20,056 nt of DNA from an uncultured Planctomycetia bacterium (GTDB lineage Bacteria > Omnitrophota > Gorgyraeia > Duberdicusellales > 4484-171), in the NCBI GenBank assembly GCA_964536865.1, contig CAZHYN010000018.1, positions 1 through 20,056 of the forward strand. Reading direction: 5' to 3'. The translations under genes and the position numbers were made by a program. The notes under the pieces were generated by a model. That model was not told the DNA's origin. It saw only the letters and a list, made by a program, of their open reading frames with translations, and ran no database searches. Below are positions 1 through 20,056 of the stretch, piece after piece. Within the stretch, counting starts at the first letter, position 1. Every line of letters starts with the position of its first letter.

Positions 1-33
1 ATGATAGTAGATATTAAATTGTTAAACTATTTT

Positions 34-77
34 GGACCCAACAAAAAAAGACTCCGACTTTGTCGGAGGTTGGGTTC
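34..77. repeat. Structured repeat unit U1 (compound stem-loop)
   Basis: 34-77 is identical to 164-207 except loop base 61 (T) versus 191 (C). Fold: outer stem GGACCCAAC (34-42) / GTTGGGTTC (69-77, one G-T pair), unpaired AAAAAAAGA (43-51), inner hairpin CTCCGAC (52-58) TTT GTCGGAG (62-68) abutting the outer 3' strand. On the minus strand the inner hairpin is followed by TCTTTTTTTG, which looks like an intrinsic terminator. Alternative closing pair: GGACCC 34-39 / GGGTCC 88-93. Confidence 0.8.
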
Positions 78-163
78 GAGTCTTAGCGGGTCCAGATATC
101 TTTGATAATTAAGATAAATCTAGTCAATTTTAACTTGCTCTTTATCAAAGATAAAGCAATCTC

Positions 164-232
164 GGACCCAACAAAAAAAGACTCCGACTTCGTCGGAGGT
201 TGGGTTCAAATCCCTCCCCCCTCCGTATGTTT
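164..232. repeat. Structured repeat unit U2 (compound stem-loop plus 26-nt C-rich box)
   Basis: Outer stem 164-172 / 199-207, bulge AAAAAAAGA 173-181, inner hairpin CTCCGAC 182-188, loop TTC, GTCGGAG 192-198. It is followed by CAAATCCCTCCCCCCTCCGTATGTTT (207-232), which recurs exactly at 336-361. Alternative pairing: CGGAGG 194-199 with CCTCCG 220-225. Confidence 0.8.
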
Positions 233-292
233 ATATATTGGAAAGAGAAGAGTCTTATAGAGAGAGGAGATGATTTATCTGGTAGCAATTTT

Positions 293-361
293 GGATGCGT
301 TATAAAAACTTCGCTTTATCAGCGAAGAACGCATACAAATCCCTCCCCCCTCCGTATGTTT
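293..361. repeat. Structured repeat unit U3 (same fold, both stems replaced, plus 26-nt C-rich box)
   Basis: Starts with GGA like U1/U2. Outer stem ATGCGTT 295-301 / AACGCAT 328-334, bulge ATAAAAA 302-308, inner hairpin CTTCGCT 309-315, loop TTATC, AGCGAAG 321-327 flush with the outer 3' strand. The distance from the leading GGA to the CAAATCCC box is 43 nt in both U2 (164 to 207) and U3 (293 to 336). Box 336-361 is identical to 207-232. Confidence 0.75.
302..327 (-). terminator. Candidate intrinsic terminator for the permease gene (inner hairpin of U3 read on minus strand)
   Basis: On the minus strand, CTTCGCT-GATAA-AGCGAAG (7-bp stem) is followed immediately by TTTTTAT. It is the first such structure, about 90 nt downstream of the permease stop (418). 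U2 (173-198) and U1 (43-68) give two more hairpin + T7 structures further downstream on the same strand. Confidence 0.5.
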
Positions 362-417
362 TTTCATTTTTAAATGAAATAAAAATTCTTACTCGACTGC
401 GATTACTTTTCCCACTA

Positions 418-1725
418 TCAAGTAAGAAAGATATATCTGAGGATAAAAAGGATAGAGAAGATATAGATTAAAGGAGGGACTTCTTTGATTTTCCCTGCTA
501 CTAACTTTAAGAAAGTGTAAGCTATAAAACCAAATGATATCCCTTCGGTAATACTAAAAGTTAGAGGCATAATTATTATAGTAAGAAATGCAGGAAAGCT
601 TTCGGTAAAATTATCCCAATCAATCTTTCTTATATTCTTAAGCATAAATGAGCCTACAACGATTAAAGCAGGAGCAATGATAGGATAAGTAACCAGCTTT
701 CCTACTTTAATAGGTTTAGAGACTACTTCTATTAAGGGATAGAATACCAAAGATAGAAGGAATAAAGAAGCAGTTACCAGATTAGCCAATCCTGTTCTTG
801 CTCCTTCAGCAATTCCTGTAGAACTTTCAACGTAGCTAGTAATAGTAGAAGTTCCTAGCAGGGTTCCCGAGACTGTACCTATAGCATCACTAAGTAACGC
901 TCCTTTAGCCCGAGGCAACTTACCTTCCTTTAAGAAACCAGCTTGCTCTCCTAATCCTACGAGGGTGCCTACCGTATCGAATAAGTCTAAGAAGAAGAAG
1001 ATAAATATTACTCCTAACATATTCCAAGTCAATGCACCTCTAATATCTAATTTGAAAAAGGTGGGGGAGAGAGAAGGAATTTTCCCTACTATTTTAGGAG
1101 ATTCTACCAGCCCCATACTCACGGCAAGAAAAATATTGAGTACTATTCCTATAAGAATTGCTCCTTTTACTTTTTTGGTAAGAAGTAAGGCAATCACTGT
1201 TACTCCTGATATGGAGAGTAAGACAGGGGGGGAGGAAAGTTTTCCCAGACCTATTAATGTTCCTGATTTTCCCACCACAATTCCTGCCCACTGCAGCCCA
1301 ATAAAGGTAATGAGAAGCCCTATTCCTACCGCAATTCCATGTTTTAAGGAAGAAGGGATAGCGTTGACCAGTTTTTCTCTTAACCCCCAAAAGGAAACTA
1401 TCAAAAAAAATATCCCTGCAATAAAATTTGCTCCTAAAGCTACTTGCCAGCTTACCCCTAAAGCAAGACATACCCCGTATACAAAGTAGAAATTATGTCC
1501 CATTGCTGGAGCTAAGGCTATGGGATAGTTAGCTAAGAGGGCCATAAAGATCATAGCAATACTTGAAGCTACACAGGTTGCTACCATTACTGCTCCTTTA
1601 TCCATTCCCACAGTAGAGAGGATGAGAGGTTGGACAAAGATGATATAAGACATTGTAACAAAGGTAGTAATACCTCCTATTATTTCTTGTCTTATAGAGG
1701 TTTTCTGTGATAGAAAATTTATCAT
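418..1725 (-). CDS. NCS2-family purine (adenine/guanine/hypoxanthine) permease, AzgA/PbuG-like
   Basis: A 435-aa polytopic membrane ORF. The N-terminal IRQEIIGGITTFVTMSYIIFVQPLIL and ANYPIALAPAMGHNFYF match the remembered COG2252 signature. The overlapping ORFs 965-1489(+) and 1094-1471(-) are shadows. Confidence 0.85.
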   Translation of the reverse strand: MINFLSQKTSIRQEIIGGITTFVTMSYIIFVQPLILSTVGMDKGAVMVATCVASSIAMIFMALLANYPIALAPAMGHNFYFVYGVCLALGVSWQVALGANFIAGIFFLIVSFWGLREKLVNAIPSSLKHGIAVGIGLLITFIGLQWAGIVVGKSGTLIGLGKLSSPPVLLSISGVTVIALLLTKKVKGAILIGIVLNIFLAVSMGLVESPKIVGKIPSLSPTFFKLDIRGALTWNMLGVIFIFFFLDLFDTVGTLVGLGEQAGFLKEGKLPRAKGALLSDAIGTVSGTLLGTSTITSYVESSTGIAEGARTGLANLVTASLFLLSLVFYPLIEVVSKPIKVGKLVTYPIIAPALIVVGSFMLKNIRKIDWDNFTESFPAFLTIIIMPLTFSITEGISFGFIAYTFLKLVAGKIKEVPPLIYIFSILFILRYIFLT

Positions 1726-1739
1726 TTCTCTTTAATAAA

Positions 1740-1768
1740 ATTCTATCAACTTTGAGAAGATTTTGCAA
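1740..1768 (-). promoter_or_regulatory. Sigma70-like promoter candidate for the permease
   Basis: The minus strand reads TTGCAA (1768-1763), 17-nt spacer, TAGAAT (1745-1740). The leader to ATG 1725 would be very short, which lowers confidence. Confidence 0.35.
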
Positions 1769-1797
1769 ATAGAAGAATGAAAACGTGAGGTTTTTTC

Positions 1798-1826
1798 TTG
1801 TAAGAGAAGAATAGATGTGTTAGAAT
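1798..1826 (+). promoter_or_regulatory. Sigma70-like promoter candidate for tadA
   Basis: TTGTAA (1798-1803), 17-nt spacer, TAGAAT (1821-1826), about 50 nt upstream of ATG 1876. Confidence 0.45.
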
Positions 1827-1875
1827 TCTTTAGCTATTAGATTGTCTTTCAATTTAAGGTTCACTCCATAATTTT

Positions 1876-2355
1876 ATGAGAAATATTCACTCCAAATTCA
1901 TGCGAGAGGCACTAAAACAGGCAAAGATAGGTTCCGATAATGGCGAAATTCCTATAGGAGCGGTTATTGTATATCAAAATAAAATCATTGCTAAGAGCCA
2001 TAATCAGGTAGAATTACTTAAAGACCCTACTGCTCACGCTGAGATTCTTGCTATTACGCAAGCTACCAACTATTTAAGATGTAAATGGTTGAAGGAATGC
2101 ACTCTCTATGTAACGGTAGAACCATGCCTTATGTGTGCTGCGGCTTTAGTCTTTTCTCGGATTGGTAGAGTTATTTTTGGAGCTTACGATTCTAAAGGAG
2201 GAGGAGTTATTTCCAAAGTAGATATTAATAGACTAAAATTGAATTATAAGATAAAATTTAAAGGGGGTATTTTAGAAGAAGAGTGTGCTAAGGTTATAAA
2301 GGATTTTTTTCAGAAAAAAAGAGAGTTAGTTAAAACTTCTAATAAAAAGATGTAG
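1876..2355 (+). CDS. tadA: tRNA-specific adenosine-34 deaminase
   Basis: 159 aa. Zinc-deaminase motifs HAE (TAHAEILAI) and PCxxC (VEPCLMCAAAL). Size and N-terminus (FMREALKQA) are typical of TadA. Confidence 0.9.
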   Translation: MRNIHSKFMREALKQAKIGSDNGEIPIGAVIVYQNKIIAKSHNQVELLKDPTAHAEILAITQATNYLRCKWLKECTLYVTVEPCLMCAAALVFSRIGRVIFGAYDSKGGGVISKVDINRLKLNYKIKFKGGILEEECAKVIKDFFQKKRELVKTSNKKM

Positions 2356-2395
2356 CCGAGTTATTTTTTCCTAAGGTGGATCCGCCTCTGGCGGA

Positions 2396-2413
2396 AAGGC
2401 AGCCGCCTGCTAA
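2396..2413 (+). repeat. 18-nt exact duplicate of an internal tRNA-Ser segment (D-stem 3' strand to end of anticodon loop)
   Basis: AAGGCAGCCGCCTGCTAA at 2396-2413 equals 2485-2502 inside the tRNA. GCCGAG at 2355-2360 also matches tRNA 2472-2477. Together they resemble a 5' half of the tRNA with the D-loop replaced by 35 nt. Confidence 0.8.
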
Positions 2414-2462
2414 AAGTTTTTAAAAAGCTTTTTGAAAAATAGAGAGGAGTTAAGGCTATTTT

Positions 2463-2557
2463 GGAGAGGTGGCCGAGCTGGTTTAAGGCAGCCGCCTGCT
2501 AAGCGGTTAGCCCGCCAAAAAGCGGGCTCCCGGGTTCGAATCCCGGCCTCTCCGCCA
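2463..2557 (+). tRNA. tRNA-Ser (anticodon GCT), type II with long variable arm, CCA encoded
   Basis: Acceptor GGAGAGG 2463-2469 / CCTCTCC 2547-2553. Anticodon stem 2491-2495 / 2503-2507 with loop CTGCTAA (anticodon 2498-2500). Variable arm AGCCCGC-CAAAAA-GCGGGCT (2509-2528). T arm CCGGG-TTCGAAT-CCCGG (2530-2546). Discriminator G2554, then CCA 2555-2557. Confidence 0.95.
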
Positions 2558-2587
2558 TTAGCTTATATGTTGTTCTCTTTAAATTTA

Positions 2588-2641
2588 CCCCCAACCACAG
2601 AAAGTCACCCCGCCCTTTCAAGGAAAGGGCGGGTTTCGGGG
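2588..2641. repeat. Structured repeat unit U5 (looser member of the same fold)
   Basis: Outer pairing CCCC(C)AA 2588-2594 with TT(C)GGGG 2635-2641 (one C-C mismatch). 5' bulge CCACAGAAAGTCAC (2595-2608). Inner 11-bp hairpin CCCGCCCTTTC 2609-2619, loop AAG, GAAAGGGCGGG 2623-2633. The 5' flank CCCAAC.A.A.AAAG resembles U1/U2. Confidence 0.5.
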
Positions 2642-2646
2642 TTTAC
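2609..2646 (+). terminator. Candidate intrinsic terminator after tRNA-Ser
   Basis: An 11-bp GC-rich hairpin (2609-2633) followed by TTTCGGGGTTT. The T-tract is interrupted, so this is a moderate call. Confidence 0.5.
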
Positions 2647-2677
2647 TAAAGTTAATTTTAAAGAAAAGGCAGTTTCG

Positions 2678-2740
2678 GGCCTAACAATGAAAGTCCCGAG
2701 CTTATCGGGGTTGGGTTTAAATCCTGTCTCTTCCTCATAA
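2678..2740. repeat. Structured repeat unit U4 (same fold, pyrimidine-rich tail)
   Basis: Outer stem CCTAAC 2680-2685 / GTTGGG 2710-2715 (the C-to-T change keeps a T-G pair). 9-nt bulge AATGAAAGT 2686-2694, the same length as in U1/U2. Inner hairpin CCCGA 2695-2699, loop GCTTA, TCGGG 2705-2709, flush with the outer 3' strand. Then GGTTGGGTTTAAATCC (15/16 identical to U2 198-213) and a C/T-rich tail ending 2 nt before the EamA ORF. Confidence 0.7.
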
Positions 2741-2742
2741 AT

Positions 2743-3177
2743 TTGAGTGAGAATGTTATGTTTGCTTATCTCTTTATAGTAATGACTGTATTTTTTTGGG
2801 GGTTAGCTACTATTTTTGATAAGCTCGCTCTAAGAGATGCTTCTCCTTTTGGTGGTCTTTTAATAAGAACGTTGGTTGTAGTTTTGGGGTTAATTTTAAT
2901 ATTTCCTTTCTTTAAATATAAATATCCTTCCTCTTTAAAGCTCAATTCTTCTTCACTTTTATTTTTTATTCTTTCAGGAGTATGTGCAGGATTATTGGGG
3001 ATGTTCACTTATTATTCAGCGTTAAAAAGACTTCCTGCCTCGATAGTAGTTCCTCTATGTTCGGTTTATCCTTTAATCTCAGCCCTTTTAGCAACAGCAG
3101 TTCTAAAAGAAGAGCTTAACATTTTAAGACTTACAGGAGTAGTTTTAATTATATTGGGGGTATGGCTGGTGAAGTAA
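2743..3177 (+). CDS. EamA/DMT-superfamily single-domain membrane transporter
   Basis: A 144-aa ORF with about 4-5 hydrophobic helices, matching an EamA-like half-size protein. The start is ambiguous: TTG 2743 or in-frame ATG 2758 (MFAYLF...), which I consider more likely. Confidence 0.6.
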   Translation: MSENVMFAYLFIVMTVFFWGLATIFDKLALRDASPFGGLLIRTLVVVLGLILIFPFFKYKYPSSLKLNSSSLLFFILSGVCAGLLGMFTYYSALKRLPASIVVPLCSVYPLISALLATAVLKEELNILRLTGVVLIILGVWLVK

Positions 3178-3196
3178 ATTTAGGAGAGAATTAGGA

Positions 3197-4150
3197 GTGG
3201 GAAGAGAACTTTTTTTACTTGTTTTAGGCCTTTTTCTTCTGATTATCAGTTCCCAATGGCTCATTCGGAGCTCTGTTAAATTAGCTACTCTTCTCAGAGT
3301 CACTCCTCTATTTATAGGAATGGTGATAGTTGCTTTCGGTACCAGTACTCCTGAAGCAGGAGTAGGAATTGTTGCAGCACTCAAGGGAGAGAAGGCTATC
3401 GCCTTAGGAAATATTGTGGGTAGTAATATTGCCAACATCGGGTTAATTTTGGGATTAGCTTCACTACTCAGGCCTTTAGGAGTGAAAAAAAGTGTCTTTA
3501 AGAGAGAACTTCCTATAATGCTAATTTGTACCTTTCTTCTGTATATCCTGAGTTTAGATCTCCTCATCAGTCGTGTAGATGGATTAATCTTTCTTGGGCT
3601 TTTTGTCTTTTTCTTTCTCATTTCCTACAGAGGAGGAAAAAAAGATTATAATTTTAAAGAATTGCAAAGTTTCCCTCTTTACAGTTTTCTAAAGAACACA
3701 ACTTCTCTTCTAGTTGTAGGAAGTGTGTGTAGCCTTTCTCTGGTAGGAGTGGTAGTAGGTGCAAACTTAATGGTAAAGGGAGGAGTGGGGTTAGCAAAGG
3801 CTTTTGGAGTAAGTTCCTGGATTATTGCTATTACTGTATTTGCGGTAGGTACTTCTCTCCCTGAGTTAGCAGCTTCTTTAGCAGCTTCTTTTAAAAGAAT
3901 ACCTTCTATCAGTATGGGGAATATTATAGGGAGTAATATCTTCAATATTCTCTTTATATTAGGTATCGTTGCTCTCATAAGACCTATAAAGATTGAACAA
4001 AGTTATCTTGGATTCGAATATATTTTTCTTATCTTCATTAGCATACTCTTAGCAGTATTTATGAAGACTGAGTATAAAGTTTCTCGCTGGGAGGGGTCTC
4101 TTTTGTTTCTGCTGTATATTCTCTTTGTATGGTTGATTGTAGGAAGGTAA
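3197..4150 (+). CDS. Ca2+/Na+ (CaCA family, YrbG-type) antiporter
   Basis: 317 aa, polytopic. Two alpha-repeat signatures, GTSTPE and GTSLPE. GTG start with AGGAGAG 8 nt upstream. Confidence 0.85.
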   Translation: MGRELFLLVLGLFLLIISSQWLIRSSVKLATLLRVTPLFIGMVIVAFGTSTPEAGVGIVAALKGEKAIALGNIVGSNIANIGLILGLASLLRPLGVKKSVFKRELPIMLICTFLLYILSLDLLISRVDGLIFLGLFVFFFLISYRGGKKDYNFKELQSFPLYSFLKNTTSLLVVGSVCSLSLVGVVVGANLMVKGGVGLAKAFGVSSWIIAITVFAVGTSLPELAASLAASFKRIPSISMGNIIGSNIFNILFILGIVALIRPIKIEQSYLGFEYIFLIFISILLAVFMKTEYKVSRWEGSLLFLLYILFVWLIVGR

Positions 4151-4197
4151 GATAATTTTAAAGAGGTGACTTGGTAAGTTCATCCGATAATGCGATA

Positions 4198-4226
4198 TTG
4201 ACTTATTCTTGATGGGAGGTTATACT
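4198..4226 (+). promoter_or_regulatory. Sigma70-like promoter candidate for dnaX-recR
   Basis: TTGACT (4198-4203), 17-nt spacer, TATACT (4221-4226), about 35 nt upstream of the dnaX start. Confidence 0.5.
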
Positions 4227-4261
4227 AAATATCTTTCCCAAAACAAAAGTATATTAGAGGA

Positions 4262-5899
4262 TTGATGGAATACCAGGCTTTTGCTTTAAAATACCGTCCT
4301 AAAAATTTCGATGAAGTTATAGGTCAAGATCATATAGTAATTCCTTTAAAAAAAGCGGTAAGAGAACAACGAATCCATCATGCTTACCTTTTTAGTGGTC
4401 CTCGAGGTGTGGGAAAAACATCGGTAGCTAGGATATTAGCTAAGTCGTTAAACTGCTTTCAAGGACCTACACTGAGTCCCTGTGAAGAGTGTTTAAGCTG
4501 TCGAGAAATTGCTAAAGGAACATCTTTAGATGTAATAGAGATAGATGGGGCTTCTAACCGAGGAATCGAAGAGATAAGAACCTTGAGGGAAAGTGTGAAG
4601 CTTTCTCCTTCCTATTCTCGGTACAAAATATATATAATCGATGAGGTTCATATGCTCACTCAGGAAGCATTTAATGCTCTTCTTAAGACCTTGGAGGAAC
4701 CACCTCCTCATGTGAAGTTCATCTTTGCTACCACCCATCCCCATAAGGTATTACCCACAATACTCTCTCGCTGTCAAAAGTTTCAGTTTCATCTTCTTTC
4801 TGTAGAAAAGATTGTAGAAAAATTGGAGAGAATAATTGAGAGAGAAAATATGAAGATGGATAATCAACTCTTATATGCCATTGCTAGGACAGCTGAAGGA
4901 AGCATGAGAGATGCAGAATCTTTGTTAGATCAGCTTGCTCCCGTATTATTAGAGGAGAAAAGAGAGATAGTCTCAGATATAGCTTCATTCCTAGGAATAG
5001 TGGAGGAGAGCTCACTAAATGAGATAACCAAATTAATTATAGAGCGAAATATAGCTGCCATCTTAGAATTCATTAATAAGATGAGTAAGGAAGGTAGGGA
5101 TCTGGGGGTGTTCATTAATAATCTTCTTGAACATCTGAGAAACTTGATATTAGTGAAGTTAAGTCCTAAAATTTTTAAAGAACTCAGTTCTGTATCTCCT
5201 CATACTAAAGAGTTTCTTTCTCAGAAAGCCGAATTGATTACTTTAGAGAATATATTAAAGATAATGGAGCTTCTAATAGAAGCAAAGGGAGTTTCCAGGA
5301 AGCTTAACACTTTAAGAATTCCTTTAGAGTTAGCCTTTATAAAGTTTTGCTATAAGGAAAAAGAATTGAATAAAATGCCTTTTTCTCCTTCTCCCCAAGC
5401 ATTTTCCTGCTCAGAGGAGTTTTCTAAGGAAGAAGATTGGGAGAATATTCTAGAGGAGGATACAACTGAGGAAGTTTCTGTCAAGGAGAGTGAGAATTTG
5501 AAGGAGAGTGAGAATTTAGTAGAACTTTCAGATTCGGACTTAAAGGAAATAGAATCACGCTGGTTGGATTTTATTTCTAAAATAAGTAAACTGAAAGTTT
5601 CTCTGGCTTCTTACTTGAGTGAGGCTAAGCTATCTCTAACCAGAGATGGTAAGCTCGTGTTAGGATTTTCTAAGAAATTTTCTTTTCACAAAGAGATACT
5701 GGAGAGGGAGAAGAATAAGAAGTTTATAGAGGAAGCATTGAAAAAATACTTTAAAAAAAATTTAAGAATTTCCTTTACTCTTTTAGAGGAACCTTTCCTT
5801 CCACAGGAGAAGAGCGACTGTGAGTCTGAGGAAGAAGGGAAATTGATTGATGAATTACTTGATACATTTAGAGGCACAATAGATACAGATAATGAATAG
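4262..5899 (+). CDS. dnaX: DNA polymerase III subunit gamma/tau
   Basis: Walker A GPRGVGKTS, Walker B IIDEVHML, zinc module CFQGPTLSPCEECLSC, SRC motif LSRCQKF. The start is TTG 4262 or, more likely, ATG 4265. An acidic low-complexity linker precedes the C-terminal domain. Confidence 0.93.
   Translation: MMEYQAFALKYRPKNFDEVIGQDHIVIPLKKAVREQRIHHAYLFSGPRGVGKTSVARILAKSLNCFQGPTLSPCEECLSCREIAKGTSLDVIEIDGASNRGIEEIRTLRESVKLSPSYSRYKIYIIDEVHMLTQEAFNALLKTLEEPPPHVKFIFATTHPHKVLPTILSRCQKFQFHLLSVEKIVEKLERIIERENMKMDNQLLYAIARTAEGSMRDAESLLDQLAPVLLEEKREIVSDIASFLGIVEESSLNEITKLIIERNIAAILEFINKMSKEGRDLGVFINNLLEHLRNLILVKLSPKIFKELSSVSPHTKEFLSQKAELITLENILKIMELLIEAKGVSRKLNTLRIPLELAFIKFCYKEKELNKMPFSPSPQAFSCSEEFSKEEDWENILEEDTTEEVSVKESENLKESENLVELSDSDLKEIESRWLDFISKISKLKVSLASYLSEAKLSLTRDGKLVLGFSKKFSFHKEILEREKNKKFIEEALKKYFKKNLRISFTLLEEPFLPQEKSDCESEEEGKLIDELLDTFRGTIDTDNE
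5483..5518 (+). repeat. 18-bp tandem duplication inside dnaX linker (KESENL x2)
   Basis: AAGGAGAGTGAGAATTTG (5483-5500) is followed by AAGGAGAGTGAGAATTTA (5501-5518), 17/18 identical and in frame. Confidence 0.9.
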
Positions 5900-6497
5900 T
5901 TTTCCTTATGAATTAGAGAGTTTGATTGAAATGTTAGCACGTTTTCCTGGAGTGGGAAGACGAAGTGCAGAAAGGATTGCTTTTTATCTTTTAGAAATGA
6001 GTGATAAGGAAGTGGATACTCTAGCAAAAAAAATTCTACAGGTTCATAAAAGTATAAGGCCTTGTAAGTTTTGTAATAATTTTTCTATTGAGGAAGTATG
6101 TTCTATTTGCTCTAACCCTAAAAGGAGAAAAGATATTATCTGTATTGTAGAGGAACCCAAAGATGTAATAGCTATCGAGAAGACTTCTCAATATGATGGG
6201 CTTTATTATGTCCTTTTAGGAGCGATAGCTCCTTTAGAAGGCGTAGGCCCTGAGAACTTAAGTATAAAAAAGCTCCTGGGTCGTCTTAAGAGGGGAGAGA
6301 TTAAGGAAGTGATAATTTCTACTGATCCAGATAACGAAGGAGAGTTAACAGCACAGTTTCTTATTAAGAAGGTTTCTCATTTTGGAGTAAAGATCTATAG
6401 GATAGGAATAGGGATTCCTTTTGGGACTCAAATCGAATACATAGATTCTGCAACTTTAGGAAGAGCTATTAGCGAGCGTAAACTAATAGAAACCTGA
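5892..6497 (+). CDS. recR: Recombination protein RecR
   Basis: 201 aa. N-terminal HhH (LARFPGVGRRSAERIAF), C4 zinc finger (CKFCNNFS...CSIC), Toprim-like C-terminal half. Overlaps the dnaX end by 8 nt. Confidence 0.93.
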   Translation: MNSFPYELESLIEMLARFPGVGRRSAERIAFYLLEMSDKEVDTLAKKILQVHKSIRPCKFCNNFSIEEVCSICSNPKRRKDIICIVEEPKDVIAIEKTSQYDGLYYVLLGAIAPLEGVGPENLSIKKLLGRLKRGEIKEVIISTDPDNEGELTAQFLIKKVSHFGVKIYRIGIGIPFGTQIEYIDSATLGRAISERKLIET

Positions 6498-6505
6498 TCT
6501 ATTTA

Positions 6506-6534
6506 TTGAAAGGATATAAGATTTATGATATTAT
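6506..6534 (+). promoter_or_regulatory. Sigma70-like promoter candidate for pta-ackA-panD-def
   Basis: TTGAAA (6506-6511), 17-nt spacer, TATTAT (6529-6534). Strong SD AAAGGAGGAG at 6556-6565 before ATG 6568. Confidence 0.5.
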
Positions 6535-6567
6535 CCTTTCCTATTAACCAAACTTAAAGGAGGAGAT

Positions 6568-7506
6568 ATGGAGAAAATAATTCAAGGTATAAGAGGACGG
6601 GCAAAAAGTAACCCTAAGAAAATAGTGTTTCCTGAACCGAATGATGAGAGAATATTGAAAGCGGTAGAGTATATAAAAAAAGAAAAGATAGCTGTTCCGC
6701 TGCTTTTAACTCAGGATAACATTGATATTAATAAACAGGAAGAGTTTGCTAATATCTTTTATGAGAGGAAAAAGGCAAAGGGAATTAGTTTTGAGGAAGC
6801 CAGAGAACTTATGGAAAATCCCCTTTACTACGGAGCAATGCTTGTAGCAGGAGGGTTTGCTGATGGTTTTGTGGCTGGAGCTACTTTTACTACTTCTTCA
6901 GTGATAAGGGCAGCTTTAAACTGTTTAGATATAGATAAAACTGTAGGGTTAGTCTCCAGTTGTTTTATTATGGCTGTGCCTAATTGTAGTTTTGGAGAGA
7001 GAGGCGTTTTTGTCTACGCAGATTGTGGGGTAATTCCTTATCCTACTTCTGAACAACTTGCTCTGATTGCTCTTTCCAGTGCTAGGTTTGCTAAGGAGGT
7101 ATTAATGTTCGAGCCCCGAGTAGCTCTTTTAAGTTTCTCTACTAAAGGAAGTGCCCAAGGACGATGGATTGATAAGGTGAAAGAAGCGGTAGAAATTGCC
7201 AGATCCAAAACCGATGAGTTTACCATCGATGGAGAACTCCAAGCAGATGCAGCGATTGTTCCTGAGGTAGCAACAATAAAGGCACCCCAGAGTGAAGTAG
7301 CTGGTTGTGCTAACGTGTTAATTTTTCCTAATCTGGATGCAGGGAATATTTGTTATAAACTTACAGAAAGATTGGCAAATGCTAAGGCGATTGGGCCTAT
7401 CGTATTGGGAACAAAACAACCCTGCAGTGATTTATCGAGAGGCTGTTCAGTAGAAGATATTATTGATTGTACAGCAATTACAGTAATAAGGGCCCAGAAA
7501 CTATGA
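6568..7506 (+). CDS. pta: Phosphate acetyltransferase (short PTA_PTB-only form)
   Basis: 312 aa. The N-terminus (KKIVFPEPNDERILKAVE) and the C-terminal IFPNLDAGNICYKL / GPIVLG match the remembered Pta signature. It sits directly upstream of ackA. Confidence 0.87.
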   Translation: MEKIIQGIRGRAKSNPKKIVFPEPNDERILKAVEYIKKEKIAVPLLLTQDNIDINKQEEFANIFYERKKAKGISFEEARELMENPLYYGAMLVAGGFADGFVAGATFTTSSVIRAALNCLDIDKTVGLVSSCFIMAVPNCSFGERGVFVYADCGVIPYPTSEQLALIALSSARFAKEVLMFEPRVALLSFSTKGSAQGRWIDKVKEAVEIARSKTDEFTIDGELQADAAIVPEVATIKAPQSEVAGCANVLIFPNLDAGNICYKLTERLANAKAIGPIVLGTKQPCSDLSRGCSVEDIIDCTAITVIRAQKL

Positions 7507-8603
7507 AGATTCTTACTATTAACTGCGGGAGTTCCTCGATAAAATATAAGCTTTATCTGTTTCCTCAAGGGGAACTTATTGGGAAGGGGTTAATCGAGCG
7601 AATTGGGGAGAAGGGATCAGCTGTCGCTAATCATACCCAAGGGATAGAGGAGGTATTTAAGGGTCTTATTGAGAGTAAAACTATTAGAGGAGCAGAGGAG
7701 ATTGCTGCTGTAGGACATCGTGTAGTCCACGGAGGAGAGAGTTTTCGCCAACCTCACTTAATTGATACTAAGGTAATAAGAAAGATAGAAGAATACGCTG
7801 AACTCGCTCCTCTTCATAATCCTGTAAACTTAGAAGGTATAAAAGGATGTATAAAGATTTTTAAAAAGAGCATTCAAGTGGCAGTTTTCGATACCGCTTT
7901 TCATGCTACCCTTCCAGATTATGCTTATCTTTATGGTATTCCTCTTAAGTATTATAAGAAGTATGGGGTTAGAAGGTATGGGTTCCATGGTAGTTCTCAT
8001 CAGTTCATTGCCAAGAGGGCTTCTCAAATTTTGAATAAGCCTTTAAGTAAGTTAAAGTTAATCACCTGCCATTTGGGCAACGGTTGTAGTATTACTGCAG
8101 TAAAGAATGGGCATTCTGTAGATACTTCTATGGGATTTACTCCTTTAGAGGGGTTGATAATGGGGACACGTTGCGGAGATATAGACTGTGCAGCTGTTCT
8201 CTATATTATGGAAAGAGAAAAGCTTTCTCCTTCTCAGATGGATAATATTTTGAATAAAGAGAGTGGTCTTTTAGGAGTTTCTGGAGTAAGTAACGATATC
8301 AGATTAATAAAGGAAGAAATTAAGAAGGGAAATAAACTTGCTAAGCTTGCTTTAGATATGTTTGTATATAGGATAGAGAAGTATATTGGAAGTTACTGGT
8401 TTATCTTAGGAGGAGCAGATGCTATATGTTTTACTGGAGGGATTGGTGAACATAATCCTGACGTTATCAATCGGATAAAGAAAGATATTAGGAAAGTGAT
8501 TTCTAGAAATACTAAAGTTTTAGTTATTCCCACAGATGAAGAACTTATGATTGCCTTCCTTACCTATCAGGTAGTAAAGAAAAGAAGCCGGAGAGTGATA
8601 TGA
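7503..8603 (+). CDS. ackA: Acetate kinase
   Basis: MKILTINCGSSSIKYKLY N-terminus, HRVVHGG, FDTAFH, RRYGFHGSSH, IPTDEELMIA. I place the start at ATG 7503 (ATGA overlap with the pta stop) rather than the track's 7467. Confidence 0.92.
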   Translation: MKILTINCGSSSIKYKLYLFPQGELIGKGLIERIGEKGSAVANHTQGIEEVFKGLIESKTIRGAEEIAAVGHRVVHGGESFRQPHLIDTKVIRKIEEYAELAPLHNPVNLEGIKGCIKIFKKSIQVAVFDTAFHATLPDYAYLYGIPLKYYKKYGVRRYGFHGSSHQFIAKRASQILNKPLSKLKLITCHLGNGCSITAVKNGHSVDTSMGFTPLEGLIMGTRCGDIDCAAVLYIMEREKLSPSQMDNILNKESGLLGVSGVSNDIRLIKEEIKKGNKLAKLALDMFVYRIEKYIGSYWFILGGADAICFTGGIGEHNPDVINRIKKDIRKVISRNTKVLVIPTDEELMIAFLTYQVVKKRSRRVI

Positions 8604-8965
8604 TGCGCATAATGTTAAAGTCAAAAATTTATTATGCTACAGTTACTGATCTGGAACTTTACTATAAAGGAAGTATAACTATTGATGAGAAGATAGTCAA
8701 AGAAGCCCAGTTGCTTGAAGGAGAAAAAGTAGAAGTTTTAAATTTAAATAATGGTTTTCGACTGGAAACTTATGTAATAAAAGGGAAGAGAGGAAGTGGA
8801 ATTATTTGTTTGAACGGTCCTGCCGCTCGTTTAGGGTTTAAAGGAGATAAATTAATAATTCTTTCCTATGTGTTGTGTACGGAAGAGGAGGCTAAGAACT
8901 TAAAAGTAAGGATGGTAGAGCTTGATGAACGTAACCAAGTTAAAAATACATACCTGGCCAAGTAA
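8600..8965 (+). CDS. panD: Aspartate 1-decarboxylase proenzyme
   Basis: 121 aa. MLKSKIYYATVT..YYKGSITID with the Gly24-Ser25 self-cleavage site. ATGA overlap with the ackA stop. Confidence 0.9.
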   Translation: MMRIMLKSKIYYATVTDLELYYKGSITIDEKIVKEAQLLEGEKVEVLNLNNGFRLETYVIKGKRGSGIICLNGPAARLGFKGDKLIILSYVLCTEEEAKNLKVRMVELDERNQVKNTYLAK

Positions 8966-9428
8966 GATTCTTCGCCAGAGGTGTAAGTTGGTAGATAAGG
9001 TGGATAAGAGAATAAAAGATCTATTTGAGCATTTATATTCTCTTATGAAGATCCATCAAGGTGTGGGGATTGCTGCAAATCAAGCAGGATTAGATTTATC
9101 TTTGATTATAGTAGAAGCGGAAGATAAGATATTTAAACTAGCCAACCCTCGTATATTAAAGAAAGAGGGCAGAATAGAGCTAAAAGAGGGATGCTTAAGT
9201 TTCCCTGGAGTAGTTGGTAAGATAAGACGGGCAGAGAAAGTTTGGGTTGAGGCTCTAGATGAGGATGGTTATCCTCTAAGTATAGAAGCTAAAGGCCTAC
9301 TGAGTGTGATCTTTCAACATGAGATAGATCATATAAATGGTATAGTGTTTGTGGATCGATTACTTTTGTGGGAGAAAATTAGAGTATTTTCTCAACTGAA
9401 TAAACTTACTAAAAGTGGATTGTCCTAA
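8922..9428 (+). CDS. def: Peptide deformylase
   Basis: Motifs GVGIAANQ, EGCLSFP and QHEIDH. The start is probably ATG 8925, and the ORF overlaps the panD 3' end by about 41-44 nt. Confidence 0.93.
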   Translation: MMNVTKLKIHTWPSKILRQRCKLVDKVDKRIKDLFEHLYSLMKIHQGVGIAANQAGLDLSLIIVEAEDKIFKLANPRILKKEGRIELKEGCLSFPGVVGKIRRAEKVWVEALDEDGYPLSIEAKGLLSVIFQHEIDHINGIVFVDRLLLWEKIRVFSQLNKLTKSGLS

Positions 9429-9618
9429 TAGAGAAGAAAATCTAAAGAGATGTAATTGTACTTATCCCGGGTGTGATAAAAAAGGAATCTGTTGTCAGTG
9501 TATCCGTTATCACTTATCTAAAGGCGAACTCCCTGCCTGTTTCTTTACCTCTGAAGCAGAGAGAACCTATGATCGTTCTTTAGAGTACTTTCTCTCTCTT
9601 CATAGAAAGAAAGACTGA
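9415..9618 (+). CDS. Small cysteine-rich protein (7 Cys in residues 3-42; possibly the family annotated DUF6485)
   Basis: 67 aa: CNCTYPGCDKKGICCQCIRYHLSKGELPACFF. GTG start overlapping the def end by 14 nt, and the ORF ends 4 nt before trxB. The family name is from memory only. Confidence 0.5.
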   Translation: MDCPNREENLKRCNCTYPGCDKKGICCQCIRYHLSKGELPACFFTSEAERTYDRSLEYFLSLHRKKD

Positions 9619-9622
9619 TGCT

Positions 9623-10546
9623 ATGGAAGAAAGAGAACTCGCTATAATTGGAGGGGGGATAGCAGGAATCTCTGCGAGTATCTATGCTAAGAGAGCAGGT
9701 CTGTCTTTATACTTATTTGAGAAAGCTACTTTGGGAGGACAGCTTATTTATATTGGAATTGTAGAGAATTATCCTGGATTGGTTCCTATGAGTGGGGCAG
9801 AGATAATAGACAATTTAAAGAGGACGCTTAATCACCTAAGGATTTCCCCAATTTATAAGGAGATAGAGAAGATAGAGATTAGAGAAAAGAAGGTATGGCT
9901 ATATTCTCAAGATGATTATTATGTAGCAAGAAGTCTAATTATTGCTACTGGTGCTAAGTTTAGGAAACTAAATTTGCCTGGGGAGGATAAGTTTCTAGGT
10001 AAAGGAATTTCTTACTGCGCAGTATGTGATGGGTTTTTCTTTAAAGATAAAACAGTAGCAGTGGTAGGGGGAGGAAATACGGCGTGCGAAGAAGCAATTT
10101 ACCTTTCTCAGTTATGTAAGAAAGTTTACCTCCTCCATCGCCGAGATACATTAAGAGCGGTAGAGTATCTTAAGAGACAAGTATTGGAGAAAGAGAATAT
10201 AGATGTAGTATGGAACACTGTAGTTAAGAAGATAGAAGGTAGTAATTTTTTGGAAGGTATTGTTATAGAGGAAGTATTAAGTAAGAAAGAGAGGTACCTA
10301 AAAGTAGATGGTCTCTTTATAGCCATTGGGCTTACCCCTAATACAGAAATCTTTGAAGGAGTAGTAGAAGGAAGAGATGGTTTTATCCTTACCGATGAAT
10401 ATCTAAAGACTTCTAGAGATTTTATTTTTGCTTGCGGTGATTGTCGCTATCGTCCTTTAAGACAATTAATTACCGCAGCTGGTGAGGGAGCAGTTGCTGC
10501 TATGAGTGCTTATCGTCTGTTGAGAGGGGATTATATAAGCTCATAA
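9623..10546 (+). CDS. trxB: Thioredoxin-disulfide reductase (low-Mr type)
   Basis: FAD motif GGGIAG, redox-active CAVCDG, NADPH motifs GGGNTACEEA and HRRDTLRA. 307 aa. Confidence 0.92.
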   Translation: MEERELAIIGGGIAGISASIYAKRAGLSLYLFEKATLGGQLIYIGIVENYPGLVPMSGAEIIDNLKRTLNHLRISPIYKEIEKIEIREKKVWLYSQDDYYVARSLIIATGAKFRKLNLPGEDKFLGKGISYCAVCDGFFFKDKTVAVVGGGNTACEEAIYLSQLCKKVYLLHRRDTLRAVEYLKRQVLEKENIDVVWNTVVKKIEGSNFLEGIVIEEVLSKKERYLKVDGLFIAIGLTPNTEIFEGVVEGRDGFILTDEYLKTSRDFIFACGDCRYRPLRQLITAAGEGAVAAMSAYRLLRGDYISS

Positions 10547-10547
10547 G

Positions 10548-11504
10548 TTGAAAAGAAAGATTTTTTTTATCTTAAGGTTTTTTTTAAGTGGTGCGATAAT
10601 TTTTGCAATTTTCAAAGTTATCCCCTGCAGGGATGTAATCTCTGTCTATCAGAGAGCCTACAAATTTTATCTCTTCTTTGGTTTTCTCTGTATCTTCCTA
10701 GGAAATATAATTGCTTCTCTAAGGTGGAGATTCGTTATTAACTCTCTGGGAGCATCTTTATCTATTAGGGAAGCGCTTTATGCTTTTTTCTCTTCCACTG
10801 CCTTTAATCTGATTTTTCCTTCTCTTTTAGCTGGAGATATATTTAGAGGATTTGCTCTTTCTACTCGCTTCAAAAACCAGACTAAGAAAGTAATTTTTTC
10901 TTTAATTATAGATAGAGCGAGTGGAATGGTAAGTTTAGCTCTATTGGTGGTTTTTTCTTACCTGATAGGGAGGAGCTTGATAAAAGAACCAGAAGTTCTG
11001 GCAGGGGTAATTCTGATGGTAATTTTAGGAGTATTTATTATTTTAGCTATTTTCAATAATTTTATCTTTTCTTTGGTAAAGAAGATATTTACTGGAAGAA
11101 AGAAAGCAAAGGAAAGAATTTATGAGTTTGAGAAAGAATTTCAGTTTTTGAGGAAGAGGCCTTCTATATTCTGGAGAACAGCTATATACTTTTCTCTCCC
11201 TATTCAGATTGTTACGGTCTTTAGTTTTTTCTTTGTGTGTAAGTCTTTTTATATAGACCTTGATTTGATTTACTTTTTTATCTTTGTTCCTATAATAATG
11301 TTAATTGCTTTTTTACCTATAACTGTTGCAGGAATAGGAACGAGGGAGGCAGCGACTGTGTACTTTTTCTCTAAGGTAGGTCTCTCTAAGCCAGTAAGCC
11401 TAGGGATGTCTTTGATGAATTTGGTTTTTATGGTTGGAATTTCCATAATAGGGGGAGTTATATATGTTATGGTATATCATCGATGGCTGGAATATTGTAA
11501 ATAA
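10548..11504 (+). CDS. Flippase-like / lysylphosphatidylglycerol-synthase-TM-domain (UPF0104) membrane protein
   Basis: 318 aa, about 8 TM helices, TTG start 1 nt after the trxB stop. Overall architecture and the SLRWRF and GIGTREAA segments resemble the UPF0104 family as I remember it. Confidence 0.55.
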   Translation: MKRKIFFILRFFLSGAIIFAIFKVIPCRDVISVYQRAYKFYLFFGFLCIFLGNIIASLRWRFVINSLGASLSIREALYAFFSSTAFNLIFPSLLAGDIFRGFALSTRFKNQTKKVIFSLIIDRASGMVSLALLVVFSYLIGRSLIKEPEVLAGVILMVILGVFIILAIFNNFIFSLVKKIFTGRKKAKERIYEFEKEFQFLRKRPSIFWRTAIYFSLPIQIVTVFSFFFVCKSFYIDLDLIYFFIFVPIIMLIAFLPITVAGIGTREAATVYFFSKVGLSKPVSLGMSLMNLVFMVGISIIGGVIYVMVYHRWLEYCK

Positions 11505-11928
11505 ACTAAAGGAATTAAAGAACGCTCCTTCTCCTTCCCAAGCATTACTCTCTTATATAAAAAAGAATAATCTCACAGGAAGTAAGAATAATAAGGTTAC
11601 AGTAGTTTTTGACGGGAGGCCAAACTTTGTTCGATACAATAAAGATACTGATTTTAATATAATGTTTAGTGGAGAAAGGAGTGCTGATGATGTTATAAAA
11701 AGAGAAGTAAGTAGATACAAAAATAAAAAGCAGATTGTAGTAGTTAGTGATGATTGGGATATAATAAATTATGCTAAGAGTGAGGGAGCAGGTTTCTTAA
11801 AAGTTAAAGATTTCCTTGAAAAGAGACGTAAGAAATCGGTTTCTTACTCCGAGAAAGTTAAAGAGATAGAATCTTCTTTGCAGAGAGAGATTACCCAAGA
11901 GTTAAAAAAAATATGGCTAAAAGAGTGA
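11464..11928 (+). CDS. NYN-domain RNase, YacP/Rae1-like
   Basis: 154 aa. N-terminal IIDGWNIV, central VVFDG, and VVVSDDWDI match the YacP (DUF901) acidic-residue pattern. Good SD (GGGGGAG, 6-nt spacing). Overlaps the upstream gene by 41 nt. Confidence 0.65.
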   Translation: MLWYIIDGWNIVNKLKELKNAPSPSQALLSYIKKNNLTGSKNNKVTVVFDGRPNFVRYNKDTDFNIMFSGERSADDVIKREVSRYKNKKQIVVVSDDWDIINYAKSEGAGFLKVKDFLEKRRKKSVSYSEKVKEIESSLQREITQELKKIWLKE

Positions 11929-12407
11929 TAGTGAGTAAGTGTCTTTTAGGATATAGATGTCGATACGATGGAAGGAGTTGTTTGGATAGGGAACTTAAGA
12001 AGTGTTTAAAGGAATGGGAGGTAGTAGGAGTCTGTCCAGAAGAGATGGGGGGATTGAGGGGAAGGCGGGGGCCATTTCAAATAAAAGGGAAAACCAGAGA
12101 AGTGATTTTAGGGAAGGCAAAAGTGGTGGATAGAAAGGGTAGAGATTTTACTAAGGAATTTTTAGAAGGTGCTTTTGCTACCTTAAAGATAGCTAAGAGT
12201 AAGGGGATTAAAATTGCTGTGTTAAAATCTCGGAGTCCTTCCTGTTCTCCAGATTATATATATGATGGTAGCTTTAAGAATAAACTAGTAAGGGGAGAGG
12301 GGCTAACTTGTTTTCTTCTTAGACGACACAGAATAAAGGTGTTTACTAGTGATGAATTTAAACGGTATATCTTTTCTCATAAAAGAGGCCAGAGTAGAAG
12401 AGGATAG
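11913..12407 (+). CDS. DUF523 family protein (TudS-like thiouracil desulfidase family)
   Basis: 164 aa. N-terminal VSKCLLGYRCRYDG plus CPE and SPSC Cys positions typical of DUF523. Confidence 0.7.
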   Translation: MAKRVIVSKCLLGYRCRYDGRSCLDRELKKCLKEWEVVGVCPEEMGGLRGRRGPFQIKGKTREVILGKAKVVDRKGRDFTKEFLEGAFATLKIAKSKGIKIAVLKSRSPSCSPDYIYDGSFKNKLVRGEGLTCFLLRRHRIKVFTSDEFKRYIFSHKRGQSRRG

Positions 12408-13386
12408 CCTAAGGGATTTTATTTATCCTGCTAAAGGAGAGAGAGTAAGACCTATCCTAAAAATCCTCTTGACTAATCGTTGTCAGGGGGAATGCAGTTA
12501 CTGTGCTAATAATAGAGATACTAACTGTTTAAGATTTTCTATTTCTCCTAAGGATTTAAGTAGATATTTTATGAATCTTTGCAGGAAGAAAATAGTAGAG
12601 GGATTGTTTGTTTCTAATGCTCTTTATAAAAATGCGAATTTTTCCCAGGAACAGATCCTAGAGACTTTGATTATCTTAAGAAAAAAAATGGGATATAAAG
12701 GTTACCTTCATGCTAAGATTCTACCAGGTTCAGATTTTGCTCTCATAAGAGAATTATTTAAATACGCTGATAGGTTATCTATAAATTTAGAATTCCCTAC
12801 CCAAAAAGACCTTTCTTTAGTTTCCAGAAAAGAACTTTATTATGATCTTATGCGGAGGTTAAAATATATAAGTAGAATCAATGAAAATAAAAGATTGAAA
12901 TCAGGGATTACTACTCAGTTTGTAGTAGGGGCTACTTCTGCTAGTGATAGAGAATACCTTACTATGAGTTCTTACCTCTATCGTAATTTGAAGTTGCGAA
13001 GGGTTTACTATAGTGGATTTGTTCCTATAAGAGGTACTCCTCTGGAAGGTTTAGCTCCCGTTAATCCTTTAAGGATAAAAAGACTTTATCAGGCTGATTT
13101 TCTTATCCGTGAATATGGGATATTGCCTTCTCAGCTTGCTTACGATAGAAAGGAAAATTTACTTTTAGATAAGGATGTTAAAGAGGCATTCGCTCTTAAA
13201 AATAGGGATTTTTACCCGGTGAATGTAAATAAAGCATCCTGGCAGGAACTGATAAAGGTTCCAGGAATTGGAAAAAACAAAGCCAGTCAGATTTTAAAAC
13301 TACGGAAGGAAGAAGGAATAACTTCTTTTGATAAATTAGAGAAGTTAAAAATTCCTATGAGAGCAAAGATATGGATTTGTTACTAA
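12349..13386 (+). CDS. Radical SAM protein with C-terminal helix-hairpin-helix (putative DNA modification/repair radical SAM family)
   Basis: CX3CX2C cluster motif CQGECSYC preceded by KILLTNRC. RLYQADFLIREYG, and C-terminal HhH ELIKVPGIGKNKASQILKLR. 345 aa. The start (GTG 12349 / ATG 12352) overlaps DUF523 by 56-59 nt. Confidence 0.75.
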   Translation: MMNLNGISFLIKEARVEEDSLRDFIYPAKGERVRPILKILLTNRCQGECSYCANNRDTNCLRFSISPKDLSRYFMNLCRKKIVEGLFVSNALYKNANFSQEQILETLIILRKKMGYKGYLHAKILPGSDFALIRELFKYADRLSINLEFPTQKDLSLVSRKELYYDLMRRLKYISRINENKRLKSGITTQFVVGATSASDREYLTMSSYLYRNLKLRRVYYSGFVPIRGTPLEGLAPVNPLRIKRLYQADFLIREYGILPSQLAYDRKENLLLDKDVKEAFALKNRDFYPVNVNKASWQELIKVPGIGKNKASQILKLRKEEGITSFDKLEKLKIPMRAKIWICY

Positions 13387-13407
13387 ATCGAAAGATTTTA
13401 TAGGGGG

Positions 13408-14178
13408 ATGGGCTTTATAAAATTCTTAGGAACAGCAGGAGCAAGATTTGTGATGATAAGGCAGTTGCGTTCATCAGGGGGGTTATGGCTCAACTATAAA
13501 TCTACTAATATAATGATTGACCCCGGTCCGGGGGCTCTCCTGAGATGTAATAGTAGCCGTCCCAAATTAGACCCCACTAGTTTAGATGGGATAATTTTAA
13601 CTCATAAACACCTCGATCATTCTAACGACATAAATGTGATGATTGAGGCAATGACCGAGGGAGGGTTTAGAAAAAGAGGGATAGTTTTTGCTCCCCGTGA
13701 TGCTTTAGATGAAGAGGGAGTATTTTTTTCCTATGTCAAAAATCTCCCAAAAGAAATCATAATTTTAAAAGAGGGAAATTATAGAATAGGAGACGTGAAG
13801 TTTGAAGTTCCTGTAAGGAATATCCATTCTGTAGAGACCTATGGGTTGAAGTTTAAGATTCAAGACCAAGTTATATCTCTGGTGTCAGATACAAAATACT
13901 TTGAGAAGCTAAGTGAGGCTTATAAGGAATCCACAGTATTAATTTTGAATGTAGTCTTTTATCAAAGAAGAGAGGATTATGAGCATCTCTGCTTAGAAGA
14001 AGCACTTAAGTTGGCAGAGAAGATAGGCCCTAAATTGACTATCTTTACTCACTTTGGAATGAGTATGCTTAAAGCTAAACCTCATCTTTTAGAGGAGAGG
14101 ATACGAAACAATTCCAAGTTAAATATAAAATTTGCCTATGATGGGTTTAACCTTGAAATTCCTTTACCAAAGAGTTAA
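13408..14178 (+). CDS. MBL-fold metallo-hydrolase (short RNase Z / PhnP-like class)
   Basis: 256 aa. FLGTAGARF...SSGG...IDPGPG N-terminus and HxHxDH motif (THKHLDHSND). The subfamily assignment is inference. Confidence 0.75.
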   Translation: MGFIKFLGTAGARFVMIRQLRSSGGLWLNYKSTNIMIDPGPGALLRCNSSRPKLDPTSLDGIILTHKHLDHSNDINVMIEAMTEGGFRKRGIVFAPRDALDEEGVFFSYVKNLPKEIIILKEGNYRIGDVKFEVPVRNIHSVETYGLKFKIQDQVISLVSDTKYFEKLSEAYKESTVLILNVVFYQRREDYEHLCLEEALKLAEKIGPKLTIFTHFGMSMLKAKPHLLEERIRNNSKLNIKFAYDGFNLEIPLPKS

Positions 14179-14202
14179 TATGGATAAGACAAACTGTGAG
14201 AT

Positions 14203-16284
14203 ATGATAAGAGAAGTTATCAAGAGAGATAAGAGAAAAGAGACTTTTGATTGGGAAAGAATTTACCAGGCTATTCTGAAAGCAGCAAAAGAGATTTACTC
14301 TTTAGGCGAGGCACAGAATTTAGCAAAGAGAACATTTGAGTTAGTAAAAGTCAGACTCTCCCGGTTCAGGAAAATATCTATTGAGATAGAAAAAATTCAA
14401 GATATCGTTGAAGAGGCCCTTATGAAATTAGGTTACACTGAAGTAGCAAAAGCCTATATTCTTTACAGAAGATATCGTCAAGAGGTGAGATTAATCAAAA
14501 GTAAACTTGGCATAAAAGATGAGCTTAAGTTGTCTTTAAATGCTATAGAAGTTTTAAGGAACAGGTATCTATTGAGAGACCAAACTCAGAGGGTAATAGA
14601 GACTCCTAAACAATTATTTGAACGAGTAGCTAAGTTTGTAGCTAGCGCAGAAAGAAATTTCGATCCTAAAAAAGAAGAATTGATACAGGAAAAGTTTTAT
14701 AATACTATGGCCAGCTTAGAGTTCCTTCCCAATTCTCCTACTTTGATGAATGCAGGGACTGGCGTAGGCCAGCTTTCTGCTTGTTTTGTTCTACCTGTGG
14801 GTGATTCTATGGAGGAAATTTTCGATTCGTTAAAAGCAATGGGAATTATCCATAAGACAGGAGGAGGAACAGGTTTTGACTTCTCTTCTCTTAGGCCTCA
14901 AGGGGATTGCGTTTTCTCTACTAAAGGGAGGTCCTCTGGACCTGTATCTTTTATGAAAATATTCGATACCGCTACAGGAGTTATCGTTCAGGGAGGGAGA
15001 CGTAGAGGCGCTAACATGGCAGTTTTAAGAATAGATCATCCTGACATAGTGGAATTTGTAGAGGCAAAGTTAGACGGAGTATCCTTCTCTAATTTTAATC
15101 TTTCCTGCGGAGTTACTGATGAGTTTATGGATGCTTTAAGATACAATAAAAAATTTGAACTTATTAATCCCCGCACTAAAAAGTGTGTAAAAGAAATAAA
15201 AGCTAAGGAGCTTTTTTCTGCTATAACATTTTCTGCTTACAAGTGCGGAGATCCAGGCTTAGTATTTTTAGATACTATTAATAGAGTACATCCCTTAAAA
15301 ATGTTAGGAGAAATTAGAGCTACTAACCCTTGTGGAGAAGTCCCCCTCTTAAATTATGAGTCCTGCAACTTAGGGTCTATAAATCTCTCCAAATTTGTAA
15401 AAGATAAAAAGATGGATTGGACAAAACTTAGAGAGGTCATCCATTTAGGGATAAGATTTTTAGATAACGTAATTGAAGTCAACAATTACCCTCTTAAGGA
15501 GATTAGAGAGGTTACGATTAGAAATAGAAAAATTGGGCTGGGTGTAATGGGCTTTGCTGATGCTTTGGTAAAGCTTCGGATACCTTATGCTTCTAAAGAA
15601 GCAGTAGATTTTTCTGCTAGACTTATGAAGTTTATAAGAAATGCTTCTTTAGAGGCATCTTCCCAATTAGCTAGAGAAAGAGGGGTATTCTCTAATTGGA
15701 AGTTCTCTATCTACAGAAAGAAAAATTTAAGATTAAGAAATGCTACTTTAAATAGTATTGCTCCTACGGGTACAATCAGTATTATTGCTGGCTGTTCTTC
15801 AGGAATTGAGCCTCTATTTGCATTAAGCTTTGTAAGGAATGTATTAGGAGGAGCTAAGTTATTAGAAATTAATCCCTTAGTGGAAGAAGTAGCTAGAGAA
15901 GAGGGTATTTACTCTAAAGAGCTTATGTATCGCATTCAAGGATTAGCCAGTTTAAAAGAAGCAAAGGTTCCTCTTATTTTAAAGAGAATTTTTCTTACTA
16001 CTTTTGATATTTCTCCTTTAGACCACCTCAAAATTCAATCTGCCTTTCAGAAATTTGTAGATAATGCGGTTTCTAAAACAATAAACCTTCCCTCCCATGC
16101 TAGCCCCGAAGATATAAAAGCGATTTACCTTAAAGCCTACCAGTTTAGGTTAAAAGGTATTACAGTTTACCGTTACGGAAGTAGAAAGAACCAAGTGCTT
16201 ACTCTAAGTTCTCGAAGGGAGGAGCCTGTGGAGGTAGTTCAGGGGTATGCTGGGGGATGTTTCTCTCACATCTGTGGAGAGTAA
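14203..16284 (+). CDS. nrdJ: Adenosylcobalamin-dependent (class II) ribonucleotide reductase with N-terminal ATP-cone
   Basis: 693 aa. ATP-cone start ([16 protein letters not shown]), [18 protein letters not shown], active-site NPCGE, C-terminal Cys pair ([10 protein letters not shown]). Confidence 0.85.
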
Positions 16285-16305
16285 ATTATAGATAGTAAGT
16301 AAAAG

Positions 16306-17103
16306 GTGCGTTTCCCTTTTCTTAAGAAACGGAAGTGTAAGGTTTTTATTCTAGGAGACGTAGATACGGGTAAGACTTACCTGGCATTTAGTTTGGTAAA
16401 AGAAGCCTTAAAATATCATAGGAAAGTAGGGCTCCTCTGTACCGACTTGGGACAATCTGCAGTGGGTCCACCGGGATGTGTGAGTTTTAAAGTTTTCACT
16501 AAAGAAGATAAGATATCCTCCTCCTTGAGTTTAATAGTCCCTGAGATAATAGATTTTGTAGGTTCTTTTTCTCCTGCGGGAATAGAAATTTTTCATTTAG
16601 CTTCTACCAAGGTAGTGTTAGAGAAGGCTCTTAAACAAGTAGAATTTGTTATAATAAATACTACAGGATACATTCGTCCTATAGCGGCTCAGGCTCTTAA
16701 ACTCCTTAAGATTAGACTGATAAATCCAGAAGTGATTATTGCTATTGCTAAAGGGAGGGAGTTAAGCTATATTCTGGATAATTTTTCTAAGAGTTCTATC
16801 ACTTTATATACTCTGAAGAAATCAGTAAGGGTAAGAAAGAGGTCGAGAAAAGAGAGAGCTGAATTTCGATTAAAACTTTTTAGAGCATATTTTAAAAAAA
16901 CATACTCTTTGTCTTTTAAGGTTAACTCTTCTTATTTTTCTCCTAATATGGTGATAGGTCTCTTAGATAGAGAGCTTACTACTTTAACCTTAGGATTAGT
17001 TAGAAGGAAATTCAATTCCCGCATAGAGATTATTGCTCCTCCATTTAGAGGTAAAGTAAGTTATCTTAGGCCTTCTTCTATAACTATTCCTGAGCCCTTA
17101 TGA
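16306..17103 (+). CDS. Clp1/Grc3-family P-loop protein (putative polynucleotide 5'-hydroxyl kinase)
   Basis: 265 aa. P-loop ILGDVDTGKT, then LLCTDLGQSAVGPPG (the DxDxGQ...PG clasp pattern of Clp1 kinases), VGSFSP, INTTGY, and a basic RKERAEFRLKLFRAYF segment. GTG start. Confidence 0.6.
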   Translation: MRFPFLKKRKCKVFILGDVDTGKTYLAFSLVKEALKYHRKVGLLCTDLGQSAVGPPGCVSFKVFTKEDKISSSLSLIVPEIIDFVGSFSPAGIEIFHLASTKVVLEKALKQVEFVIINTTGYIRPIAAQALKLLKIRLINPEVIIAIAKGRELSYILDNFSKSSITLYTLKKSVRVRKRSRKERAEFRLKLFRAYFKKTYSLSFKVNSSYFSPNMVIGLLDRELTTLTLGLVRRKFNSRIEIIAPPFRGKVSYLRPSSITIPEPL

Positions 17104-18665
17104 TGAAGAAAACGGATAATTTTTCTAATTTGAAAGAGATGTTAGGAAAGAGTGCCTCTAAGTATAGAAAAAGGATTGCTTTAGTATTTGGCAGAAGGAA
17201 AGTCAGCTACTCTCAGGTTTTAGATACTTCTCAAAGAGTAGCTCAAGCTCTCTCAAAATTAGGGATAGGTAAGTCAGATAAAGTATGTATCTGGTTACCT
17301 AATGTACCTGAATTTGTATACTCTTTCTTTGGAATCATTATAGCAGGAGGAATAGTTTGCCCCATAAATAGTATGTTTAAGAGAGAAGAAGCAAAGTTTG
17401 TGATTGAGGATTCTCGAGCAAAGGTCCTTATTACCTCTATAGATAAATTAGAAGATGCTGAGAATATCCTCTGGCGCCTGGACTCATTAAAATTTATTAT
17501 CTGTGTTTCTTCTTCTAAACACCAGAGTAATATCTTGGATTTTTATAGTTTGGTAAATACTAGTAAGCCGCTAAAGAAGGAAGTTGCTATTCATCATGAG
17601 GATATAGCTGAGATCATATATACTTCAGGTACTACAGGAAGACCCAAGGGGGCACTCCTTACGCACAAAAATTTGCTGTCTAATATTAGAGGATGTAGGG
17701 AAGTAATTAAAATAACGAAGAGAGATTGTTTCATCTGCATTCTTCCTTTATTTCACTCTTTTGCTTCTACGGTATGTATGCTTCTTCCTTTATCTTGTGG
17801 AGCAAAAGTAGTAATCATGCGGGCGATAAGGCCTTTTAAAAGAGTAATAAGAGCAATCTTTAAAAATAGAGTAACGATATTTGTAGGTATCCCTTCTGTG
17901 TTTAATATCTTGAGTGAATTGAAAATTCCTAAATTTAAACTCTTCTTAAGTTACCTTTTGAATCCGGTAAGACTTTGTATTTCTGGAGCAGCATCTCTAC
18001 CTTCTCATGTTTTAAAAAAATTTGAGAGTAAATTCAAAATTCCTCTCTTGGAAGGCTACGGTCTTACCGAGGCTTCACCGGTAGTTTCTCTTAACCCCTC
18101 AAAAGGAAAAAGAATACCTGGATCTGTGGGATTACCTTTACCTTGGGTCCAAGTTAAAGTTATAGATAGAGAAGGTAGACCTCTTCCTCCTAATCAAATA
18201 GGTGAGCTTTTGATAAAAGGGGATAATATAATGAAAGGTTATTATAAACTAGAGGAAGCTACCAAGGAAGTTTTAAAGGAAGGGTGGCTTCATACTGGGG
18301 ATTTAGCTAAGCTTGATGATGAAGGATATATTTATATCATGGGTAGAATAAAAGAGATGATAAATGTAAGGGGACTTAATGTCTATCCTAAGGAGATTGA
18401 AGACCTTCTTTATAAACATCCTAAGGTAAAGGAAGTAGCTTGCGTAGGTGTTCCTCATCCTCACCGGGGAGAAGTTCCTTTAGTATTTATAGTGAAAAGA
18501 GAAAAAGACCTCTCTACTCAAGAAATTTTAGAGTATCTAAGAGCTAATTTAGCTTCTTATAAAGTTCCTTTAAAAGTGATTTTCAAGGATTCTTTTCCTA
18601 AAAATCCTTCAGGTAAAATCTTAAAAAGAGAATTACAGAAAGAGGTAATTGATATTTTTAGATGA
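17100..18665 (+). CDS. AMP-forming acyl-CoA synthetase (long-chain fatty-acid--CoA ligase-like, ANL superfamily)
   Basis: 521 aa. YTSGTTGRPKG, EGYGLTE, GWLHTGD, and C-terminal PSGKILKR. ATGA overlap with the upstream gene. Confidence 0.88.
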   Translation: MMKKTDNFSNLKEMLGKSASKYRKRIALVFGRRKVSYSQVLDTSQRVAQALSKLGIGKSDKVCIWLPNVPEFVYSFFGIIIAGGIVCPINSMFKREEAKFVIEDSRAKVLITSIDKLEDAENILWRLDSLKFIICVSSSKHQSNILDFYSLVNTSKPLKKEVAIHHEDIAEIIYTSGTTGRPKGALLTHKNLLSNIRGCREVIKITKRDCFICILPLFHSFASTVCMLLPLSCGAKVVIMRAIRPFKRVIRAIFKNRVTIFVGIPSVFNILSELKIPKFKLFLSYLLNPVRLCISGAASLPSHVLKKFESKFKIPLLEGYGLTEASPVVSLNPSKGKRIPGSVGLPLPWVQVKVIDREGRPLPPNQIGELLIKGDNIMKGYYKLEEATKEVLKEGWLHTGDLAKLDDEGYIYIMGRIKEMINVRGLNVYPKEIEDLLYKHPKVKEVACVGVPHPHRGEVPLVFIVKREKDLSTQEILEYLRANLASYKVPLKVIFKDSFPKNPSGKILKRELQKEVIDIFR

Positions 18666-19342
18666 AGAAACCTTTTGAGATTATCTTCCAAGACACTCAC
18701 CTATTGGTTGTAAACAAGATAGCTAAGCTTCTAATTCAGCCTACTCCCAAGAGAGAAAAAGTCACTTTAACTACTCTATTGCAGGAGGAACTGAGAACAA
18801 AGGTTATTCCTTGTCATAGACTTGATAGGGAGACTACAGGTTTAATTATTTATGCTAAGAGTAAATACATACAGAGAATTATCGCTGAGGAGTTTCGTAG
18901 GCGCAAGGTAGAGAAACGGTATATTGCTTTTGTGAAGGGAAGATTATCTAAAAAAAAGGGTCTTTTAAAGGGTCATATTCTAGATAAAGAGGCAAAGATC
19001 TTTGGGGAAAAGTCAAAGGAAGCAATTACTATCTATAAGGTGATGAAGAGTTCCGATTACTTTACGGTGGTAGAGCTAAAGCCTATTACGGGGAGAACTA
19101 ATCAATTGAGAATTCAACTCGCCCATATAGGACATCCTATATTAGGAGAGGATAAGTATGCTTTCAGGCGTGATTTCTATATTTTAGGGAGAAAGGTAAA
19201 TTTTAAGCGATTGGCTCTACATGCATTTTTTATTAGTCTCATCCATCCTATAATGAGAAGAAGAATTAGTTTCAAAATCAATTTACCTCAAGATATGGAA
19301 GAATTTCTTAAAAAGTATTCTTTTTACCCCTTAAAAGTATAA
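18662..19342 (+). CDS. RluA-family pseudouridine synthase (no S4 domain)
   Basis: 226 aa. Catalytic-Asp motif HRLDRETTGL, TGRTNQLR, and LALHAF. ATGA overlap with the upstream gene. Confidence 0.85.
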   Translation: MKKPFEIIFQDTHLLVVNKIAKLLIQPTPKREKVTLTTLLQEELRTKVIPCHRLDRETTGLIIYAKSKYIQRIIAEEFRRRKVEKRYIAFVKGRLSKKKGLLKGHILDKEAKIFGEKSKEAITIYKVMKSSDYFTVVELKPITGRTNQLRIQLAHIGHPILGEDKYAFRRDFYILGRKVNFKRLALHAFFISLIHPIMRRRISFKINLPQDMEEFLKKYSFYPLKV

Positions 19343-19355
19343 AGAAGGAGGTTTT

Positions 19356-19541
19356 ATGGTTTTAGGGATTATTTTGATTTTGGCAGGTGTTGTAATCGCA
19401 ATTTACCCCCCTCTACTTTCTTTAATTGTTGCTTCGATTTTGATCTTTACAGGAATAATTTTTATTTACCTTAGTTTCTACTATAAGAGGATTTCTAAAA
19501 AGTTTGAAGATCCCTTCATAGATTTTTTCTTCCGTATCTGA
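19356..19541 (+). CDS. Small two-TM membrane protein, unknown function
   Basis: 61 aa with two hydrophobic helices. Strong SD AAGGAGG 5 nt upstream of the ATG. Confidence 0.5.
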   Translation: MVLGIILILAGVVIAIYPPLLSLIVASILIFTGIIFIYLSFYYKRISKKFEDPFIDFFFRI

Positions 19542-19584
19542 GTTTTGGGATTGGAAGAATTTAAACACGGATAGGCTCTTAAGT

Positions 19585-20056
19585 TTAAAAGGAGAGTTCT
19601 TCTATGCGTTGAATAATCCTTTGGATTATTTCTTTTAGTCTTTGTATCTGTGTATTCTTATCTTTTAATTTTTCTAGAAGATCATTTCTTTCTTTGTTAA
19701 ACTTCGTCTGTTTATCTTCGATGGCTTTAAGGAGAGTCTCGTTTTCTTCCTCTAAACTTTTTAAACGTTGGGTAAGATAGGATATTTTTTCTTTTTGATC
19801 AGGAGCTTTTCTCCTCGCCTCTTCCAGTTTTTTTCTAAGAGTAGCTATTTCCTTCACTTCTTGTTTTAAAGTAGTGATTTCTCTTTCTTTTTCTTTCAGA
19901 AGATTAGTTGTTTCTTTTATCTCCTGAGCAGTACTCTCTAAGCCTTTCTTTAGCTTTTCAATTTGAGAGATATAGCCGGTTATACTTTTTTCTTTCTTTT
20001 CCAGCATCTTAGAAAGCGCCTCCTTTTCCTTTTTAGCTTCATCTAGATTCTTCTTA
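19585..20056 (-). CDS. K/E-rich coiled-coil protein, 5'-truncated by the window edge
   Basis: The reading frame stays open upstream of the track's Met (20007) to base 20056 (...KKNLDEAKKEKEALSKMLEKK...). Heptad-like, low-complexity composition. Confidence 0.5.
   Translation of the reverse strand, partial: KKNLDEAKKEKEALSKMLEKKEKSITGYISQIEKLKKGLESTAQEIKETTNLLKEKEREITTLKQEVKEIATLRKKLEEARRKAPDQKEKISYLTQRLKSLEEENETLLKAIEDKQTKFNKERNDLLEKLKDKNTQIQRLKEIIQRIIQRIEELSF

Follow-up and report, generated by a model that had tools for sequence, protein, structure and literature searches.

A tandem array of compound hairpins that may derive from remodelled tRNA-Ser gene copies in an uncultured Omnitrophota lineage

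The three ~130-bp units at the left end of the window (the whole stretch of 20,056 nt analysed here) are interpreted, from sequence comparison, as remodelled and tandem-duplicated copies of a tRNA-Ser gene plus its trailer. This interpretation is considered moderately probable, a judgement that covers the tRNA-Ser origin, the dynamics of the array, and a terminator function for the neighbouring permease gene jointly. The original prediction had regarded the units as an independent RNA family of unrecognised kind with a conserved box of its own. The box, however, matches the T-loop, the T-stem 3' strand, and the acceptor 3' strand of tRNA-Ser(GGA) and is probably a copy of them, and that claim was given up in favour of the tRNA-Ser derivation. 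A comparable order of tRNA-Ser(GGA), a 68-nt spacer, one or more U-type units, a U3 orthologue, and a convergent permease gene was found in two sister lineages, B (L026/L113) and N (L127, fully assembled). The array is a lineage-specific curiosity of an uncultured Omnitrophota clade and represents no new RNA class.

Layout and fold of the units

The units start at positions 34, 164, and 293, with spacings of 130 and 129 nt as originally proposed. This layout was confirmed by a repeat search, in which 24–82 matched 154–212 (88% identity, spacing 130) and 207–239 matched 336–368 (91% identity, spacing 129). Tandem Repeats Finder called no array. The periods share parts only, namely the 5' core between U1 and U2 and the 3' box between U2 and U3.

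Unit U1 (34–94, + strand; MFE −26 kcal/mol, z −4.0) scored 80.8 bits with the covariance model. Its U-type core (34–77) consists of an outer stem (34–42/69–77), an A-rich bulge (43–51), and an inner hairpin (52–68), and is followed by the tail GAGTCTTAGCGGGTCCA (78–94, + strand), which can close a tRNA-like three-way junction with GGACCC. This tail was seen in the source lineage only. In the case of U2 (164–225, + strand; 82.8 bits), the U-type core (164–207) differs from that of U1 by a single loop base, T versus C, in agreement with the original prediction, and the tail AAATCCCTCCCCCCTCCG (208–225) corresponds to the T-loop, T-stem 3' strand, and acceptor 3' strand of tRNA-Ser(GGA). The core of U3 (293–354, + strand; core 293–336) is identical in lineage N and comprises an outer stem (295–301/330–336), a bulge (302–308), and an inner hairpin (309–327), and its tail (337–354) has the tRNA-Ser(GGA)-type 3' end also present in U2. 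The distance from the leading GGA to the start of the box is 43 nt in both U2 and U3 (207−164 = 336−293 = 43), as had been claimed.

Each of the three units folds into an outer stem, an A-rich bulge on the 5' side, and an inner hairpin with a loop of 3–5 nt, and the predicted compound hairpin was recovered with + strand z-scores of −3.0 to −4.0 (0–2 of 200 shuffles folded as well). The dimensions were not constant: the outer stem has 9, 9, and 7 bp and the bulge 9, 9, and 7 nt in U1, U2, and U3, respectively. The bulges are strongly A-rich and nearly devoid of T. The unit junction ...ATTTT|GGA is conserved. The AGCAAT junction said to be shared by the units does not apply to U1, which has AAACTATTTTGGA instead.

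The 3' end of the 69-nt spacer between U0 and U1 occupies positions 1–33 (+ strand) and is 81–86% identical to spacers of lineages N and B. The spacer between U1 and U2, spX (95–163, + strand), contains a perfect 11-bp inverted repeat (98–108/142–152) and showed no significant similarity to any other spacer (z at most 2.3). The spacer between U2 and U3, spY (226–292, + strand), shares 88% identity with the N1–U3 spacer of lineage N; relative to the standard spacer, it is a diverged homologue (62%, z 3.4–3.9). A separate promoter in each spacer was rejected, as a consensus scan found none in the spacers, and a TGnTAAACT-like −10 element before U1 is not conserved. The suggestion that U2 carries a U3-type 5' flank was likewise discarded because all unit flanks are equally similar to one another. 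The source contig extends 86 nt further to the left of the window and holds there a fourth U-type copy, U0, which is cut by the contig end.

As had been proposed, two more copies are present in the window, both downstream of the tRNA-Ser(GCU) gene identified by ARAGORN (2463–2557, + strand). C4 (2588–2641, + strand) is a compound hairpin following this gene with an 11-bp G+C-rich inner stem; in its lineage B counterpart, the 10-bp outer stem (CCCGAACCAC/GTGGTTCGGG) is perfect. C5 (2677–2737, + strand; 59.1 bits, E 2e-14) is a family member with an orthologue in lineage B; its 9-bp outer stem includes four G·U pairs, its bulge is A-rich, its inner hairpin has 5 bp, and its tail is similar to the 3' end of tRNA-Ser(GCU). 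Upstream of the gene, a 3'-truncated tRNA-Ser(GCU) copy (2352–2414, + strand) runs from the 5' end to the anticodon loop and carries a 30-nt two-hairpin insertion in its D-loop. One such truncated copy is present here, two in lineage B, and at least two in lineage N, and they belong to the same phenomenon of tRNA-Ser duplication as the units. Copies outside the window, on which the original prediction had made its case depend, were found in the sister lineages and in L128.

Relationship to tRNA-Ser genes

The tRNA 3' end GGGTTCAAATCCCTCCCCCTCCG is matched by the tails of U2, U3, N1, and the second unit at the tRNA-Ser(CGA) locus, and those of U0, A, and B are decayed forms of it. Moreover, the trailer following the tRNA and the inter-unit spacer are the same sequence (77–96% identity), and the alignment of the units with tRNA-Ser(CGA) was better than all 300 shuffles (z 4.1–5.2). 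Family members were found after all three tRNA-Ser genes known here (GGA, CGA, and GCU) and always on the tRNA strand. In L128, two U-type units come after tRNA-Ser(CGA), and the final sequence of the second one is identical to the tRNA 3' end and trailer. In the source genome, tRNA-Ser(GGA) is inferred to lie just past the left edge of the window, by synteny with the two sister lineages; it is out of view in the source lineage because the contig ends first, inside U0.

On the proposed route, the units would occupy the 3' trailer of tRNA-Ser(GGA), the copied piece being a tRNA-Ser with ~45–68 nt of trailer. The GTTGGG strand of the unit would be the former T-stem 5' strand, and the inner hairpin would stand where a class II tRNA has its long variable arm. 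In place of the anticodon-arm region there would now be a rebuilt 5' arm, GGACCCAAC, whose sequence complements the T-stem 5' strand and precedes the A-run. If so, the locus documents the stepwise rebuilding of a tRNA gene duplicate into a different structured element, in which the variable arm became a perfect hairpin, the anticodon arm an outer-stem strand and A-run, and the T-loop and 3' end a recombination handle.

The number of copies varies, with one hybrid unit in L109, two units in L113, and at least three U-type units in the source contig. All three lineages retained a minimum of one U-type and one U3-type unit. In lineage B, the U3 orthologue has mostly lost its fold (−4.2 kcal/mol), which shows that the family is decaying in part. 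This orthologue also lies only 86 nt after the preceding unit, so the constant ~130-nt period and 43-nt offset are not supported as selected spacing and were more probably inherited through tandem duplication. Unequal recombination and short-tract conversion, acting among the repeated T-loop/3'-end blocks, may account for growth, shrinkage, and mosaicism of the array. Such exchange would give one, two, or at least three U-type copies per genome, as well as contig breaks, and would place identical cores beside unrelated tails and spacers. Several contigs indeed end within or beside arrays, and a practical consequence is that unit repeats break metagenome assemblies at tRNA-Ser genes.

The distribution of the family is narrow. 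Relatives at 66–77% protein identity have the same tRNAs without units, and the covariance model R1, which is blind to U3-type units, found no members in them. When the pattern CCCAAC...GTTGGGTTYRARTC was searched in 185,579 species genomes, 104 stretches were obtained, of which two were real (from one Omnitrophota MAG) and the rest were chance matches. Real loci made up two of six in a metagenome scan.

A functional D-armless tRNA, suggested by the fold of U1, was rejected. ARAGORN called only tRNA-Ser(GCU) under default and relaxed bacterial settings, and Rfam RF00005 matched real tRNAs only, with no unit recovered even at E up to 10. The units contain neither a 7-nt anticodon loop nor a U33 context, and the acceptor-like complementarity GGACCC/GGGTCC occurs in U1 only, being absent in U0, U2, U3, and the units of lineages N and B. 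A tmRNA or split tRNA was also dismissed, as ARAGORN gave no support for either.

By analogy, the closest known counterpart of the array is the set of tyrT/rtT repeats of E. coli, one unit of which yields the small RNA RttR (PMC3318445). Inspection of NC_000913.3 revealed three 178-bp periods with 95% identity downstream of tyrV, the last of which overlaps the tyrV 3' end. Both systems consist of tandem repeats that follow a tRNA gene directly and share its strand, an arrangement seen in L127, L113, and L128 and deduced for the window by synteny, and in both every period holds a copy of the tRNA 3'-terminal segment. An Arg-rich ORF also runs through the repeat in both, tpr in the case of E. 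coli. Here, however, a small protein-coding ORF (a 34-aa Arg-rich peptide through the unit) was rejected since its frame shifts between copies with the length of the A-run (7, 8, 9, or 11 nt). The period is 130 bp here compared with 178 bp, the tRNA is Ser rather than Tyr, and three different tRNA-Ser genes are involved instead of one operon. Furthermore, the part copied here starts in the T-loop and reaches the tRNA 3' end, and the remainder of the unit is a remodelled tRNA body with a compound hairpin and an opposite-strand T-run. The RtT family of Rfam did not match the units at E up to 10, and there is no sequence relationship. The array would constitute a second, independent case of the long-unexplained tyrT/rtT arrangement, in a distant uncultured phylum.

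Terminator-like sites on the opposite strand

A xanthine/uracil (NCS2) permease gene (418–1725, − strand; PF00860) is convergent with the array, which its 3' end faces. Terminator-like sites are present on the − strand of U1 (42–68; CTCCGACAAAGTCGGAG then TCTTTTTTTG), U2 (172–198; CTCCGACGAAGTCGGAG then TCTTTTTTTG), and U3 (299–327; CTTCGCTGATAAAGCGAAG then TTTTTATAAC), that of U3 being the first G+C-rich hairpin with a T-run past the permease stop codon. Stem-loops of the intrinsic-terminator kind, each followed by a T-run, were found on this strand at 68–52, 198–182, and 327–309 and in C5; the T-run of C4 is poor. In a terminator scan, the − strand sites of U1, U2, U3, and C5 were the top sites. 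Seven sites were detected in positions 1–3000 against 3.0 expected, whereas the remaining 17 kb stayed at chance level (11 against 12.6 expected). Like intrinsic terminators, the sites combine a G+C-rich 7-bp stem and a 3–5-nt loop with a T-run of 5–9 starting within 2 nt, and those of the array lie downstream of a convergent gene. The unit hairpins look like transcription stops for the permease gene.

In the proposed mechanism, the G+C-rich hairpin and A-run, both absent from the parent tRNA, would form a canonical intrinsic terminator on the − strand. U3, with U2, U1, and U0 as backup, would stop the convergent permease transcription, and the same stops would keep antisense transcription away from the tRNA gene. 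Read-through from the tRNA on the + strand would not be stopped because the T-run is on the other strand, and a + strand tRNA terminator was rejected, the compound hairpin having no following U-tract.

Several points stand against this function. The outer stem is not accounted for by it, as terminated − strand transcripts would end before the 3' arm of that stem, and the original statement that a − strand terminator explains neither the outer stem nor the box was found to be justified. Unlike ordinary intrinsic terminators, the sites lie inside an outer helix whose 3' arm is beyond the T-run, are tRNA-derived, and are stacked three to four times. The site is downstream of a same-strand gene at the permease but not in the case of C5 or the CGA-locus units, and because the CGA and GCU loci have no gene convergent with the units, a gene-terminator role cannot be general. 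The weak hairpin predicted for the lineage B U3 orthologue, which stands beside the permease, also argues against it, as do the poor T-run of C4 and the G·U pattern described below.

Maintenance of the stems and alternative readings

When U-type units and U3 were compared in structural register, 8 of 16 pairs had changed on both sides and were still Watson–Crick, 7 were identical, and one edge pair had changed on one side, with no disruptive change among the 14 core pairs. With 7 of 16 pairs identical, the original description of the U3 stems as unrelated sequence was overstated. Four more double changes come from the orthologues. In the U-type/C5 alignment, 98.2% of the cells were paired, and four double-changed pairs were observed against 0.8 expected under shuffling, among them a G-C to C-G flip in the lineage N orthologue and double C-G to U-A changes in the C5 of lineage B. 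The outer stem was kept through five double changes. The stems of the units thus appear to be maintained. The earlier argument that the fold was kept while its sequence was replaced is borne out by the eight pair-preserving double changes, but it is weakened by the decayed orthologue in lineage B and by template-switch mutation, which can generate compensatory-looking changes in short perfect hairpins without selection (PMC8794818).

The non-Watson–Crick cells, read on the + strand, comprise 12 G·U and one A·C, which corresponds to about 8–9 events to 1 (one-sided p about 0.02). This excess of G·U points to the + strand as the strand that must pair. All one-sided changes in the U-type/C5 alignment give G·U on that strand, and the folds of the U-type units and C5 are more stable on the + than on the − strand (C5, −14.8 against −7.5 kcal/mol).

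In an alternative reading, the selected entity is a + strand RNA, with the units being either co-transcribed in the tRNA-Ser 3' trailer or starting at the UUUU|GGA junction. As candidate roles, an element governing the processing or stability of the tRNA precursor or downstream mRNA and an rtT-like or 3'ETS-like small RNA may be named, and the terminator likeness of the − strand would then be secondary. Besides the G·U bias, the stabler + strand folds, and the double changes preserving both helices, this reading is favoured by the conserved ...ATTTT|GGA junction and by the orientation of the units, which is that of the tRNA at all three loci. Moreover, two of the three loci are within co-directional gene strings, where a + strand terminator would be harmful and a plain hairpin tolerated. 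However, the family is restricted to one narrow clade, its copy number ranges from one to at least three, the fold is lost in the U3 orthologue of lineage B, and no Rfam family matches. The A-over-T bias of the bulge is left unexplained, and the wobble asymmetry amounts to about nine events. We regard a selected + strand RNA as a rather unlikely alternative. The 3'ETS-leuZ is a functional tRNA 3' external transcribed spacer; by analogy, the units are a tRNA trailer that might act as RNA after processing, but the structures of the two are unrelated. If the + strand reading is true, a tRNA-derived RNA family tied to one amino-acid specificity would be added to those known.

In a bolder form, judged unlikely, thermophile-associated Omnitrophota would have turned duplicated tRNA-Ser genes into a new family of + strand structured RNAs under selection. 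Such RNAs would be compound hairpins of variable arm and T-stem, starting from a tRNA-like UUUU|GGA junction beside all three tRNA-Ser genes of the clade. They could possibly act in tRNA-embedded operons as a module for RNase P/Z-type processing or for stability, or serve as a decoy related to tRNA-Ser or SerRS. U1 would then be a near-complete "mini tRNA-Ser" with acceptor pairs G1-C72, G2-C71, and A3-U70, a hairpin resembling the variable arm, and a T-arm.

The units may instead be functionless, decaying tRNA-Ser pseudogene repeats, whose perfect stems arose from template switching (quasi-palindrome correction) and gene conversion rather than selection; we consider this distinctly improbable. 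Template switching can produce perfect stems and multi-base compensatory changes in one event (PMC8794818). Fresh reverse-complement insertions are found nearby, the 30-nt D-loop insertion of the truncated copy consisting of inverted copies of adjacent tRNA segments, and the outer 5' arm itself comes close to being the T-stem strand in reverse complement. Conversion is indicated by identical cores that adjoin tails and spacers unrelated to one another, and the decay in lineage B, the variable copy number, and the narrow distribution are also in line with neutrality. However, neutral decay predicts neither the G·U-only pattern on one strand nor the A-run abutting the hairpin in every member, nor the retention of a U-type and a U3-type unit in three lineages, nor the lack of any disruptive change in the 14 core pairs between U-type and U3. 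In the scoring of compensatory changes, selection on RNA structure has to be told apart from artefacts of template switching and gene conversion, and the locus offers a compact test case for doing so.

Very doubtful is the reading of the units as footprints or miniature cassettes of site-specific recombination at tRNA-Ser genes, in which a T-loop-cutting integrase joined the U core arm to the host tRNA 3' end as an attR-type junction and tandem accretion and deletion left gene-less ~130-bp modules. Integrases use the T-loop, anticodon loop, or 3' end of tRNA genes, with Ser a favoured target (PMC1635311). The junction between core and local tail falls in the T-loop at three tRNA-Ser genes, including GCU with its different 3' sequence, and the repeated block from T-loop to 3' end (23 nt) is a classical identity block. 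The truncated 5' copies upstream of tRNA-Ser(GCU) stop in the anticodon loop, and the family was gained at three loci inside one clade. As at tRNA att sites in general (PMC1635311), a direct repeat of the tRNA 3' segment from the T-loop lies downstream of the intact tRNA in the same orientation. On the other hand, no integrase, other recombinase, or mobile-element gene was found in the window or related loci, and three scans of viral contigs gave no match. The repeats are 130 bp apart with only ~114 bp between copies as the "element". The spacer corresponds to the trailer of the tRNA itself and even contains the opening bases of the CPBP gene located downstream, which fits plain tandem duplication.

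An integron attC site was also rejected, as its core-site consensus (RYYYAAC ... GTTRRRY) fits two of the six unit types and neither IntI nor cassettes were found. Unlike in attC arrays, the 68-nt spacers are free of ORFs, and the inner hairpin directly abuts the 3' arm. The consensus does not fit the lineage B C5 (AGCCAAT/ATTGGGT), U3, or C4. It fits ACCCAAC/GTTGGGT in the U-type units and GCCTAAC/GTTGGGT in the C5 of the window, where the matching sequence is probably just the T-stem.

Composition of the array and origin of its units

The array of three units, starting at 34 (U1), 164 (U2) and 293 (U3), was confirmed. In a repeat search, it was resolved into two overlapping two-copy families, namely, a 5' core common to U1 and U2 (D1; 24-82 versus 154-212, 88% identity, spacing 130) and a 3' box common to U2 and U3 (D8; 207-239 versus 336-368, 91% identity, spacing 129). 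As no two periods are alike over their full length, the array region was not reported by Tandem Repeats Finder. The compound hairpin of the original prediction was recovered in the plus-strand fold of each unit and was equalled by 0–2 of 200 shuffles. U1 and U2 formed a 9-bp outer stem, a 9-nt A-rich 5' bulge and an inner hairpin of 7 bp that adjoins the 3' arm without a gap, and U3 a 7-bp outer stem, a 7-nt bulge and a 7-bp inner stem. In both U2 and U3, the leading GGA and the box were exactly 43 nt apart. The tail of U1, specific to the lineage of the window (W), folded into a tRNA-like three-way junction (-26 kcal/mol, z -4.0); a tail of this type was not found in any other lineage compared.

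The source contig (ENA ERZ27248455 k141_548903) extends 86 nt further to the left and ends within a fourth copy, U0, which like U1 and U2 is of the U-type. A pattern scan of the species genomes returned 104 stretches, two of them genuine and both from Candidatus Omnitrophota bacterium B7_G16. One of the two, L026, is syntenic with the array and, in the orientation of the window, starts inside a class II tRNA (...CACGACTGGAAATCGTG-variable arm-GAGGGTTCAAATCCCTCCCCCTCCG). In more complete copies (L108, L109 and L113) and in a third lineage (L127), ARAGORN identifies the gene as tRNA-Ser(GGA). Hence, the conserved box CAAATCCCTCCCCCCTCCG, originally left unrecognised, corresponds to the T-loop and the 3' strands of the T-stem and acceptor stem of this tRNA. 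The outer-stem strand GTTGGG is a T-stem 5' strand.

In sister lineage B (L113), tRNA-Ser(GGA) is followed by a 68-nt spacer, unit A, a spacer, unit B, 20 nt, the U3 orthologue and a convergent permease gene 94% identical to that of the window (418-1725, minus strand). In sister lineage N (L127, GCA_021162445.1), where the array was assembled through, the order is tRNA-Ser(GGA), spacer, one U-type unit (N1), the U2-U3 spacer (spY), a U3 orthologue whose core matches that of U3 exactly, and the permease. Lineage W reads U0, spacer, U1, the U1-U2 spacer (spX), U2, spY, U3 and permease, and a metagenome contig of lineage B (L109) carries a single A/B hybrid unit. Thus, the U-type copy number is 1, 2 or at least 3; several assembly breaks lie in or beside arrays. 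The post-tRNA spacer matches the inter-unit spacers in sequence (77–96% identity), and spY is a diverged homologue of this standard spacer (62%, z 3.4–3.9). spX is unrelated, without significant similarity to other spacers of the family; it contains a perfect 11-bp inverted repeat (98-108 and 142-152, ATCTTTGATAA and TTATCAAAGAT). An ORF running through U1 (1-108, MIVDIKLLNYFGPNKKRLRLCRRLGSSLSGSRYL*) is rich in Arg, as is the tpr ORF within the rtT repeats of E. coli; as the A-run differs in length, the frame of the U1 ORF is not kept from copy to copy.

At a second locus (L128/L080), tRNA-Ser(CGA) is followed by a spacer, a U-type unit, a spacer, a U-type unit, a trailer and a same-strand CPBP gene. 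The spacers and trailer share their sequence with each other and with the GGA locus, and the second unit ends in a tail that reproduces the tRNA 3' end exactly. The agreement between repeated spacer and native trailer extends as far as the first bases of the start codon region of CPBP, as expected from plain tandem duplication of tRNA plus trailer. A 91-nt tRNA with a trailer of approximately 45 nt gives approximately 136 nt, compared with the observed period of 130–131 nt. Alignment of the units with tRNA-Ser(CGA) scored above all 300 shuffles (z 4.1–5.2), the signal coming mostly from the T-loop onward. At the third locus, two compound hairpins, C4 (2588-2641) and C5 (2677-2737), lie between tRNA-Ser(GCU) (2463-2557) and an EamA-like gene. 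C5 is a clear family member (covariance model 59 bits, E 2e-14), and its tail resembles a GCU-type tRNA 3' end. The outer stem of C4 in lineage B pairs perfectly over 10 bp, and the inner stem is 12 bp long.

The units were absent in relatives with a permease or TadA 66–77% identical, despite the same tRNA-Ser genes. In these relatives, a plain T-run, then PolB and DJ-1, come after tRNA-Ser(GGA), and the next gene abuts tRNA-Ser(GCU), with C4 and C5 absent in L130 and L133. Therefore, the family is recent and clade-specific, very probably a product of tRNA-Ser gene duplication and not an ancient RNA. No Rfam family matched any unit at E up to 10. The original interpretation thus holds in part: structure is maintained, but the unfamiliar family then proposed is replaced by a tRNA-Ser-derived tandem duplication, and the conserved spacing, taken earlier as selected, is inherited. 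Regarding gene content, the relatives L118-L123 carry genes for a family B DNA polymerase and DJ-1/PfpI between tRNA-Ser(GGA) and the permease, and the array-carrying clade is without them at that place (window 1-420).

Maintenance of the stems

The structure was maintained through sequence change in most members. When seven distinct sequences of the U-type and C5 were aligned, standard pairs made up 98.2% of cells, compared with 93.8% in shuffles (0 of 500 equal), and both partners had changed in four pairs, where 0.8 were expected (1 of 500). Shifting the partners by one column reduced pairing to 54–57%. The only two substitutions in the N1 core together turn a G-C pair into C-G. Double C-G to U-A changes were seen in the C5 orthologue of lineage B, the core of which differs from that of C5 in the window at 13 of 50 positions between almost identical flanks. 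These pairing statistics and double changes uphold the central observation of the original prediction. The U3 stems had been called unrelated; in structural register with the U-type they are homologous, with seven identical pairs, eight double-changed yet Watson-Crick pairs and one edge pair changed on one side.

Two cautions apply. The fold of the lineage B U3 orthologue is nearly lost (-4.2 kcal/mol). Moreover, template-switch mutation readily affects short perfect hairpins and produces multi-base "compensatory" changes in one step (PMC8794818), and fresh reverse-complement insertions occur in this region within truncated tRNA-Ser(GCU) copies.

One such 3'-truncated copy (2352-2414), from the 5' end to the anticodon loop, lies upstream of the intact gene. 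Its 30-nt D-loop insertion consists of two 6-bp hairpins (TCCACC-TAA-GGTGGA and TCCGCC-TCT-GGCGGA), which are reverse complements of adjacent tRNA segments and can pair in alternative ways. Truncated copies are also present in L113 and L127 (5094-5328), numbering one in the window, two in lineage B and at least two identical ones in lineage N, where the contig breaks.

Strand and possible function

The minus strand of every U-type unit, U3 and C5 presents the textbook pattern of an intrinsic terminator, for example, CTCCGACGAAGTCGGAG followed by TCTTTTTTTG. These sites were the top-scoring ones in the first 3 kb, where seven terminator-like sites were found against 3.0 expected; the remaining 17 kb were at chance level. 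Hairpin and T-run would end the convergent permease transcript, and this termination would shield the tRNA gene from antisense transcription. Judged from the sequence, the chance that the units act as terminators for the permease is about even. The parent tRNAs lack both the perfect G+C-rich hairpin and the A-run next to it (the minus-strand T-run), and the bulges are almost without T, which fits selection for termination and tRNA protection.

However, four findings speak against termination as the whole story. A converging gene is missing at two of the three loci, and the 3' arm of the outer stem lies beyond the T-run. The non-Watson-Crick cells on the plus strand comprised 12 G·U and one A·C (about 8–9 events to 1, one-sided p about 0.02), and the plus-strand folds of the U-type and C5 were more stable than the minus-strand folds. 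Therefore, a plus-strand RNA role within the tRNA trailer is still a serious rival.

Relation to other tRNA-associated elements

Integrase scars, under the general target-site rule for tRNA genes (PMC1635311), would also be consistent with junctions in the T-loop of three different tRNA-Ser genes, but no recombinase or element was found in the window, related loci or viral contigs. Most members do not fit an attC reading.

For the tandem duplication preferred here, the nearest known counterpart is the tyrT locus of E. coli, which shares its organisation with the array. In NC_000913.3, three 178-bp periods follow tyrV, the last overlapping the tRNA 3' end, as checked on the sequence. One unit of that repeat yields the small RNA RttR (PMC3318445), the function of which is still unclear (bioRxiv 10.1101/2024.07.17.603846). 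The two have no sequence relationship. Unlike in tyrT, the tRNA body is here rebuilt as a compound hairpin, terminator-like sites lie on the opposite strand, and units accompany each of the three tRNA-Ser genes that were found in the clade.

Elsewhere in the window, a Clp1-type P-loop protein (16306-17103; PF16575, polynucleotide kinase-like) is encoded beside an AMP-binding enzyme (17100-18665) and a pseudouridine synthase (18662-19342), a trio unusual in a bacterium that may be related to RNA repair.

Follow-up and report, generated by a model that had tools for sequence, protein, structure and literature searches.

What occupies the DNA between the tRNA-Ser(GCT) gene and the EamA-type transporter gene at this locus, and does it act at the level of DNA, as an RNA read from the plus strand, or as a terminator on the minus strand? 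The sequence-only reading of the window (the whole 20,056-nt stretch of DNA that was analysed, which forms the start of contig C18 in an assembly of 1.29 Mb, 35% GC, 22 contigs and 94% completeness) had placed two nested hairpins there, U4 and U5, in one fold family with the units U1–U3, and had argued for a plus-strand or DNA-level role of that family.

The tRNA-Ser/EamA locus and its two palindromes

The features that bear on this question are given below, with their support in brackets.

26–360, plus strand: U1 (26–101), U2 (156–231) and U3 (285–360), the remaining members of the family in the window (87.6, 94.0 and 44.5 bits with covariance model R1)
2396–2413, plus strand: exact 18-nt duplicate of tRNA-Ser positions 23–40, located 5′ of the gene (sequence match)
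2463–2557, plus strand: tRNA-Ser(GCT) gene with encoded CCA, the gene that owns the U4 cassette (ARAGORN; 57.4 bits with the Rfam tRNA model)
2584–2646, strand unassigned: U5, a copy of a palindromic (REP-like) repeat, inner stem 2609–2619/2623–2633 (genome copies, model R1)
2666–2672, plus strand: AAGGCAG in the 5′ flank of U4, which can pair with CUGUCUU at 2724–2730 (MFE folds)
2674–2685, plus strand: 5′ strand of the U4 module, with the foot TTC at 2674–2676 followed by GGGCCTAAC at 2677–2685, which pairs with 2710–2718 (R1 and R2 alignments, family covariation)
2686–2694, plus strand: 9-nt bulge of U4, AATGAAAGT, at the position taken by hairpin P2 in relatives
2695–2709, plus strand: inner hairpin P3 of U4, CCCGA GCTTA TCGGG, flush with the 3′ strand of the outer stem
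2710–2718, plus strand: 3′ strand of the U4 outer stem, GTTGGGTTT, its last three bases being the equivalents of T54-T55-C56 with C changed to T (alignments)
2719–2737, plus strand: decayed direct copy of the 3′ end of tRNA-Ser(GCT), AAATCCTGTCTCTTCCTCA against GAATCCCGGCCTCTCCGCCA (offset 180 nt; 12/18 identical in an ungapped block, a match that is weak alone)
2758–3177, plus strand: gene for an EamA-type half-transporter, its ATG 20 nt past the tRNA-end copy (ORF list; weak NCBIfam EamA/DMT-type matches)

The gene upstream of tRNA-Ser(GCT) is tadA, and the tRNA-Ser(GCT)–EamA synteny is conserved in genome G028. At the other end of the family's range in the window, U1–U3 form a portion of an array that continues from a contig end carrying tRNA-Ser, with contig-end overlap with C11 and C17. 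ARAGORN and the Rfam model RF00005 called a cloverleaf only at tRNA-Ser 2463–2557 and at none of U1–U5.

Membership of U4 in the family was assessed with R1, which was built from nine canonical units on four contigs with U3, U4 and U5 left out. The model recovered U4 at 2669–2742 on the plus strand with 43.0 bits (E 5e-11 in the window, where the best unrelated match scored 17.5 bits; E 3.4e-9 in the whole genome), in line with its earlier placement alongside U1–U3. The single-sequence fold of U4 was not better than that of shuffled sequences (z −0.81), so that its membership follows from homology and shared architecture and not from stability. That architecture was found as first described, with an outer stem, a 9-nt bulge and a flush inner hairpin as in U1 and U2, and with GGTTGGGTTTAAATCC, 15/16 identical to U2, directly after the outer stem. 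The pyrimidine-rich tail noted in the same place was also present, but it proved to be a copy of the tRNA 3′ end from the T-loop onward, which had been overlooked.

Four of the 9 bp in the outer stem of U4 are G-T, and within the foot T2674–A2721 and T2675–A2720 pair while C2676 and A2719 do not (2/3, against 94/96 cells in the family). The weak match of its tail to tRNA-Ser(GCT) is explained by decay of the tail; the sister species carries C at the position of T2725, one step nearer to the tRNA. U4 starts 111 nt past tRNA-Ser(GCT) where the usual cassette distance is 54–67 nt, and the excess is due to the U5 insert. U4 is a genuine but ageing copy of a hairpin-cassette family.

The three occurrences of AAGGCAG reported at 2396, 2485 and 2666 were confirmed. 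Those at 2396 and 2485 are a consequence of the exact 18-nt duplicate of tRNA-Ser positions 23–40, and the helix between 2666–2672 and CUGUCUU appeared as an optional addition in the MFE folds of U4. Such an anti-tail helix, seen in the Pro cassette and in U4, was rejected as a general feature of the family: duplexes of the spacer end with its own tail and with other tails had energies of −6.4 and −5.6 kcal/mol, respectively (p 0.15).

U5, taken at first for a looser copy of the same family, turned out to be something else. R1 gave no plus-strand match at U5, its minus-strand match there reached no more than 8.3 bits (E 5.3), and the GAAAGTC and GGGTTTA that U5 has in common with U4 are too little for a model match. 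A DNA search with positions 2578–2659 of the window returned many matches elsewhere in the genome, on both strands and at 84–97% identity, from which we delineated a repeat of ~75 nt with the consensus TTTACCCCGAACCAC-AGAAAGCCA-CCCCGCCCTTTC-loop-GAAAGGGCGGGG-TAAGCCC-GTGGTTCGGGGTTTAC. Copies in either orientation, complete or reduced to a core of 29 nt, were counted at 13 places in the genome and are 88–100% identical to the consensus. Many near-identical, palindromic, intergenic copies in both orientations are what characterizes REP-like elements, and U5 is one of these; it is unrelated to U1–U4, and its nested shape is only superficially similar to theirs. In the sister species G001 the U5 copy is longer and has an inverted loop, the copy in the window being shorter by roughly 12 nt through a deletion. 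The assignment of its inner hairpin as the likely terminator of tRNA-Ser appears doubtful, with the consensus scan silent at U5 and full-length repeats lacking a T-run after the hairpin. Elsewhere in the genome, the inner arms CCCCGCCCTTT and AAAGGGCGGGG of this repeat flank a GIY-YIG ORF that interrupts the 23S rRNA gene within its 3′ domain.

A hairpin module beside many tRNA genes

Besides the serine array, R1 matched sites just 3′ of tRNA-Met, tRNA-Phe and tRNA-Trp, and each of these hairpins was followed by the 3′ end of its own tRNA and not by that of tRNA-Ser. A second model, R2, built from 11 diverse copies, found 25 copies in the genome at E < 1e-3. At least 15 tRNA genes have such modules beside them, about 25 copies in all, without specificity for serine: the same module is found after the Met, Phe, Trp, Pro, Asp, Gln, Leu and Arg tRNAs, accompanied in every case by a copy of the respective tRNA end. 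Across the whole genome, 13 of the 44 tRNA genes were found to have one to three duplicates of their own last 18 nt downstream, and none had them upstream. BLAST detected 27 tRNA-gene fragments outside intact genes, the majority of them 3′-end copies beginning at tRNA positions 51–59 or, for serine and leucine tRNAs of the long class II type, at 69. The enrichment 3′ of tRNA genes that had been predicted is therefore real and nearly exclusive. The shape of the motif is not that of the generic terminator of this organism.

From these copies we defined a cassette that consists of a ~60-nt spacer, whose length is kept while its sequence drifts, the hairpin module, and a direct repeat of the adjacent tRNA gene that extends from T-loop base C56 to the 3′ end of the gene. 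The duplicated block starts at C56, the TAC or TTC before it belonging to the module, and ends at the discriminator or CCA, at times 3–16 nt into the trailer; the period is 124–145 nt. Seen from the gene, the cassettes are direct repeats of the 3′ part of a tRNA that bound ~110-nt inserts without an ORF. The tails follow the gene and not the mature tRNA, CCA being present only where it is encoded. An origin of the tails as cDNA of mature tRNA was rejected, since gene trailers are copied and CCA is absent where the gene lacks it; simple tandem duplication of a T-loop-to-hairpin segment was rejected because both single cassettes and arrays finish with the tail and not with the hairpin. No remnant of a tRNA 5′ half was found in the spacers. 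The outer stems fall into three classes, GGAACAAAT/ATTTGTTWC, GGATGCxxT/..GCATAC and GGAYCCAAC/GTTGGRTWC, each common to unrelated tRNAs, and consequently the hairpin is not the remodelled body of the local tRNA. Integron attC-like cores (RYYYAAC/GTTRRRY) were considered and set aside, as they fit only the class of Ser, Phe#1 and U4 and none of the others.

Two features of the cassettes had escaped the sequence-only reading: the complementarity of the module 5′ foot to the T-loop, and the existence of mirror-image copies upstream of tRNA genes. We examined the first in 32 sequences from ~20 genera. In this set, whose alignment was fitted to the model and hence is biased towards the structure, and whose relatives are not independent, 94% of cells were paired, 14 of 16 pairs had changes on both sides (7/7 for P3 across the family), and none of 500 shuffles scored as high; with pairing partners shifted by 1–3 columns only 29–48% of cells were paired. 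One or two hairpins lie inside the outer stem, the final one always flush with its 3′ strand; most relatives have the second hairpin, P2, mostly with a CUUCGG loop, where the copies in the window have an A-rich bulge.

The foot provided an independent result, as its three pairs lie outside the model's structure. The three bases 5′ of an invariant GGA pair with T-loop bases 57–59 of the tail in 32/32, 32/32 and 30/32 sequences, and their identity follows the tRNA (TTT/AAA, GTC/GAC, CTC/GAG, ATC/GAT and GTT/AAC; pair counts CG 16, UA 15, UG 1, and UA 18, GC 6, AU 4, CG 2). The foot of the outer stem continues with an invariant G-C pair (with C56), then G.A or G.U, then A-U, so that pairing with the module 5′ foot takes in the first four bases of the tRNA copy. 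With the foot included, the outer stem amounts to 12 bp; the entire T-loop copy is sequestered in it, and the stem corresponds to the tRNA of the same locus.

The second feature emerged when R2 matched the opposite strand just 5′ of tRNA-Leu(GAG) and tRNA-Leu(CAG); similar modules stand 5′ of tRNA-Phe and tRNA-Leu(CAA). In this mirror-image form a copy of the tRNA 5′ end (up to position 13; in Phe, up to position 34) adjoins the TA|C end of the inverted module, the foot is once more complementary to the start of that copy, and a spacer of ~50–66 nt leads to the intact gene. In both forms the module lies towards the truncated copy and the spacer towards the intact gene. This two-sided symmetry is expected from insertion and duplication at the DNA level and is awkward for a purely RNA role in the trailer. 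It also qualifies the claim that all five copies in the window share one orientation. They do, and the reason is that all of them lie behind plus-strand tRNA genes or arrays, but mirror-image copies exist upstream of other tRNAs.

Spread, variation and constraint of the cassettes

Among relatives, R2 found the module in 18/24 genomes of the same family, 2/11 genomes of other families of the order and 0/5 genomes of the rest of the class, many of these genomes being incomplete. At 21 loci taken from relatives, a co-oriented tRNA gene was located upstream in 15 cases, mostly 54–60 nt away, and the tails matched this tRNA at 11–16 of 16 bases in 13 of the 15, the other 2 having no match. One more tail resembled the 3′ end of tmRNA, a gene to which the tRNA scan of those loci is blind. 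In another genus, a module of a different class lies 84 nt past tRNA-Ser(GCT) and carries a tail 18/20 identical to that tRNA. The spacers of different genera are unrelated except for their last 8–10 nt. Rfam searches at permissive thresholds in the window and in the relatives' loci returned tRNAs only and no family matching the cassettes, and a search of the literature found no description of them.

The presence and number of cassettes at individual loci differ between genomes. In G028, which belongs to another family, the orthologous site is empty, and tRNA-Ser(GCT) lies 12 nt from the EamA ATG; the gap of 12 nt is filled here by the U4 cassette and the unrelated U5 palindrome. Two further genomes have tRNA-Ser(GCT) followed by an antiporter gene with no element between. 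At tRNA-Pro(GGG), one unit is present here and two are present in the sister species.

Once in place, the modules appear to be constrained. Comparison of five orthologous cassettes, confined to the two sister species G000 and G001, showed changes at 2/189 stem positions, 11/74 positions in module loops, 33/322 in spacers, 20/135 in downstream DNA, 3/79 in tails and 4/250 in the tRNAs themselves (Fisher test for stems against spacers plus downstream DNA, p 1e-6). Both stem changes belong to a single compensatory pair at tRNA-Trp (GTC/GAC versus ATC/GAT), which indicates that pairing is maintained at each locus. U4 itself showed 0/28 changes in stems and 10/119 in its spacer. Self-correction of palindromes could be an alternative to selection as a cause of this conservation.

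The layout of an intact tRNA followed by an insert and a displaced 3′ tRNA fragment is that of tRNA-integrated islands (Islander database, PMC4383910), which raised the question of whether the units are neutral relics, either the attachment-site scars of deleted integrase-borne islands or decayed tandem copies of tRNA-Ser. In line with the latter, R1 weakly matched the 3′ two-thirds of tRNA-Ser(CGA) (25 bits) and tRNA-Ser(GGA) (21 bits). However, the same module stands beside many tRNAs, each with its own end copy, and the period is uniform, the structure covaries and the stems are constrained; the Rfam tRNA model and ARAGORN see nothing at U1, U2 and U4. A search of the genome for tyrosine recombinases with PF00589 gave two matches, both above the XerD/XerC equivalog cut-offs, so that XerC and XerD are the only such enzymes found in this 94%-complete genome. 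A neutral scar is therefore largely excluded, and we consider it very improbable.

The constraint on the stems also bears on the possibility that the module is a functional structure in plus-strand RNA, co-transcribed with the tRNA and marking where the tRNA precursor ends and the mRNA that follows it begins (that of EamA at this locus), with the DNA duplication only its origin. Such a structure could be a site of processing, could block exonucleases or could be a minihelix that imitates a tRNA. Stems conserved as well as tRNAs between the sister species while loops drift, with the compensatory change at tRNA-Trp, are consistent with such a structure, as are the CUUCGG loops on P2 in most P2-bearing relatives and the position of P3, flush with the 3′ strand like the T arm on the acceptor stem of a tRNA. 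In relatives G-U pairs outnumber A-C mismatches 15 to 3, a bias that shrinks to 6 to 3 without the G.A/G.U position and thus speaks less strongly for RNA, and the outer stem of U4 needs its four G-U pairs. Co-oriented genes begin 11–45 nt past the tail at several loci. Between tRNA-Ser and EamA no promoter-like site was found, which, together with the 12-nt distance between these genes in G028, makes their co-transcription likely and probably ancestral.

Other observations fit an RNA function less well. In the mirror-image upstream copies, the sense strand of the module is antisense to the tRNA. The tRNA-end copies decay in U4, in the tRNA-Trp cassette of G000 and inside arrays, so that the tail is dispensable, and the structure matches no Rfam family. 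On balance, we regard the plus-strand RNA as a possible but somewhat unlikely explanation of the cassettes as a whole.

A third reading treats the modules as inward-facing intrinsic terminators that shield the tRNA from outside transcription, acting on the minus strand in the case of U4. Like Rho-independent terminators, the cassettes have a GC-rich hairpin beside an A- or T-run: the A-rich bulge of the Ser, Met and Phe copies in this genome reads as a hairpin followed by a U-tract on the opposite strand, and the reverse complement of U4, with its hairpin followed by ACTTTCATTG, was called terminator-like by the consensus scan. In the mirror-image upstream copies, a hairpin followed by TATTTAATT faces the tRNA on its sense strand, and U3 follows the stop codon of a minus-strand permease gene. 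Unlike in such terminators, the U-tract is not conserved. It is missing from the Trp and Arg(TCT) copies, and in relatives hairpin P2 takes the place of the A-run. On the minus strand the four G-T pairs of U4 become A-C mismatches and its outer stem does not form, and no minus-strand gene lies downstream of U4 for ~17 kb. Moreover, termination would give no function to the 12-bp outer stem with its covariation, nor to the matched foot or the tRNA-end copy. The earlier objection that termination on the minus strand is insufficient by itself is borne out by these features, and we judge the terminator reading unlikely.

Proposed insertion into tRNA genes, and comparison with known systems

The reading that we favour, with a probability of about 0.5, is that of a cassette acting at the level of DNA, which targets the T|C step in the loops of tRNA genes, keeps the gene by duplicating its outer part, expands by unequal recombination and has the paired foot as its specificity determinant. 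The module would become joined to the T|C step in the loop of a tRNA gene, with the outer part of that gene duplicated and an intact tRNA remaining. Unequal recombination between the tRNA-end copies would then both make and shrink tandem arrays. By analogy with single-strand transposition of the IS200/IS605 type, the folded hairpin, which matches the target over 4 nt, may be the active part. After arrival the stems would stay constrained, probably because it matters how the plus-strand RNA folds in the trailer of the tRNA or the leader of EamA. A purely selfish mobile element would not be expected to have its stems under purifying selection at orthologous sites, and their constraint points to a function at the level of the host. 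Evidence exists for both a plus-strand RNA role and a DNA-level role of the cassettes, and the two readings are not exclusive.

For such insertion the genome offers, as the only candidate enzymes seen, small GIY-YIG nucleases and two Y1 ORFs that resemble REP transposases. The Y1 ORFs score below the NCBIfam cut-off (63 versus 80 bits) and adjoin no cassette; one GIY-YIG ORF lies between tRNA-Gln(CTG) and an end copy of the same tRNA. Searches of the genome found no reverse transcriptase, and the match to TnpB, at 19 bits, was below the cut-off. No insertion event was caught in progress and no enzyme was linked to the cassettes in these data. The DNA-cassette reading also leaves the copying of a new tRNA's end without an account, and the lack of conservation of the spacers between genera is odd for a part of a mobile unit.

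Several known systems share parts of this design. Islands and prophages that depend on tyrosine integrases likewise place inserted DNA after an intact tRNA, followed by a direct repeat of the 3′ part that begins in the T-loop, and can form tandem arrays; in phage Ms6 the crossover occurs in the tRNA T-loop (PMC1762012). The cassettes differ from these in having an insert of only ~110 nt without genes, in occupying at least 15 tRNAs and in having a junction hairpin base-paired to the target.

REP/REPIN-RAYT and IS200/IS605 systems resemble the cassettes in their short, protein-less hairpins and in a foot complementary to the junction, and RAYT-like Y1 ORFs are present in the genome. In IS608, the guide sequences are a few bases at the foot of a hairpin that are complementary to the junction sequence. 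In contrast to REPs, which are dispersed in both orientations and produce no target duplication, the U1–U4 family occurs only at tRNA and tmRNA genes and in a fixed orientation relative to the gene copy.

RtT RNA (RF00391) corresponds to the 178-bp repeats distal to E. coli tyrT, each of which has a copy of the tRNA 3′ end. As in the cassettes, the repeated units are non-coding, lie in the tRNA trailer, contain tRNA 3′-end copies and vary in number by tandem repetition. The cassettes, however, serve many tRNAs, have a covarying hairpin with a T-loop-paired foot and occur in mirror image upstream, and RF00391 had no match at E up to 10 in window positions 1–3200 or at E up to 1 in the loci of eight relatives.

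It may be, although we put this forward tentatively and think it rather unlikely in full, that the family represents an undescribed class of non-autonomous mobile elements that choose the loops of tRNA genes by foot pairing, restore the gene through duplication of its outer part and extend in other sequence guises to ultra-small bacteria and archaea, and/or a new structured RNA that acts as punctuation in co-transcripts of tRNA and mRNA. If mobile, the cassettes would target tRNA genes without an integrase, with a few base pairs setting the specificity and the target gene preserved, which would bear on programmable insertion and on how selfish DNA is tolerated by small genomes. As RNA elements, they would constitute an uncatalogued structured motif on at least a third of tRNA genes across a bacterial family, with stems conserved like tRNAs.

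The cassettes also affect the handling of genome sequences. As repeats they fragment assemblies at tRNA loci; cassette arrays contain four of the contig ends of this genome, and tRNA-Ser(TGA) was not assembled. In annotation, they can be mistaken for tRNA pseudogenes or terminators.

GIY-YIG ORFs at rRNA and tRNA genes

Small GIY-YIG ORFs were located at both rRNA and tRNA genes of this genome, including the following two loci.

Contig C5, ~15100-15300, minus strand (locus L051): small GIY-YIG ORF inserted within the 23S rRNA gene (3′ domain).
Contig C1, 120660-121064: tRNA-Gln(CTG), GIY-YIG ORF and copy of the tRNA 3′ end.

The ORF in the 23S rRNA gene is bracketed by the arms CCCCGCCCTTT and AAAGGGCGGGG, which are identical to the arms of the inner stem of U5, the window's copy of a REP-like palindromic repeat. 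On this evidence, the U5 repeats may be miniature versions of a GIY-YIG cassette. At the C1 locus, a complete GIY-YIG ORF of ~69 aa lies behind tRNA-Gln(CTG); after it come an exact 20-nt copy of the tRNA-Gln 3′ end and then a “23S rRNA intervening sequence protein”-type ORF (four-helix bundle). A further GIY-YIG ORF, at C2 12056-12256, has copies of one tRNA 5′ end on its flanks.

Partial and interrupted tRNA copies

The following loci hold partial or split tRNA sequences.

Contig C4, 43984-44090 (locus L050, 385-488): second tRNA-Ala(GGC) copy with a hairpin insert.
Window, 2353-2462: partial 5′ copy of tRNA-Ser(GCT), upstream of the tRNA-Ser(GCT) gene.
Contig C4, 81951-82775 (locus L049): tRNA-Arg-like 5′ part and matching tRNA 3′ end.

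In the tRNA-Ala(GGC) copy, a double hairpin of 31 nt, made up of TCCGCC-AGA-GGCGGA followed by CCCGCC-TTTA-GGCGGG, separates T55 from C56; the copy scored 49 bits with Rfam's tRNA model despite the insert, and a compensatory pair distinguishes its T stem from that of the intact gene. Between the two genes, ~170 nt upstream of the split copy, there is a D-loop fragment that has an insert of this kind as well. The partial tRNA-Ser copy likewise holds a hairpin, TCCGCC-TCT-GGCGGA, at window 2381-2395, and window positions 2396-2413 reproduce tRNA-Ser(GCT) positions 23-40 exactly over 18 nt. The anticodon-arm copy of this partial tRNA, together with AAAAGTTTTT, was called terminator-like on the plus strand, directly 3′ of the stop codon of tadA.

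At the tRNA-Arg-like locus, the first 38 nt (reading ...CCTTCT AA) are separated by ~760 nt from the matching 3′ end, and the locus may represent a tRNA-Arg(TCT) carrying a large insert or intron; a search with Rfam intron families at E up to 0.01 gave no match. A cassette of the U4 family, the hairpin modules beside tRNA genes, follows at C4 82837-82912.

Mismatched tails, decay and assembly breaks

In some cassettes the tail differs from the tRNA immediately upstream, being Ser-like after tRNA-Arg(TCT) and unassigned after tRNA-Lys(CTT) in two relatives (L037 of G009 and L041 of G015); a Ser-type unit sits behind tRNA-Lys(CTT) at C21 11617-11878 of the present genome. Such mismatches may have arisen by recombination between modules of different loci. 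One module has decayed beyond U4 and retains no recognisable tail.

Contig C17, 30394-30427, minus strand: decayed module behind tRNA-Arg(ACG).

Four contig ends fall within Ser-type cassette arrays.

Window, 1-60 (start of contig C18): contig end.
Contig C11, 47200-47247: contig end.
Contig C17, 32480-32533: contig end.
Contig C21, 11800-11878: contig end.

The assembly contains no tRNA-Ser(TGA), and this missing gene may be located in an unassembled array. The C11 end, which carries tRNA-Ser(GGA) and an array, overlaps both the start of the window and the reverse of the C17 end, forming an assembly fork.
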